Of a DNA stretch of 43,940 nucleotides, positions 1 to 43,940 are shown in pieces. The DNA is taken from NCBI GenBank assembly GCA_050259015.1, contig JBLMZV010000017.1:1-43940 (forward strand), in the 5' to 3' direction. Position 1 is the first letter of the stretch; each line of letters begins with the position of its first letter. The translations under genes were made by a program, and so were the position numbers. This DNA comes from Candidatus Saccharimonadota bacterium. GTDB lineage: Bacteria; Patescibacteriota; Doudnabacteria; UBA920; O2-02-FULL-48-8. The notes beneath the pieces are model-generated. The model was not told the DNA's origin. It did not search any database and was given only the letters and a program-made list of their open reading frames with translations.

Positions 1-1306
1 CATTAACCTGTCCAAGCCTCTGGATTTTCTTGGCCCGTTCGGCCTTCACCGCGGCCAAAGCCAGGTTTTTCGCCTCTTCAAGCGAGGAATACGACTTTAG
101 GACATCGCCGGCCGACGGCACTTCGGAAAGACCGGTGATCTGCACGGCGACCGACGGTCCCGCGCTCTTCAGTTTCTTGCCGACCGCGTCCGTCATGGAT
201 CGCACCTTGCCGTAGGCCTTGCCCATAGCCACCACGTCGGACAGGTTTAGGGTCCCGTTCTGTATGAGGACCGTGGCCACGGATCCCAGCGTCCTCGACA
301 AGTGCGATTCGATGACCGTGCCCATAGTCTGGCCCTGCGGGTTGGCCTTCAGCTCCATGACTTCCGCCTGCAAAAGAATCAGGTCCAGCAATTCATCCAC
401 GCCCTCGCCGGTCAAAGCCGCCACTTTGGCCACCGGCACCTTGCCGCCCCACTCCTCGACAATCACGCCGTAGTCGGACAGTTCCTTCTTCACCCGTTCC
501 GGGTTGGCGTCCGGCTTGTCTATCTTGTTTAAGGCGATGATCAAGGGCGTGCTGGTCAACTTGGCCCGGTTGATGACTTCAATGGTTTGCGGCTTGACCC
601 CGTCGTCGGCCGCCACCACCAGGACGATGATGTCCGTGACGTTGGCGCCCCGGGCGCGCATGGCCGCGAAGGCCTCATGCCCCGGCGTGTCCAGGAAGGT
701 GATCTTCTTGCCGTTGCGGTTGATCTGATAAGCGCCGATGTGCTGGGTGATCCGGCCGGCTTCCGTGTCCACGACCTTCGTCTTGCGGATGGTGTCCAAA
801 AGCGTGGTTTTGCCGTGGTCGACATGGCCCATGACCGCCACGATCGGCGGGCGCGCGGCGAACTGGTCGGGACTGGCGGCTTTCTCCTTCTCCATGACAT
901 CCGCCACGTAGCCTACCCCCAGGCGAACAGTCGCCTCCTGGACTTCCGAAACTTCGAACCCGAGATCGGACGCGACGATGGCCGCGGTGTCGTAATCGAT
1001 TTCCTCATTGATGGTGGCCATAACGCCGTTCTGGATGAGCTTTTTCATCACCACCGTGATGTCGAGGCCGAGCTTCAACGCCAAATCCTTGACGCTTAAG
1101 ACCTTGGGCAGAGTCACCTGTTTGTTCAGGCCCGGCTTCGGTTCCGCTTTGACTTCCCTTTGGGACAGGGCCTGGATTACCTGTTTGGCCAGATAATTGT
1201 CGATCTTATTCGCTTTCGGGGACACGCGGAAGCCCGCGGCGGACATCCTGGCCCGCAGCTGGTGGATCGGCATGTTCAATTGTTTCGAAAGCGTGGAAAT
1301 ATCCAT
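1..1306 (-). CDS. infB: translation initiation factor IF-2, 5' portion (the ORF runs off the left edge, so it is absent from the ORF track)
   Basis: Own minus-strand translation from the ATG at 1306 gives [17 protein letters not shown]... GTPase motifs [23 protein letters not shown] and NKID are present. GAGGAGGGG RBS upstream. Confidence 0.9.
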
Positions 1307-1536
1307 CTATTGTTTGCGTTCCCCTCCTCAGTCAGATCGCGGAGGAGATTAATCGGTCTTGTTTCAAAACTCACATCAGTTTGACACAAAGTCGCGGAAA
1401 AATCAAGCCGGGGTCCGTCACCCTTTTCACCCGCCGGCTCGCTCCGAAATATGTCCGCTGTTTCCCGGCAAAAACAAAAGCGGCTCTCTCGTTTGAGGCC
1501 GCCTTTGCGGTTTGGTGTTAGTGTTTATTGTAAAAG

Positions 1537-2019
1537 TTAGACGTGGCTGCCGACTCTGATCTTCTTGGCCTTGGCCTTGGCCGCTTTCGGCAAAATCACG
1601 GTCAGGATGCCGTCCTTCAGGTCCGCGGAAACGTTCTCGATGTCGACGTCCACCGGCAGGACGACCGAACGGGAGAAACTGCCCCAATAACATTCCTGGT
1701 AAAAATAGTCCTCGGAGGATGCTTCGAAATCGCGCTTCCGTTCGCCGCGAATAGTGACCATGTCGTTGGCGATGGTGACGTCGATGTCTTCCGGTTTGAC
1801 GCCGGCGATGGTGGACTTGATGATCACGTTGTCCTTGGTCTGGAACATGTCGATGGTCAGCTGACCCTCGTATTCCGAAAGCCAGTCTTCCTGCGACGAG
1901 GCAGCGGGTTCATTGGTCTCTTCTTCCATCTCTTCCCCGTCCCGATCCTCCAATTCATCCTCTTCCGATACTGTTTGTGTTCCCATAAGTTTGTTTATTA
2001 AATTCTTGTCTTTGGCCAT
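1537..2019 (-). CDS. Hsp20/alpha-crystallin family small heat-shock protein
   Basis: Alpha-crystallin domain (IDMFQTKDNVIIKSTIAGVKPEDIDVTI...GILTVILPK). Start moved to MAKDKN at 2019 because the track start at 2046 lies on the -10 box of its own promoter. A GAGG RBS precedes 2019. Confidence 0.85.
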   Translation of the reverse strand: MAKDKNLINKLMGTQTVSEEDELEDRDGEEMEEETNEPAASSQEDWLSEYEGQLTIDMFQTKDNVIIKSTIAGVKPEDIDVTIANDMVTIRGERKRDFEASSEDYFYQECYWGSFSRSVVLPVDVDIENVSADLKDGILTVILPKAAKAKAKKIRVGSHV

Positions 2020-2045
2020 TGAAGTACCTCGTTTTAAGTAATTCA

Positions 2046-2074
2046 ATTCTAATATTTGCCCCCTAAAGTGTCAA
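2046..2074 (-). promoter_or_regulatory. sigma70-type promoter of hsp20 (TTGACA-17-TAGAAT)
   Basis: On the minus strand, TTGACA is at 2074-2069 and TAGAAT at 2051-2046, with a 17-nt spacer. Confidence 0.6.
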
Positions 2075-2094
2075 CTTGGAATTCGGGGGAAAAC

Positions 2095-2121
2095 TGCAAA
2101 AAACCAGGCTTTAAGCCTGGT
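2095..2121 (-). terminator. rho-independent terminator after the glycosyltransferase gene
   Basis: Hairpin CCAGGC-TTTAA-GCCTGG followed by a U-run on the minus strand. Confidence 0.6.
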
Positions 2122-3259
2122 AGTTTTTTATGGTCAGCCCCTGGGGTTCGGGACGGATAAGTTTAAGCGATTCTTCCACGGTTTTCCGGCCCTTCGGTTC
2201 GATCAGGAGGCGGAACGCCTGCTCCTGCTGGTTGATCTGCTTGCCTTCCAGGACCTGCTCCACCAGAAAAGCGACCTCCCGCGGGATCCGGCCGTAGCCC
2301 GCCACTCCCTGCCGGACCAAAAAATTCTTGTTGGCTTCCTCGTGGCCGGGATGCGCGTCCGTAATGATCACCGGCAGACGCTTGGACACCGCCTCCGCGA
2401 TCGTCGGGCCGCCGGGCTTGCTGATGATCAATGTGGCGGCGCTCATGAGCACGTCCTGATTTTCCACGAAGCCCAAGATCTTCACCGGATGCCTGGCGGG
2501 TGAGGAAATCTTGGACAGCTCTTCCTTAAGCTCCTCGTTTTTCCCGGCCACCACCACGACCTGGAAGCTCTTCGGACTCCGCAAAAGGCGCAGAAATATT
2601 TCCTTGGACGCGATCAATCCTCTCCTGCCCCCGGACATCAGCACCACGGGCATCGAAGTCAGCAGCCCGAAGGCCAGGCAGGCCTCTTCGCGGTTGATCT
2701 GTTTGAGATACTTTTCCAGCACCGGCATACCGCTGACCACGATCCGGTCAGGCGTCACCCCCATGGCCCGCAGCTCATCGGCCTGCTCCTGGATATTGCA
2801 CATATAAAGATCGACCTCGTCGAACAGCCAGAACCGATGCAGGTGATAATCAGAAAAGGCAGCGACCAGTTTCCCCCGGTACAGGCCCTTGGATTTCAGA
2901 TAAGCCACGATGCCGGTCGGAGCCGCCTGGGTGGAAATCACGATTGCCGGCTGGTACTCCCGCAGGACCTGGAGAGTCTTTTTTGCCTTGAACGAGGCGA
3001 TGCTTTTCCGGAGCGGCAGCATGATCCACATCACCAGGCGCGAGTTATAGAGCACGCCCCACAGCCACGCCATCTTCTCGATGACAGCCAGATAAACCCT
3101 CTGTAAAAGCGAAACCGAAAAACCCTTCTCCATCTCCTGGAGGTCTTCGATCCGGGGCATAAACTCCGCCGAACCTTTAAGCCTGTCGTAAATCCCCTGC
3201 GCGGTGATCTTGATTCCGTAGCCGACGGAGGTGTGCAGAATTAGAACTTTTGTTTTCAT
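2111..3259 (-). CDS. MGDG-synthase-like / GT28-family glycosyltransferase (UgtP/MurG-like fold)
   Basis: 382 aa. N-terminus MKTKVLILHTSVGYGIKITAQ and C-terminus ISKPGGPTIAEA...LPVII...EEANKNFL are typical of the diacylglycerol glycosyltransferase family. Confidence 0.8.
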   Translation of the reverse strand: MKTKVLILHTSVGYGIKITAQGIYDRLKGSAEFMPRIEDLQEMEKGFSVSLLQRVYLAVIEKMAWLWGVLYNSRLVMWIMLPLRKSIASFKAKKTLQVLREYQPAIVISTQAAPTGIVAYLKSKGLYRGKLVAAFSDYHLHRFWLFDEVDLYMCNIQEQADELRAMGVTPDRIVVSGMPVLEKYLKQINREEACLAFGLLTSMPVVLMSGGRRGLIASKEIFLRLLRSPKSFQVVVVAGKNEELKEELSKISSPARHPVKILGFVENQDVLMSAATLIISKPGGPTIAEAVSKRLPVIITDAHPGHEEANKNFLVRQGVAGYGRIPREVAFLVEQVLEGKQINQQEQAFRLLIEPKGRKTVEESLKLIRPEPQGLTIKNYQA

Positions 3260-3476
3260 GTCTTTCGTTTGTCTCTGGAAATTGCTATCGCTATACCTAT
3301 TATATAGTATAGGAAACGGTTTTGGCTAAATTGCAGTCCTCTCCCATGCCGAGGCTTTAGACAAGAGCCCTTGCCTCAGAGCAGGTTTCTATTTGCTATC
3401 GGTATTGCCTTGCGATATATTACCTATAGGATTATTGGCTAAGAAACAAAAAATTTAACTACCAAGATCCTGCAAT

Positions 3477-3965
3477 ATGAACCCAGAACTCTCAAACTAC
3501 GTGGCGAATGCCCGCAAGTCAGGTCTGTCCGACGCGGATATCCGCCAGAAACTGACTGCCTCCGGTTGGCAAGCCGCCGACATCGAATCGGCATTCAGCC
3601 AGCCGCAAGCCCCAGCCGTTCCCGCGGTCCCTCCGGCGGCCGCCGACGCGAGCAACCAGATGGTCATGGCGATTCTCGCCTACCTCGGGATCCTTATCCT
3701 TATCCCGCTGCTTGTGGCCAAGGATAACCAGTTCGTAAAGTTTCATATCAAGCAAGGACTTGTCCTGGTCATCATCTGGGTGGCCTACTGGTTTTTGACT
3801 GCAGTATTCGGCGCCATCCATCTTTGGGTGTTAAATATGTTCGTCTATCCGATCGTCGGTTTGGGCACGCTTATCTTAGCGATCATCGGGATCATCAACG
3901 CGGTCAATGGCCAGCAGAAGGAATTGCCCGTAGTCGGTTCCTTGGCCCGCAAGTTTACGTTCTAA
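3477..3965 (+). CDS. DUF4870-like membrane protein
   Basis: FVKFHIKQGLVLVIIW motif, three TM segments and a soluble helical N-terminus. Confidence 0.7.
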   Translation: MNPELSNYVANARKSGLSDADIRQKLTASGWQAADIESAFSQPQAPAVPAVPPAAADASNQMVMAILAYLGILILIPLLVAKDNQFVKFHIKQGLVLVIIWVAYWFLTAVFGAIHLWVLNMFVYPIVGLGTLILAIIGIINAVNGQQKELPVVGSLARKFTF

Positions 3966-3980
3966 TTTTCCTCCCAAAAA

Positions 3981-4006
3981 AGCTTCCCTCAAGGGAAGCT
4001 TTTTTG
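3981..4006 (+). terminator. rho-independent terminator
   Basis: AGCTTCCC-TCAA-GGGAAGCT followed by TTTTT. Confidence 0.7.
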
Positions 4007-4076
4007 TTCGGTCAGCGGCTCGGCCCCGGATTTACTTAACGGGTAAAAATGAATATAATATGTAAGCCACACATCT

Positions 4077-4166
4077 GGAGAGGTCGCATAGTGGTCGAGT
4101 GCGCCGGTTTCGAAAACCGGTAAGGGCGCAAGCTCTTCGAGGGTTCGAATCCCTCCCTCTCCGCCA
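4077..4166 (+). tRNA. tRNA-Ser (anticodon CGA), CCA encoded
   Basis: Manual cloverleaf: acceptor GGAGAGG/CCTCTCC, anticodon loop TTCGAAA, long variable arm, T loop TTCGAAT, discriminator G73. Confidence 0.9.
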
Positions 4167-4264
4167 GTGGTTTGGATGACACCGCAAGGTGGCAGACAAA
4201 CCACTGGCCTAATGAATCGCCAGCGGCAGGGCGAAGGGCCCCCGCAAAAAATCATCGAATAAAT

Positions 4265-4286
4265 AACCGCCCTGAGGCGGTTTTGT
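4265..4286. terminator. bidirectional terminator hairpin
   Basis: AACCGCC-CTGA-GGCGGTT with T-runs on both strands. It lies between tRNA-Ser and the end of rnhB. Confidence 0.6.
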
Positions 4287-4287
4287 T

Positions 4288-4980
4288 CTACCTTGAATTA
4301 TTTTCCTGTAACCGAAGCTCTCTCTGTCCTCGCGCTTCGATGATCTGTTTCACAAACAAAAACGTTTTACGGTGAAACGGAGTCGCTCCTAATTCCACCA
4401 AAGCTCTTTTATGAAACAGCGTCGGATAGCCCTTATGCTTATCGAAACCGTAAAGAGGAAATTGCTCGTGGAGCTGTTTCATGAACCTATCCCTGGCGAC
4501 CTTGGCGACAATCGAAGCGGCGGCGATGGAAAGAATTTTGGAATCTCCGCCGATCACCGGTTCCTGCGGAACTTCCTTAAAACCCTTCAGCATCCAGATC
4601 CCGTCCAAAAAAATAAAATCCGGTTTCATTTTTTTTAATCCCTCAACCGACCGCTCCATCGCCAGCATGCTCGCCTGATGGATATTGATCTCATCGATTG
4701 TTTCATGCGAAACCAAGCCGACCGCAAAATCCAACGCATTGTCCTCGATGAACGGCAACAATTGCTCGCGTTCTTTTTCGTTCACGGTTTTTGAATCGCG
4801 GACGCGGTACCACCATTTATTTTTGCTGCGCTGCCTGCCGATCGAATCAGGATCAAGAATCACGGTCGCGGCCACCACCGGTCCCGCAAGCGGCGCAACG
4901 CCGACCTCGTCGCAACCGGCGACGCGCAAAAAACCGGCTGCGTATTTTTCCATTTCTTTTTTGTAGGTCGGGAATTTCAT
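4288..4980 (-). CDS. rnhB: ribonuclease HII
   Basis: GCDEVGVAPLAGPVVAATV, ...SKILSIAAASIVAKV..., ...GYP. 230 aa. Confidence 0.9.
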   Translation of the reverse strand: MKFPTYKKEMEKYAAGFLRVAGCDEVGVAPLAGPVVAATVILDPDSIGRQRSKNKWWYRVRDSKTVNEKEREQLLPFIEDNALDFAVGLVSHETIDEINIHQASMLAMERSVEGLKKMKPDFIFLDGIWMLKGFKEVPQEPVIGGDSKILSIAAASIVAKVARDRFMKQLHEQFPLYGFDKHKGYPTLFHKRALVELGATPFHRKTFLFVKQIIEARGQRELRLQENNSR

Positions 4981-5024
4981 GCCTTCAATCTACCCCAATT
5001 TAAAGTTCTCGTGAAGCTTCTTAT

Positions 5025-5055
5025 AAAAAACCGGCCCGTGACTGTCACGGGCCGG
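5025..5055 (-). terminator. rho-independent terminator of the 299-aa ORF
   Basis: CCGGCCCGTGA-CTG-TCACGGGCCGG followed by a U-run on the minus strand. Confidence 0.65.
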
Positions 5056-5944
5056 CATAACAGAACCCGAGCTGAACCGGATAGAAGTGCTGGTAGACAA
5101 GCCACTGGTCGAGCGCTCGCCGGAACTTCCAGGCGTATTCCCTTGGATCCTTCAGACCCTCTTCTTCCATGCGCGCATGGATGTCGTCCTCTCTGCCTGC
5201 GAAGTCGCCGAACATCGCGCTGATCCGTCGGGTGTTCGCAGCGAGGAACCTCTCCGCGCCTTCCATCTCAGCCGCGGCGCCGATGATCTCCGGCAGCGAA
5301 TCCGTAAGGGTCTCGTAGGCCATCCAGCGCAGGCACCCGGCAAGTTCCCGGTCGTCAGTCCGCCTGGCCCGGCCCCATGCCTTAATCCCGGAGTTGAAGT
5401 GATCGATCTTGGTGAACACCCGATGGTAGAGGTTGAGCCTGCCTGGCTCTTCGAGCACCGGCACTATCACGTTTATGACCCAGTCGGCAAGGCCGTTCTT
5501 GTGGAAGCTTAAGACATCCTTCACGACGATCTTCAGGCCTTCCGTCTCCGCCAGGCGCTGGGCTAAAGTCTTGCAGCCAGAAGGCACATCGCCGGCTTGG
5601 GTCGCCGCTTCCCCGCAGTCATGCCATGTCTCCGACAGCACCAGACTGCACTTCTCGTCCGCGGTCAGCCGCTTGGTGCCGTTGACGAAGGTCTTGATCC
5701 CCCGCCGCGATCGTGACATGTGGGTCAGGTCGCGGCCGTTGGCACCGATGAGCCTGGCCCAGACCTGCACATCCAGGTCTCGCGGTTTGAACCGCTTGAA
5801 CCGGCAGCACTTCGGGTCGCGCCTTAAGATCTCGCCCCAGGCGCTGCCCCGGATCAGCCGCTCCATCTGAACGAAAGTCAGATAAGTGCCGTTGCCGTCC
5901 GTCACCGCGTTCCCCTGTTCCGAAAACGCGTAGCCTACAGACAT
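5045..5944 (-). CDS. hypothetical protein, no family recognised; possible HD-like motif (H...WHDCGE)
   Basis: Uninterrupted 299-aa ORF with an AAGGAGCGG RBS, its own terminator, and coding-like composition. Confidence 0.65.
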   Translation of the reverse strand: MSVGYAFSEQGNAVTDGNGTYLTFVQMERLIRGSAWGEILRRDPKCCRFKRFKPRDLDVQVWARLIGANGRDLTHMSRSRRGIKTFVNGTKRLTADEKCSLVLSETWHDCGEAATQAGDVPSGCKTLAQRLAETEGLKIVVKDVLSFHKNGLADWVINVIVPVLEEPGRLNLYHRVFTKIDHFNSGIKAWGRARRTDDRELAGCLRWMAYETLTDSLPEIIGAAAEMEGAERFLAANTRRISAMFGDFAGREDDIHARMEEEGLKDPREYAWKFRRALDQWLVYQHFYPVQLGFCYAGP

Positions 5945-6026
5945 ATTATTTCCGCTCCTTGTGGTTTTTTTCTGTACGTTTTCTCCTTACCTTTTATACT
6001 ACCACAAGCGCCTGTGAATTATTTTG

Positions 6027-6055
6027 CAAAACAAAAACACCTCATTGCTGAGATG
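6027..6055 (-). terminator. terminator of the tRNA-Arg/tRNA-Ala operon
   Basis: Minus strand: CAUCUCA-GCAA-UGAGGUG followed by UUUUUGUUUUG. Confidence 0.65.
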
Positions 6056-6062
6056 TTCTTAT

Positions 6063-6101
6063 TGGTGGACCCTACACCCCGCCGTTCGGCGGGTGTGGGC
6101 C
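6063..6101 (-). ncRNA. ACCA-terminated hairpin (minihelix-like) duplicating the 3' end of tRNA-Ala(GGC)
   Basis: The 15 nt ATTGGTGGACCCTAC at 6061-6075 are identical to 6120-6134. The segment folds as GGCCCACACCCGCC-GAAC-GGCGGGGUGUAGGGUCC-ACCA. It lies between the tRNA and the terminator. Confidence 0.6.
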
Positions 6102-6121
6102 TTCAAAAGGGATTTTTAAAT

Positions 6122-6197
6122 TGGTGGACCCTACCGGGCTCGAACCGGTCACCTCTTCCATGCCATGGAAGCGCTCTACCAAATGAGCTAAGGGCCC
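6122..6197 (-). tRNA. tRNA-Ala (anticodon GGC), CCA encoded
   Basis: Acceptor GGGCCCU/AGGGUCC with G3:U70, anticodon loop AUGGCAU, T loop UUCGAGC. Confidence 0.9.
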
Positions 6198-6200
6198 TCA

Positions 6201-6275
6201 TGGTGCCCTCGGAGGGAATCGAACCCCCATCTTATCCTTAGGACGGATCTGCTCTATCCATTGAGCTACGAAGGC
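6201..6275 (-). tRNA. tRNA-Arg (anticodon CCT), CCA encoded
   Basis: Acceptor GCCUUCG/CGAGGGC, anticodon loop GUCCUAA, T loop UUCGAUU. Confidence 0.85.
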
Positions 6276-6305
6276 TCGTTCTCCGAGATGATTTTTTGCT
6301 CCTAT

Positions 6306-6334
6306 ATTCTACTGATTCTTCGGCCTGTTGTAAA
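6306..6334 (-). promoter_or_regulatory. promoter of the tRNA-Arg/tRNA-Ala operon (TTTACA-17-TAGAAT)
   Basis: Both hexamers read on the minus strand, about 30 nt upstream of tRNA-Arg. Confidence 0.6.
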
Positions 6335-6383
6335 CCCCTGTTCTTGGTCGGCGGCCGATTCTTGCTATATAATGTATAGGCTT

Positions 6384-6884
6384 ATGATTGCTTCAACACA
6401 CGTCATAGTCGGCGGCGCGGTCGGCATCGCGGTCGGAGCCGCCACTCATAATCCCATCGCGGCTTTAGCCGCGGGCTTTGCCTCCCACCTGGTTCTCGAC
6501 GCCATCCCCCACTTCGACCATCCGGATGTCCCCAAGGTAAACGACGAGTTGGTTTGGACCCGCGCGGTTTGGATTTTTGCGCTTGCCGATTCCATCTTCG
6601 CGTTCCTCCTGACGCTGTTCATCTGGTTAAATTTCTATAGTTTCCCGACCCTGACCCCTTACGCGCTCGGCGCCCTGGGCGGTTATCTTCCGGATCTCAT
6701 CGACAACGTGCCGTTCTGGAAGCAGAAGTTGCGCGCTCTCCCCGTTTTCCGGGAGTTTCACGCGTTCCACCAAAGGATCCATGATTGGGAGAAATTCCTG
6801 CCCATGCCGAGATTCTGGTTTCTCGGGACGGTCACGCAGATTGCGCTCGTGGTCCCCGCCCTCATATATATATTGATCGGTTAG
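6384..6884 (+). CDS. YdjM/DUF457-like membrane-bound metal-dependent hydrolase
   Basis: MIASTHVIVGGAVG...HLVLDAIPH. The track start at 6261 overlaps tRNA-Arg and its promoter. A TATAAT box at 6368-6373 precedes the ATG at 6384. Confidence 0.7.
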   Translation: MIASTHVIVGGAVGIAVGAATHNPIAALAAGFASHLVLDAIPHFDHPDVPKVNDELVWTRAVWIFALADSIFAFLLTLFIWLNFYSFPTLTPYALGALGGYLPDLIDNVPFWKQKLRALPVFREFHAFHQRIHDWEKFLPMPRFWFLGTVTQIALVVPALIYILIG

Positions 6885-6929
6885 CAAAAACCGCCCAAAA
6901 AGGGCGGTTTTTTCGTTGCGGACTAAGCA

Positions 6930-7358
6930 TTACAACTTGTTTTCATAAAGCCTGAGAAAAGTTGGCAGCTGTGAATGCAAGGGTTCCGGTAAACTTCCCA
7001 ACTCGAACCATTCCAAGGCGTCGAATTTATGCGGCTCATTGATCCGGACGTTTGCGGGGTCAATCAGGACCCTGAAATCCAAGCCGATCCAATGAGTCGG
7101 CTTGCCGTCGAGCGTGCGGTGTACGTCCCGATAGCCCAAAAATTCGAACGACAGCACTTCGGCGTTGTATTCCTCCAAAATCTCCCTGCGCAGGGACTCC
7201 TCCACCTTCATCCCGAATTCCAGGCCTCCCCCGCCGATATCCCACCGACCCTGTTCGTCCCGGGCGTTCTGGCTTCGCTTGGCCAGCAAAACCTTCCCCT
7301 GCCCGTCATGGCAGAAGAAAACCGTGGTCACTCCAATAAAATCAAGGCCTTTTTGCAT
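6930..7358 (-). CDS. NUDIX hydrolase
   Basis: Nudix box GGGLEFGMKVEESLRREILEEYNAEV. Start set at MQKGLDF. The N-terminal extension in the track is Arg/Gly-rich and overlaps a hairpin. Confidence 0.8.
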   Translation of the reverse strand: MQKGLDFIGVTTVFFCHDGQGKVLLAKRSQNARDEQGRWDIGGGGLEFGMKVEESLRREILEEYNAEVLSFEFLGYRDVHRTLDGKPTHWIGLDFRVLIDPANVRINEPHKFDALEWFELGSLPEPLHSQLPTFLRLYENKL

Positions 7359-7448
7359 GATCAAAGGATAACAAAAAACCGCCTTCCTGGCGATTTGAAC
7401 TCTGCCTGCACGCCCTCCACGCGCCCGCATCTATTATAATCTTGCATT

Positions 7449-7490
7449 TGGTCGGGGTGCAGGGAATTGAACCCTGTCTACACGCACCCC
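7449..7490 (-). pseudogene. exact copy of the 3' half of tRNA-Pro (anticodon loop through ACCA)
   Basis: 7446-7489 is identical to 7512-7555 (44 nt). Confidence 0.85.
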
Positions 7491-7514
7491 GCTCGCACCT
7501 ATTTATCTCATATT

Positions 7515-7588
7515 TGGTCGGGGTGCAGGGAATTGAACCCTGTCTACACGCACCCGAAGCGTGCGTACTACCGTCATACTCCACCCCG
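7515..7588 (-). tRNA. tRNA-Pro (anticodon CGG), CCA encoded
   Basis: Acceptor CGGGGUG/CACCCCG, anticodon arm CACGC-UUCGGGU-GCGUG, T arm CAGGG-UUCAAUU-CCCUG. Confidence 0.85.
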
Positions 7589-7620
7589 AACAAATATGAA
7601 ACAGATAATGTGCTGCAAGC

Positions 7621-7680
7621 AGGCGTGCGCAAGACTGTCCGAAGGACAGTCAGTACCGTCATACTCCACCCCGAACAAAT
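7621..7680 (-). pseudogene. 5'-half copy of tRNA-Pro with an inserted UUCG hairpin
   Basis: 7654-7680 is identical to 7569-7595 (5' flank plus positions 1-20). An 8-bp hairpin lies at 7633-7651. GCACGC-CU (position 26, anticodon-stem 5' strand, C32, U33) follows at 7628-7621. Confidence 0.75.
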
Positions 7681-7699
7681 GCAAAACCAAAATAGAAAT

Positions 7700-7811
7700 T
7701 GGAGGGTTGGCATGCGCCAGCTGCCTAAAAGGCAGCGAATACCGTAATACCCCACCCCCGAACAAATGCAAAACAAATATCTTGTAGTGCGGGGCAGGCC
7801 TGCGCCAACCC
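7700..7811 (-). other. tRNA-like shell enclosing a degenerate tRNA-Pro 5' fragment
   Basis: The ends GGGUUGG (7811-7805) and CCAACCC-U-CCA (7710-7700) are complementary. It has an anticodon-arm-like hairpin GCUGC-CUUUUAG-GCAGC (7736-7720) and no T arm. Confidence 0.45.
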
Positions 7812-7904
7812 AAAAAAGCTTACATATTATATCGGCAATTCCTGGTTTTGTCCAAATATAAAAGCCGGGCTGCCTTATGCAGCTGCCGGCTTACGACGAA
7901 TGGA

Positions 7905-8150
7905 TCATGCTGCCTCTCCTTTCAAAAAATCGAAGTCAGAGTACTTCCGGATGAGCCGTCGTTCGCATTCGTATAGGGTTTCCTCCAGTTTGTCGTTCAG
8001 GGCCCCGGAATCGATCAGATCCAGGAATTCCCGGTACCACTGCCGCAGTCCGGCCGCCTTGTCATTGTCAGGGGGACCGGAATCGGCCAAAAACCGCTCA
8101 GTTTCCCGCTTCAACCGCTCGACCTTGAGTACGTCTTGCCTGGTAGTCAT
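7905..8150 (-). CDS. hypothetical small helical protein (81 aa)
   Basis: Strong AAAGGAGG RBS and its own terminator hairpin at about 7866-7892. Confidence 0.65.
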   Translation of the reverse strand: MTTRQDVLKVERLKRETERFLADSGPPDNDKAAGLRQWYREFLDLIDSGALNDKLEETLYECERRLIRKYSDFDFLKGEAA

Positions 8151-8300
8151 GGTTTATAAGCCTCCTTTGTGGACTACCTGTTAATATCATAATCAAAAAC
8201 CGGTTAAAATCAAGGATATTCCCAAACTATACGACTGGTTCTTGAAGTGCTATTTTATAAGAAGAAACCTTCATAAAGCTATAAACTCTTAAATAAGTCA

Positions 8301-9608
8301 ATGTTTCACGTGAAACATATCCTTCATAACCTAAGATTACACCGACTTTTGTTTCTGACCTTCCTGCTGACCGTTCCGTTTCAGACCAGAATCATCTACA
8401 ACAAGCCGCAGGCCCTGATCGGTGACACGGTTTCATATTACCTGGCAATCATGGTATATCTATCGGATCTGCTGTTTGTTTCTGCCTTGTTGTCCTGGTT
8501 ATTTACCGATTTTAACAAAAGTTTCGCAAAATCAAGGGTTTTTTGGCTTTGCTTGCTTGCAGCGGCTTTCCCACTAATATCTGTGTTTCACGTGCAACAA
8601 ATGGGTTTATTCCTTTTTGGATGGCTGAAATGGGTTGAGCTAATGGCCATTATTGTCTATATTTCCTGCAATTTTAACAGAAAATCAGAAATCCTGGGGA
8701 TTTATTGGGTCGTTTTCTTAAGCGGGATCTTCCAAGCCGTTATCGCCATCTTACAGTTTCACGTGCAACATGGTTTGGGTTTGACCTGGCTCGGAGAGTA
8801 TGTTTCACCACTTGGAACCCCAGGTTTAGCTACGATCGATGTTTTGGGCCAAAAAGTTCTACGGGCATATGGAACGTTTTCACATCCCAATGTGCTGGCT
8901 GGATTTTTGACCGTATCCTTTATCGCTGGACTGGACTTGGTTTCACGTGGAACCATCCGTACGAAACTTTTTGTTTCACTTGGGATCCTTACCCTTATCT
9001 TCGGTTTGTTCCTTAGTTTTTCCCGGGCAGCCTGGTTAGCCGCAGCTTTGTCAACGATTGCTTACTTTTACCAGTTCTTGAAAACCAGAAATTATCTGAC
9101 CGCGAAAATTATGACCATCCTGCTCATTGTTTCATGTGGAACAATCTGGCTGGGGTTTCATGACTTCATTGTTTCACGTGCAACGGACCTGAACAATTCC
9201 AAAGCAGTCTCATATCGGACCGATTTTAACGCCCAAGCTGTTACCATCTGGAGGCAATATCCGTTTACCGGTGCAGGACTCAACAACTACGTGCCAGCTT
9301 TGGAAACCATGAAACCCGGTTTGGCCGGGTGGCAGTATCAGCCGCCTCACAATATCTTCCTGTTGCTCGGAGTCGAAACCGGCATCATCGGCTCATTGCT
9401 CTTGCTTGTCCTCGTAGGATTTTTGGTTCGTTTCACGTGGAACCGTAAAACTGAGCATTCATTCCTGGTCCTGACTTGCCTGGCTTCTTTTGTGATTCTG
9501 GGCCTGTTCGACCATTATCTCTTGACCATCCAGCAGGGGATGCTCATGCTCGGATTAATCCTTGGGCTGGCTGCGATTTTGCCGGAGCAGGCGAATGAGG
9601 TAAAATAA
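8301..9608 (+). CDS. O-antigen ligase / Wzy-family polytopic membrane protein
   Basis: At least 10 TM segments, with FSRAAWLAAALS and PPHNIFLLLGVETGIIG (Wzy_C-like). Confidence 0.8.
   Translation: MFHVKHILHNLRLHRLLFLTFLLTVPFQTRIIYNKPQALIGDTVSYYLAIMVYLSDLLFVSALLSWLFTDFNKSFAKSRVFWLCLLAAAFPLISVFHVQQMGLFLFGWLKWVELMAIIVYISCNFNRKSEILGIYWVVFLSGIFQAVIAILQFHVQHGLGLTWLGEYVSPLGTPGLATIDVLGQKVLRAYGTFSHPNVLAGFLTVSFIAGLDLVSRGTIRTKLFVSLGILTLIFGLFLSFSRAAWLAAALSTIAYFYQFLKTRNYLTAKIMTILLIVSCGTIWLGFHDFIVSRATDLNNSKAVSYRTDFNAQAVTIWRQYPFTGAGLNNYVPALETMKPGLAGWQYQPPHNIFLLLGVETGIIGSLLLLVLVGFLVRFTWNRKTEHSFLVLTCLASFVILGLFDHYLLTIQQGMLMLGLILGLAAILPEQANEVK
8303..9443. repeat. intragenic array of the palindrome GTTTCACGTGNAAC
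   Basis: Strong copies start at 8303, 8585, 8756, 8940, 9129, 9171 and 9430. Degenerate copies start at 8802, 8973 and 9155. Confidence 0.9.
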
Positions 9609-9631
9609 GACAATAAATATATATCCGTCCC

Positions 9632-10948
9632 ATGAAACAACTGCTCAAAAAATTGTTTCCCGAAAGATTATATCTGTGGTTCCATTACCTGAAGGCTTTG
9701 CTTGCCGCCGCGGTTTACCGCTGGCCTTCGCGAAGACTTTACGTCATCGGCATCACCGGAACAAAGGGCAAAACCTCGGCCGCCAACTTCGTGTGGTCCG
9801 TGCTCAATGCGGCGAAACTCAAAACTGGACTGATCGGCACGGCCAACATCCGGATGGGCGACAAGGAAACCATGAACGAATATCACATGACCATGCCCGG
9901 GCCGTTCGTGATCCAAAAAATCCTGAGAACCATGGTTAAAGAAGGATGCACCCACGTGGTCATGGAGGCTACATCCGAGGGCATGAAACTTTCCCGCCAC
10001 ATCGGCATCGATTTCGACTGCGCGATCTTCACGAATCTGACCCCGGAACATCTGCCGTCGCACGGCGGCAGTTTCGATAACTACAAACAGGCCAAAGCCA
10101 AGCTATTCAAGAGCCTGAAGGGCCACCGCAAGACCATCAGGGGAGAGAACATCGAATCCGGCAGCATCACGAATTTCGACGACGAGCACCAGAGGTTCTA
10201 CAAGCAGTTCCCGGCCGACAGGAAAATCACGTACGGCCTGCAGCAGGGCGCGGATCTCAGGGCGACGGAGATTAAGGAAAACGTGACGGGCGTCGATTTC
10301 AGGATCGGCACCTTAAATTTTCACCTCAACATGCTCGGCAAATTCAATGTCCTGAACGCCTTACCCGCGATCGCGGCCGGAAGACTGCTCGGGCTTCCCG
10401 AAGACAGGATCAGGCAGGGGATTGCCGCGCTGAAACTCATTCCCGGACGGATGGAGGTCATAGACGCCGGCCAGAACTTTACAACCATCGTCGATTACGC
10501 CCACGAAAAGGTGAGCATGAACCTGCTTTTGGACGCGGGGCGCGGCATGGCGACGGAAGGGGCTAAGGTGATCGTGCTGCTTGGAGCCGAAGGCGGGGGA
10601 CGCGACAAGGCCAAGCGCAGCCACATGGGCGAGGCGGCGGCCAAAAAAGCGGACATCGTCATCTGCTCCAACGTGGACCCGTACGAAGACGATCCCACAC
10701 CCATCGTGGAAGACATCGCGATAGTCGCCGAACAGCACGGGAAGAAAAGGGGATTGGACCTGTTCGTGATCGAAGACCGCCGCGAAGGAATCAGGAAAGC
10801 CTTGTCCTTGGCCAAGCCTAAGGACATCGTGCTCATCACAGGCAAGGGCGCGGAGCAGACCATGATCATCGGAGGCAAAAGCATTCCCTGGGACGACAGG
10901 GAAGTGGTCAGGGAGGAACTGATGAAACTGACAGTCAACCAAAATTAA
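9632..10948 (+). CDS. Mur ligase family protein (MurE-like UDP-MurNAc-tripeptide synthetase, short N-terminus)
   Basis: GITGTKGKTS P-loop, ...MEATSEG..., ...TNLTPEHL..., ...IVDYAH. Only about 35 aa precede the P-loop. The DNPR-equivalent motif reads VDPY. Confidence 0.75.
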   Translation: MKQLLKKLFPERLYLWFHYLKALLAAAVYRWPSRRLYVIGITGTKGKTSAANFVWSVLNAAKLKTGLIGTANIRMGDKETMNEYHMTMPGPFVIQKILRTMVKEGCTHVVMEATSEGMKLSRHIGIDFDCAIFTNLTPEHLPSHGGSFDNYKQAKAKLFKSLKGHRKTIRGENIESGSITNFDDEHQRFYKQFPADRKITYGLQQGADLRATEIKENVTGVDFRIGTLNFHLNMLGKFNVLNALPAIAAGRLLGLPEDRIRQGIAALKLIPGRMEVIDAGQNFTTIVDYAHEKVSMNLLLDAGRGMATEGAKVIVLLGAEGGGRDKAKRSHMGEAAAKKADIVICSNVDPYEDDPTPIVEDIAIVAEQHGKKRGLDLFVIEDRREGIRKALSLAKPKDIVLITGKGAEQTMIIGGKSIPWDDREVVREELMKLTVNQN

Positions 10949-11048
10949 ATTCGCATGAAGACCGCGATTAAGTCGCGGTTTTTTTGCGGCAAAAAAACAC
11001 GATCCGACTGGTCGGATCGTGAAAGGCGAAGTTGGCAGGGCAAGTAGT

Positions 11049-11378
11049 TTAGTGTACCGTTGGCCGCGGGATCAACTCGCTTAACCTGTCGTAGATGGCG
11101 CTCGAACGTCTGGTCTGGTTGACCAGGCACAAGTTCACCACCTGCGCTGCGATGTTTGTGACAGACGCGGGACTATCGGATTCCCGTTTGTGCCAGATGA
11201 ACTGTACCACCATCCGGCACCCGCAGGAGAGTTCCCGACGCAGAGCCTCCCAATCCTTAGAATCGCTGATGACGATGTCCGCGGGTTCTCCGCGGCTGAC
11301 GACCTCGTGTCCCAGTCCGAGAAGACAGGTCCGGAAGATTTCCCTGACAGACGCTTCGATCTCTAACGCTACTTTCAT
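11049..11378 (-). CDS. hypothetical protein (109 aa)
   Basis: AAGGAGGG RBS, and a terminator hairpin at about 11000-11030. Confidence 0.6.
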   Translation of the reverse strand: MKVALEIEASVREIFRTCLLGLGHEVVSRGEPADIVISDSKDWEALRRELSCGCRMVVQFIWHKRESDSPASVTNIAAQVVNLCLVNQTRRSSAIYDRLSELIPRPTVH

Positions 11379-11577
11379 CCCTAACCCTCCTTAAACCATG
11401 AAGTGACCTCCTTTAGGCGTGGCCGCACATAAGTCACAACTATAGGGCATGTCGGGAAATAAGTCACTCAGGACAACCGACCAAATCGATCGCTTAAATT
11501 TTGGTATTTGTAGGGGGATAATCCGAACCAATCGGGGAAATCGTCTTAAGGTGTACAGTCCGCCTCGTTGAATCAGC

Positions 11578-11605
11578 TAAATTAAAACGCAGGCAAATGC
11601 CTGCG
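11578..11605 (-). terminator. terminator of the tRNA-Ala(CGC) transcript
   Basis: Minus strand: CGCAGGC-AUUU-GCCUGCG followed by UUUUAAUUU. Confidence 0.65.
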
Positions 11606-11622
11606 GTTAAACTTTTTCAAAT

Positions 11623-11682
11623 TGGTGGACTTGGGACGATGACTTTAGTCATCAGTCCGGCGGACTTTAGTCCGCCAGTCCC
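11623..11682 (-). ncRNA. Y-shaped ACCA-terminated tRNA-like element downstream of tRNA-Ala(CGC)
   Basis: GGACU/AGUCC closing stem, twin hairpins GGCGGAC-UAAA-GUCCGCC and GAUGAC-UAAA-GUCAUC, and a 3' end ...GUCCACCA. ATTGGTGGACTT (11621-11632) is identical to the tRNA 3' end (11717-11728). Confidence 0.55.
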
Positions 11683-11718
11683 GCCTCAACAATCCGACAC
11701 AGATTTATTATGTTATAT

Positions 11719-11792
11719 TGGTGGACTTAGGGAGAATCGAACTCCCGCTTCCACAATGCGAATGTGGCGTCATACCACTAGACCATAAGCCC
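11719..11792 (-). tRNA. tRNA-Ala (anticodon CGC), CCA encoded
   Basis: Acceptor GGGCUUA/UAAGUCC with G3:U70, anticodon arm CCACA-UUCGCAU-UGUGG, T loop UUCGAUU. Confidence 0.85.
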
Positions 11793-11824
11793 AAGATATG
11801 AGTGTCGGATGTTAAGGCACAAAT

Positions 11825-12010
11825 TTAGAACTTCAGGATTTTCCCGAAGAAATGATCCAAGCCTTGGGTCGAGCGGTTCCAGAAGAACAGCCCGATCAGG
11901 ACGGCGAAGAAAATAAGGTTCATCACGACCACGAAGACGAGGTCTTTCCTGACCTGCCGGTTTTCCTGCTGGTCGTTGACTGTCGCGGAAACAGGGTTGT
12001 TTTTTGCCAT
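11825..12010 (-). CDS. possible small membrane protein (61 aa) in the leader of the tRNA-Ala transcript
   Basis: One TM segment, no SD, downstream of a strong promoter. It may instead be a non-coding leader. Confidence 0.4.
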   Translation of the reverse strand: MAKNNPVSATVNDQQENRQVRKDLVFVVVMNLIFFAVLIGLFFWNRSTQGLDHFFGKILKF

Positions 12011-12042
12011 GAAAGTTGCGTTTAGTTCTTTACATCCTGCTT

Positions 12043-12070
12043 ATTATAGCCGATTTCCCGGATTTTTCAA
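12043..12070 (-). promoter_or_regulatory. promoter TTGAAA-16-TATAAT driving the 61-aa ORF and tRNA-Ala
   Basis: Its -35 hexamer (12065-12070) reads TTTCAA on the plus strand. There it also serves as the -35 of a TTTCAA-16-TATAAT promoter for the DUF4446 gene. Confidence 0.55.
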
Positions 12071-12117
12071 ACCCAAGCCTTTCATATATAATAGCTTTGA
12101 GAATTGAAGCGCAAAAA

Positions 12118-12582
12118 ATGAACCAAACATATCTGCTGTGGGGCGCGGGCATCTTATCGGTCATCTCTCTGATTGCGGCGATCTTCACCTCCAGAAGGCT
12201 TGCCCGCCTGGACCGCGTCCGCAAGGAGTTCTTCCAGGGCGACGTGAACAAGGACCTGGAACAGATCCTGGTGGACCAGAACCGGTTGATAACGAAGCTC
12301 ACCTCGGATCTCGAGAACCTGCACATGCAGACTCAAGACCTGTTCCTCCTTAACAAGAATAACATCCAGAAAATCGGGTTCATCCGGTACAACCCGTTCG
12401 ACGATGCGGGCGGCAACATCAGTTTCGCCCTGTCGTTACTAAACGCCCACAATGACGGCGTCGTGATCTCGTCCCTGCATGGACGCGACGGCACGCGCAT
12501 GTACGCCAAGGCAATCAAGGCGGGGGAGTCCGAATCCAAACTGACCGAAGAAGAAATTAAGGCAATCGAAGATGCTAAATAA
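12118..12582 (+). CDS. DUF4446 family protein
   Basis: IGFIRYNPFDDAGGNISFALSLLNAHNDGVVISSLHGRDGTRMYAK. Start set at MNQTYLL, downstream of the promoter. Confidence 0.8.
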   Translation: MNQTYLLWGAGILSVISLIAAIFTSRRLARLDRVRKEFFQGDVNKDLEQILVDQNRLITKLTSDLENLHMQTQDLFLLNKNNIQKIGFIRYNPFDDAGGNISFALSLLNAHNDGVVISSLHGRDGTRMYAKAIKAGESESKLTEEEIKAIEDAK

Positions 12583-12970
12583 AAAAACGGCCGGCCGGCC
12601 GGGGGAAACCTACCCCGAGACCATAGTGTCGGCAGGCATGAGAATCGAAGGAGAGCTTAAGAGCAACGGGGACATAAAGATCGACGGCATCATCACGGGC
12701 AAGGTCCACACCTCCCAGGACCTGCTGGTCGGACCGAACGCCCAGATCGACGCGGACCTTATCGCCCTGAACGCGGTGATCGCGGGTACGGTGAAGGGGA
12801 ACGTGACGGTCAAGAATTCCCTCCATCTGGAAAGTTCCGCCCGGATCATGGGCAACATAAGTTGCGGGACGCTCGGGATATCCGAAGGGGCGTACTTCTC
12901 GGGAGCCTGTCGGATGCAGGAACCCAAACAGATGCAGGCCGCGGACGCGGAAGACGAAGAGGAGAAATAA
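12572..12970 (+). CDS. bactofilin (polymer-forming cytoskeletal protein)
   Basis: Beta-helical repeats: IEGELKSNGDIKIDGIITGKV...VIAGTVKGNVTV...ARIMGNIS. Confidence 0.85.
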   Translation: MLNKKTAGRPGETYPETIVSAGMRIEGELKSNGDIKIDGIITGKVHTSQDLLVGPNAQIDADLIALNAVIAGTVKGNVTVKNSLHLESSARIMGNISCGTLGISEGAYFSGACRMQEPKQMQAADAEDEEEK

Positions 12971-12994
12971 AATCCTCTTTTATTTTCGATCAAT

Positions 12995-13846
12995 ATGTAT
13001 TACTACATCATCGATCCCTCGAAACTCAGCCAAAAATCCTTTGACCGGGTGCAGAACGAGCTTTATTCCTGCCTGGCCGAATACCGGATATCCGGAGAGA
13101 CCAGCCGGGTGACCAGCCTAAGGACCATTCCGCAGCTCACGGAGCTCGCTTTTTCACACGGGGTAAAAACCCTCGTGGCGGTAGGCAATGACGAAACCCT
13201 GCAGGAAGTTATTTCCGCGGTCAACGGACGGGAGGTGACCATCGGATACATCCCGCTGTTCCAGACCGAACTGGCCGCCATCTTAGGGCTCAAAAGCATT
13301 GACGGCGCCTGCAAGACCATCGCCGCCCGCCGGGTGGAGATGCTCGATACCGGCGTAGCCGGAGGCGTGCCGTTCCTCAGCAGACTGACGTTCGGACTGT
13401 CTTCCGATGCCGATTTCGGATTCCTGGGCATGGGTCTGTTGGGAAAACTCGGAGACCCGCCGGCCTTCGAGGTAAAATTCTCCGCGGACGGCAAATACCA
13501 CGGATCGCTGCAGGTGATCGCCGGGGCTATCCTGAACACGCGCGATGCGCGCGACGGCGCGTGCCGGGGAGAGGGGATCGCCAATCCCACCGACGGCATG
13601 TTCGACGTGCTGCTTTTGCCGACCCTGACCCGCTATCAGATATTCCAGAACCGCCGCCATATCCAGGAAGGCTGTTTCGAGAGAGTGCCGGGATCTTCGT
13701 TACTGCATCTGAAAAGGCTGGAGATCCTAAGCCCCGAAGGCCTGCCCTTGAAGTCCGGCAATAAAGCCGTGACCAAGACGCCGGCGATCGTGGAGGTTAA
13801 GCCCAAGACCTTAAAGATCATCGTGGGGCGGGACAGGACGTTTTAA
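12995..13846 (+). CDS. diacylglycerol/lipid kinase family protein (YegS/BmrU-like)
   Basis: DAGK catalytic-domain pattern: ...LVAVGNDETLQEVISAVNG... Confidence 0.75.
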   Translation: MYYYIIDPSKLSQKSFDRVQNELYSCLAEYRISGETSRVTSLRTIPQLTELAFSHGVKTLVAVGNDETLQEVISAVNGREVTIGYIPLFQTELAAILGLKSIDGACKTIAARRVEMLDTGVAGGVPFLSRLTFGLSSDADFGFLGMGLLGKLGDPPAFEVKFSADGKYHGSLQVIAGAILNTRDARDGACRGEGIANPTDGMFDVLLLPTLTRYQIFQNRRHIQEGCFERVPGSSLLHLKRLEILSPEGLPLKSGNKAVTKTPAIVEVKPKTLKIIVGRDRTF

Positions 13847-13966
13847 CCCTTTTTAGGCCCTTTAAGTAACCCGGAACTCTCCGGGTTTTTCGTTATGTAA
13901 AAACATCCACTGGCAGGCAAGCTTTATCCTTCCTACAATGTCGGCACGAAAGGGGGTGATAATCTT

Positions 13967-14305
13967 ATGTCGAGAACCGCATCAGGGCTCAATATCATCG
14001 CCGGTCTTTGGCTGATTTTATCCCCGTTCTTCCTTAAGTATTCCGCGTTCGGGGCCTCCACGGTCAACGACGTGATCGTGGGCGTTATCGTGGCCATTCT
14101 CGCGATCATCGCGATGAACAGCCAGCGCAGCACCTGGGCCAGCTGGATCAACCTGGTCTTAGGCTTATGGGTCATCATCTATCCGTTTACGGCGCACTAC
14201 AGCAGCATCTCGCGGGTAGTGGCCAACAACGTCATTGTCGGCGTCGTGATCGCCGCCCTGGCCTTGGCAGGAGCCGTATCGCGTCCTGTCAGATCGCCGA
14301 TGTAG
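13967..14305 (+). CDS. SPW-repeat-like membrane protein
   Basis: Two repeats, NIIAGLWLILSPFFL and NLVLGLWVIIYPFTA. AAAGGGGG RBS. Confidence 0.7.
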   Translation: MSRTASGLNIIAGLWLILSPFFLKYSAFGASTVNDVIVGVIVAILAIIAMNSQRSTWASWINLVLGLWVIIYPFTAHYSSISRVVANNVIVGVVIAALALAGAVSRPVRSPM

Positions 14306-14389
14306 CGGCAGAGGTTAATTGCATTGATAAAAACGCCCGCAAGGGCGTTTTTATTTGATTATCCCCCCCCCGGGGGGGCTGTAATACTT

Positions 14390-14785
14390 TCACCACTTCA
14401 CGGGAAACCAAACCTTGGTCTGGTCATCCGGATCGCCGTTATAATTGGTCCGAATCTCTTCGCCTTTCTTGATGTCCCGAATCGCCCGGAAAATCATCAG
14501 CCGCCGTTTTTCGTCATGGTCATACCGGGCGTTCGGCTGATAGGAATGGTTATAGAGCGACCCGTAACCTAAGGCGAGGGCGGGCTGATTCTTCGGCCCC
14601 CAGTAAAAGTAGTAGTTGAACACGGAAGTCTTGTCGATAACCTTCTGCTGGTTCTTCGGGATAAGGATAACCGGCGACATCTCGATCACTTCGCCTTTTT
14701 TGATGTGGAAGCTGGCGAAAACCCCCCGTTCGGTCTTGGAGATATTCCTGACCTCTATCTTGTTCGGTATGCGCATCATTCTCAT
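14390..14785 (-). CDS. SET domain-containing protein (putative lysine methyltransferase)
   Basis: GYGSLYNHSYQPNA and GEEIRTNYNG motifs. The track start overlaps tRNA-Gly, so the start was moved to MRMMRIP. Confidence 0.75.
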   Translation of the reverse strand: MRMMRIPNKIEVRNISKTERGVFASFHIKKGEVIEMSPVILIPKNQQKVIDKTSVFNYYFYWGPKNQPALALGYGSLYNHSYQPNARYDHDEKRRLMIFRAIRDIKKGEEIRTNYNGDPDDQTKVWFPVKW

Positions 14786-14796
14786 ATTACTTGTGA

Positions 14797-14823
14797 AAAG
14801 AAAAAATCCGACAATTGTCGGAT
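14797..14823 (-). terminator. terminator of the Leu-Val-Phe-Gly tRNA operon
   Basis: ATCCGACA-ATTG... hairpin followed by a U-run on the minus strand. Confidence 0.6.
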
Positions 14824-14830
14824 CCTTTCT

Positions 14831-14904
14831 TGGAGCGGGTAACGGGAATCGAACCCGTATCTTCTCCATGGCAAGGAGATATTCTACCACTGAACCATAC
14901 CCGC
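14831..14904 (-). tRNA. tRNA-Gly (anticodon GCC), CCA encoded
   Basis: Acceptor GCGGGUA/UACCCGC, loop UUGCCAU, discriminator U73. Confidence 0.9.
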
Positions 14905-14905
14905 A

Positions 14906-14980
14906 TGGTGCCTCGGGTCAGAATCGAACTGACGACGCCAGCCTCTTCAGGGCTGCGCTCTACCACTGAGCTACCGAGGC
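14906..14980 (-). tRNA. tRNA-Phe (anticodon GAA), CCA encoded
   Basis: Acceptor GCCUCGG/CCGAGGC, loop CUGAAGA. Confidence 0.9.
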
Positions 14981-15030
14981 GCGGTAAAGCTACAATATTA
15001 TACCAAATTTCGGAAAGTTGTGAAGTTACC

Positions 15031-15275
15031 TGGTGGACGCTCGCCTGGCTTCGCCAGTGGGTGATGTAGGGACCGGACCTACGGCCTTCTCGGTGTAAAC
15101 CCCGCTTCGCTTCGGCTTCGTGGGGCAGGCGAGACGCTCCCTGTCCTCCGAAGCTTTTATGGTGGGCTCGATAGGATTCGAACCTATGACCTCCTCGGTG
15201 TAAACGAGGCGCTCTAACCAACTGAGCTACGGGCCCATAAAAGCGAAGGAGGATAACCAGCTGAGCTAAGCGTCC
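15031..15275 (-). pseudogene. interrupted tRNA-Val(UAC) shell in four segments, enclosing the intact tRNA-Val
   Basis: Segments 15275-15254, 15139-15130, 15099-15066 and 15041-15031 join to a 77-nt cloverleaf in which all 21 stem pairs are intact. The T loop UCCGGUC is non-canonical. Confidence 0.75.
15160..15236 (-). tRNA. tRNA-Val (anticodon TAC), CCA encoded
   Basis: Acceptor GGGCCCG/CGAGCCC with one C5:A68 mismatch, loop UUUACAC, T loop UUCGAAU. Confidence 0.85.
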
Positions 15276-15310
15276 TTTTGGTGCGCGCTTATTTGGACTT
15301 ATCGATTTTC

Positions 15311-15396
15311 TGGTGCGCGGGAGAGGAGTCGAACCTCCATGCCCTTTCGGGCGCTACCACCTCAAGGTAGTGCGTCTGCCATTTCGCCACCCGCGC
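15311..15396 (-). tRNA. tRNA-Leu (anticodon GAG), CCA encoded
   Basis: Acceptor GCGCGGG/CCCGCGC, loop UUGAGGU, long variable arm. Confidence 0.9.
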
Positions 15397-15413
15397 GCAA
15401 CTTTTACTGATAG

Positions 15414-15442
15414 ATTATACCGAAAAGCGGGGGAGATTTCAA
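15414..15442 (-). promoter_or_regulatory. promoter of the Leu-Val-Phe-Gly tRNA operon (TTGAAA-17-TATAAT)
   Basis: Hexamers at 15442-15437 and 15419-15414 on the minus strand. Confidence 0.7.
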
Positions 15443-15476
15443 TAACCTAAGGTTGCAGGCCGGCAGGTCTTAAGCG

Positions 15477-15505
15477 TTGACAAAAGCCTCATTTTATGAT
15501 AGTAT
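15477..15505 (+). promoter_or_regulatory. promoter TTGACA-17-TAGTAT
   Basis: Consensus -35 and a near-consensus -10. It is divergent from the tRNA operon promoter. Confidence 0.7.
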
Positions 15506-15510
15506 TCATA

Positions 15511-15705
15511 GTTGCGTACCCCGTCCCCGCCTTGCGCGGGGCGGGATAGGCAGCAAAAAGGCTTATCTTAGCCATTTTGCGGCCAAGGCACGCAACCACC
15601 CGTTAATTGCGGGGAGTACATTGAAAAATTAATTAAAGGTCCAACCAAACTTTCTTATTTCTGAATAGGAGAAGGAATCAAGAAGGCAAGGAAGGTTTAT
15701 TATAG
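15511..15705 (+). promoter_or_regulatory. long structured 5' leader (unclassified; riboswitch or attenuator candidate)
   Basis: GUUGCGU (15511-15517) pairs with ACGCAAC (15590-15596). ACCCCG (15518-15523) pairs with CGGGGAGU (15610-15617). An internal hairpin lies at 15553-15580. A pyrimidine tract lies opposite a purine-rich SD region. Confidence 0.45.
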
Positions 15706-16323
15706 ATGACAAGCCGTTTTGAACGGCTTAGCCTGGTAGACCGAAGCTTATTGGTAGGTCTGCTTTCCGCCACGATCGTGTTTCTTTTTCCGAACCTGGC
15801 GGCGGCTCAAGCCAACGATCGACTCGTCTTTGAAATAAACAATATCCAAACCATCAAAATTCCTCATTACAGTGAACTTGCAATAATCAAGAGCGCTGAT
15901 GAGAACCAGGTCACCGACGAGCAGGCAACCGAGCCGGCTTTGGAGGTCGACCCGAACGTTGAGATCCTCAAGAACTACCTTATAAGCAAGAACTCTCCTT
16001 TGGCGGAATATTCCGAACACCTGTTGAGCCAGCCGAACTGGAAGATGATCATTGCTATTTCCCAATCCGAATCCAACATGTGCAAGCGCCAGCTTGGCCA
16101 CAACTGTTGGGGCATCGGCGGCGGCAACTTGCGGAAGTACCCGAGTTTCGCCGAAGGTATCTCTGACGCCAACAACGTCATTTCCAAATACGTGGCTCGC
16201 GGAGCTGACACCCCGGACGAAATGGTCTTACGCTACGTCGCTTGGAACAACCGCAATTGGGTAAAGGCTGCCAATCAGACATTGGGCCAGCTGAACAATC
16301 TGCCGTTGGTAATGCAGAACTAA
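15706..16323 (+). CDS. secreted or membrane-anchored protein with a lysozyme/SLT-like C-terminal domain (paralog 1)
   Basis: N-terminal signal/TM segment, then NSPLAEY...NWKMIIAISQSESNMCKR...NCWGIGG. Confidence 0.65.
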   Translation: MTSRFERLSLVDRSLLVGLLSATIVFLFPNLAAAQANDRLVFEINNIQTIKIPHYSELAIIKSADENQVTDEQATEPALEVDPNVEILKNYLISKNSPLAEYSEHLLSQPNWKMIIAISQSESNMCKRQLGHNCWGIGGGNLRKYPSFAEGISDANNVISKYVARGADTPDEMVLRYVAWNNRNWVKAANQTLGQLNNLPLVMQN

Positions 16324-16324
16324 C

Positions 16325-16352
16325 AAAAGCCCCGGATTAATCCGGGGCTTTT
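16325..16352. terminator. bidirectional terminator
   Basis: AAAAGCCCCGG-ATTAA-TCCGGGGCTTTT. Confidence 0.7.
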
Positions 16353-16366
16353 AAGTTGCCTGTAAT

Positions 16367-16453
16367 TGGTGCCCAGGGAGGGAGTTGAACCCTCAATCCC
16401 TTGCGGGCCCGGGATTTTAAGTCCCGTGCGTATGCCAGTTCCGCCACCTGGGC
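16367..16453 (-). tRNA. tRNA-Leu (anticodon TAA), CCA encoded
   Basis: Acceptor GCCCAGG/CCUGGGC, loop CUUAAAA, long variable arm. Confidence 0.9.
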
Positions 16454-16458
16454 TTAAT

Positions 16459-16532
16459 TGGAGGTCTGGAGCGGAGTTGAACCGCTGTACGGGGTTTTGC
16501 AGACCCCTGCCTAACCGCTCGGCCACCAGACC
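16459..16532 (-). tRNA. tRNA-Cys (anticodon GCA), CCA encoded
   Basis: Acceptor GGUCUGG/CCAGACC, loop CUGCAAA, discriminator U73. Confidence 0.9.
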
Positions 16533-16584
16533 GTATTTACGCAAATGCAGGAAAGAAAATCAGGCAATCCTTCAATGCTTAGAT

Positions 16585-16613
16585 ATTATAATGATAATCG
16601 CATCTTTTTGAAA
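16585..16613 (-). promoter_or_regulatory. promoter of the Cys-Leu tRNA operon (TTTCAA-17-TATAAT)
   Basis: Hexamers read on the minus strand. Confidence 0.6.
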
Positions 16614-16750
16614 GTACCGGAGGTTTTTAAACAACCCGCGCATTGACTTTGTATCTTTTATACAACAAATCCACATCTCCAGGTTGACTTTGTTGTTTGC
16701 TTCTGTTACTTTGCTGCTGTAACACAACAACGTTTTCCAAAACGCACAAC

Positions 16751-17401
16751 ATGGACATCATCAAAAAGATAAAACCCCTGCGCGCCAGTTTCGAAAATCT
16801 GTCCGTTAAAAACAAGCTCATTCTCATCTCGATTCTCATAAGCCTTGTCACCATTATCATCCCGCATGAAACCTTCGCGGTGGCGGCCCAAAGTTCGCAG
16901 GCCATGATCTTCCCGGTGGGGGATTACGCCGATTACATGGCCCAGGTGAGCATCAAGCAAAAAAAGATCGCCGAACGCCAGCAGACAATTCAGCGCTTAA
17001 AGCAGCAGATCACCCTGTCGGACCGCGTACGCGACTACCTTCTCTACCAGAACTCTCCGCTCGCATATCACGCCAACACCCTGATCCAGCAGAAAAACTG
17101 GAAAAAAATCATCGCCCTTTCCAACGCCGAAAGTTCTCTCTGCCGGCGATATCCGGAAGGCAAAGCCAACTGCTGGGGAGTCGGAGGTTCGGAACTCTGG
17201 ACCATGGGCGGCGACCTCGACCAGGCCGTCATCAAGATGAACAGCTTCCTCAACAACCAGCCGTCCCGGTCCCCGAAGAAATACGCCCAGATGAGCTTTG
17301 AGGAGATGAACGGCCTTTACAAACAGCCGCCCGCCGATCACTGGGTCTACAACAACAAAATCATCTACGACGAGCTGACCGAACTTGAACAGGGCCTATA
17401 A
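16751..17401 (+). CDS. secreted or membrane-anchored protein with a lysozyme/SLT-like C-terminal domain (paralog 2)
   Basis: NSPLAYH...NWKKIIALSNAESSLCRR...NCWGVGG aligns with paralog 1. Start set at MDIIKKIK. Confidence 0.65.
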   Translation: MDIIKKIKPLRASFENLSVKNKLILISILISLVTIIIPHETFAVAAQSSQAMIFPVGDYADYMAQVSIKQKKIAERQQTIQRLKQQITLSDRVRDYLLYQNSPLAYHANTLIQQKNWKKIIALSNAESSLCRRYPEGKANCWGVGGSELWTMGGDLDQAVIKMNSFLNNQPSRSPKKYAQMSFEEMNGLYKQPPADHWVYNNKIIYDELTELEQGL

Positions 17402-17439
17402 AAAACCCCGCCGACTGGCGGGGTTTTTTGTCGCGGCAA

Positions 17440-18585
17440 TTAGGATTGCTTTTCCGGTTCCGGTTCTTCTTTGGGAGCGACGGCGGTAAGCGCGCGGAGG
17501 GACAGGCCCAAACGGTGTTCCTGCGGCTCGATGGAGATGATCTTGAAATCCTTCTCTTCGCCGACCCTCACGATTTCCGACGGCTCCTTGCCTTCCTCGT
17601 TGGACAGCTCCACCGAGTGCACCAAGCCGTAGATGTCCGGATCGAGCTCCACGAATGCCCCGAAAGGCATGATCTTGGTGACCCGGCCCTTCACGATCTG
17701 GCCGACTTCGTACTTCTTGATGGACTGCAGCCAGGGATCCGGCTGGAGGCGCTTCACGGACAGGGAAATCCGGTCGCGGTCGATGGAAATGATCTGGGCT
17801 TCAACCTTCTGACCGACCTTGTAGAGGTCCTTCGGATGGTCGATGCGGCTCCAGGCCAATTCCGAGATGTGCACCAGGCCCTCGAGCCCGCTGCCGAACT
17901 TCAGGAAGATGCCGAAGTCCACGATGCCCGAGACTTCCCCTTCCACCACCTGGCCGATGGCCAGCTTGGCGATCCTGGCCCTCAATTCGTCCTCGTTCAC
18001 GGCCTTCTCGGAAACGATGAGTTTCTCGTCTTCCGGATCGGCGGTAATAATCTGGACATCGAAGATCTGGCCGACGTAGCTCTTGAGCACCGCCAAAATC
18101 TTGTTCTTATCGCCTTCCTCGACGCGGGGATAATGGTCGGAGGACAGCTGGGAAACCGGCAGAAAGCCGATAACCCCGTTGATTTCCACCATGAGCCCGC
18201 CCTTATTGGCTTCGAGGATCTTGGTCTTGATGACCTCTTTGGCCTTCAGGCGGTCGGAGAGGGTCTGCCAGACCCGTTCCTGGCCCGCTTGCCGGAAGGA
18301 CAATTCGATGTTGCCTTCCTTATTCTCCGGTTCGACTACAGATGCAAAAACCTTATCTCCGATCTTCAGGGCCGAAAGCCTGATGGATTCGTCGTAAAGC
18401 TCCCGCCCCCGGACCACGCCCACTCCGATGCCTTCGATGTCGATAAGAACTTCGTTCTTTCCGACCGAGAGCACCGTGCCTTCCAGGACGTCCCCAAGTT
18501 TGGGAACCTTGATCTCCACCCCTTCGGCGGATAAAAGCTCCTGCATGGTCTGGTAGTCCTGGGTTGTGGCTGTTTTGGTTGTCAT
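17440..18585 (-). CDS. rpsA: 30S ribosomal protein S1
   Basis: Four S1 domains (GDVLEGTVLSVGKNEVLIDI..., GQVVEGEVSGIVDFGIFLKF..., GQIVKGRVTKIMPFGAFVEL...). Confidence 0.9.
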   Translation of the reverse strand: MTTKTATTQDYQTMQELLSAEGVEIKVPKLGDVLEGTVLSVGKNEVLIDIEGIGVGVVRGRELYDESIRLSALKIGDKVFASVVEPENKEGNIELSFRQAGQERVWQTLSDRLKAKEVIKTKILEANKGGLMVEINGVIGFLPVSQLSSDHYPRVEEGDKNKILAVLKSYVGQIFDVQIITADPEDEKLIVSEKAVNEDELRARIAKLAIGQVVEGEVSGIVDFGIFLKFGSGLEGLVHISELAWSRIDHPKDLYKVGQKVEAQIISIDRDRISLSVKRLQPDPWLQSIKKYEVGQIVKGRVTKIMPFGAFVELDPDIYGLVHSVELSNEEGKEPSEIVRVGEEKDFKIISIEPQEHRLGLSLRALTAVAPKEEPEPEKQS

Positions 18586-18782
18586 AAACTATTTGATTTT
18601 AAGCCGTTCGACGCTGCGACTGCTTAAATCCTTTCGTTTGCCTAAACCAAATTAAGCTTTTAGATTGTACCAAAAACAGAGGCATAAATCAAGGGTAAAA
18701 AAGCTTTCCAAACCCGCCTGAATTTGGTAAAATAAACGGGCAATGGACCGCATTTTAAGGACGTAAAAACCACAAAAAACCT

Positions 18783-19409
18783 ATGACAATTTCCTGGTTC
18801 GGAATGGGCAGCTTTAAGATCGTGGGCAAGGAGCTTACGGTAATCACCGACCCCTTCGGCAAAGAGACGGGCCTTTCGCCGGTCCGCGGAAACGCGGATG
18901 TCATTCTCTGTTCCGACCCCAAGAATCCCTGGTGCAACAATTTTTCTTCCATCAGCGGCACGCCCTTTTTGGTCACCGGCCCGGGGGAGTACGACATCAA
19001 GGAAGTGTTCATCATGGGCGCCTCGAGCGACAACAAACAGAGCGGCACGGTCTACGGAATCGAACTCGAAAACATCCGGATCGCATTCTTAGGGCCGTCG
19101 GTAAAACTGACCCAGTTGAGCGACCAACAGAAAGAGATGCTGGAAGGCTCGGACATCGTGCTGGTGCCGGTCGGCGGCAAACAGGTGATGGAGGCGGAAA
19201 CCGCGGCCAAGATCGCCACCCAGCTGGAGCCCTTCTACATCATCCCGCACAGCTACAAGACGCCGGGAGTGACCATTTCCGTCGAGAAGAACGACAAATT
19301 CCTTCACGAAATGGGCAATAAGTTCACCGAACTGGACAAATTAAGCCTTAAGAAAAAGGATCTGGTGGGGGAGACCACGTCAGCGGTCGTGCTGACCCCG
19401 CAGAGATAA
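18783..19409 (+). CDS. MBL-fold metal-dependent hydrolase (UPF0173-like)
   Basis: MTISWFGMGSFKIVGKELTVITDPF...ADVILCSD. Confidence 0.75.
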   Translation: MTISWFGMGSFKIVGKELTVITDPFGKETGLSPVRGNADVILCSDPKNPWCNNFSSISGTPFLVTGPGEYDIKEVFIMGASSDNKQSGTVYGIELENIRIAFLGPSVKLTQLSDQQKEMLEGSDIVLVPVGGKQVMEAETAAKIATQLEPFYIIPHSYKTPGVTISVEKNDKFLHEMGNKFTELDKLSLKKKDLVGETTSAVVLTPQR

Positions 19410-19420
19410 GGAAAACAAAA

Positions 19421-19972
19421 ATGAACGCCAAAAGCTATCTCGAACGGCTTCAGCAACTGCCTCTTTCCACCAGGGTCAAAATCCTCTGGGTCACGGTGGT
19501 GGTCATAGCGGCCGGCCTGGTCGCGCTCTGGTTTATAAACCTTAAGAGTCAGATCAGCAGGCTCGATACGGACAACCTCCTGCCCGGTCTGAACAACTCC
19601 GTCGTCGCCCAAAAACATGTCACGGCGGAATGGGCGGAGACCAAGGACGATAAGCTGCGTGTCTACTTCAAGGTCACGAACGAGACCAACGACATCCTCA
19701 ACTTCCCGCAGCTTTCGGAGATCAAGCTGCAGACCGAAGACAAGGAAATTTCCGCGGACAATGTGACCGACCGGCAGGGCAAACCGTTCGTGAAACGCGT
19801 GCTCTCCAAGACCGAAAATTATGGCGTGCTCATCTTCCCCAAGATCGACGCGGAACAAGCCTCGCTGCTTTTGGACCAGCTCTATTTCGAAATGAAGCCT
19901 TCGGAACTTTTTTCCGAAAAGGTTGACCTGAACTTCAACGATCTTAACCAAGCCCCCGAGCTTCGAAAGTAA
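19421..19972 (+). CDS. hypothetical membrane-anchored protein
   Basis: One N-terminal TM segment. Tightly packed between neighbouring genes. Confidence 0.6.
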   Translation: MNAKSYLERLQQLPLSTRVKILWVTVVVIAAGLVALWFINLKSQISRLDTDNLLPGLNNSVVAQKHVTAEWAETKDDKLRVYFKVTNETNDILNFPQLSEIKLQTEDKEISADNVTDRQGKPFVKRVLSKTENYGVLIFPKIDAEQASLLLDQLYFEMKPSELFSEKVDLNFNDLNQAPELRK

Positions 19973-19978
19973 CCTCTC

Positions 19979-22444
19979 ATGCCTAAAACACCAGAAAAAG
20001 CCCCTGCGGTGACCTCCATCGGACAGGTCAATGACCGGCCGATCGAACGGGAAATGCAGGAATCCTACCTCGATTACGCGATGAGCGTCATCGTCTCCCG
20101 CGCCCTCCCGGACGTCAGAGACGGCCTGAAACCGGTGCATCGCAGAATCCTTTATGCCATGTCCGAGCTGGGACTGAGGCAGAACGTGAAATTCCGCAAA
20201 TCCGCGGCCGTGGTCGGCGAAGTCTTGGCCAAGTACCATCCGCATGGCGATATCGCGGTCTATGACTCCATGGTCCGCATGGCCCAGGACTTTGCGATGC
20301 GGTATCCGCTCGTGGACGGCCAGGGCAACTTCGGCTCCATGGACGGCGACTCCGCGGCTGCCATGCGTTACACGGAAGCCCGCATGACCGCGGTGGCTGA
20401 AGAGATGCTCTCGGACCTGGAAAAAGAAACCGTGGATTGGATGGACAACTATGATGCGACCCGCCAGGAGCCGAAGGTCCTGCCGGCCAAGGCCCCCAAT
20501 CTCCTCATCAACGGCACTCTGGGGATCGCGGTCGGCATGGCCACGGACATCCCGCCCCATAACCTGATTGAGGTGGTGGATGCGACAGTAAAACTCATCG
20601 ACGAGCCGGAGGCGACCACCGAAGACCTTATGGAGTTCGTCAAAGGGCCGGATTTTCCGACCGGGGGATATATCTACGACTGGAACAGCATCAAGCAGGT
20701 TTATGCCACGGGCAAAGGTCCGATCGTCATGCGCGCCAAGACCGAGATCGTGGAAAACAAAGGCATGACCCAGATTTTGATCAATGAGATCCCTTACCGG
20801 GTGAACAAAGCCAGCCTTCTGGAACAATTCGCCGAACTGGTGAAGGACAAGCGGATCGAAGGCATCAAGGATCTCCGCGACGAGTCGGACAAGGACGGCG
20901 TTAGGATCGTTATCGACTTAAAGAGGGAAGCGCTCCCCAACAAGATCCTAAACCAATTGTTCAAATATTCAAGCCTCCAGGAAACTTTCCATGTCAACAT
21001 GCTGGCTCTGGTGGACGGCATCGAACCGCGGGTCTTGAACCTCAAGAACATCCTGGAATATTACATCATCCACCGCCAGGAGATCATCCGGAGACGCTCC
21101 GAGTTCGACCTGAATAAGGCCAAGGAGCGCGCCCACATCCTGGAAGGCTTGAAGAAGGCCCTGGATCACATCGACGCGATAATTTCCACCATCAAGAAAT
21201 CGGAAACAACGGAAGACGCCCATAAGGCCTTGATGAGCAAGTTTAAGCTCTCGGACAAACAGGCCACCGCCATCCTCCAGATGCAGCTGCGGGCTTTGGC
21301 GGGCTTGGAACGCAAGAAGATCGACGATGAGTTGAAGGAAAAGCGCAAACTGATCGCGGAACTGGAAGACCTTTTGAAGAGCGTCAAGAAGATCCGCGCC
21401 GTGGTCAAGAAAGAGCTGGTGGAGATGAAAGACCAGTACGGCGACGAACGCAAGACCACTCTGGTCAAGCAGCCGATCGGGGAATTCAAGGTCGAAGACC
21501 TGATCCCCGAGCAGTCGGCGATGGTTATCATCACCAAATCCGGCTACGTGAAACGGGTCCCGCCGGACACCTACAAGACGCAGGGGAGGGGCGGCAAAGG
21601 GGTAATCGGTATGACCACCAAGGAAGAGGATGTGGTCGAGTGGCTGTCCACGACCAATACCCACGACGATATCCTGTTCTTCACGACCAAAGGGCGCGTG
21701 TTCCAGACCAAGGTCTACGAGCTCCCCGAAGGGTCGCGCACTTCCCGCGGCCAGGCTCTGGTCAACTTCCTGGATCTGCCACAGGACGAATTGGTCTCAA
21801 GCGTCCTGACCATCTCGAAAAAAACCGGGGCGAAATTCCTGATACTCTGCACCAAGACGGGACTGATCAAGAAGACTCCGATCGAGGAATTCGCCAAGGT
21901 CCGGCGTTCGGGATTGATCGCCATCAAGCTCAAGGGCAACGACGAGCTGCGCTGGGTCAAATACTCCACCGGCAGCGACGACGTCATCCTTTCCACGAAT
22001 CTGGGCCAGGCCATCCGGTTCGACGAGAAAGACGTGCGGCCCATGGGCCGCACCGCCGCGGGCGTCAAAGGCATGCGGATCAGGAAAGGGGACTTCATCA
22101 TGAGCATGGACCTGGTGTCCCACAAAGACAAGATAGATAACCTGCAGCTTCTGATCGTCACCGAGAACGGCCTGGGCAAGAAGACCGATCTTAAGTTCTA
22201 CAAGAAACAGCACCGCGGCGGCTCGGGGATCAAGACCCTAAAGGTCACCCCGAAGTCCGGCTCCATCGTTTCGCTGCACGTGATCGACAAGGCCGAGGAA
22301 CACGACCTCGTGGTGATCTCCAAGGCAGGCCAGACCCTGCGCACCCCGATCGGAAAAATTTCGACTCTGGGCCGGGCGACGCAGGGTGTAAGAGTCATGA
22401 CCCTGGACCCCAAGGACAAGGTCGCGACAACCACGATCATTTAA
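19979..22444 (+). CDS. gyrA: DNA gyrase subunit A
   Basis: [29 protein letters not shown], active-site region AAMRYTE, C-terminal beta-pinwheel repeats. 821 aa. Confidence 0.95.
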
Positions 22445-22529
22445 GCTTTAAACCGCCCGATCCCGGGCGGTTTTCTGATCGCTTTTTGTTTTTCGCCAAA
22501 TCCCTTAATATATACCCGAAGGAGAATTT

Positions 22530-23249
22530 ATGTCCGGACATTCCAAGTGGGCGCAGATCAAACGATCGAAGGGCGTATTGGACCAGAAGCGGGGGGCGCT
22601 GTTCACCAAGCTCGGCCGCAACATCACGGTGGCGGTCAGGACCGGCGGCGGCACGGATCCGGCCTTCAATTTCAAGCTGCGGATCGCCATCGATCGCGCC
22701 AAGGCGGCCGGCATGCCGAACGACAACATCGATCGCGCGGTCAAGCGCGGTGCGGGCGAGGGCAAAGAGGCGATCGAGGAAGTGATCTACGAGGGATACG
22801 GCCCGTACGGGACCGCCTTCCTGGTGGAGACCGCGACTGACAACTCCAACCGGACCAGCAACAATATCAAGCACATCTTCGCCAAGCACGGCGGAAACTT
22901 CGGCACCCCCGGCAGCGTGGCCTGGCAATTCGCGACCAAGGGCCAGATTTTGGTGGAACGCGACCGGGACGACCTGTCGGAACTGGAACTTGCGGCAATC
23001 GACGCGGGAGCCGACGACGTCCGGCAATCGCATGAGGGGCTTGAGGTCTACACCCTGCCTGCGGAACTCGAGAAAGTAAAAACGGCGCTGGAAGCGGCGG
23101 GAGCCAAAATCGCCCGCGCCGACGTGATCAAGGAATCCAGCCAGGGCGTGGATTTAACCGAGGAGCAGAAACCGAAAGTGGACGCGTTGTTCGCCGAACT
23201 CGAGGAAGACGATGACGTGATTGCCGTCCATACCTCAGCCAACCTTTAA
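22530..23249 (+). CDS. yebC: YebC/PmpR family DNA-binding transcriptional regulator
   Basis: MSGHSKWAQIKRSKG... Confidence 0.9.
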   Translation: MSGHSKWAQIKRSKGVLDQKRGALFTKLGRNITVAVRTGGGTDPAFNFKLRIAIDRAKAAGMPNDNIDRAVKRGAGEGKEAIEEVIYEGYGPYGTAFLVETATDNSNRTSNNIKHIFAKHGGNFGTPGSVAWQFATKGQILVERDRDDLSELELAAIDAGADDVRQSHEGLEVYTLPAELEKVKTALEAAGAKIARADVIKESSQGVDLTEEQKPKVDALFAELEEDDDVIAVHTSANL

Positions 23250-23259
23250 CCGAACCTTT

Positions 23260-23745
23260 ATGATTATCTTAGGCATCGACCCCGGCATTGAACGGACCGG
23301 CTACGCTATCCTGCAGCCGGACGGCAGGGCTGCGAAGCTTCTGGAATGCGGATGCATCACCACCAGCAAGACCCTGACGGTCCCAACGCGCCTGCTCGAA
23401 ATCCGCAAGGATCTTCTGAATATCATCAAAAAATGGCAGCCGGAGCTGATGTCGATCGAATCCCTGTTCTTCGCCACCAACGCCAAAACCGCGATGGTCG
23501 TGGGCCAGGCCAGGGGAGTCCTTCTGCTGACCGCGGAAGAAAAAAAAATCCCGATCGTGGAAGTCACTCCCTTGCAGGTCAAGATCGCGGCCACCGGTTA
23601 CGGCAAGGCGGAAAAGCGGCAGGTGCAGGAGATGATCAAGCAGATCCTCAAACTCAAACGCGTCCCCAAACCGGACGATGCGGCGGATGCCGCAGCCATC
23701 GCCTGGGCCGGCATGGGCCGGCTGACCCTCCTCGGGAAAAAATAA
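23260..23745 (+). CDS. ruvC: crossover junction endodeoxyribonuclease RuvC
   Basis: MIILGIDPGIERTGYAIL...KPDDAADAAAIA. Confidence 0.9.
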   Translation: MIILGIDPGIERTGYAILQPDGRAAKLLECGCITTSKTLTVPTRLLEIRKDLLNIIKKWQPELMSIESLFFATNAKTAMVVGQARGVLLLTAEEKKIPIVEVTPLQVKIAATGYGKAEKRQVQEMIKQILKLKRVPKPDDAADAAAIAWAGMGRLTLLGKK

Positions 23746-23791
23746 CCGCCAAAAAACACCCCTCTAAACGGGGTGTTTTAAATATGCCGAT

Positions 23792-24970
23792 TTAAATCCT
23801 AAGCTTCACGAATTTACGCTTGCCGGCCTGGAGGACCTGCCCGTCTTCCACGTCGATCAAGGCGTTCCACTCCCTGACCGTCTGGTCATTGAGCTTGACC
23901 CCGCCTTGCTGGACCAGGCGTCTGGCCTCGGTCTTGCTTGCGGCCAGTTTGGTTTCCACCAGGAGGTCGATGATATTCTGGGATTTCACCTTAATCTCCG
24001 GCAGGTCGCTTGGCTTGCCTTTTTCCGAAAACACTTTTTCGAATTCCGTTTGGGCCGCGGCCGCGGCCTTGGCGCCATGATAAAGCGTTACTATTTCCCG
24101 CGCCAGCCGTTTCTTATTAAGGTAGGGCTCGGCTGCCAGCAGGGAATTGCCTTTTTTATCCAGGATTTCCGCCATCGGCACCCGGGTCGCGAACACGAAA
24201 TATTTGGTCAGGAGCCCGTCGGAAAGCGACATGACCTTGCCGTACATGTCGTTCGGTTCGTCCGTGATGTTGATTACGTTGCCCCAGGAAGAACTCATCT
24301 TCCTGCCGTCCAGACCTTCCAGAAGCTGCATGGTGATGATGTCCTGCGGTTCCTGCCCATAGAACCGCTGCAGGGCCCGGCCGGCCAGCAGATTGAACCG
24401 TTGGTCCGTGCCGCCGAATTCCACATCCGCCTTGATTGCGACAGAATCGTAACCCTGCATCAGGGGATAGAGGACCTCGCGGAGGCTGACCCTTTTTCCT
24501 GAAGCCATGCGTTTGGCGATGTTCTCCCGCGCGATGAATTCGCCCAGGCCGAACTGGTCGGCCTGCTTGCCAATCTCGAGGTATCTGAGCTTCTTGAGCC
24601 ATTCGGAGTTGTAATGCGATTCCGTCTTATCGAGGTCCAGGATCCTCCCGGCCTGCTTGAGATAGCCCTTGAGGTTTTCCTTGACCTGCTTCTCGGTCAG
24701 CATCGGCCGTTCCGATTCCTTGTCCGAGGTGTCTCCGATAAGGCCCGTGAAGTCGCCGATGATCAGCACTATCTTATGACCCAGTTCCTGAAAAGCCCGC
24801 AGCTTCCAGAGCACCACCGCGCGGCCGATATGAATATTCGGGGAAGTGGGATCGATCCCGAGCTTGAGCCGGAGTTTCTTGCCGCTCTTAAGTTTTTCTT
24901 CCAGGTGTTTGCGGTCGATGACCTCCTCCACGCCGCGGGTCAAAAGTTCGTCGATGTTTGGAATTTTCAT
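23792..24970 (-). CDS. tyrS: tyrosine--tRNA ligase
   Basis: HIGR (HIGH-like) and KMSSS (KMSKS-like) motifs, and a C-terminal S4 domain. Confidence 0.9.
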   Translation of the reverse strand: MKIPNIDELLTRGVEEVIDRKHLEEKLKSGKKLRLKLGIDPTSPNIHIGRAVVLWKLRAFQELGHKIVLIIGDFTGLIGDTSDKESERPMLTEKQVKENLKGYLKQAGRILDLDKTESHYNSEWLKKLRYLEIGKQADQFGLGEFIARENIAKRMASGKRVSLREVLYPLMQGYDSVAIKADVEFGGTDQRFNLLAGRALQRFYGQEPQDIITMQLLEGLDGRKMSSSWGNVINITDEPNDMYGKVMSLSDGLLTKYFVFATRVPMAEILDKKGNSLLAAEPYLNKKRLAREIVTLYHGAKAAAAAQTEFEKVFSEKGKPSDLPEIKVKSQNIIDLLVETKLAASKTEARRLVQQGGVKLNDQTVREWNALIDVEDGQVLQAGKRKFVKLRI

Positions 24971-25036
24971 TAAAGTTTAGTCGGGTTTAAATCGTTTCCA
25001 TTATACCAGTTTTCTGGTACAATTAGTAGGAAATAC

Positions 25037-27610
25037 ATGTCTTATTATTATTCCAATTGGAACCGGAACAACCGTGCGTCTGCGGCTAAAAAATTGCTGC
25101 AGGCTTTGGTTAAACTACCGGGACGTCTCATGCAAATTATCCGCCAAGGGAATTGGCATTTTAGGCCTAAGAAGATTTTAAAGTGGGTGCTGTACCTGGC
25201 TGCTTTTTTCCTGTTGGCGGGCAGCATCGTGTTCGCGGTTGTTTCCTTGAGCCTGCCCGACCCGAACAAACTCATGACGCGGGTTGTCCCGCAGTCCACC
25301 AAAATTTACGCGCGCGACGAAACTACCCTGCTTTACGAAATTCACGGTGAAGCCAAGCGGACGCTGGTGGACCTAAACGACATCCCTGACTACACCAAGG
25401 ATGCCACGATCGCGATCGAAGACAAGGATTTCTACAAGAACCCGGGGTTCTCCTGGCGCGGGATTTTCCGCTCGATATTCACCAACCTGAAACAGGGCGA
25501 TCTCACCGGACAGGGCGGCTCGACCATTACCCAGCAGTTCGTGAAGAACGCGATCCTGACCCGTGAGAAGACCTTCACCCGCAAGATCAAGGAAATAGTA
25601 CTGGCTATCGAGCTTCAGCAACGGTTCTCGAAAAACGACATCCTCAAGATGTACTTAAACGAAATCCCTTACGGCCAGAATGCCTACGGCATCGAAGCGG
25701 CTGCTCAGACTTATTTCGGCAAGCATGCCAAGGACCTGAGCCTTGCGGAATCGGCTTACCTTGCCGCCCTGCCGCAACGGCCGACCTACTATTCTCCGAC
25801 AGGCCCGCATCGCGACAAGCTCGATGACCGGAAAAATGTGGTCTTGGACGAAATGTACCGCCAGGGCTACATCACCATCCAGCAGCGGGATGCCGCGAAG
25901 AACGAGAAGGTGACATTCAGCAAAACCAAGGACTCCATCATCGCCCCGCACTTCGTGATGTACGTGCAGAACCTGCTGGCCGAGAAGTACGGCGAAAAAA
26001 CCCTGGAAGAAGGCGGCCTGAAAGTCATCACCAGCCTCGACTACAAGATGCAGCAGGCCGCGGAACAGGCGGTGGCCGACGGCGTGGCCCGCAACGAGAA
26101 GCGCAACAACGCCAATGACGCGGCCCTTGTGGCAATCGACCCGAAAACCGGGCAGATTTTGGCCATGGTCGGCTCCCCCGACTACTTCAACGAGGACCAC
26201 GACGGCCAGGTCAACGCGGCCTTAAGCGACCTGCAGCCGGGCTCCTCGATCAAGCCCTATGTTTACGCCACCGGTTTCAAGCAGGGCATGTCGCCAGCCA
26301 CCGAAATCGTGGACGTCAAAACCGTGTTCGGCACCTACGGGGGCAAGGAATACGCGCCCAGCAACTACGACGGGCAAAATCACGGCATCCTTTCGATCCG
26401 CAAGGCCTTGGCCGGCTCCCTGAATGTCCCCGCAGTGAAGATCTTGAGCCTGGTCGGGGTGCAGAATGCCATCGACACCATGAAGGATATGGGCATCACC
26501 GCGGATATCTCCTCGGACAAGTGCGGATTATCCCTGGTTTTGGGCGGCTGCGAAATAAGCCTCCTGGACCACACTTCCGCCATGGGAGTGTTCGCCAACA
26601 TGGGCGTGCGCCACGAGAAGACTCCGATACTTAAAGTGACCGACGGCAAAGGCAAGACCCTGGAACAATACCAGGATGACGGGGGACAGGAAGCCATCGA
26701 TCCTCAGGTGGCTTACGAAATCGTGAGCATCATGACGGACAACGACGCGCGGAGCTTCGTCTTCGGCAGCAAATCGCCGCTGATCCTGCCGGACCGGATC
26801 GTCGGCGCGAAAACCGGCACCACCCAATCCTGGAAGGATGGCTGGACTATGGGATACACCCCTTCGCTCGTGGCCGGCGTCTGGACAGGCAACTTCGACG
26901 GTACGCCGATGCGGCAGGGCGCCGACGGCGTGGTGACGGCCGCCCCGATCTGGAACCAGTTCATGAGGGAAGCTCTCAAGGGCACGGCCCCGGAACAATT
27001 CCTGGAACCGACCGGAATCCAGCATATCTACGTGGATTCGGTTTCGGGCAAGCTGCCAACGGAATACACGCCGCAGACCAAATCGGAAGTGTTCGCCAGT
27101 TTCGCCATCCCCAAGGATTTCGACGATGTACACGTGCCGGTTCAGATCAACAAGCTGAACGGCAAGCGGGCCACGGACCAGACCCCGCCGGACCTGGTCG
27201 AAACCCGGGTCTACACGGTGATTCATTCGGAAAAACCGGACCAGCCTAACTGGGAAATCCCGGTCCAGAATTGGGCGCGGGCGGCCGGGTACTCGTACCC
27301 GCCGACCGAATTGGATGACGGCTCGATGTCCCAGCCATCCGGGAATACCCAGGTGCAATTCATTTCACCCTCAAACAACCAGGAAATCAAATCGGTTCCC
27401 TTCAACGCCCAAGTAAGCGTCACCGGCCAGACCCCACAGTCCGTGGAAATGTACCTGGAAGGCGAATATCAGGGGTCGAAGAGTCAGGCGCCTTACACCT
27501 TCAGCCTCGATCCCAACAAGAAAGGCTGGCAGACGGTGATGGTCATCGTCCGGCTTCCGAACGGAGATTCGATCCAAAACAGCTTGCGCGTCAACGTTAA
27601 CCCAAACTAA
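25037..27610 (+). CDS. penicillin-binding protein 1A family (bifunctional transglycosylase/transpeptidase)
   Basis: GT51 motifs EDKDFYKNPGF and GGSTITQQ, and transpeptidase motifs SSIKP and KTGTT. Confidence 0.9.
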   Translation: MSYYYSNWNRNNRASAAKKLLQALVKLPGRLMQIIRQGNWHFRPKKILKWVLYLAAFFLLAGSIVFAVVSLSLPDPNKLMTRVVPQSTKIYARDETTLLYEIHGEAKRTLVDLNDIPDYTKDATIAIEDKDFYKNPGFSWRGIFRSIFTNLKQGDLTGQGGSTITQQFVKNAILTREKTFTRKIKEIVLAIELQQRFSKNDILKMYLNEIPYGQNAYGIEAAAQTYFGKHAKDLSLAESAYLAALPQRPTYYSPTGPHRDKLDDRKNVVLDEMYRQGYITIQQRDAAKNEKVTFSKTKDSIIAPHFVMYVQNLLAEKYGEKTLEEGGLKVITSLDYKMQQAAEQAVADGVARNEKRNNANDAALVAIDPKTGQILAMVGSPDYFNEDHDGQVNAALSDLQPGSSIKPYVYATGFKQGMSPATEIVDVKTVFGTYGGKEYAPSNYDGQNHGILSIRKALAGSLNVPAVKILSLVGVQNAIDTMKDMGITADISSDKCGLSLVLGGCEISLLDHTSAMGVFANMGVRHEKTPILKVTDGKGKTLEQYQDDGGQEAIDPQVAYEIVSIMTDNDARSFVFGSKSPLILPDRIVGAKTGTTQSWKDGWTMGYTPSLVAGVWTGNFDGTPMRQGADGVVTAAPIWNQFMREALKGTAPEQFLEPTGIQHIYVDSVSGKLPTEYTPQTKSEVFASFAIPKDFDDVHVPVQINKLNGKRATDQTPPDLVETRVYTVIHSEKPDQPNWEIPVQNWARAAGYSYPPTELDDGSMSQPSGNTQVQFISPSNNQEIKSVPFNAQVSVTGQTPQSVEMYLEGEYQGSKSQAPYTFSLDPNKKGWQTVMVIVRLPNGDSIQNSLRVNVNPN

Positions 27611-27613
27611 GCG

Positions 27614-28810
27614 ATGCTATACCTTGTCGCGGGGGGAGTGCTTGCATATTTCATCTTGGCGCTTAAGAAGCCGGTTCCGGCCGCAGGGTTGCTCCTGGGG
27701 CTGGCGCCGGCTTATTTAGTCCGCCTCCGGATATTCGGGATTCCGACCACCCTTTTGGAACTGCTGCTTCTGGCTTTCATTCTGGCGGTCGTCCTGACGA
27801 GCTCCAAAGGCCGCTACAGCCGTTTGTTTAGGAAACTCAGGCCGGTTTCCCTTCCCCTTGTCCTGTTTGTCCTGGCCGCGATAATTTCAACTGCGCTCTC
27901 TCCTGAAAAATCCAAGGCCGTGGGCGAACTGAAGGCTTTTTTTGTCGAACCGATATTGTTGTTCGGGGCGTTCCTGATGGTCCTGGAAAATAAGGAGCAA
28001 GTTAGGCAGCTGCTGAAGTGGCTGTTCGGAGCGGCAATCGCCGTTTCCGTCTTCGGCATCGCTCAATACTTTACCGGTTTTCTTTTGCCCATACGGTTTT
28101 GGGGATACGGCCTGGAACCGCGCCGCATCAGCTCTTTCTTCGACTACCCTAACGCGTTGGCCCTTTATTTGGCCCCGCTGGCTGCGCTATATCTGCACCT
28201 GCTTCTCGAAAAAATCTTCAGGCCGGGCGCCTGGTTCGGCTGGAGCCTGATGGTTGTCGCCTTGGGGCTGACATTTTCCCGCGGGGGATGGCTCGGGCTT
28301 GCGGGTGCCGCCTTCGTCGTGCTTGCGCTCAAGTTCTCGTTTAAGCGAACCGTCCTCGTAGCCGGATGCTTGCTGGCGCTGCTTTTGATTTCGCCCCTAA
28401 CCCGCGTCCGGATATTCTCCGCGTTCCAGGATCCGTCCTCCCTGGCCCACCAGGAACTGCTGTCGGCCGGTTGGCAGGAAGTGAAGTCCTCTCCGATTCT
28501 GGGAAACGGTCTCTATGGCTTCCGCACGACGCTTGCCCAAGCCAATTTCACGGGTGAGATCCTAAACTATCCCCACGATATCTTTCTCAATTTCTGGCTG
28601 GAAACCGGGCTCTTGGGCCTGCTGTCTTTTGTCGCCGTAAGCCTCATGGCGGTTTTTTTGGCCATCAGAAAACCCACCGTATTCCGGTGGGCGGCGGTTG
28701 CGTATCTGATCGCTTTATGGCTGCATGGCCTGGTGGACGTTCCTTATTTCAAGAATGACCTGTCTGTCCTGTTCTGGTTCGTAATAGCGCTATCTCTGTC
28801 GGACGACTAA
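27614..28810 (+). CDS. O-antigen ligase / Wzy-family membrane protein (second copy)
   Basis: FSRGGWLGLAGAAF, YPHDIFLNFWLETGLLG, and multiple TM segments. Confidence 0.8.
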   Translation: MLYLVAGGVLAYFILALKKPVPAAGLLLGLAPAYLVRLRIFGIPTTLLELLLLAFILAVVLTSSKGRYSRLFRKLRPVSLPLVLFVLAAIISTALSPEKSKAVGELKAFFVEPILLFGAFLMVLENKEQVRQLLKWLFGAAIAVSVFGIAQYFTGFLLPIRFWGYGLEPRRISSFFDYPNALALYLAPLAALYLHLLLEKIFRPGAWFGWSLMVVALGLTFSRGGWLGLAGAAFVVLALKFSFKRTVLVAGCLLALLLISPLTRVRIFSAFQDPSSLAHQELLSAGWQEVKSSPILGNGLYGFRTTLAQANFTGEILNYPHDIFLNFWLETGLLGLLSFVAVSLMAVFLAIRKPTVFRWAAVAYLIALWLHGLVDVPYFKNDLSVLFWFVIALSLSDD

Positions 28811-28813
28811 GTT

Positions 28814-29320
28814 CTAAGAGTTCTCGATGAACGTGAAAGGTTCGTCGGCCTTCGAGGCCTTCGAGCCTTTATTTTTTACCACGATCCTGCGGTTAGGATC
28901 TTTTCCGGTGCTTTCGGATGACAAATCCGAATACAGGGAAAGGTAATTATGGATAATCCTTCTTTCGTAGGCCGGCATGGGCGAAAGGCTTACGCTCTGC
29001 CCCGATTCCCTGACCTGGTGCGCGGCCTTCCTGGCCAGCTCCTTAAGATAGATAACCCGCTTGTCGCGGTAATCATCGATGTCGATGCCGAAGGAAAATT
29101 TTTCATCCACCAAAGCCTTGCGGGCGAACAGGCGGACGATATGCTGCAGGGACTCGAGCGTGGCGCCCTGCTTGCCGATCAGAAGCTGGGCGTCTTTGCA
29201 GCGGACATTGAAGACCACCCGGCCTTCCTCAGCCCGCTCATGAATCTCGGTTTCGAATCCCATCTTCCCCAAAAGCTCCGCGATCAGGGCCTTCAATTTT
29301 TCGTTATTATTTGAGTCCAT
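28814..29320 (-). CDS. jag: Jag/KhpB-like RNA-binding protein (KH and R3H domains)
   Basis: R3H motif ERRIIHNYLS, and synteny with yidC. Confidence 0.8.
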   Translation of the reverse strand: MDSNNNEKLKALIAELLGKMGFETEIHERAEEGRVVFNVRCKDAQLLIGKQGATLESLQHIVRLFARKALVDEKFSFGIDIDDYRDKRVIYLKELARKAAHQVRESGQSVSLSPMPAYERRIIHNYLSLYSDLSSESTGKDPNRRIVVKNKGSKASKADEPFTFIENS

Positions 29321-30005
29321 ACTTCACCTCCCGTTCATCTGACTTTAATAGATAGTATTGCTGCGCGATGCCGAACAGGGTGGTCACGATCCAATAAAGC
29401 GTCAGCCCTGCCGGGAACTTGATGCCTAAGAATACCGTCAGCAGCGGAAACATGTAAAGGGTCTGGACCTGGAGCATCTTCGCGGTCGGATCCTTTGACG
29501 CGGTCTTGGGCAGCTGCAACCGGCCCTGCAGGTATTGCAGCAAACCGGCGATCACGCCCATGTAGACATTGGGGTGGGAGAGGTTCAGCCAGTGCAGGAA
29601 CATCGGGTCGATCTGGGCGGGGTGGGGGACGAAACTGTAAAGCCCCGCTAAAGCCTTGCCGTTGAGGCTCCGGATAAACACCTGGTATAAGGCGATCAGG
29701 ATCGGCAGTTGAATCAACAGCGGAAGACAGGAGCTTAGGGGGTTGATCTTGTGGGTCTGATAAAGTTCCATCAAAGCCTTAGCCTGCTGTTCCTTATCGT
29801 CTTTATGCTTTTCCTTGATGGCGTCCATCTTGGGCTGCAGCTCGGTCAGAGCCTTCTGATGCCTTAAAGACTTCTGAAAGGAGGGTAAAAGCAGCAGACG
29901 GATGATTACCGTCAGGATGATTATGACCAGGCCGATGTCCGGGATATAGTGGTAAAAAAACACCAACAGGTTGAGGAGGGGATAGACTAAGATCGTGTTA
30001 AACAT
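29307..30005 (-). CDS. yidC: membrane protein insertase YidC
   Basis: Short YidC/Oxa1 core (LLPSFQKSLRHQKA...INPLSSCLPLLIQLPI). Confidence 0.9.
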   Translation of the reverse strand: MFNTILVYPLLNLLVFFYHYIPDIGLVIIILTVIIRLLLLPSFQKSLRHQKALTELQPKMDAIKEKHKDDKEQQAKALMELYQTHKINPLSSCLPLLIQLPILIALYQVFIRSLNGKALAGLYSFVPHPAQIDPMFLHWLNLSHPNVYMGVIAGLLQYLQGRLQLPKTASKDPTAKMLQVQTLYMFPLLTVFLGIKFPAGLTLYWIVTTLFGIAQQYYLLKSDEREVKYGLK

Positions 30006-30008
30006 ATT

Positions 30009-30266
30009 TTATGGCAAATCGATTCCGCCCAGGCTATTGGGGGTGCAGGCAAGCACCCGCTTAATGATCTTGGGGAGCCCGATCAGGCCCTGGGCTTTAA
30101 GCACACTTGAAGCATATACCGAACAGGTTGGATAGAATTTGCAATAGCCGTAAGGGAATAGAAACCTTAGCGGTCCGTGATCCAAAGATAAGGTGTGCCG
30201 GTAGATCCAAAGCAGGAAAATAAGGGGGAGAGCCGCGATTTTATTGAGGAATTTTAACGTTTCCAT
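30009..30266 (-). CDS. yidD: membrane protein insertion efficiency factor YidD
   Basis: CKFYPTCSVYA motif. Confidence 0.9.
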   Translation of the reverse strand: METLKFLNKIAALPLIFLLWIYRHTLSLDHGPLRFLFPYGYCKFYPTCSVYASSVLKAQGLIGLPKIIKRVLACTPNSLGGIDLP

Positions 30267-30592
30267 AGGTTGGCCTTCCCGCTTAGGGTCAAGAATTCCC
30301 GTTCCAGATCAGGGAATCTCAAGAAAAGAGCTTTTTTCCCTGGAAAAACCAATAAATCAAGGGGCTTGAGCTGCTGCTGGTGCTTAAGAAACAGGGTTTT
30401 TAGCCTGCGTTTGATCTTGTTGCGGTCGACCACCTTGGGGAAGACCTTTTTGGGGACAATAAAACCAAAACGAGGCTTGTTTTGGTTAGTATTTACGGCA
30501 ATCCGAAGCTTCAAGGCAGTGGTATAGAACGGCCGACTGCCTTGAAACCGGCTAAAATCTTGGGAATTTTTAAGTAATACTAACTTATTCAT
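30254..30592 (-). CDS. rnpA: ribonuclease P protein component
   Basis: Basic 112-aa protein (RFGFIVPKKVFPKVVDRNKIKRRLK), in rpmH-rnpA synteny. Confidence 0.85.
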   Translation of the reverse strand: MNKLVLLKNSQDFSRFQGSRPFYTTALKLRIAVNTNQNKPRFGFIVPKKVFPKVVDRNKIKRRLKTLFLKHQQQLKPLDLLVFPGKKALFLRFPDLEREFLTLSGKANLWKR

Positions 30593-30597
30593 ACGGT

Positions 30598-30732
30598 CTA
30601 AACCGTAAGACGCTTGCGGCTCTTCTGCCTCCGCCTTGCCAAAACCGCTCGACCGGTCCGGGTCTTCATCCTGGTCCGGAAACCATGAACGCGCTTCCGG
30701 TGGACCTTCTTGGGATTATAGGAGGGTTTCAT
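30598..30732 (-). CDS. rpmH: 50S ribosomal protein L34 (44 aa, below the ORF-track cutoff)
   Basis: Own translation: [53 protein letters not shown]. Confidence 0.9.
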
Positions 30733-30763
30733 GTAGCTCCTTAATGAATTATTTTACTCCGAT

Positions 30764-30792
30764 ATTATACTGGATTGTGCCGCTTTTGTCAC
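30764..30792 (-). promoter_or_regulatory. rpmH operon promoter (GTGACA-17-TATAAT)
   Basis: Hexamers read on the minus strand. Confidence 0.55.
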
Positions 30793-30885
30793 CAGTTTCC
30801 GGGTGTGTACACCCTATGCACCAGCATTCCACAGGATATTAACATTGACCCAATTTTTTGGCTTATATTAGCCAAAAAACCAGTA

Positions 30886-30914
30886 TTTACATGTTGATAA
30901 CTTACTGATAAAAT
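30886..30914 (+). promoter_or_regulatory. dnaA promoter (TTTACA-17-TAAAAT) with a DnaA-box-like TGTTGATAA in the spacer
   Basis: The box at 30892-30900 matches TGTGGATAA at 8 of 9 positions. Confidence 0.55.
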
Positions 30915-30943
30915 GGTTAGGACTTAATTTTTCTGCAAAACTA

Positions 30944-32278
30944 ATGACAAACCAACAGCTTTGGCAAGCGATCCTCGGAAACCTGGAACTGACTTTAAGC
31001 AAGGCAAACTTTACGACGTGGTTTAAAAACACCTCGATTATCGAGAAAAGTGACATAGGGATCGTGATCGGCGTACCGAACGCCTTCACCAAAGAGTGGT
31101 TGCAGAATAAATATCACCAGGAAATCCTCAAGGCGCTCAAGACCATCGCCCCTGAAATCAAAGAGTTAAAATACCAGATCGTAAGCCCGGCCTTTACCCC
31201 CTCCACCCCGGTAATCAAGGAAATGGCCCGGATACAGCCCAAAAAGCAGGAAAACCAGAACCTAAACCCCAAATATACCTTCGAAACCTTCATTGTAGGG
31301 TCACATAACCAACTGGCCCACGCAGCCAGCCAGGCAGTCAGCAAGAAACCCGGGCAAATCTACAACCCGTTGTTTATTTACGGGGGAGTCGGACTCGGCA
31401 AGACCCATCTCATGCAGGCCGTGGGCACCGAAGTCCTAAAAAGGAATCCGGAAGCCAAGATTTTATACGTCACATCCGAGCGCTTTACCAACGAATTCGT
31501 CCAGGCCCTGTCTCAGGGGAAGGCGGATTCTTTCAAATCCATTTACCGCAATGTGGATGTCCTGTTGGTGGACGATATCCAGTTCCTGGCCGGGCGGGAA
31601 GGGACCCAGGAAGAATTTTTCCATACTTTTAACGCCCTCCACCAGAACAATAAACAGGTGGTCATGACTTCCGACCGCCTGCCCAAGGAAATCCCGGCCA
31701 TCGAAGAACGCCTGGTTTCCCGGTTCGAATGGGGGATGATCGCGGATATCCAACCGCCGGATTTGGAAACCCGGTTGGCGATTTTACGCACCAAAGCCAA
31801 GGAAAAGAATTACAACATCGAGCCGGAAATACTCACTTACATCGCGGAAACCATCCAAAGCAACATCCGGGAATTGGAGGGGGCCTTAAACCGGCTGATG
31901 GTCTACTGCCAGCTCAATAACACCAAACCCACAATAGATCAGGTAAAAAGTATTTTGGTAAACGTGATAACTCCGCCGAAAAAACGGGGTGTCAGCGCCA
32001 AAAAGATCATTGAGGTGGTTTCCGATTTTTACAACGTTTTGCCGGAAGATCTGCTGAAACAGTCAAGAAAGAAGGAGTACGTCAACCCCAGACAGATTGC
32101 TATGTACATTATCCGAAAGGAGTTGGAAACATCCCTGCCTTCCATTGGGGAATTCTTCGGCGGTCGCGACCACACCACGGTAATCCACGCGATCGACAAG
32201 ATTGAACGCTGTATCAAGGAACGTAGCGGCCTCAAGCAGGAGATTGAGTTGATCAAAGAACGTTTGTACCTGCGTTAG
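30944..32278 (+). CDS. dnaA: chromosomal replication initiator protein DnaA
   Basis: GGVGLGKTHL Walker A, LLVDDIQF, C-terminal DNA-binding domain (GGRDHTTVIHA). Confidence 0.95.
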   Translation: MTNQQLWQAILGNLELTLSKANFTTWFKNTSIIEKSDIGIVIGVPNAFTKEWLQNKYHQEILKALKTIAPEIKELKYQIVSPAFTPSTPVIKEMARIQPKKQENQNLNPKYTFETFIVGSHNQLAHAASQAVSKKPGQIYNPLFIYGGVGLGKTHLMQAVGTEVLKRNPEAKILYVTSERFTNEFVQALSQGKADSFKSIYRNVDVLLVDDIQFLAGREGTQEEFFHTFNALHQNNKQVVMTSDRLPKEIPAIEERLVSRFEWGMIADIQPPDLETRLAILRTKAKEKNYNIEPEILTYIAETIQSNIRELEGALNRLMVYCQLNNTKPTIDQVKSILVNVITPPKKRGVSAKKIIEVVSDFYNVLPEDLLKQSRKKEYVNPRQIAMYIIRKELETSLPSIGEFFGGRDHTTVIHAIDKIERCIKERSGLKQEIELIKERLYLR

Positions 32279-32507
32279 TTGTTGGTAAGCTGTAGAGGAC
32301 ATCTTAAACAACTGTTCAGAACAGACGATAAAAAAATCGAATTAAAAAAATCTCTCCGATTATCAAAACCTTACCCACACCTTACATACAACTTATGGTT
32401 AAAGAGATTAGTGCAAATTAAACCAAAACCCCAGACAAACCAAACTAAAATAAACAAAGTACACAAATCCCCAACTTCTATTATCATTATCTTCTTTATA
32501 TACTTGT
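32279..32507. other. AT-rich dnaA-dnaN intergenic region: oriC candidate
   Basis: About 30% GC. TTACCCACA at 32372-32380 (8/9 to the DnaA box), TTATCAAAA at 32361-32369, and A/T tracts. Confidence 0.5.
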
Positions 32508-33605
32508 ATGAAGTTAATATGCACTAAGGACAACTTGAGAAAAGGTTTGTTTGCGGTTAGTCGGGTTGTGGGAGTGGGGAACCCTTTGCAGGTCCTGAAT
32601 AATATTTTAGTTAAGACGGATCAGGGAAGGATTAAGCTTTCTTCCACCAATCTGGAAATTGGAGTGAATACATGGGTGGGTGGAAAAATCGAAGAAGAAG
32701 GCGCTTTGACCATCCCCGCCAAACTGATTAACGAGTATATAAACAACCTCCCGACGGATAAGGTGGTTTTGGAAACCAAAGAAAACACCTTGATGGTGGA
32801 ATCGGACAACTACCACACGAATATCAAAGGGTTGTCGTCCGAAGATTTCCCTTTAATCCCCCAGGTTTCCGATGAACCATACGCTAAAATCGACTCAGTT
32901 GAGTTGATTGGCGCTTTTTCTGAAACTATTTGGGCTACTGCCCAGAACGAAACCCAACCTGAACTTTCCGGGGTATTCCTGGGATTTGATGAGGATAAGC
33001 TTAGGGTGGCGGCAACCGACCGGTACCGTTTGGCTGAACGGCAAGCCCTGCTTAAGGAACCAGTAAGACAGCCGCGGGAAGTGATTGTGCCTTACCGGAC
33101 CGTGAGCGAACTTTATAAGATCATGTCCGGCAGCCGGGGCGAAGTGGAAATATATTTTTCGGAGAGCCAGGTATTGTTCAAGTTCGATGAAACCGAATTG
33201 ATTTCCCGGCTGATCGACGGCCAATACCCGCCCTACCAGGAAATCATACCCAAGGAATTCAAAAGCGAGGCGGTTCTGTCCCGCGAGGAGCTGATTCACG
33301 CCTTGAAGGCGACGGCCCTGTTTGCGCCTGACTCCAACAACATCCAGCTGGAAATTAAGGAAGGTGATGGGGTGGTGGTTGCGGCCTCTTCCGTTTCAGC
33401 CGGCGAAAATACCACCAAAGTGGCGGCTAAGATTACCGGCGAACCCAACTCCGCAATCTTCAATTACCGCTATCTGCTGGATTGCCTGAACAACCTGAAG
33501 GAGCCGGAGGTTACGGTAAAGATGATTTCCGATGTTTCTCCGGCGATGGTGGTGCCGCAGGGCCGGGACAACTATCTGTATATAGTGATGCCGATCAAAA
33601 TATAG
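32508..33605 (+). CDS. dnaN: DNA polymerase III subunit beta
   Basis: 365 aa, three-domain sliding-clamp pattern, downstream of dnaA. Confidence 0.9.
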   Translation: MKLICTKDNLRKGLFAVSRVVGVGNPLQVLNNILVKTDQGRIKLSSTNLEIGVNTWVGGKIEEEGALTIPAKLINEYINNLPTDKVVLETKENTLMVESDNYHTNIKGLSSEDFPLIPQVSDEPYAKIDSVELIGAFSETIWATAQNETQPELSGVFLGFDEDKLRVAATDRYRLAERQALLKEPVRQPREVIVPYRTVSELYKIMSGSRGEVEIYFSESQVLFKFDETELISRLIDGQYPPYQEIIPKEFKSEAVLSREELIHALKATALFAPDSNNIQLEIKEGDGVVVAASSVSAGENTTKVAAKITGEPNSAIFNYRYLLDCLNNLKEPEVTVKMISDVSPAMVVPQGRDNYLYIVMPIKI

Positions 33606-33612
33606 AAAAGTC

Positions 33613-34677
33613 ATGCTGACGAGGTTGGAATTGGAAAATTTCAGAAGCTATGAAAAAATCGGAGTCGATTGCGGCTCCGATTTGGTTTTGGTGCTGGGCG
33701 AGAACGCGGCGGGTAAAACCAACTTGCTGGAAGCAGTGTATTACCTGAATACCCTCGAGTCGTTCCGTTCGCCGGATCCGCTGGTGGTCAGGCGGGGAGC
33801 GGGCCATTTCCGCGTATCCGGCAGGTTCGACGACGGTCGGGAAGCGGAGGTGGTGGTGCAGACTTCTCCCGTTACCAGACGGGGTTACCGGATCGATAAA
33901 CAGAAAACCAGACGTTCCGACTGGTCCATAAACCCGGTGGTATTGTTTGTGCCGCAGGATTTGAATCTGTTTTTCCTCGGACCGGCCAACCGGAGGGAAT
34001 TCGTCAACCGAATCTTAAGCCAGGTGAACCCCGGGTATCGGACCGACCTTTCCGAACTGACCCAGGTCCTGAAGCAAAAAACGGCCTTACTGGAGGCGAT
34101 TCGGGACGGTGTGGCGGACAGGGCGGAACTTTCGTTCTGGAACGATAGGCTTGCGGATATCAGCCTCCGGATATACGAAGGCAGGAGCGAGTTCGCCTCG
34201 TTCGTCAACAGCCGCTTCCCGGAAGTCTACGCCCGGATTACCGACCTCCCGGGATCGTTCAGTCTGGAATACCGGCATATGAAGAAAACTGAGAAGTCAG
34301 AATTGATGGCACATCTGACGGAGCATATCGAGGCGGAGGTGGCGTCCGGAACCAACCTGATCGGTCCGCATCGGGATGATTACCGGCTTTTGAAGGACGG
34401 GGTGGAGGTGATCCACCTGTCCTCGCAGGGAGAACTCCGCTCCCAGATTCTGGCGCTAAAGCTTATAGAGGCGGCTTTCCTGGAGGGAAGAAGCGGCAGG
34501 AAGGCGACCGTGCTTCTGGATGACGTCTTCTCCGAACTGGATGAGATGCGCCGCGGCCGGCTGATGGAATTTTTCGCGGAAAACCAGGTCTTCATCACCA
34601 CCACGGAAGAACATCACCTGCCGGGTTTCAAGCGGGAGTTTATGGTGTTAAGGCTCAGCCAGAGCCTCCTTAACTGA
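33613..34677 (+). CDS. recF: DNA replication/repair protein RecF
   Basis: GENAAGKTNLLEA Walker A, SQGELR signature, LLDDVFSELD Walker B. Confidence 0.9.
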   Translation: MLTRLELENFRSYEKIGVDCGSDLVLVLGENAAGKTNLLEAVYYLNTLESFRSPDPLVVRRGAGHFRVSGRFDDGREAEVVVQTSPVTRRGYRIDKQKTRRSDWSINPVVLFVPQDLNLFFLGPANRREFVNRILSQVNPGYRTDLSELTQVLKQKTALLEAIRDGVADRAELSFWNDRLADISLRIYEGRSEFASFVNSRFPEVYARITDLPGSFSLEYRHMKKTEKSELMAHLTEHIEAEVASGTNLIGPHRDDYRLLKDGVEVIHLSSQGELRSQILALKLIEAAFLEGRSGRKATVLLDDVFSELDEMRRGRLMEFFAENQVFITTTEEHHLPGFKREFMVLRLSQSLLN

Positions 34678-34726
34678 GCTGTATCTTGTCTGGGAAATAA
34701 AAAACCGCCTCAAGGGCGGTCTTTTA

Positions 34727-35275
34727 TTACTCCTGTTCGCCTTTCAGTTTGTCTTCCTTCGGAAGCTGCTCGTACAGGTCAAGGATCAACTTGCTGACCT
34801 TGGTCGGATTGGGGACTTGTTCGAAGGCAAAGCGCTCGGTTTCGGCGGCGGTCTGCAGGTAGACGTTGCCGTAATCCAGCATCGTGGGAAGCAGGCCATG
34901 CACTTCGGCGGTGACATCCTGGATCCGGTTTAGGTGCAGTTCGGAGATGGTGTGGTTTAGGAGGCTCTTTTGGGTGATGTCCACCACGCGTTCGTTAGTC
35001 ACGATCTGGACATTCAGGTAATAAAGGATCCAGAGGATGAACAAGCCGAGGATGAGGAACATGAGGTAGATGAGTTCCACCAGGTTGACGATGTTGACGT
35101 AGGGGGGCTTCAGGAAGTCCGTGAGGTAGAAGCTGACCAGGCGGTCGCCGACGATCAGGATGACCAGGAATATCAGCCAACCCAGGAATTTTTTGAAGAA
35201 AACGAACCAATGTTGGCGGATGATGAGGAAGATTCTCTCATCCTCCTGTTGCCCGGGAAAAAGTTTGAGCAGCAT
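34727..35275 (-). CDS. bacterial PH-domain (YdbT/DUF304-like) membrane protein
   Basis: ERIFLIIRQHWFVFF followed by two TM segments and a PH-like C-terminus. Start set at MLLKLF. The track extension is Arg/His-rich. Confidence 0.7.
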   Translation of the reverse strand: MLLKLFPGQQEDERIFLIIRQHWFVFFKKFLGWLIFLVILIVGDRLVSFYLTDFLKPPYVNIVNLVELIYLMFLILGLFILWILYYLNVQIVTNERVVDITQKSLLNHTISELHLNRIQDVTAEVHGLLPTMLDYGNVYLQTAAETERFAFEQVPNPTKVSKLILDLYEQLPKEDKLKGEQE

Positions 35276-35280
35276 GGGGT

Positions 35281-35499
35281 TTAAGCGGTTAATTTGGAAA
35301 ACTGTTCGAGTGCCAGGCTTAAAAGGGTGAACATGGCGATGACGTAGGCGCCTGACACGAAGAGAATGATAAATTTGGACTTGCCGTACTTGATCAGGCT
35401 GTAGAGCGAGACCATGCTGGCAAACACGAAAATCGCCATGATCACGTAAAAGACCAGTGATACGGCTGACCACAACGGGCTGCTGGGTTCGATGAGCAT
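35281..35499 (-). CDS. small membrane protein (72 aa)
   Basis: Two TM segments. Its ATG overlaps the ruvB stop codon (TAATG), suggesting translational coupling. Confidence 0.6.
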   Translation of the reverse strand: MLIEPSSPLWSAVSLVFYVIMAIFVFASMVSLYSLIKYGKSKFIILFVSGAYVIAMFTLLSLALEQFSKLTA

Positions 35500-36536
35500 T
35501 AAAGTAAGGTTTGGTTAATTTGTTTTGTTTGTGGTTTTTTGAGGTGGTCGTATGCCGCAGGCGTCGCCACTCTGCCTTTCGGCGTCCGGGCGATCAAGCC
35601 CAGCCGAAGCAGGTACGGTTCGTAGATGTCCTCGATCGTGCCCTGATCTTCTGAGGTGGCTGCGGAGAGGGATGAGATGCCCACAGGTCCGCCGGCGAAC
35701 TTGTCGATGATGGTTTCCAGAATCCGTCGGTCGTTGGAATCCAGTCCAAGCTCATCCACCTCCAACATCCCCAGCGCGGTCTCCGCCACATCCCGGCTTA
35801 TCTTGCCGCCTGCCTTGACCTGGGCATAGTCGCGGACCCGCTTGAGCAGGCGGTTGGCGATGCGGGGCGTGCGGCGGGAGCGGGCCGCGATTTCCTTCCG
35901 GCCGGCCGGCTCCATCTCGATCTTGAGGATCTTCGCCGCGCGGTCGATGACCTGTTCGATTTCCGGCTCCTCGTAGTAATCCAGGCGGTAGGTCATGCCG
36001 AACCGGTCGCGAAGCGGCGAGGACAGAAGTCCGATCCGGGTGGTGGCGCCGATCAGGGTGAATTTCGGCAGGTCGAGGCGGAGCGCCTTGGCCCCCGCTC
36101 CCTTGCCCAGGACGATATCGAGACAGTAATCTTCCATGGCGGGGTAGAGCACTTCTTCGATGGTCTTGTTGAGACGGTGAATTTCATCGATGAATAAGAC
36201 ATCGTTTTCGGACAGGTTCGTTAGAAGCGAGGCCAGATCGCCGGCTTTTTCGATGGCCGGGCCGGAGGTCACCTTGATGTTTACCCCCACCTCGCGCGAG
36301 ATGATATGCGCCAGGGTAGTTTTCCCGAGACCCGGCGGGCCATAAAGCAGGATGTGCTCCAGCGTCTCTTTGCGCCCGCGCGCCGCTTCGATCAGGATCT
36401 TAAGGTTGGCTTTAATCTTTTCCTGGCCGACGTACTCGGGAAGGGTCTGCGGCCGCAGGGTAGCTTCAAAGAAGCTTTCCTCCGATGATTGCCGGGGGCT
36501 GCTGATGTCGATTTCTTCGAAGTCTTTGTTGATCAT
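35499..36536 (-). CDS. ruvB: Holliday junction branch migration helicase RuvB
   Basis: [20 protein letters not shown], ...[15 protein letters not shown]. Confidence 0.95.
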
Positions 36537-37723
36537 GGGTTGGATGGGGGGTTAGTGGTAGGCGGCTCGGTTGCCGGCGCGGGTGGGTTGGCGGTGGGAG
36601 CGGAAGTCGAAGCTTCGGGGTTGGGCGTGGCGGTTTGGACCGTTGTCTCCTTCTTGAAGAGGTTGGGGGAGACGTAGTTGCTCCTGAAAACCTGCTCGGA
36701 GGTGTTGCCGGCCTTGGTCACCCTCCTGGTCCAGACCGCTTTCATCGAACCGTCCGGCTTGCGGTCATACTGCCGGGGACCGTCGAATTCCACGGTCCGC
36801 CCGTCCCGGGTGCCGTAAAAATCGAAGTAAAGTTTCTTGCCCTCGACCCGGGTGCGGATTAGCAGGGAGCTGCTAAGATCATTGATGAAGCGGAAGTCGG
36901 CCGCGCCGGGGTAGATGGTGGCGTCGGTGCCCTGCGGGGCGTAGTAAGCCACGGCGAACGAATGGTTGCGGCGTTCCGTGATCGGCAAGCCGGCGTTCAT
37001 GGCAGCGCGGAAAGCGGTGGAAGAGACCTGGCACAAGCCGCCGCCAAATTCCGGGACAACCCCTTCCCGCTTGATAACCATTTCCGGCAGGAAGCCGTGG
37101 GCGGCATCAATCTCTCCTAAATATCGGTTGAAGGAGAACTCTTCGCCGGGTTTCAGGATGAGCCCGTTGAATTTGCTCGCGCCGACTTTGATGTTGGTGA
37201 TCCTGCTTTTGGACGAGCCGGTGAAATCCGATTCGCCGGTCGCCAGAAGTTCGGTTATGCCCAGGCTGTTGGTCGAAGCCAGTGAAGTTTTGGGCGCGGC
37301 GACGTGCACCGGCAGATCGCGCGAGGCGGAGTGATCAGCCATGAGCCTGCCTAGTTGGTAGAGGTCCAGAGTCTGGCCGTTCTGGCCGGGAACGAAATTG
37401 ACCGCCCAGCCGTCCGTTATCTCCAGGTCAGCGGATTCGCTGGCCTGATCCACACCCTGTCTTAAGACTTCGACGCTATCCAGGGTCAGCGGGTCGAACA
37501 GGGGCGCGGCCTGGGAAGCGTCTTCGGAGCCGAACGATCGTTTGACGAATTCCGTAAGCGAAAAATCGTTTCTGACCGCGGACGGTTCCGCGGTCGTCCG
37601 GACTACCGTCGGCAAACTTTGGATATTCCCTTGGAACGTAAAGTCGGCCGCCTTGACCGTTTTCGGAAGGAGGATCATAACCAGAAACAACAAGATGAGA
37701 TTAGCGGGCCGAGATTTTGACAT
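36533..37723 (-). CDS. VanW family protein with a Pro/Thr-rich C-terminal tail
   Basis: [29 protein letters not shown], and an N-terminal signal/TM segment. Confidence 0.85.
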
Positions 37724-38123
37724 TGCGCAGATTATTTTTGAGGATATTAAATTCCACCAGAATGTCGCACTTCCTGCGGATAGCCGGAAACTTGTCCACC
37801 CATTCTATTAAAGCCACGCGGTTTTTGGCACTGAGGATTTCTTTGATTCCCAAGGGTAGAAGTTCCGAGGATTTTTTCAGCCGGTAAAAATCAATGTGGT
37901 AAAAGTCCTGGCGGGCCAGGCGCTGGTGGGCGACGATAATGAAGGTGGGGCTGGTGATCCTGCCCGCGCCCAAGACCTTTCCGAAAGCCTGGGTGAATAT
38001 CGTCTTGCCCGCGCCCAGGTCCCCGACGAGTCCGATAATAATGTCTTTCCCCAAAGCCTCCTCGGCCAGGGTTTTGGCGAGCTGTCTTACCGCTTTCAGG
38101 TCCAGATTTTCATATTGAAGCAT
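37701..38123 (-). CDS. tsaE: tRNA t6A37 biosynthesis ATPase TsaE
   Basis: GDLGAGKTIFTQ...SPTF...HIDFYR. Confidence 0.85.
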   Translation of the reverse strand: MLQYENLDLKAVRQLAKTLAEEALGKDIIIGLVGDLGAGKTIFTQAFGKVLGAGRITSPTFIIVAHQRLARQDFYHIDFYRLKKSSELLPLGIKEILSAKNRVALIEWVDKFPAIRRKCDILVEFNILKNNLRNVKISAR

Positions 38124-38193
38124 GCTTTATTTTACCATTTTTAGCCTGTTTCGGTCGAGTAATCGGGGCTTTACCGCTTTTTTACGAAAAGAG

Positions 38194-38223
38194 TTGACTT
38201 ATCGTGGCGCGATGGCGTATAGT
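38194..38223 (+). promoter_or_regulatory. promoter TTGACT-18-TATAGT
   Basis: Its position upstream of the ATG at 38257 supports the shortened start of the DHH gene. Confidence 0.5.
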
Positions 38224-38256
38224 ATTATGATTCCCAAAAATGGGAATTCAACAAAA

Positions 38257-39396
38257 ATGGCTTTAGAGGACATACAGCAAGTTATCGATCGACTTGGGAA
38301 TAGTTCGAGCGTGCTTATCGTTATTCCCGAAAACCCCAGCGGCGACGCAATCGCCGCGGCTTTGGCTTTGCGCGGGTTTCTGGTCAAGCTCGAGAAGCAA
38401 ACCGAGCTTTTTTCTCCGACCCAGCCCAATTCCCGACTGTCCTTCCTGCCGGGATTCCCCGATATCCATACCGACCTTCGCGCCGTCCGGAGCTTTGTGA
38501 TCGACCTGTCGACCAAGCGCGCCGCCATCGACGAGCTGAGCTACAAGAAAGAGGACGGGCGCCTTTCCGTCTATATCAAACCCAAGGAAAACCAGTTTGA
38601 ACCAAGCGACGTGACTTTCCGGACTTCGGATTTCCCCTACGACGTCATCGTGGCCGTCTGCGTTTCGGGATTCGAGCAGCTGGGCGGTTTGTTCTCGGAA
38701 AACGCCGAACTGTTTTACGAAGTGCCGGTCATAAACATCGACCATAAGCCGAACAACGAAAACTTCGGACAGATCAATCTGGTGCAGGTGAACGCCGGGT
38801 CTTGTTCGGAAATCGTATTCGATCTCATCTCCCGCTACGAGCAGGGGCTGATCGACGAGAATATCGCCACCGCCCTCCTGTCCGGATTCATCTCGGAGAC
38901 CAACAGCTTCCAGAATAACCGCACCAGCCCCCAGGTCCTGCTTAAGGCTTCGCAGCTCGTGGGTTTGGGCGGCCGGCAGCAGGACATCATCAGCCATCTG
39001 TATAAGAACAAGAGCCTGGGGCTGCTTAAGCTCTGGGGCCGGGTGTTGGCGCGCCTCAAACAGGAGCCGACCTGCTCGCTGGTCTATTCGGCGGTCAATT
39101 CCACCGACCTGGCCAAGTCCGGGGCCACCGAAGAGGACGCCTCCCTGATCATCCGGGAAATGTCGCAGCAGCTCAGCTTCGCAAAAAATTTCCTTTTTTT
39201 GAAGGAGAAAGAAAACCAGACCACGGAAGCCTATCTGGCGGTTCAACCGATGCTTAAGGTTATGGAGCTGTTCGCCGCCTATCAGCCGGTCCTGGTCGGT
39301 CAGCAGGCGCATAAACTGACTCTCCCGGTGGGGCTTATGGAAGCGGAGCAGAGGCTGGTCGGGGCCATCGCCTCAGAGCTCGGGAAGTTCGCCTAA
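38257..39396 (+). CDS. DHH-family phosphoesterase (NrnA-like, motifs partly degenerate)
   Basis: PSGDAIAAALAL, VINIDHK (where DHH is expected), and a GGRQQ-containing DHHA1-like C-terminus. Confidence 0.65.
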   Translation: MALEDIQQVIDRLGNSSSVLIVIPENPSGDAIAAALALRGFLVKLEKQTELFSPTQPNSRLSFLPGFPDIHTDLRAVRSFVIDLSTKRAAIDELSYKKEDGRLSVYIKPKENQFEPSDVTFRTSDFPYDVIVAVCVSGFEQLGGLFSENAELFYEVPVINIDHKPNNENFGQINLVQVNAGSCSEIVFDLISRYEQGLIDENIATALLSGFISETNSFQNNRTSPQVLLKASQLVGLGGRQQDIISHLYKNKSLGLLKLWGRVLARLKQEPTCSLVYSAVNSTDLAKSGATEEDASLIIREMSQQLSFAKNFLFLKEKENQTTEAYLAVQPMLKVMELFAAYQPVLVGQQAHKLTLPVGLMEAEQRLVGAIASELGKFA

Positions 39397-39454
39397 AACG
39401 CCGCAGGGCGTTTTTTTGTTGTGTTATACTTTACTTAAGAATAACCACTTCTCC

Positions 39455-41098
39455 ATGGTATTGACGCCCGTCGACCGCGAGGTCAGGCTAAGGCAGGTCT
39501 ATTCCGAGCTCGACCGCAAGTTTGAAGAGCAGGAAACCCAAAGAAAAGCCACAACCAACAAGTTACCCTACATCAATCTTTACGGATACCCGCTCGATCC
39601 GTCGGCTTTGGTCGTGATCAATCCCGAGCGCTCCCTCGCCGTGCAGGCGGTGGTCTTCTATAAGGAAGGGCCCAACCTGAAAATCGGAACGTTTCATCCG
39701 ACCCCGGCCCTCAAGGATCTGGTGAAGGAACTGGAAACACGCGGCTATTACCCCGAACTCTACCAAATCTCGGAAAGCAGCTTCGTGCACATGCACGACG
39801 GTTATTCGAAAGTGGTGCAGACGCAGCAGAAGAGCGGCAAGATCGAACTGGACTCGAAAAAACAGGGGATCAGGGTTTCGTCGCTTAAGGAATTAGCCGA
39901 ACATCTTTCGAACGCTTCCGCCACTGAACTTATCGATACTCTGTTGCAGGCCGCCTTGTCCCTGAACTCCTCCGATATCCACGTGGAGCCCGAGGGTGCG
40001 GGGATCAAGATCAGATATCGGATCGACGGGGTGCTGCAGGACATCGCGGTCCTGCCGAAAGAAACGCACCATCCGATCGTGTCCCGCATAAAAATTCTGG
40101 CGAAGCTGAAACTTAATCTCACGACCGTCCCCCAGGACGGCAGTTTCAGCCTGACGTACAACGGTACCGCGGTCGACATCCGCGTGTCCATCCTTCCTTC
40201 GACCTACGGCGAATCTCTGGTGCTCCGGATCCTAAGGCAGGACAAGGGGAGCCTCAAGTTCGAGGAGCTCGGCATCAGGGGCCTGGCTTTCTCGCGGCTC
40301 ACCCAGCAGATGGAAAAACCGAACGGCATGATCCTGACCACCGGCCCCACCGGCTCCGGGAAGACCACGACGCTTTATGCCATCCTCAACAAGCTCAACG
40401 AACCGGGCGTGAAGATCATCACGCTGGAGGACCCGGTGGAATACAAGATCCAGGGGATCACCCAATCGCCGATCGATTCGAGCCAGGGCCTGACTTTCGC
40501 CGCGGGGCTGCGGGCCATTTTGAGGCAGGACCCGGACGTGGTGATGGTCGGCGAAATGCGCGATTTGGAGACAGCCGAGACGGCGGCCCAGGCGGCGCTT
40601 ACCGGTCACGTGGTCCTGTCGACCCTGCACACCAACGATGCGGCCGGGGCTATCCCGCGCCTGATCGACCTTGGCGTGAAGCCTTTCGTCCTGTCTCCGG
40701 CCATCAACGCCATCATCGCCCAGCGCCTGGTGCGCAAGATCTGCCCGAACTGCAAATCCGCCTACACCCCCGAGCAGCATCTGCTGTCGCGAGCCGAAAT
40801 GATACTTGCGAGCCTGCCCAAGAAGTCCGAAGCCAAAGTGCCCGGCAGGCTTCAGTTCTACCGGAGCGCCGGCTGTGCGGCCTGCAACGGACTGGGCTAT
40901 AAAGGCCGGATAGGCGTCTACGAAATTTTCACCATCAACGAAGAAATCGAAAAGCTCATCCAAAAATCCGCGTCCAATTCCGAAATCCGCAATCAAGCCA
41001 TCGCGGACGGCATGATCACCATGGCCCAGGACGGGGTGCTTAAGGCCCTGGACGGGATCACCGACCTGGAGGAGGTGTTCCGGGTTACGGAAGCTTAA
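39455..41098 (+). CDS. pilB: GspE/PilB family type IV pilus / type II secretion ATPase
   Basis: GPTGSGKTTT Walker A, VGEMRD, STLHTNDA, and a tetracysteine motif CPNC...CAAC. Confidence 0.9.
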   Translation: MVLTPVDREVRLRQVYSELDRKFEEQETQRKATTNKLPYINLYGYPLDPSALVVINPERSLAVQAVVFYKEGPNLKIGTFHPTPALKDLVKELETRGYYPELYQISESSFVHMHDGYSKVVQTQQKSGKIELDSKKQGIRVSSLKELAEHLSNASATELIDTLLQAALSLNSSDIHVEPEGAGIKIRYRIDGVLQDIAVLPKETHHPIVSRIKILAKLKLNLTTVPQDGSFSLTYNGTAVDIRVSILPSTYGESLVLRILRQDKGSLKFEELGIRGLAFSRLTQQMEKPNGMILTTGPTGSGKTTTLYAILNKLNEPGVKIITLEDPVEYKIQGITQSPIDSSQGLTFAAGLRAILRQDPDVVMVGEMRDLETAETAAQAALTGHVVLSTLHTNDAAGAIPRLIDLGVKPFVLSPAINAIIAQRLVRKICPNCKSAYTPEQHLLSRAEMILASLPKKSEAKVPGRLQFYRSAGCAACNGLGYKGRIGVYEIFTINEEIEKLIQKSASNSEIRNQAIADGMITMAQDGVLKALDGITDLEEVFRVTEA

Positions 41099-41179
41099 GA
41101 AAAAGAACTTTATAAACCCAAGCTTAAGGCTTGGGTTTTTTCGTAGGCAGATATGGCCGTTTTTTGGTATGATAAGGCC

Positions 41180-43900
41180 ATGCAATTCAAGCAAAAAATC
41201 CTATTGGTCGACGGACACGCCCTGTTTCACCGGGCGTACCATGCGTTGCCGGGCTTAAGCAACAAGGACGGTTTTCCCACCGGCGCCATCTACGGCTTCC
41301 TGTCCATCCTGTTCAAGGCGTTTTCCGATCTCAAACCCACGCACGCCCTGGTGGCCTTCGACCTGCCCGGCCAGACTTTTCGTCACAAGATGTCCGGAGA
41401 CTACAAGGCTAACCGCAAACCGATGGAGTCGGACCTGGTCGTGCAGCTGCCCAAGCTCCAGGAAGTCTTGACGGCGCTAAAGCTCCCGATCTATCAGAAG
41501 GAAGGGTACGAGGCGGACGATCTGATCGGGATCATCACCCGGAAAACTCCGAAAGACATCCTGAACATCATCCTGACCGGAGACATGGATTTTTTGCAGG
41601 TGGTAAACGGGAACACCGAAGTCTATCGGCTCAAGACCGGGATCTCGGAAATGATCATTTTCGACGAGGATCGGATCAAGCAGGACTACGGGATCACCGC
41701 CGACCAATGGCTCGATTATAAGGCCCTGCGGGGCGACGCCTCGGATAATATCCCCGGCGTCAAAGGTATCGGCGAGAAGACGGCCCTGGGGCTGGTGGCC
41801 GAATTCGGAAGCGTCAAACGGATATACGAGGAAGCGGAGTCGCATCCGGAGAAATTCAAGCCCGCGGTCCTAAACAAGCTTAAGGAAGGGCGGCATTACG
41901 CTTTTCTTTCTTATGATCTGGCCAAGATTGATTGCGAGAATGGGCTCGAATTCGACCTTGAGGCCACCAAGCTTGAAGCGTTCGAATCGGAAGAGGTGGT
42001 GAAGCTGTTCCAGGAATTGGGTATGCGCTCTCTGCTGTCCCGGCTGCCCAGGCCTGCGGGGAAGGCGGAACGGAAACCGGAACAGTCAGACGAACGGCAG
42101 GTGGCGCAGGAACCGGAAAAACCGCAGATTGTGGTGGACAGCGAAAAGGAAATGGGAAAACTCGTCGACGAACTTTCCAAGTCCGCCGGTTTTGCCCTGA
42201 CCGCATTGACCGACCAATCTTCTCCGCTTTCCGCGAACCTGCTGGGACTGTCGATCGCCTCAGGCGGCAGGCTCTATTATCTTCCGGTTAAGGGCAAGCA
42301 ATCACTGGCTCCGCTTAAGGAAATTTTGGAAAACGAAAAGATCGAAAAGTACGGCTATAACCAGAAGAGCGACCTGGTGCTGTTTAAACGATACGGGGTG
42401 GAGGTCCGCGGAATCAGATTCGACGTCATGGTCGCCGGCTACCTCCTGAATCCCGGCCTTCGCAGTTACGATTTGGAGGCTTTGATGTTTTCGGAATTCG
42501 GGGTGCATAAGCAGGGCTTGGCTGAACTGTTGGGCAAAGGCAGGGATAAACGGACCGTCTCCGACCTGGAACCCGAGGCTCTTAGGAAGCTGGCCTGCGA
42601 AAACGCCGACAGCGTGTTAAGACTTGCCGGGAAACTTAAAGAACAGATCCGGGAACAGGGAATAGAAGATGTGTTAACTAAAATCGAAATGCCTCTGATC
42701 CCGGTTTTGGCCGCGATGGAAGAACGCGGCGTGCTTCTTGATTCCGCCTACCTGCGGGAATTAAGCCAGGAAGGCGACAAGCAGATCCGGAAGCTGGAAA
42801 AGGAGATACACAAACAAGCCGGTCAGGAATTCAACATCTCTTCACCGATCCAGCTGCGGGATATTCTGTTTGAGAGACTCAAGATTCCGACCGATCCGCT
42901 GCGGCGGCGCGGCAAGACCGGGGAGCTCTCGACCGCTGCCGGTGAACTCGAGAAGCTGCGCGAATACCATCCGATCATCGACCTGATTTTCCAATACCGC
43001 GAACTGACCAAACTTAAGTCGACCTACCTGGACGCCCTGCCCGAACTGGTGCGGGAAGACCGGCGCCTGCACACGAGTTTCAACCAAACCATCGCGGCCA
43101 CCGGCCGCTTATCCTCGTCCGATCCGAATCTTCAGAATATCCCGATCCGCACGGACCTGGGCAATCGGGTCCGCAAGGCCTTCGTGGCGGACAAGGGGTT
43201 TGAGCTGGTCTCGCTGGATTACTCGCAGATAGAGTTGCGGATTGCGGCCTCCATGTCCGGCGACCCGGAGATGATCAAGATCTTCAAGAACGGGGGCGAT
43301 TTCCACGCCGCCACCGCGGCCCGGATATTCAACGTGCCGCAGGACCAGGTGACCGGACAGCAGCGGCGGGTCGCCAAGACCATCAACTTCAGCATCCTCT
43401 ACGGCGTCTCGGCGTTCGGCCTTTCGGAGCGGACGGAAATGGCCCGTGCGGAAGCCGGGGATTTTATCAAGCGCTACTATCAGGTGTTTATGCGGCTGAA
43501 GGAATTTATCGACGAGATGATCGCGGAAGCCCATAAAAACGGACTCATGAGGAACCCCTTGGGGCGGATCCGTTATTTTCCGGACATCCACTCCTCCAAC
43601 TATGCGGTCAGGAGCGCGGCGGAACGGGCGGCGGTGAACATGCCGCTGCAGTCGCTGGCAGCCGACATCATGAAACTGTCCATGATCGAGATCGACCGTT
43701 CGGATTTCGGGCCGGGCTGCCGGCTGTTGCTCTCGGTGCATGACGAACTGGTGTTCGAGATCAGGAAGGGGGAAGAGGCCTGCGTGCCCAAGATCAAGGA
43801 AATCATGGAGAATTCCTATAAGCTTAAGGTGCCGGTGGTGGCCGAGGCTAAGATCGGCCCGAACTGGCTGGACATGAAAAAAGTAGAAGGCAAAAAATAA
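41180..43900 (+). CDS. polA: DNA polymerase I
   Basis: 5' nuclease domain (LLVDGHALFHRAYH), polymerase motifs DYSQIELR, RRVAKTINFSILYG and SVHDEL. Confidence 0.95.
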   Translation: MQFKQKILLVDGHALFHRAYHALPGLSNKDGFPTGAIYGFLSILFKAFSDLKPTHALVAFDLPGQTFRHKMSGDYKANRKPMESDLVVQLPKLQEVLTALKLPIYQKEGYEADDLIGIITRKTPKDILNIILTGDMDFLQVVNGNTEVYRLKTGISEMIIFDEDRIKQDYGITADQWLDYKALRGDASDNIPGVKGIGEKTALGLVAEFGSVKRIYEEAESHPEKFKPAVLNKLKEGRHYAFLSYDLAKIDCENGLEFDLEATKLEAFESEEVVKLFQELGMRSLLSRLPRPAGKAERKPEQSDERQVAQEPEKPQIVVDSEKEMGKLVDELSKSAGFALTALTDQSSPLSANLLGLSIASGGRLYYLPVKGKQSLAPLKEILENEKIEKYGYNQKSDLVLFKRYGVEVRGIRFDVMVAGYLLNPGLRSYDLEALMFSEFGVHKQGLAELLGKGRDKRTVSDLEPEALRKLACENADSVLRLAGKLKEQIREQGIEDVLTKIEMPLIPVLAAMEERGVLLDSAYLRELSQEGDKQIRKLEKEIHKQAGQEFNISSPIQLRDILFERLKIPTDPLRRRGKTGELSTAAGELEKLREYHPIIDLIFQYRELTKLKSTYLDALPELVREDRRLHTSFNQTIAATGRLSSSDPNLQNIPIRTDLGNRVRKAFVADKGFELVSLDYSQIELRIAASMSGDPEMIKIFKNGGDFHAATAARIFNVPQDQVTGQQRRVAKTINFSILYGVSAFGLSERTEMARAEAGDFIKRYYQVFMRLKEFIDEMIAEAHKNGLMRNPLGRIRYFPDIHSSNYAVRSAAERAAVNMPLQSLAADIMKLSMIEIDRSDFGPGCRLLLSVHDELVFEIRKGEEACVPKIKEIMENSYKLKVPVVAEAKIGPNWLDMKKVEGKK

Positions 43901-43913
43901 AAAAGGAAGAATG

Positions 43914-43940
43914 AAAACTCCGGCTTCGGCCGGAGTTTTT
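43914..43940 (+). terminator. rho-independent terminator after polA
   Basis: AAAACTCCGGC-TTCG-GCCGGAGTTTTT. Confidence 0.75.

What the first reader, a model, noticed from the sequence alone, without database searches (positions are those of the whole stretch)
7446..7811. tRNA-Pro(CGG) bracketed by exact copies of its own 5' and 3' halves, within a stack of tRNA-like shells
Reading the minus strand 5' to 3', the locus has these parts.

(a) 7811-7700 is a shell. Its ends GGGUUGG and CCAACCC-U-CCA pair like an acceptor stem followed by discriminator and CCA. It carries a perfect anticodon-arm-like hairpin, GCUGC-CUUUUAG-GCAGC, but no T arm. It encloses a degenerate copy (7775-7739) of the tRNA-Pro 5' flank, acceptor and D region.

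(b) 7680-7654 is 27/27 identical to the 5' flank plus positions 1-20 of the intact gene (7595-7569). A perfect 8-bp UUCG-capped hairpin follows at 7651-7633. Then comes GCACGC-CU, which is G26, the anticodon-stem 5' strand, C32 and U33.

(c) A 32-nt leader (7620-7589), the intact tRNA-Pro (7588-7515), and a 24-nt trailer (7514-7491). Leader and trailer are complementary in three blocks: GCU..GCAC/GUGC.AGC, AUUAUCU/AGAUAAAU, and CAUAUU/AAUAUG.

(d) 7489-7446 is 44/44 identical to the intact gene from canonical position 35 through ACCA plus 3 flanking nt.

Joining (b) to (d) gives the anticodon loop CUGGGGU, which would be a tRNA-Pro with anticodon GGG rather than CGG. This is the same nested architecture as the Val locus: an inner tRNA on a leader-trailer helix, inserted here at positions 33/34 of an outer tRNA.

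The identity break in the anticodon loop is also where tyrosine integrases typically cross over. No integrase or island is present, and a 5'-half copy is not what a simple att scar leaves.
Basis: partly seen in the sequence, partly recalled or inferred. Interest (0 to 1): 0.75.

Follow-up and report, generated by a model that had tools for sequence, protein, structure and literature searches.

The report
Russian-doll tRNA-Pro gene, mobile-cassette relic
A working tRNA-Pro gene sits inside two older, split copies of itself like a Russian doll. This is most likely the ORF-less remains of a mobile "spare tRNA plus small GIY-YIG nuclease" cassette that repeatedly invades tRNA genes in these ultra-small (CPR) bacteria.

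Summary
tRNA-Pro(CGG) (7588-7515, minus strand) is flanked by exact copies of its positions 1-20 plus 7 leader nt (27/27) and of positions 35-76 plus 3 trailer nt (44/44). I also found a third, degenerate level. Each level has its own complementary leader and trailer. One promoter-like site and one terminator-like site bracket the stack. The predicted transcript folds as a cloverleaf inside a cloverleaf (z = -13.5).

The outer copy is not a spliceable tRNA-Pro(GGG). ARAGORN and Rfam reject it, and its "anticodon loop" is fully paired.

The same locus, next to a Wzy_C gene, varies among other Candidatus Doudnabacteria. It is plain in some species. In others it is nested, with an inner tRNA of a different sequence type from its shell. 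In one species it holds an 84-aa GIY-YIG nuclease gene between the outer 5' fragment and the tRNA. Relatives of that nuclease, sampled by protein, all lie within 275 nt of a tRNA gene. Most have hairpin-plugged partial tRNA copies beside them.

Independent unitigs from the source samples carry an allele that lacks one 87-nt unit.

Best reading (about 0.6): a relic stack from homing-type invasion by a tRNA-carrying cassette whose nuclease ORF has been lost. No cleavage or RNA data exist.

The parts
7826..7854 (-). Promoter-like site TGGACA-17-TATAAT, the only one in 7250-8000
   Evidence: 11 of 12 consensus matches. This is a consensus match only.
7797..7807 (-). TGGCGCAGGCC, a remnant of a G26 + anticodon-stem 5' strand segment from a possible fourth, outermost level
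   Evidence: Direct repeat D4; coordinates. Homologous to 7719-7709 and 7632-7622.
7761..7796 (-). Level-3 leader. It starts with the stalk-base motif GCCCCGCAC.
   Evidence: The motif is shared with the leaders of L015 and L014 and with the level-1 leader.
7740..7760 (-). Level-3 5' half, a degenerate copy of tRNA positions 1-20
   Evidence: repeat family D1, third copy; 26 of 27 aligned positions with one gap, over the last 7 leader nt plus this segment; 0 of 2000 shuffles score as high.
7720..7739 (-). Level-3 D-loop plug hairpin (GCUGCC-UUUUA-GGCAGC)
   Evidence: It sits in the same position after GGTA as the level-2 plug.
7709..7719 (-). Level-3 G26 + anticodon-stem 5' strand remnant (TGGCGCATGCC)
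   Evidence: D4.
7674..7708 (-). Level-2 leader, complementary to the level-2 trailer
   Evidence: I1: 33 nt, 82%; cognate duplex -23.7 kcal/mol, z = -5.9 against non-cognate trailers.
7654..7673 (-). Level-2 5' half, an exact copy of tRNA positions 1-20
   Evidence: 27/27 when the 7 leader nt are included.
7633..7653 (-). Level-2 D-loop plug hairpin (8-bp stem)
7622..7632 (-). Level-2 G26 + anticodon-stem 5' strand remnant (TTGCGCACGCC). It pairs with the start of the level-2 3' half.
   Evidence: pairing GCGCAC/GUGCGU and CCU/GGG.
7589..7621 (-). Level-1 leader (stalk, 5' strand)
   Evidence: I2; cognate duplex -24.4 kcal/mol, z = -6.1.
7515..7588 (-). Intact tRNA-Pro(CGG), the presumed working gene
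   Evidence: 51 bits; gathering threshold 29.
7491..7514 (-). Level-1 trailer (stalk, 3' strand). It ends with the stalk-base motif GGTGCGAGC.
   Evidence: The motif is shared with L015, L014 and L033.
7449..7490 (-). Level-2 3' half: G at position 34, then an exact copy of positions 35-76
   Evidence: 44/44 when the 3 trailer nt are included. Together with the preceding C (7491, the last base of the level-1 trailer), it folds as an acceptor/T-arm minihelix, which explains the sub-threshold tmRNA and mascRNA hits.
7427..7448 (-). Level-2 trailer
   Evidence: I1.
7392..7413 (-). Level-3 3' remnant (anticodon-stem 3' strand, variable region, T arm and T loop)
   Evidence: 18/22 identical to the intact gene; 1 of 2000 shuffles scores as high.
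7373..7396 (-). Intrinsic-terminator-like hairpin plus T run, the only one in the region

Best explanation
The locus is a stack of relics left by a mobile tRNA cassette.

**The cassette.** It is a complete tRNA-Pro gene held on a leader-trailer stalk. A GC-rich hairpin ('plug') and a short anticodon-stem remnant precede it. In related genomes a small stand-alone GIY-YIG nuclease gene (75-116 aa) accompanies it.

**How it spreads (inferred).** The nuclease breaks a resident tRNA gene between the D loop (about position 20) and the anticodon loop (about position 34). The break is repaired from a cassette-bearing allele, using the tRNA's own positions 1-20 and 35-76 as homology arms. The resident gene ends up split around the cassette. 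The cassette's own tRNA replaces the lost function.

**Why it nests.** The inner tRNA is again an intact target, so the process can repeat and build a Russian doll. Here it happened at least twice. Level 1 is the working gene, level 2 is still sequence-perfect, and level 3 is decayed. The nuclease ORF has since been lost.

**At the RNA level.** The whole stack is probably one transcript. The level-specific stalks probably make each 5' half pair with its own 3' half, so that the inner pre-tRNA folds correctly and can be released by RNase P and 3' processing.

**Shown:** the anatomy, the predicted fold, recurrence in other species, inner tRNAs of a different sequence type from their shells in other species, the nuclease-tRNA association, and a structural polymorphism.

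**Inferred:** cleavage, homing, ORF loss, and RNA processing.
For: **Anatomy and fold**
- Nested order and exact copies.
- One promoter-like site and one terminator-like site bracket the stack.
- Cloverleaf-in-cloverleaf minimum-free-energy fold at -140 kcal/mol, z = -13.5.
- Leader and trailer are complementary only within a level. Level 1 gives -24.4 and level 2 gives -23.7 kcal/mol, against about -7 to -8 for non-cognate pairs. Plain loci give z near 0.

**The orthologous locus in other species**
- The locus next to Wzy_C is orthologous across species representatives.
- It is plain in L020, L025, L012, L007, L008, L028 and L030. L005 has a single stalk-flanked tRNA with no shell.
- It is nested in L015, L014 and L019. 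L033 shows a 3' duplicate, but its Wzy_C adjacency could not be seen because the contig is cut.
- The inner and outer tRNAs are of different sequence types in L015 (inner GGAGCG-type, outer CGGGGTG-type), L014 and L033. The inner gene therefore differs from its shell and is not a local duplicate.

**The nuclease link**
- L017 has an intact 84-aa GIY-YIG ORF (Pfam PF01541, 59.9 bits) between a plugged outer 5' fragment and the tRNA.
- L007 has a GIY-YIG remnant 45 nt upstream of tRNA-Pro.
- The ORF-less nest in L015 is homologous to the ORF-bearing nest in L156. They share a plug, and the inner tRNAs are 63/74 identical.
- Six contexts of this nuclease family chosen by protein alone all lie within 275 nt of a tRNA gene (Pro UGG, Pro GGG twice, Cys, Trp, Ala). 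Five of the six show hairpin-plugged partial tRNA copies (L154, L156, L161, L165, L166; L167 was not read).

**Break points and population data**
- Break points fall at the same D-loop GG(UA) position in ORF-bearing and ORF-less shells.
- One 87-nt unit is present or absent among reads from the source samples.

**Precedent**
- The GIY-YIG nuclease SegB cuts inside tRNA genes and drives local amplification (PMC13096335).
Against: - The window, which is the whole 43.9-kb contig, has no GIY-YIG gene. The link to the nuclease therefore rests on homology with other species.
- These nucleases are a catalytic domain only, of the UPF0213 type. No activity or target specificity is known for them.
- The intact inner tRNA keeps the presumed target. 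How the element avoids cutting itself is unexplained.
- Causality could run the other way. Nucleases might colonise nests that already existed, using them as safe havens.
- In this window the inner and outer copies are the same sequence type. Local duplication followed by gene conversion is therefore not excluded here.
- The purpose and origin of the perfect GC-rich plugs are unexplained.
- There are no RNA data.
Confidence: 0.6

Rival explanations
1. Local duplication without a mobile cassette. Recurrent breakage or slippage at the tRNA gene produced tandem duplications of an 85-88-nt unit on the 5' side and a 66-nt unit on the 3' side. Unequal crossing-over then changes the copy number.
For: - The spacings are regular: 85, 86 and 88 nt on the 5' side and 66 nt on the 3' side.
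- An allele lacking exactly one 87-nt unit coexists in the population.
- In this window the inner and outer copies are identical in sequence type.
- SegB-type breaks are known to cause segmental amplification.
Against: - Independent tandem duplications on the two sides do not predict leader-trailer complementarity that is specific to each level and differs in sequence between levels.
- Homologous nests in L015, L014 and L033 have an inner tRNA of a different sequence type from the shell.
- The units differ too much from each other to be recent duplicates: the third copy is only 68% identical and the plugs are different.
Confidence: 0.15
2. A functional nested RNA. The shells would be selected parts of a structured precursor or a stable tRNA-like RNA, acting as a processing or folding scaffold, a decoy, or a partner RNA for the nuclease. 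They would not be relics.
For: - The predicted structure is exceptionally strong (z = -13.5).
- The plugs are perfect hairpins and always sit in loops.
- The level-2 halves show no substitutions.
- The outer 3' half in L015 is identical to the lineage consensus even though the inner tRNA is a different type.
Against: - The distribution at an orthologous locus is patchy.
- Level 3 has decayed.
- Rfam has no matching family.
Confidence: 0.1
3. An ordinary attL/attR scar. An integrase-borne island integrated into tRNA-Pro at the anticodon loop and was later deleted.
For: - The 3' duplicate starts in the anticodon loop, a classic crossover region. This rests on general knowledge of integrases, not on a test here.
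- In L154 a large serine recombinase gene abuts a tRNA-Pro gene.
Against: - No integrase is present in this window. Pfam finds nothing in the neighbouring ORFs other than Wzy_C and RNase HII.
- Both a 5' and a 3' duplicate are present, and they are nested.
- Only 24-33 nt separate the copies, and those nucleotides form a conserved stalk.
- The same compact form occurs in several species.
Confidence: 0.07
4. An intron-containing tRNA-Pro(GGG). The inner tRNA and its stalk would be excised and the outer halves joined into a second functional tRNA.
For: Joining the halves gives a 7-nt loop, CUGGGGU, with G37 (read directly from the sequence). The outer acceptor stem and T arm are intact.
Against: - ARAGORN rejects the joined sequence with or without the plug, and finds no intron-containing tRNA in the native sequence.
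- The canonical D-stem 3' strand (GUAC after the D loop) is displaced by a hairpin; only an altered D arm with a 4-nt loop can form.
- The junction lies in a continuous helix with no bulge-helix-bulge motif, and CCU pairs with GGG.
- No group I intron or other intron family is detected.
- The outer copy in L015 cannot be restored by simple excision.
Confidence: 0.05

Closest known systems
SegB of T-even phages, a free-standing GIY-YIG homing endonuclease in the tRNA gene cluster
   Same: It is a GIY-YIG nuclease gene next to tRNA genes. It cuts inside tRNA genes: its cleavage motif RAWTSGAAC is, by my own reading, the reverse complement of the T-loop consensus. Its breaks lead to local duplication of tRNA-containing segments, and the copy number is unstable (PMC13096335).
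   Different: SegB is roughly 2-3 times longer and has a C-terminal region whose truncation abolishes its toxicity; that this region binds DNA, and its ~220-aa length, are my recollection. The proteins here are 75-116 aa and carry the catalytic domain only. SegB lives in phage genomes and produces tandem amplification. It does not produce nested split genes, stalks or hairpin plugs. The elements here are chromosomal, in CPR bacteria and in one Bacteroidota-like contig.
Allomyces macrogynus mitochondrial atp6 with the GIY-YIG ORF360 mobile element (Paquin, Laforest and Lang 1994; recalled from memory, not read here)
   Same: A free-standing GIY-YIG gene invades an essential gene and carries a foreign replacement copy of part of that gene. 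The displaced resident part remains as a nearby pseudogene fragment.
   Different: The target there is a protein-coding gene, and only its 3' end is replaced. There is no nesting, no RNA stalk and no recursion.
Integration of genomic islands or prophages into tRNA genes (attL/attR)
   Same: Partial tRNA copies flank an insertion. The break lies in the anticodon loop, and the tRNA gene is restored by sequence that the element brings.
   Different: There is no integrase here. The insert is about 130 nt and is itself a whole tRNA on a helix. Both halves are duplicated, and the arrangement is nested several levels deep.
Archaeal split, permuted and multi-intron tRNA genes (Nanoarchaeum; Thermoproteales)
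   Same: tRNA genes are interrupted in the D and anticodon loops. Leader-trailer helices bring the halves together.
   Different: Those are spliced at bulge-helix-bulge motifs into functional tRNAs. Here no such motif is present, the organism is bacterial, and the outer copy cannot be restored to a tRNA.
Bacterial group I introns in tRNA anticodon loops, some carrying homing endonuclease genes
   Same: An insertion in the anticodon loop of a bacterial tRNA gene, sometimes with a nuclease ORF. It spreads by homing.
   Different: No ribozyme core is detected. Function is kept by a spare gene copy, not by splicing.

Membership tests
tRNA (Rfam RF00005): inner gene | Cloverleaf scoring above the family's gathering threshold | tested here: met
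   51 bits against a threshold of 29. ARAGORN calls Pro(CGG).
tRNA (RF00005): outer copy (levels 2 and 3) | Recognisable as a tRNA, either natively or after the insert is removed | tested here: not met
   Rfam finds no hit, even at E-values up to 10. ARAGORN finds nothing in the joined constructs and no intron-containing tRNA.
Free-standing GIY-YIG homing-endonuclease element | A GIY-YIG ORF inside or beside the insertion | tested here: not met
   None in the window (motif scan; tblastn with five family members). The feature is met in homologous loci: L017, L154, L156, L161, L005, L165 and L166.
Free-standing GIY-YIG homing-endonuclease element | Presence or absence at an orthologous site across lineages, with the invading sequence of outside origin | tested here: met
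   The locus next to Wzy_C is plain, nested or ORF-bearing in different species. The inner tRNA type differs from the outer type in L015, L014 and L033.
Free-standing GIY-YIG homing-endonuclease element | The nuclease cleaves the element-free allele | not testable with these tools
   This needs biochemistry. The only analogy available is SegB.
Integrase-mediated tRNA-gene integration (att scar) | An integrase or recombinase gene and island cargo between direct repeats of one tRNA end | tested here: not met
   Pfam on the neighbouring ORFs finds only Wzy_C and RNase HII. The inserts are 24-33 nt plus a tRNA.
Group I intron in a tRNA anticodon loop | A group I ribozyme core | tested here: not met
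   No Rfam intron family matches at the gathering threshold or at E-values up to 10.
Archaeal-type bulge-helix-bulge intron or split tRNA | Two 3-nt bulges separated by 4 bp at the exon-intron junctions | tested here: not met
   The junctions lie in a continuous helix with a single bulged G.
MITE or insertion sequence | Terminal inverted repeats plus a target-site duplication, with a transposase somewhere | tested here: inconclusive
   The leader and trailer are inverted repeats. No target-site duplication is visible at 7622/7621 and 7491/7490. No transposase is present on the contig near the locus.

The most novel reading that the evidence does not exclude
Stand-alone UPF0213-type GIY-YIG nucleases (about 80 aa, function unknown) may be the engines of a previously undescribed class of tRNA-gene homing elements. 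Such an element would carry a spare tRNA on an RNA stalk in place of an intron. It would use the tRNA's own halves as universal homology arms, and repeated invasion would build Russian-doll tRNA genes.

All observed break points fall in single-stranded parts of the cloverleaf: position 9/10, the D loop, the anticodon loop and the T loop. The nuclease might therefore recognise tRNA-shaped DNA, such as the displaced strand of a transcribed tRNA gene, and not a particular sequence.
Probability: 0.35. Interest if true: 0.85.

Novelty: new variant of a known kind. Interest (0 to 1): 0.72.

Why it matters
- **A third strategy for selfish elements.** It would show a new way for a selfish element to live inside an essential RNA gene. 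Introns splice themselves out, and integrases restore one end of the gene. This element would instead bring a complete spare gene and leave the old one as a shell.
- **A role for an orphan protein family.** It would give a first biological role to a widespread family of small GIY-YIG proteins of unknown function.
- **Annotation.** It would explain the puzzling tRNA fragments and tRNA-like hairpins in CPR genomes, and would matter for tRNA annotation and for binning.
- **Horizontal replacement of tRNA genes.** It would provide a natural system in which tRNA genes are replaced horizontally between lineages.
- **RNA folding.** The nested transcript is also a striking test case, because identical halves must each pair with the correct partner.

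Tried and rejected
1. A gapped pattern, CCGACCA-N(12-42)-GGGTGCRYGNAGAC, was scanned against the metagenome collection. It returned 120 rows, all random GC-rich coding matches.
2. A viral-contig scan for the tRNA-Pro 3' half found 0 hits. A viral scan for the nuclease gave one weak partial hit. There is therefore no evidence of a phage vector.
3. Five literature searches found no description of nested tRNA genes or of a GIY-YIG/tRNA association in CPR bacteria. Only the SegB paper was relevant.
4. A 14-nt match to the tRNA 3' end at 26464-26451 lies inside a coding region and was set aside as chance.
5. The sub-threshold tmRNA, permuted-tmRNA and mascRNA hits on the 3' duplicate are explained by the acceptor/T-arm minihelix that forms because CGGGGUG recurs at the junction. 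They are not a tmRNA.
6. Look-ups of the Mur ligase and NUDIX proteins returned only short unitigs of the same organism.
7. The run of 100 N after tRNA-Pro in L031 was treated as a scaffold gap and not interpreted.
Full report
**1. What is there**

On the minus strand ARAGORN and Rfam find one canonical tRNA-Pro(CGG) at 7588-7515 (51 bits). 7680-7654 equals 7595-7569 (27/27). 7489-7446 equals 7555-7512 (44/44). Both are maximal matches, and neither can be chance in a 44-kb window (E = 2e-6 and 7e-19).

The repeat finder adds two regularities. The 5' flank plus 5' half occurs three times, 85-86 nt apart, and the third copy is degenerate. The 3' part occurs twice, 66 nt apart.

I also found a third-level 3' remnant at 7413-7392. 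It is 18/22 identical to the intact gene, and only 1 of 2000 shuffles scores as high.

Read 5' to 3', the locus is:

- promoter-like site (TGGACA-17-TATAAT, 7854-7826);
- an anticodon-stem remnant;
- level-3 leader, 5' half, hairpin plug and anticodon-stem remnant;
- level-2 leader, 5' half, plug and anticodon-stem remnant;
- level-1 leader, intact tRNA and trailer;
- level-2 3' half and trailer;
- level-3 3' remnant;
- terminator (7396-7373).

The order is strictly nested.

**2. RNA-level structure**

Each level has its own leader-trailer complementarity. The inverted repeats are 29 nt at 83% (level 1) and 33 nt at 82% (level 2).

I compared cognate and non-cognate leader-trailer duplex energies across 29 units from this window and from related loci. 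The cognate pairs stand out:

| Unit | Cognate duplex (kcal/mol) |
|---|---|
| Window level 1 | -24.4 |
| Window level 2 | -23.7 |
| L015 inner | -34.2 |
| L005 | -25.3 |

Non-cognate pairs give about -6 to -8 (z about -6 for the cognate pairs). Plain tRNA-Pro loci give z near 0. The helices therefore differ in sequence but keep their pairing.

The 271-nt stretch 7700-7430 folds, with no constraints, into a cloverleaf inside a cloverleaf at -140 kcal/mol. Shuffles give -81 +/- 4, so z = -13.5. The outer anticodon stem runs without a loop into the level-1 stalk (CCU pairs with GGG) and on to the inner acceptor stem.

**3. The outer copy is not a spliceable tRNA**

- ARAGORN finds no tRNA when the insert is removed in silico, with or without the plug. 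It also finds no intron-containing tRNA in the native sequence.
- Rfam reports no intron or other family, even at E-values up to 10.
- The sub-threshold tmRNA and mascRNA hits reflect only an acceptor/T-arm minihelix in the 3' duplicate.

**4. It is real and polymorphic**

The window is the whole contig of an NCBI MAG labelled Candidatus Saccharibacteria. Independent k=31 unitigs from two runs break inside the 44-nt repeat.

A unitig from SRR24085918 matches the window from 8160 to 7775, then continues at 7687-7565, with 0 mismatches. A unitig from SRR24085919 stops at 7756, exactly where the two alleles diverge. The shared repeat there is only 18 nt, shorter than k, so this is a true coexisting allele. 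The outermost unit is dispensable.

**5. Related genomes**

A scan of GTDB species representatives for the tRNA-Pro 3' half gave 27 loci, mostly Candidatus Doudnabacteria. The neighbouring Wzy_C gene shows that the locus is orthologous in at least 14 of them. Its state is patchy.

- **Plain** (promoter, tRNA, terminator): L020, L025, L012, L007, L008, L028 and L030.
- **Single stalk-flanked tRNA, no shell:** L005, the closest syntenic relative (NUDIX 73% identical).
- **Nested:**
  - L015 has an outer CGGGGTG-type gene split by two plugs. It encloses a 17-bp stalk that carries a different tRNA-Pro(CGG) of GGAGCG type. The minimum-free-energy fold is again nested.
  - L014 and L033 have an inner CGGGCTG-type gene with outer fragments of CGGGATG type.
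  - L019 has an outer 5' fragment that breaks after GGTA, followed by hairpins, and an outer 3' end reduced to a hairpin plus AGCCCGACCA.
- **Shared stalk base:** the bases of the stalks share a motif (YCCYGCAC ... GGTGCGRG) in the window (levels 1 and 3), L015 and L014; in L033, whose leader is cut off by the contig end, only the trailer half (GGTGCGGGG) is seen.

Different inner and outer types in three species mean that the inner gene differs from its shell and is not a local duplicate.

**6. The nuclease link**

In L017, at the same locus, an intact 84-aa ORF lies between a plugged outer 5' fragment (which ends at GTACGCAC) and the tRNA. Its stop codon falls in the tRNA D loop. The ORF is a GIY-YIG catalytic domain and nothing else (Pfam 59.9 bits). 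Its nearest solved relatives are UPF0213 proteins of unknown function.

Its homologues are 75-116 aa. I sampled six contexts chosen by protein alone:

| Locus | Arrangement |
|---|---|
| L154 | Plugged 5' fragment, ORF, then tRNA-Pro(UGG), overlapping the ORF by 23 nt |
| L161-L164 | 5' fragment with D-loop and anticodon-loop plugs, ORF, tRNA-Pro(GGG) |
| L156-L160 | Outer 5' fragment, inner tRNA-Pro(GGG), ORF, plugged outer 3' part |
| L166 | Plugged pseudo-tRNA-Trp, ORF, tRNA-Trp |
| L165 | Bacteroidota-like contig: plugged pseudo-tRNA-Cys copies alternating with two ORFs |
| L167 | tRNA-Ala 275 nt away |

Further links:

- L005 has the same arrangement at tRNA-Ser.
- L007 has a GIY-YIG remnant 45 nt upstream of tRNA-Pro.
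- The D-loop plug is homologous among L017, L154 and L161.
- The ORF-less nest in L015 aligns with the ORF-bearing nest in L156. They share a plug, and the inner tRNAs are 63/74 identical.

If tRNA genes occur about once per 20 kb (my assumption), the chance of lying within 275 nt of one is about 3% per gene. Six out of six is therefore far beyond chance (inference).

The window itself has no GIY-YIG gene and no integrase nearby.

**7. Mechanism proposed**

The cassette consists of plug, anticodon-stem remnant, leader, tRNA and trailer, with or without the nuclease ORF. I propose that it spreads by break repair. The resident tRNA gene is cut between about position 20 and position 34. Its own positions 1-20 and 35-76 then invade the matching outer arms of a cassette-bearing allele, and everything between the arms is copied.

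This explains several observations:

- The identity breaks fall exactly at 20/21 and 34/35.
- The outer arms are sequence-perfect and of the type usual in the lineage (for L015 they match the lineage consensus), while the inner gene can be of a different type.
- The anticodon-stem remnant is diverged.
- The unit sizes are 85-88 nt and 66 nt.
- The process recurses. The inner tRNA is a fresh target, so yesterday's inner gene, with its stalk, becomes today's shell.

The stalks plausibly force correct partner choice among identical halves in the co-transcript. This would account for the level-specific complementarity.

Cleavage, homing, ORF loss and RNA processing are all inferred. None of them is shown here. 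SegB is a precedent: a GIY-YIG nuclease that cuts inside tRNA genes and drives unstable local amplification (PMC13096335).

**8. Weak points**

- The nuclease is absent from this contig.
- It has only a catalytic domain.
- The inner tRNA should remain cleavable.
- The plugs are unexplained.
- Nucleases might be colonists of nests, not their makers.
- In this window local duplication plus gene conversion cannot be excluded.

**9. Verdict**

The nested reading is right, and the spliced tRNA-Pro(GGG) idea is not supported. The most likely identity is an ORF-less, three-level relic of a mobile tRNA cassette linked to a small GIY-YIG nuclease (confidence about 0.6). I found no description of such nests in the literature searched.

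Noticed in passing
window 15290-15030 (-): The tRNA-Val(UAC) gene at 15236-15160 sits on a stalk of about 16 nt per strand, with one internal mismatch (TCCTCCTTCGCTTTTAT / TAAAAGCTTCGGAGGA). The stalk is inserted in the D loop, after GGTTA, of an outer Val-like shell (GGACGCT...AGCGTCC-A-CCA). The shell's anticodon loop carries a GC-rich plug. The break points are the same as at the Pro locus, with the roles swapped. The fold z-score is only -2.2.
   Followed up: partly
window 6099-6063 (-): Downstream of tRNA-Ala(GGC) there is a perfect hairpin (ACACCCGCCGAACGGCGGGGTGT), followed by an exact 11-nt copy of the acceptor 3' strand plus ACCA (AGGGTCCACCA), and then the terminator. It looks like the 3' end of an old shell. 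No 5' partner was seen.
   Followed up: partly
L005 5340-5850: In the closest syntenic relative, tRNA-Ser(CGA) is nested. The order is promoter, outer 5' fragment with two D-loop hairpins, a 90-aa GIY-YIG ORF ending a few nt (1-4) before the tRNA, the tRNA, further hairpins, and ...CCTCCCGTCTCCGCCA. In this window the tRNA-Ser locus (4077-4166) is plain.
   Followed up: partly
L013, L018 and L009 (about 20-160 nt downstream of tRNA-Pro); L031: This is a different kind of insertion. After the intact tRNA comes a stretch of roughly 135-160 nt (including a short spacer) that contains an inverted copy of the T arm (GGGAATTGAAC; GGGAATTGAAG in L009). A direct copy of the tRNA 3' end follows: 20 nt from the T loop in L013 and L018, 15 nt in L009. 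In L031 this stretch is a run of 100 N.
   Followed up: no
L165 2270-3120: This contig looks Bacteroidota-like, because a neighbouring gene carries a Por_Secre_tail domain. It carries tandem units of [terminator, 75-aa GIY-YIG ORF, 5'-truncated pseudo-tRNA-Cys]. In each pseudo-tRNA a plug (CCCCGATATTTATCGGGG) replaces the stretch from the anticodon loop to the T stem. The phenomenon is therefore not confined to CPR bacteria.
   Followed up: partly
L154 1761-3264: A 528-aa large serine recombinase gene (Resolvase + Recombinase domains) abuts and overlaps the 3' side of a tRNA-Pro(UGG) that already has a GIY-YIG cassette on its 5' side.
   Followed up: no
window 7581-7580 (-), and relatives: This tRNA-Pro(CGG) family has G at position 8 in many species (GGAGUAU), where U8 is nearly universal. 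Other species have U8 (GUAGUAU). The D loop is one nucleotide short.
   Followed up: no
L015, downstream of the nest: The NUDIX gene that follows tRNA-Pro in this window, L005 and L026 is truncated in L015. Only residues 59-142 align. This suggests a deletion next to the nest.
   Followed up: no
whole window: NCBI labels the MAG Candidatus Saccharibacteria. Its tRNA-Pro, its synteny, and the few named NUDIX relatives (Doudnabacteria, Komeilibacteria, Nomurabacteria, Parcubacteria) instead point to Candidatus Doudnabacteria and their Patescibacteria relatives.
   Followed up: no

Follow-up and report, generated by a model that had tools for sequence, protein, structure and literature searches.

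Seven palindromes in a Wzy_C-like gene as a probable chromosomal parS cluster near the replication origin of a Patescibacterium

The contig, the host gene, and its palindromes

The window, by which I mean the whole stretch of DNA analysed here, is a complete 43.9-kb contig from a member of the CPR. It carries dnaA, dnaN, gyrA, and 11 tRNA genes along with a cluster of palindromes confined almost entirely to one gene. The genes that matter for this study, identified through Pfam, are these:

8301..9608, + strand: host gene of the palindromes, encoding a Wzy_C / O-antigen-ligase-like polytopic membrane protein of 435 aa (PF04932, E=1.9e-19)
9632..10948, + strand: Mur-ligase-family gene (Mur_ligase_M, Mur_ligase_C), 23 nt 3' of the host gene
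12016-12582, + strand: DUF4446 gene, a conserved neighbour
12572-12970, + strand: bactofilin gene, a conserved neighbour
28814..34677: origin gene block, consisting of jag (-), yidC (-), dnaA, dnaN, and recF
30944-32278, + strand: dnaA, in the origin block
32508-33605, + strand: dnaN, in the origin block
33613-34677, + strand: recF, in the origin block

The jag-yidC-dnaA-dnaN-recF block marks the replication origin, approximately 21.5 kb from the palindromes, as measured along the one contig from the last palindrome to the start of dnaA. Within the window, GC content falls to 0.46-0.49 and GC skew flips sign at about 29-33 kb. The vicinity of dnaA shows no enrichment of E. coli-type DnaA boxes, and oriC was therefore placed by gene order and skew only. 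In an Rfam scan of the window, tRNAs were the sole structured RNA family to reach the gathering score, and a scan of the region for terminators found none.

NCBI annotates the product of the host gene at 419 aa, which explains why an exact look-up of the 435-aa ORF product returned no match. Among 51 clade members of the host protein, 26 residues are invariant. The Mur-ligase gene is the conserved partner of the host gene, the synteny being preserved in most orthologous loci. The DUF4446 and bactofilin genes begin 2.6 kb downstream of the palindrome cluster and serve here as context only; with a YegS-like gene they make up a triad kept in nearly all orthologous loci that have enough flanking sequence.

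An initial annotation of this DNA listed seven strong copies of a 14-nt palindrome within the host gene, and all seven are found where it put them. Six, starting at 8303, 8585, 8756, 8940, 9171, and 9430, are exact copies of GTTTCACGTGNAAC, while the seventh, at 9129, is a CATGTG form with one mismatch. They are shown below extended to 16 nt, compared to the perfect palindrome TGTTTCACGTGAAACA (0, 1, 2, 3, 2, 2, and 3 mismatches, in order), and labelled according to their probable identity, along with one site that appears to have decayed:

8302..8317: parS-1, TGTTTCACGTGAAACA, 0 mismatches, a perfect 16-bp palindrome overlapping the ATG at 8301
8584..8599: parS-2, TGTTTCACGTGCAACA, 1 mismatch, translated VFHVQQ
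8755..8770: parS-3, AGTTTCACGTGCAACA, 2 mismatches, translated QFHVQH
8939..8954: parS-4, GGTTTCACGTGGAACC, 14-nt core exact, 3 mismatches in the 16-mer, translated LVSRGT
9128..9143: parS-5, TGTTTCATGTGGAACA, CATGTG variant, 2 mismatches to the 16-mer, translated IVSCGT
9170..9185: parS-6, TGTTTCACGTGCAACG, 2 mismatches, translated IVSRAT
9429..9444: parS-7, CGTTTCACGTGGAACC, core exact, 3 mismatches to the 16-mer, translated RFTWNR
8972..8987: decayed site, TGTTTCACTTGGGATC, 5 mismatches, one half-site left

The first site is part of an 18-nt palindrome, ATGTTTCACGTGAAACAT, at 8301-8318, which does span the ATG of the longest ORF. The start called by NCBI, giving a protein 16 codons shorter, would place this site just 5' of the start codon. 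All seven sites lie within 1.14 kb at irregular spacings of 42-282 nt, and the cluster was rightly judged to be something other than a CRISPR array or a tandem repeat. Relative to the ORF, the strong copies have phases 2,2,2,0,0,0,1, and therefore all three reading frames are used, giving rise to the previously described peptides FHV(K/Q), VS(R/C)(G/A)T, and FTWN. Three degenerate copies had also been proposed. The one at 8973 stands, as a decayed site of which about five orthologues keep an intact copy, but those at 8802 (which holds a half-site alone) and 9155 correspond to a site in none of them.

The background for these counts was taken from 100 shuffles. The 14-mer pattern, scored at ≤2 mismatches, yields 16 strand-matches as compared to 0.95 expected, a number reached by 0/100 shuffles, and the 16-mer TGTTTCACGTGAAACA, scored at ≤3 mismatches, yields eight matches in 44 kb as compared to 0.20 expected (again 0/100 shuffles). 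Seven of the eight fall in ORF 8301-9608, bearing out the claim that the motif is gene-specific within the contig, and the sole match outside, at 4699-4714, is weak (3 mismatches). As originally reported, the Wzy_C paralogue at 27614-28810 lacks the motif and half-sites are at background level outside the gene, with GTTTCAC occurring nine times in the gene versus six times in the other 42.6 kb. The CACGTG core is present in six copies within 1.2 kb of the gene and in five copies in the remaining 42.6 kb. Since 11/100 shuffles reach the window total of 11 (6.9 expected), the bare hexamer may be considered neither avoided nor enriched.

Conservation of the sites as DNA

To see how the sites fare in related genomes, I considered 21 orthologous Wzy_C-like genes, 37-52% identical in protein and mostly from Doudnabacteria MAGs. 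A site was scored as present in an orthologue if it had ≤3 mismatches at the same alignment position; the sampling of loci was Wzy-centred. The 28.5 kb of the 21 genes contain 80 sites (2.81/kb), versus five in 320 kb of flanking sequence (0.016/kb), a difference in density of approximately 180-fold.

Five of the site positions are common to 11-20 of the 21 orthologues. The position of parS-2 is the most conserved of all, occupied in 20/21, with nucleotide positions 3, 4, 6, 9-11, and 13-15 invariant. That of parS-3 is occupied in 17/21 (15 of them with an identical nucleotide string), that of parS-1 in 15/21, and that of parS-4 in about 12/21, with perfect copies in loci L001, L016, and L017. 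The position of parS-5 is occupied in 11/21 orthologues, every time with T at position 8, encoding Cys (TGT) rather than Arg (CGT), which indicates that coding constraint shapes the site. The position of parS-6 (4/21) is younger or patchier. That of parS-7 is occupied in 5/21, and its position 12 must be G, giving TGG (Trp), because a perfect palindrome would give the stop codon TGA in frame. The column of the decayed site at 8972..8987 has sites of ≤3 mismatches in loci L005, L006, L012, L016, and L017. On a broader scale, the peptides encoded by the sites are present in clade members and absent from more distant homologues: 41/52 clade proteins have at least three signature peptides, versus 0/68 of the more distant Wzy_C homologues.

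The variation among the 80 orthologous sites is concentrated at positions 1, 5, 8, 12, and 16, and positions 2-4, 6-7, 9-11, and 13-15 are 94-100% conserved. The choice of codon follows the word. Val in the FHV columns is encoded by GTG in 50/50 cells versus 21% in the background (p=6e-31), and a further set of Val cells is encoded by GTT in 16/16 versus 44%. His is encoded by CAC in 79% versus 40% (p=9e-8), and Ser by TCA in 75% versus 32%. Third-codon identity is 0.77 in site columns versus 0.34 elsewhere, and columns of protein-invariant Gly, Pro, Arg, and Leu make use of 3-5 codons. The palindromes are maintained by selection as a DNA element. The initial annotation had held that they are conserved as nucleic acid and not as protein, and the fixation of codons and the identity at third positions agree with this. 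Its own alternative, that orthologues might encode the same peptides by unrelated codons, fails, as the synonymous codons found are instead those compatible with the palindrome.

The palindromes as probable parS sites

The published consensus of chromosomal parS sites is TGTTNCACGTGAAACA, and such sites are characteristically found within the ori domain (PMC7022226). The motif GTTTCACGTGNAAC is the core of this consensus, the seven sites lie 0-3 mismatches from TGTTTCACGTGAAACA, and the variable positions 5 and 12 are the N of the consensus and its mirror. The cluster is origin-proximal, on the same contig as the jag-yidC-dnaA-dnaN-recF block, and outside the gene the word is represented by a single weak match elsewhere in the 44 kb and by five sites in the 320 kb of orthologous flanks. 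The weak points of the match are the sites at 3 mismatches, two or three among the seven, and the one whose core is CATGTG. It is very probable, in my estimation, that the seven palindromes are chromosomal parS sites that jointly form the centromere of the chromosome and are loaded with ParB. As such, the cluster is a compact intragenic parS centromere, a further example of a known system and no new type of element.

I infer the step of ParB binding, because no ParB/ParA gene lies in the window or near 83 related loci, and ParB as the binding protein and every later step are put forward as predictions. A canonical ParB (Spo0J), with its gene elsewhere in the genome, would bind each 16-bp site as a dimer by way of its helix-turn-helix domains, then bind CTP, close as a clamp, and slide to neighbouring DNA. 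The result would be a single partition complex spanning several kb, at about 21.5 kb from dnaA, that would load SMC and would mark and move origins that have just been replicated (together with ParA in cells that have it), and the seven loading sites in 1.14 kb would make for a strong, redundant nucleation point. The sites arose by point substitutions in codons already present in the Wzy_C-like gene, and selection now acts on the protein and on the DNA word alike. Where the two conflict, the palindrome is imperfect, as in TGG for TGA, the Cys codon TGT turning the core to CATGTG, and K/Q/E or G/A/E at the N.

ParB/ParA homologues were sought with regular-expression screens for GERRxRA and KGGxGKT and with phmmer, using Spo0J and Soj as baits validated on PDB structures of ParB, Noc, KorB, and Soj/MinD. 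Neither the 43.9-kb contig nor the 83 related loci, covered to about 10 kb on either side of the gene (1.37 Mb in all), yielded one, and relaxed Pfam scans of the unannotated proteins of the window produced no ParB-like or HTH candidate. In most studied bacteria parS is close to parAB, and the missing ParB partner is for that reason a real gap. The cultivated Patescibacterium Southlakia epibionticum possesses a ParA-like gene and a ParB gene (PF02195 + PF17762), the latter placed by Tn-seq in fitness classes GD/ES/ES over three time points (PMC10633639 supplement). Apart from that gene table, the literature searched held no relevant paper on parS or ParB in Patescibacteria, CPR, Saccharibacteria, or Doudnabacteria.

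The cluster may be compared with centromeres already described. It shares with the chromosomal parS recognised by Spo0J of B. subtilis (TGTTNCACGTGAAACA) the same 16-bp palindrome and the same degenerate position, and with chromosomal parS generally its origin-proximal placement, its multiple copies, and its possible occurrence inside coding sequence. The first-described parS site of B. subtilis lies within spo0J itself. Usual chromosomal parS sites, however, number 1-10 over tens to hundreds of kb, whereas here there are seven in 1.14 kb of a single gene, with no parAB nearby, and the host, unlike B. subtilis, is one of the uncultivated CPR/Patescibacteria, where parS is undescribed in that same literature.

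The closest likeness in density is to Myxococcus xanthus, in which 22-24 parS sites occupy about 3 kb, some 4 kb upstream of parA, with ParB binding shown (PMC3899335, PMC3778016). Both are dense multi-site clusters that lie tens of kb from oriC, have about one site per 140-160 bp, and tolerate variants of the same consensus. The M. xanthus cluster, however, lies beside parAB and its binding is experimental, while the one considered here is confined to one ORF, has no ParB gene found near it, and keeps its positions at the codon level over a deep clade. Caulobacter crescentus has at least five parS sites about 8 kb from ori, from which ParB covers about 10 kb (PMC5815017). It likewise presents a clustered, origin-proximal loading zone, and if its spreading is taken as a model, the complex here would cover the Wzy_C, Mur-ligase, DUF4446, and bactofilin genes. 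There, in contrast, the sites are fewer, more widely spaced, and beside parAB, and experiments have established that they are essential and that ParB spreads; here the case is made from sequence. The centromere arrays of plasmids (F sopC, P1 parS) have plasmid-specific sequences and are usually tandem and intergenic. The present cluster resembles them in having several closely spaced sites for one partition complex, but differs in its chromosomal consensus, in its irregular spacing, and in lying on a contig with dnaA, dnaN, gyrA, and 11 tRNA genes.

Noc-binding sites were also considered. The NBS palindrome is ATTTCCCGGGAAAT, and its distribution is scattered, away from the terminus. This candidate was set aside: the palindromes here have a CACGTG core and arms of the parS type, and no Noc/ParB-family gene was detected.

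Other readings and the role of the host gene

Four roles had been offered for the palindromes, and one of them, an array of operators or decoys bound by a dimeric protein, pointed in the right direction. The dimeric protein might be something other than ParB, titrated by the array or perhaps regulating the Wzy_C-Mur-ligase operon; a winged-helix regulator, from a family common in these genomes, would be a candidate. No ParB gene is seen nearby, the first site sits on the start codon with weak promoter-like hexamers just upstream, and two distant loci have a TrmB-family HTH gene flanked by two parS-like sites. I nonetheless consider this reading quite improbable. The word is the pan-bacterial parS consensus, including which positions are degenerate, and independent convergence on the exact site of ParB would be unparsimonious. 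Furthermore, the cluster is close to the origin, no HTH candidate is conserved beside the gene, and six of the seven sites sit far into the coding sequence, as much as 1.1 kb away from any promoter. A cluster of methylation or restriction-modification targets centred on CACGTG is more doubtful still. Six copies of a typical type II palindromic target in 1.2 kb might suggest it, but conservation extends over 14-16 nt rather than the 6-nt core, the GTTT and AAAC flanks varying no more than the core does, CATGTG takes its place at one conserved site, the bare core is at background outside the gene, and Pfam scans of the larger ORFs of the window revealed no methyltransferase family.

The two remaining roles may each be given hardly any credence, since the internal sites occupy codons that were already there and the orthologous genes are collinear. 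In principle, identical palindromes within a single gene related to the cell surface could be shufflon-like recombination targets that vary a surface-polysaccharide polymerase by inversion or deletion. The 21 orthologues, however, align over their full length, their sites fall on the same codons, and none shows a rearranged segment. Most segments between sites also lack the length, a multiple of 3, that would preserve the frame once inverted, and purifying selection maintains the sites as the parS word; no recombinase family appears in the Pfam scans of the larger ORFs of the window, nor any recombinase in the gene tables of two related loci. A repeated palindrome translated in several frames also brings to mind in-frame selfish insertions like the RPEs of Rickettsia, and the conservation of QFHVQH, LFHVKH, and IVSCGT in the clade consensus might suggest constraint purely on the protein. 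But the internal sites add no length, occupying ordinary alignment columns where motif-free homologues have ordinary residues (QFIKQE, IFVAFS, LVATAV), and the start-codon site alone corresponds to a short N-terminal extension. Constraint on protein is hard to reconcile with one DNA word in three frames and with synonymous positions fixed to the parS-compatible codon when truly invariant residues use 3-5 codons. The initial annotation had recognised neither the parS word nor the origin genes on the same contig.

On the reading of the palindromes as parS sites, the centromere, and hence the origin-proximal region, of many uncultivated ultra-small bacteria could be recognised from the DNA alone, providing a landmark for orienting and checking MAG assemblies. 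The underlying mechanism would be textbook ParABS. The cluster also offers a natural experiment, the joint evolution across a deep clade of a coding gene and a repeated DNA-binding word in all three frames, from which the changes tolerated in parS (positions 1, 5, 8, 12, and 16) can be read out and coding constraints are seen to shape centromere variants. For the biology of CPR chromosomes it raises the question of where ParB is encoded and whether segregation relies on ParA, SMC, or the DUF4446-bactofilin pair.

One might go further and suppose the Wzy_C-like gene to be not a passive host but a dedicated "centromere gene", coupling the centromere to the cell envelope, an idea I regard as unlikely. 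It draws on the highly conserved DUF4446-bactofilin pair kept beside the gene and on the repeated acquisition of sites by this gene family. Co-transcriptional membrane insertion of the polytopic protein might tether the origin region, or occupancy by ParB, beginning at the start-codon site, might tune envelope synthesis to the replication cycle. Bactofilins anchor ParB-parS in Myxococcus, and a bactofilin scaffold might do so here, perhaps replacing a parAB operon unlinked from the centromere. A search with the DUF4446 protein for a ParB-linked context returned same-clade proteins only and no new context; its identity across the clade is 55-88%. A second group of Patescibacteria Wzy_C-family loci shares sites at other alignment columns. 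Clusters of parS have been written into Wzy_C-family genes at least twice, in the main Doudnabacteria clade and in this second group, at non-homologous codons.

The palindromes and their identity

The palindrome GTTTCACGTGNAAC can be read directly in the sequence at 8303, 8585, 8756, 8940, 9171 and 9430, and with one mismatch at 9129, where the initial annotation had placed its strong copies; it was also right about the use of three frames and about the encoded peptides. Allowing two mismatches on both strands, the window contains 16 matches to GTTTCACGTGNAAC against 0.95 expected, a number reached by none of 100 dinucleotide-preserving shuffles. The 16-mer palindrome TGTTTCACGTGAAACA has 8 matches against 0.20 expected, seven of them within a single open reading frame and the eighth a weak one at 4699. 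The Wzy_C paralogue at 27614-28810 contains no site.

Host gene and sites, with mismatches to the 16-mer palindrome
8301-9608, plus strand: Wzy_C / O-antigen-ligase-like membrane protein (PF04932, E=1.9e-19), containing all seven sites
8302-8317: parS-1, 0 mismatches
8584-8599: parS-2, 1 mismatch
8755-8770: parS-3, 2 mismatches
8939-8954: parS-4, 3 mismatches
9128-9143: parS-5, 2 mismatches
9170-9185: parS-6, 2 mismatches
9429-9444: parS-7, 3 mismatches

The lone parS-like sequence at 4699-4714 (TGTTTCATGCGAAACC, 3 mismatches), within the gene for RNase HII, is probably due to chance. Of the degenerate copies proposed earlier, the one at 8973 is what decay has left of a position shared among orthologues, and those at 8802 and 9155 correspond to a site in no orthologue.

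Judged by its sequence, TGTTTCACGTGAAACA is chromosomal parS, the centromere-like loading sequence for ParB/Spo0J. A review (PMC7022226) gives the consensus as TGTTNCACGTGAAACA, and the base that the earlier reading left variable is the N of this consensus on the opposite strand. In 80 sites from orthologues, positions 2-4, 6-7, 9-11 and 13-15 are conserved at 94-100%, and variation falls mostly at positions 1, 5, 8, 12 and 16. The array of seven is very probably a cluster of parS sites that serves as a ParB-loading centromere. What I infer beyond sequence identity, location and selection is that the seven sites would serve as entry points for ParB dimers, which would bind CTP, close and move by sliding onto the adjacent DNA (the Caulobacter ParB complex spans ~10 kb; PMC5815017), forming a single partition complex near the origin that would be segregated and recruit SMC (PMC7022226). 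Seven loading sites in 1.14 kb would provide redundancy and a high loading rate.

The start of the host gene is placed by NCBI at a TTG 16 codons downstream (8349 vs 8301; 419 aa, MFLTFLL...), and the longest reading frame begins at the ATG that lies within the perfect palindrome (MFHVKH...), a start also used in most gene calls for the orthologues. The choice between them decides whether parS-1 is coding or lies in the 5' leader.

Conservation in relatives and selection on the DNA word

The tight clade of homologues of the host protein has ~52 members (E <= 1e-60), many beginning with MFHVKH or MFHVKQ. At least three parS-encoded peptides are present in 41 of the 52, and in none of 68 more distant Wzy_C homologues among the matches listed. 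DNA was compared in orthologues at 52% and 40% identity and in 80 genome loci. Genes of the orthologous clade, mostly from Doudnabacteria MAGs, carry up to nine sites, typically 3-7, with almost none in the ±10 kb flanks: over 21 loci, 80 sites in 28.5 kb of gene vs 5 in 320 kb of flank, a ~180-fold difference. In the codon alignment of these 21 orthologues the site positions coincide, the start-codon site being shared by 15 and the next four major positions by 20, 17, ~12 and 11. Younger positions occur in 4-5 orthologues each and others are lineage-specific singletons, indicating that sites have been gained and lost over time. Intact sites are few or missing in some clade members (L011, L019, L020, P0044, P0046): with up to two mismatches allowed, no site remains in L011; L019 has one, and P0044 lacks the signature peptides. 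In these lineages the centromere has apparently decayed or relocated.

The initial annotation had placed the conservation in the nucleic acid, and its own check, whether orthologues encode the same peptides by unrelated codons, was run. The choice of cells rested on which amino acid stood in the aligned column and took no account of matches to the motif; other occurrences of those amino acids in these genes served as the reference. Codons compatible with parS proved to be favored.

Codon use in site columns and elsewhere in the same genes
Codon; site columns; elsewhere; p
Val GTG (FHV columns); 50/50; 21%; 6e-31
His CAC; 79%; 40%; 9e-8
Val GTT; 16/16; 44%; 3e-6
Ser TCA; 75%; 32%; 1e-4
Thr ACA; 79%; 32%; 6e-4

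Columns of invariant Gly, Pro, Arg and Leu use 3-5 codons. At third codon positions the mean pairwise identity is 0.77 in site columns vs 0.34 outside; taken with the codon bias, this means that selection acts on the DNA word. The protein constrains the word in turn: where a perfect site would put TGA in frame, all copies carry TGG (Trp) instead; the site read as IVSCGT always has CATGTG, with Cys TGT; and the N position codes for K/Q/E or G/A/E.

Of the roles first offered for the palindromes, an array of binding sites for a dimeric protein stands, and recombination, methylation and a selfish element do not. Were the sites insertions like RPEs, motif-free homologues should not carry ordinary residues in these columns of the alignment, as they do (QFHVQH vs QFIKQE, LFHVKH vs IFVAFS, IVSCGT vs LVATAV), and so the internal sites arose by substitution. 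A shufflon is contradicted by the collinearity of the orthologues, and no recombinase family came up when the larger ORFs of the window were scanned against Pfam. Conservation spanning 14-16 nt goes beyond the CACGTG core that a methylation target would require, and bare CACGTG outside the gene is at background (5 in 42.6 kb). As to structured RNA, tRNAs alone reach Rfam thresholds in the window.

Origin context and the presumed ParB partner

The window is a complete contig of 43,940 bp from an NCBI MAG labelled Candidatus Saccharibacteria. It encodes jag, yidC, dnaA (30944-32278), dnaN, recF and gyrA, with a GC dip and a sign change of GC skew at ~29-33 kb, placing the cluster ~21.5 kb from dnaA, in the origin domain, of which parS sites are characteristic (PMC7022226). 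The distance is to the gene: E. coli-type DnaA boxes, by which oriC itself could be placed, show no enrichment (8 one-mismatch matches in the window vs 6 expected), and this lineage may use a DnaA box other than TTATCCACA. GC reaches its lowest values in the contig (0.46-0.49) on either side of dnaA, at 30005-30944 and 32278-32508.

Motif screens and phmmer found no gene for ParB or ParA in the contig or in 83 related loci (1.37 Mb), a credible negative, since solved structures of ParB, Noc, KorB and Soj/MinD are retrieved with the same baits, at 1e-13 to 1e-121. Searched as a bridge to a ParB context, the neighboring DUF4446 gene led to same-clade proteins only. The phylum does encode a ParAB system: the cultivated Saccharibacterium Southlakia epibionticum has a ParA-like gene and a ParB gene (PF02195 + PF17762) at ~180 kb, growth-defect/essential by Tn-seq (PMC10633639 supplement). 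With the partner encoded in the phylum though absent from these loci, I strongly infer that ParB binds the window sites. The window and L001-L083, the 83 related loci, yielded no deviant Walker ATPase of the ParA/MinD type at all, and six-frame translation of all this DNA shows only 53 GxxGxGK[ST] P-loop motifs.

Intragenic parS sites are known, the first described site of B. subtilis lying inside spo0J. Most bacteria have 1-4 parS sites (PMC3899335), and Myxococcus xanthus has a likewise dense cluster, 22-24 in ~3 kb, that binds ParB in vitro (PMC3899335, PMC3778016) but lies upstream of parAB, to which the window cluster is not linked. Neither density nor coding location is therefore unprecedented. 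What is new is the lineage (the literature searched yielded no link of parS to CPR/Patescibacteria), an entire multi-site centromere in one ORF with positions conserved at the codon level across a deep clade, and a centromere unlinked to parAB.

A second Wzy_C group and neighboring genes

Another set of Wzy_C-family genes in Patescibacteria, with 26-33% identity to the gene in the window, also carries clusters of mostly perfect parS.

Second-group parS clusters, by locus
L030: 3450-4802
L032: 486-3234
L038: 1346-2707
L053: 8764-9888
L062: 9859-10636
L065: 10264-11014
L061: 10939-12032

These sites, nearly all in the VSRET frame, have common positions of their own (alignment columns 590, 685, 241), unlike those of the main clade, which suggests, in a sampling of loci centered on Wzy_C genes, that the association of parS clusters with this family arose at least twice or is much older. 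Some clusters extend into the downstream intergenic region or genes. In L024 (8605-9480) and L025 (8662-9637), two parS-like sites (2 mismatches each) enclose a gene of the TrmB winged-helix family (~274-298 aa), which directly precedes a Wzy_C paralogue; one of the two sites is translated as NVPRGT at the beginning of the ORF.

A triad of DUF4446, bactofilin and YegS/DAGK-like genes lies at 12016-13846 in the window and also in L001, L002 and most of L004-L022, at a conserved location 1.5-10 kb downstream of the parS-bearing gene. The same triad adjoins Wzy_C genes free of parS (L048, L068, L070, L071). Within the clade, DUF4446 is 55-88% identical vs 37-52% for the Wzy-like gene. The triad is possibly a centromere-associated cytoskeletal module; a functional coupling of the centromere to the envelope or to a bactofilin scaffold, a reading supported by this conserved neighbor and by the conservation of DUF4446, is unlikely.

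At 7439-7773, partial duplicates of a tRNA-Pro gene (7515-7588, minus strand) flank the gene: positions 7439-7489 repeat 51 nt of its 3' part, with 94% identity to 7505-7555, and its 5' end is present as three 34-nt copies, at 7569, 7654 and 7740, spaced 85-86 nt apart. They look like scars of repeated integration and excision at the tRNA gene, or a tandem partial duplication.

Follow-up and report, generated by a model that had tools for sequence, protein, structure and literature searches.

The window analysed here, a stretch of 43,940 nucleotides from an uncultured ultra-small CPR bacterium with Doudnabacteria-like affinity, carries a nested locus in its Leu-Val-Phe-Gly tRNA cluster, in which an intact tRNA-Val(UAC) gene lies inside the interrupted remains of another. 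We consider it likely that a small non-coding replacement cassette invaded the resident tRNA-Val(UAC), the inner gene being the one that works and the surrounding gene, here called the shell, being debris. The locus is a member of a recurrent class of cassettes that interrupt a tRNA gene at its D loop or anticodon loop, the interrupted gene being of the same isoacceptor wherever both anticodons can be read. It belongs to the core chromosome, near dnaA, with genes for SET, SPW, a hypothetical protein and S1 as neighbours.

Four minus-strand segments (15275-15254, 15139-15130, 15099-15066 and 15041-15031) join to exactly the 77-mer quoted in an earlier sequence-only reading of this DNA, with coordinates and sequences as given there. 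The joined 77-mer shows Watson-Crick pairing in 21 of 21 stem pairs and is called by ARAGORN as tRNA-Val(tac), anticodon UAC. The features of the transcription unit, in 5' to 3' order along the minus strand, are as follows.

15414-15442, minus strand: promoter-like site P1 (TTGAAA-17-TATAAT), upstream of tRNA-Leu(GAG), 11/12 consensus matches
15311-15396, minus strand: tRNA-Leu(GAG), first gene of the unit, 100% identity to the closest relative
15276-15310, minus strand: spacer, consisting of a 23-nt filler, a copy of the tRNA-Leu 3' end (CGCGCACCA) and AAA; not in relatives
15254-15275, minus strand: shell segment 1, corresponding to resident tRNA-Val(UAC) positions 1-22, 22/22 identity with the tRNA-Val of L014 and L004
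15237-15253, minus strand: cassette leader TCCTCCTTCGCTTTTAT, complementary to the trailer
15160-15236, minus strand: inner intact tRNA-Val(UAC), foreign acceptor stem GGGCCCG/CGAGCCC, C5:A68 mismatch, CCA encoded
15140-15159, minus strand: cassette trailer TAAAAGCTTCGGAGGACAGG, the insert ending exactly 5' of shell G22
15130-15139, minus strand: shell segment 2 (GAGCGTCTCG), D stem 3' strand, position 26 and anticodon stem 5' strand
15100-15129, minus strand: insert 2, a 30-nt GC-rich hairpin element CCTGCCCC...GCGAAGCGGGG with P-type termini (CCYGCC...GGCRGG/GCGGG)
15066-15099, minus strand: shell segment 3, spanning the UAC anticodon loop, the 3' strand of the anticodon stem, the variable loop and the T arm GTAGG-TCCGGTC-CCTAC
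15057-15065, minus strand: ATCACCCAC, acceptor 3' strand and discriminator of an L006-type tRNA-Val (L006 Val ends in ...CCCTACATCACCCACCA)
15042-15056, minus strand: hairpin TGGCGAAGCCAGGCG, like the right flank of L055-type cassettes (..GGCGAAGCGGGCGGG|GAGCG)
15031-15041, minus strand: shell segment 4 (AGCGTCCACCA), resident acceptor 3' strand, A73 and CCA, identical to positions 67-77 of L014 Val
14997-15024, minus strand: promoter-like site P2 (TTCACA-16-TG-TATAAT), between the shell and tRNA-Phe, its GnTATAAT kept in relatives
14831-14980, minus strand: tRNA-Phe(GAA) and tRNA-Gly(GCC), each 100% identical to the closest relative
about 14797-14829, minus strand: terminator, a hairpin and T-run 3' of tRNA-Gly

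Shell segment 1 comprises the 5' strands of the acceptor and D stems and the D loop through A21. The copy of the tRNA-Leu end in the spacer, CGCGCACCA at 15287-15279 (minus strand), is a 9-nt duplicate of 15319-15311. The locus had been placed in one tRNA operon. Its promoter at 15442-15414 was confirmed, and P1 would drive transcription across the nested locus, but the description as a single operon is only partly right because P2 precedes tRNA-Phe.

In relatives the shell-type gene stands unbroken at this place in the operon, which answers the comparison of orthologous loci proposed earlier. In L003, L004, L005, L014 and L017 (Ca. Doudnabacteria) an uninterrupted tRNA-Val(UAC) with acceptor stem GGACGCT/AGCGTCC lies directly 3' of tRNA-Leu(GAG), with a Leu-Val gap of only about 1-3 nt. 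The closest relative (L071-L080; neighbouring protein 83% identical) has an empty site, in the gene order Leu-AT-intact Val-P2-Phe-Gly, and its tRNA-Leu, tRNA-Phe and tRNA-Gly are 100% identical to those of the window; the insertions are therefore lineage-specific and precise. Positions 1-47 and 67-77 of the shell are identical at 58 of 58 positions to the uninterrupted orthologous tRNA-Val of L014, and segment 1 by itself matches at E = 1.7e-6. This orthology of the pieces rules out a chance cloverleaf, and alignment shows the shell to be the ancestral resident tRNA-Val gene. The earlier suggestion that a tRNA-Val gene was disrupted by an insertion bringing its own replacement is thus upheld by the uninterrupted relatives, the empty site and the foreign acceptor stem of the inner gene.

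The inner gene (15236-15160) is an intact tRNA-Val(tac) that scores 73 bits against Rfam RF00005; the C5:A68 mismatch attributed to it is present, and we presume it to be the functional gene of the locus. The 114-nt D-loop insert that contains it has the imperfect inverted repeat described previously, with 19-nt arms that are 84% complementary, and so carries terminal inverted repeats of the MITE/REPIN kind. It folds into a stem that closes on the tRNA (-45.1 kcal/mol, z = -3.95). The insertion point lies between A21 and G22 of the shell D loop, with no target duplication and no bases lost. In its intact tRNA, identical anticodon, complementary leader/trailer clamp and precise loop insertion the locus fits the proposed cassette class. 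The termini of this first insert, TCCTCCTTCGC (TCCTCC)...GGAGGACAGG, bear only a loose likeness to the CCYGCCCGCC family and to L070/L059 (CCCGCCTTCGC / CCCGACTTCGC); insert 2 (CCTGCCCC...GCGGGG) fits the P-type termini CCYGCCCGCC...GGCRGGCGGG.

The shell is more than a resident gene with three interruptions. Its T loop, TCCGGTC, is non-canonical, as had been pointed out, and lacks U55 and A58. The T arm GTAGG..CCTAC followed by ATCACCCAC corresponds to an L006-type 3' end, and the ancestral T arm is AAAGG/CCTTT (L075, L014). By these resemblances the shell is a mosaic of two alleles, with resident ends and a foreign T arm plus ATCACCCAC. The 24-nt insert 3, taken at first for a clean hairpin, does not hold as such, since the 3' end of an L006-type tRNA-Val is made up of the shell T arm and the first 9 nt of this insert (ATCACCCAC); by this match, ATCACCCAC is the remnant of a second, earlier Val copy, and we infer that the hairpin TGGCGAAGCCAGGCG is a relic of the trailer of the first cassette. 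The compensatory stem differences between shell and inner gene are real, but two different alleles explain them rather than selection on a spliced product. Likewise, the segments join as described around three inserts, but that account is too simple, and successive invasions followed by deletion read better. Insert 2 occupies the same site as a 20-nt palindrome within the L055 shell. In the covariance check advised at the outset, the Rfam tRNA model applied in situ finds the inner gene only; it cannot bridge inserts of such size. ARAGORN was used on the joined shell and calls tRNA-Val. ARAGORN proved too permissive for grading decay, and stem pairs and conserved bases were therefore counted directly; the mis-parsed rows L031_Val and L067_Ala of the stem-pair table are disregarded.

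The same architecture, with an intact tRNA held between the arms of a leader/trailer inverted repeat inside a loop of a disrupted gene, is found at at least 13 loci (Val, Ile, Thr, Cys and Ala). Cargo and shell anticodons are identical in every nest where both are readable. A metagenome scan gave 26 loci, including clean nests for Val (UAC and CAC), Ile(GAU) and Thr(GGU), and the anticodon-loop nests of Cys, Ala and Ile were found independently of the pattern used in that scan. In L031 a different Val shell is split at the same A21|G22 site by another Val. GC-rich termini of the form CCYGCCCGCC...GGCRGGCGGG are common to many inserts. Shell condition ranges from perfect to wrecked: young shells have 0-2 stem mismatches, L011, L032 and L049 are missing entire shell halves, and the L031 shell has a destroyed acceptor strand. 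The inner genes have 0-1 stem mismatches in all eight cases tabulated. The cassettes of L055, L067 and L048 agree exactly over a 21-nt left terminus, have their right terminus and the acceptor stem of their cargo in common, and occupy three different shells, one of them of another isoacceptor; the anticodon arm of the L048 cargo is the same as in its own shell. Their shared sequences show the cassette to be mobile. Hairpin inserts also recur at fixed sites, at 31|32 in the window and in L055 and at 56|57 of the T loop in two L067 shells, which hints at a structure-directed process and counts against our preferred explanation. Full-text literature searches found no description of this tRNA-in-tRNA 'disrupt and replace' pattern, in keeping with the initial impression of novelty, but the locus is one of a recurrent class and not unique.

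It is scarcely credible that the nest is an artefact of assembly or binning, with reads of different Doudnabacteria strains joined via shared tRNA k-mers. Short-read assemblies do break at tRNA genes, and contigs L001 and L002 end near the tRNA cluster, L001 within tRNA-Gly. However, an independent Logan contig (L044, SRR24085919) spans 14951-16416 of the window with two mismatches, both off the locus; the junctions do not coincide with shared k-mers, the flanks form an imperfect inverted repeat and the same architecture is seen across many unrelated datasets. On the strength of the independent contig and the recurrence an artefact was rejected. Local rearrangement in which no mobile element took part, a tandem duplication of tRNA-Val being followed by deletions, small palindromic insertions and decay that together mimic a nest, is very improbable. 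Neither the acceptor stem of the inner gene, unrelated to the resident stem, nor the exact break at A21|G22, with zero bases lost relative to the empty site, sits well with it, and the same break point and flank architecture are found in unrelated shells and isoacceptors at those 13 or more loci; on its side are the known tendency of tRNA clusters to duplicate and decay, the 9 nt of the tRNA-Leu end that occur twice, and microhomologies, AGCGTC among them. We also regard as improbable a functional, multiply interrupted tRNA-Val whose three introns are removed by protein-based or other bacterial splicing, two tRNA-Val then arising from one locus with the inner one released from intron 1. The perfect 21-pair cloverleaf of the joined shell, which ARAGORN recognizes, is surprisingly tidy for a thrice-interrupted pseudogene when set beside the C5:A68 mismatch of the inner gene, and the perfect shell of L055, with inserts at the same two sites, and the nearly perfect one of L061 leave room for a maintained spliced product. 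The inserts lie at structural boundaries and each is able to fold alone, and genuine group I introns occur in other tRNA genes of this cluster in relatives (tRNA-Phe of L010, 72 bits, and L024, 68 bits, against RF00028). Nevertheless, no bulge-helix-bulge (two 3-nt bulges around a 4-bp helix) was found at any junction in any register (4/4 central helix and both flanking helices required), which led us to reject introns of that type, and the group I core RF00028 has no match in 14990-15320 even at E <= 10. Other Rfam families (Plastid-ycf2, HPnc0260 and toga_FSE) fell far below their thresholds, on the tRNA itself or the shell D arm, and were dismissed. No EndA or ligase was found among the scanned ORFs of the 44-kb window. 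The T loop without U55 and A58 also argues against a working product, as does the origin of the T arm and ATCACCCAC in another allele; the perfect pairing of the shell arises because such unrelated pieces were joined. Shells in L011, L032, L031 and L049 have lost halves or stems while their cargo is intact, an always-matching cargo is needed only if the host gene is killed, and one uninterrupted gene suffices in the closest relative. The archaeal-style interrupted tRNA entertained in the sequence-only reading is not supported on these grounds, namely the missing bulge-helix-bulge, the defective T loop, the two-allele mosaic and the decay of equivalent shells. Archaeal and red-algal multi-intron, split and permuted tRNA genes are processed at bulge-helix-bulge motifs (PMC4090602, PMC4033280). 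As far as these two reviews describe them, they resemble the window locus in being interrupted in the D, anticodon and T regions, more than once per gene, and in that a functional RNA may sit inside the intervening sequence; within the same compass, the window differs in coming from a bacterium, in having no bulge-helix-bulge and no splicing endonuclease found, and in its decaying shells and a cargo that duplicates the host function.

A further account, unlikely as it stands, takes cassettes and cargo-less GC-rich hairpins as MITE- or REPIN-like non-autonomous elements mobilized by a trans-acting enzyme that recognizes hairpin loops in single-stranded or cruciform DNA, tRNA genes being targeted since their arms make such hairpins. 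The inverted termini CCYGCCCGCC/GGCRGGCGGG are conserved over genomes and cargo types, an exact 20-nt palindrome, CCTGCCTGCCGGCAGGCAGG, is present in L010, L055 and 35 IMG/VR stretches, the S1 leader hairpin of several relatives has P-type hairpins in its loop, and precise insertion with no target duplication recalls HUH or IS110-type elements. Comparison of the window with the empty site in L075 revealed no target-site duplication, and at the sites of the 20-nt palindrome (P20) a direct repeat of at most 2 nt is present in 38 of 41 cases, the three target duplications all lying within tandem repeats. Against such transposition, Pfam annotation of 39 ORFs gave no transposase, integrase, reverse transcriptase, homing endonuclease, EndA or RtcB, and no common target motif was seen. 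Leader and trailer are wholly different from one cassette family to another, being AT-rich in L049, L063 and L017, and thus provide no single recognition sequence. Transposition alone also leaves the matching of cargo unexplained, for which selection or conversion is needed, as in our preferred explanation; the two differ in the insertion step only. None of the three insert sequences has a further copy in the 44-kb window, and GCGAAGC is not enriched there (8 observed, 8.9 expected), which disposes of a high-copy repeat; related P-type termini are dispersed in other genomes. A phage origin of the inner tRNA or of D-loop nests was rejected, as IMG/VR yielded 0 matches both to the inner Val and to the nest pattern, and phage BLAST gave generic tRNA similarity only. 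The four IMG/VR matches to the pattern of D loop plus terminus were discarded as chance in coding DNA, and TIGR arrays were discounted as the source of the palindromes, their published architecture being different.

The nests share features with several known systems. Phages, genomic islands and ICEs use tRNA genes as integration sites and bring with them a copy of the 3' part that they displace. As in the nests, an essential tRNA gene is targeted and its function restored by an element-borne tRNA sequence, and displaced resident fragments stay alongside, successive events piling them up (the L003 remnant and the L067 Ala). In contrast, the inserts in the nests are only 114-170 nt, non-coding and without an integrase; they carry a complete tRNA in place of a 3' segment, at the D loop (A21|G22) or mid anticodon loop, with resident 5' and 3' fragments on both sides and a complementary leader and trailer clamping the cargo. 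Neither an integrase gene nor a kb-scale element with a direct repeat of the tRNA 3' part was found in the window. Free-standing homing endonuclease cassettes, such as phage T4 SegB, adjoin tRNA genes and likewise turn over tRNA regions by break and copy. GIY-YIG- and LAGLIDADG-like ORFs, recognized by sequence reading, occur in spacers of this cluster in L011 and L018, and L116 has a GIY-YIG-like ORF with a dead 5' tRNA fragment on one side and a new copy on the other. The window, however, has no ORF in or near the inserts, and free-standing endonuclease homing replaces alleles whereas the nests nest them. Group I introns are mobile and precise and leave no target duplication, as do the nests, but the window inserts lack the ribozyme core, are far too short and are not confined to the anticodon loop; they need no splicing because a replacement gene is supplied. 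REP/REPIN sequences, MITEs and insertion sequences that target hairpin loops resemble the cassettes in being small, non-coding and hairpin-forming with conserved inverted termini, in being found in the loops of other structured elements and in nesting; the cassettes differ in having a tRNA gene as cargo, no target duplication, no transposase found and one copy in the window.

Under the replacement-cassette explanation, the transcript from P1 would contain tRNA-Leu, the shell 5' piece, the leader, tRNA-Val, the trailer and the shell 3' piece; to judge from standard bacterial tRNA maturation, the inner tRNA would be freed by RNase P and 3' processing, and the shell pieces would remain as dead debris that is never rejoined. 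Since the shell is a mosaic of resident ends with a foreign T arm and ATCACCCAC, there were probably two successive D-loop invasions, as the resemblance between sequences and a 6-nt repeat suggest. Afterwards the resident gene may have lost the stretch between its two AGCGTC repeats and acquired the cargo-less GC-rich hairpin (insert 2). The most likely route of insertion, we infer, is a DNA-level spread of cassette-bearing alleles by recombination through conserved homology of the D arm and the 3' half. A break in the target gene may aid insertion, and selection would then retain only those insertions that bring a matching tRNA.

A broader proposal, which we put forward tentatively and at rather less than even chances, is that CPR bacteria harbour an undescribed class of selfish, non-coding 'disrupt-and-replace' tRNA cassettes, the cargo-less palindromes included. 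A hairpin-clamped tRNA would enter the D or anticodon loop of a gene of the same isoacceptor, assume its function and become indispensable. Retargeting to other isoacceptors could occur through conversion from the shell, and cassettes may themselves be invaded to give Russian-doll tRNA loci. Cargo-less GC-rich palindromes that occupy loops of structured RNA genes would be part of this system, and insertion would be the work of a putative structure-directed enzyme or take an RNA-mediated route. That loops are entered precisely and with no duplication points to a candidate enzyme activity that is worth seeking. For annotation, tRNA finders detect the inner gene only and miss the shells, shell fragments may be mistaken for extra tRNA genes or introns, and recurring GC-rich hairpins mark sites of past invasion. 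If the proposal is true, tRNA genes of reduced CPR genomes are replaced by invasion, beyond mutation or ordinary horizontal transfer, and a tiny non-coding element becomes essential by killing its target and substituting for it. Such a mechanism would be a new way for tRNA genes to turn over and for selfish DNA to become 'addictive', and would provide a bacterial counterpart to models for the origin of split and interrupted archaeal tRNA genes.

The nested tRNA-Val locus is confirmed and comprises the following features, together with one further tRNA gene considered below.

15275-15254, 15139-15130, 15099-15066 and 15041-15031, minus strand: segments of an interrupted tRNA-Val(UAC), the shell
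15236-15160, minus strand: intact tRNA-Val(UAC), the inner gene or cargo
15253-15140: insert 1, 114 nt, in the shell D loop, holding the inner gene
15129-15100: insert 2, 30 nt
15065-15042: insert 3, 24 nt
15442-15414: promoter-like site P1
15024-14997: second promoter-like site P2, with an extended -10, between the shell and tRNA-Phe
16459-16532, minus strand: tRNA-Cys (GGTCTGG...CCAGACC)

Joining the four shell segments exactly reproduces the 77-mer quoted in the sequence-only reading; the product is called tRNA-Val(tac) by ARAGORN and all 21 of its stem pairs are Watson-Crick. The inner gene is also detected by ARAGORN and scores 73 bits against Rfam tRNA. Other details of that reading hold as well: the noncanonical shell T loop (TCCGGTC), the C5:A68 mismatch of the inner gene, the promoter-like site P1 and the inverted repeat flanking insert 1, with arms of 19 nt that are 84% complementary. 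The fold of the insert (-45.1 kcal/mol, z = -3.95) has a 6-bp and a 7-bp stem that close on the tRNA. An independent Logan contig (L044, SRR24085919) covers 14951-16416 with two mismatches, both off the nested locus, which rules out an artefact of binning or assembly. The 3'-terminal 9 nt of tRNA-Leu (CGCGCACCA) are duplicated 23 nt downstream, directly before the shell (15279-15319, minus strand), and the Leu-Val filler has GATAAGTC in common with the Leu-Val spacer of a relative (L011); in relatives, 2-3 nt separate Leu from Val. The duplicated end and filler may be the left edge of an acquired fragment.

The window is core chromosome by the replication origin (dnaA, dnaN, recF, gyrA, polA, ruvB, ruvC, tyrS) and there are no mobile-element genes among its genes; the contig spans the dnaA-dnaN-recF-gyrA origin region. 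Relatives of the S1 protein gene, 2 kb off (64-83% identity at most loci), lie almost all in MAGs labelled Ca. Doudnabacteria, Patescibacteria or Saccharibacteria. The submitter's MAG is labelled Ca. Saccharibacteria at NCBI (protein ACM3NH_01255), whereas by S1 gene and tRNA-cluster synteny the closest relatives mostly bear the label Ca. Doudnabacteria.

The cluster order Leu(GAG)-Val(UAC)-Phe-Gly is conserved among these relatives. In L003, L004, L005, L014 and L017 (L-numbers denote loci or contigs gathered from relatives, JGI metagenomes, Logan and IMG/VR) the Val gene is uninterrupted, lies 1-3 nt from Leu and carries the acceptor stem (GGACGCT/AGCGTCC) and anticodon stem of the shell. 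Comparison of the printed sequences shows the shell and the L014 Val to be identical at positions 1-47 and 67-77, whereas the inner gene differs in its acceptor stem, GGGCCCG/CGAGCCC. The resident gene is thus the source of the shell, with the inner gene as the newcomer. An empty site is provided by the one close homologue (83% identity) of a 205-aa neighbour protein, on contigs L071-L080, which are ordered Leu-AT-intact Val(UAC)-promoter-Phe-Gly and whose tRNA-Leu, tRNA-Phe and tRNA-Gly are 100% identical to those of the window. Relative to this site, insert 1 falls exactly between GGTTA and GAGCG, with 0 bases lost or duplicated. The resident-type shell and the precise empty site support the proposal that a tRNA-Val gene was disrupted by an insertion delivering its own replacement, which now extends to a recurrent class. 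In L003 (9375-9510), beyond an intact Val and a structured spacer of ~115 nt, 21 nt (CGAATCCTTTAGCGTCCACCA) remain of the 3' end of an L014-type Val; this is consistent with the 3'-end replacement of classical integrative elements, yet the insert is very short.

The perfect shell cloverleaf had also raised the possibility of an archaeal-style spliced tRNA with three inserts in one gene. The shell is a mosaic of two alleles rather than one gene with three clean introns. Its T arm, GTAGG-TCCGGTC-CCTAC, is followed by ATCACCCAC, whereas the empty-site relative has AAAGG-TTCGAAT-CCTTT, as does L014. The 15-nt string CCCTACATCACCCAC, running from the T arm through ATCACCCAC, is the 3' end of an L006-type Val allele (...GGTCGTAGGTTCAATCCCTACATCACCCACCA), and so the most plausible source of the stretch from the D-stem 3' strand through ATCACCCAC is the 3' half of another Val copy that arrived earlier and is itself now dead. 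The sequence that follows, TGGCGAAGCCAGGC|GAGCGTC|CACCA, looks like an L055-type right cassette flank (...GGCGAAGCGGGCGGG|GAGCG) joined to resident positions 23-29. AGCGTC occurs twice in the resident Val, at 24-29 and 66-71, and a deletion between these repeats would yield the observed junction; we infer a history of two successive D-loop invasions and one deletion. The perfect cloverleaf results from resident acceptor strands being joined to a foreign, internally paired T arm, and does not indicate that a spliced product is under selection. No bulge-helix-bulge (BHB) is possible at any shell junction, and an Rfam search of the nested locus found no ribozyme core. Splicing is therefore not supported; quite probably the inner gene is the functional copy and the shell persists as unspliced debris.

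Nests, in which an intact tRNA lies inside the loop of a disrupted tRNA gene, recur. Some were found without any pattern search, among Doudnabacteria loci L003-L043; L067 Ala and L063 Ile were likewise seen without a pattern, but on metagenome contigs recruited by one. That single scan of JGI metagenomes (D arm cut after GGTTA, second D arm within 12-40 nt) returned 26 loci, among which clean nests were recognised by spliced alignment.

Nests in relatives and metagenomes.
L031, without pattern: L033-type Val split at A21|G22 by a different intact Val; flanks CCTGCCCGCC...GGCAGGCGGG; shell 3' acceptor strand destroyed
L031 and L032, L017 and L011, without pattern: tRNA-Cys nested in the anticodon loop
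L034, without pattern: nested tRNA-Ile(UAU)
L067, recruited contig: tRNA-Ala(UGC) nested at 35|36
L063, recruited contig: Ile nest, three deep
L055, scan: Val(UAC), insert 1 of 147 nt; 20-nt palindrome where the window has insert 2; rest of shell perfect
L067/L047, scan: Val(UAC), insert 1 of 132 nt; hairpin insert in T loop
L048/L062, scan: Val(CAC), insert 1 of 147 nt
L058, scan: Thr(GGU), insert 1 of 167 nt
L061, scan: Ile(GAU), insert 1 of 118 nt
L049 family, scan: Ile(GAU), insert 1 of 149 nt; AT-rich inverted flanks of roughly 28 nt

Wherever both can be read, cargo and shell anticodons are the same. Each cargo lies between a leader and a trailer that pair and clamp it, and the three parts form a cassette; leader and trailer sequences vary by family, and many nests share the GC-rich termini CCYGCCCGCC...GGCRGGCGGG. 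The D-loop site was imposed by the scan, so its frequency among the 26 loci is uninformative; A21|G22 is used independently of the pattern in L031, in L116 and by a cargo-less hairpin in the outer shell of L048. Three AT-rich contigs (L053:408-480, L068:2762-2833 and L045:220-292) have a 22-nt tRNA 5' fragment ending in GGTTA before an intact tRNA (Thr, Asn and Thr, respectively), with identical filler (AAGCTAAAGCTAAACCCCTGAGC) in L053 and L068 and different filler in L045; no 3' shell is recognisable at these loci, which may represent a distinct phenomenon.

Shells range from 0 stem mismatches when joined (the window, L055, L061) through 1-2 (L048, L067, L058) to loss of whole halves (L011, L032, L049) or of the acceptor strand (L031), and the eight tabulated inner genes have 0-1 mismatches and canonical T loops. 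One Cys insertion is common to L017, with an intact shell 5' half, and L011, with that half destroyed; these shells form a pseudogene series, and shells in general appear not to be maintained. An identical 21-nt left terminus, one right terminus and the cargo acceptor stem GGGTTTG are common to L055, L067 and L048, whose shells all differ (GGACGAT, GGACAGC and GGACAAT) and include one Val(CAC). The cassette is better conserved than its hosts, which indicates that it is mobile. The L048 cargo has the anticodon arm of its own shell, so a cargo can be retargeted by exchange with its shell. The window tRNA-Cys, around which no shell fragments are left, is the allele that has invaded L017, L011 and L031 as their inner copy, and the resident Cys allele of L014 differs from it.

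Other insertions give context for the mechanism. Group I introns lie in the tRNA-Phe anticodon loop of L010 (9378-9660) and L024 (10575-10860; RF00028, 72 and 68 bits), both with further ORFs after the gene, and Val-Phe spacers hold ORFs that by eye are LAGLIDADG-like (L018, 11760-12400) and GIY-YIG-like (L011, ~9300-9560, minus strand). In L116 (493-1470) the 5' part of a dead tRNA (positions 1-38, anticodon UUU) bears a 20-nt palindrome at A21|G22. After it come a GIY-YIG-like ORF and a second tRNA copy, interrupted by a group I intron (86 bits) in which an HNH-like ORF lies (CHREIH motif; both families read by eye). The small cassettes may have an endonuclease-bearing counterpart here. A leader hairpin (..GTCGCAGCG|TCGAAC..) upstream of the S1 gene is conserved among the loci compared (the window, L005, L007, L010, L011 and L013) and uninterrupted in the window (18586-18700, minus strand); in L010, L011, L013 and L007 its loop is the exact site of a cargo-less hairpin of the GC-rich type (CCTGCC to GGCGGG). 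IMG/VR has 35 viral-contig stretches (L085-L119) with an exact copy of the 20-nt palindrome CCTGCCTGCCGGCAGGCAGG, at up to 6 copies per contig (L105, L112, L113), and two bacterial loci carry it too (L010:5891; L055:9407 and 6055), mostly with no target duplication. In the GC-rich viral contig L109 (2239-2330) the palindrome occupies the variable loop of an otherwise normal tRNA-Met(CAU), still called by ARAGORN at 92 nt, where it may pass as an extended variable arm; a truncated version is present in L086. Spacers also contain other repeats: an element upstream of tRNA-Phe and tRNA-Gly (L004:9330-9470 and 9600-9700; L014:9640-9775; L003:9510-9642), ordered A/T-rich hairpin, GAGGAGC, ATG, second hairpin, GCGACG, looks like a tiny ORF or structured leader, and tRNA-cluster spacers of L028 (10870-11170 and 11380-11500) and likewise L029 are filled by ~100-nt repeats (GGGCCAATCAAGGCTCACTACGTTACGTC...) and a short repeat (TTCACATTGCTKCGCTCGTGAAT).

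The resident gene was thus precisely invaded by a tRNA-bearing, hairpin-clamped cassette and reduced to fragments, and nests recur with matched identity and decaying shells. By standard bacterial tRNA maturation, RNase P would cleave the P1 transcript at the G1 of the inner tRNA, and trimming would proceed to the encoded CCA. The helix of leader and trailer may keep the inner tRNA apart from homologous shell pieces or serve as an RNase III site. Recombination through the conserved D arm and 3' half would most likely carry cassette alleles from one related genome to another, perhaps aided by breaks. For the insertion step, a hairpin-loop-specific transposase and RNA ligation followed by reverse transcription are possible competing mechanisms; no enzyme could be linked to cassettes, palindromes or neighbouring introns and ORFs in the loci examined.

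The locus lacks defining features of BHB introns, group I introns and integrase islands. MITEs fit only in part, with inverted repeats present and target duplication absent. The logic resembles that of integrative elements that restore their tRNA target, but the anatomy differs: the cassette is non-coding, spans 114-170 nt, carries a full tRNA and sits in the D loop or mid-anticodon loop with fragments on both sides. Full-text literature, with many subscription papers outside its coverage, yielded no description of tRNA-in-tRNA nests or such cassettes in bacteria. Since each anticodon is probably served by a single gene in genomes this small, only insertions bringing the same isoacceptor would survive, and a cassette, once in place, would be impossible to lose. 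The class is recurrent, isoacceptor-matched and apparently undescribed.
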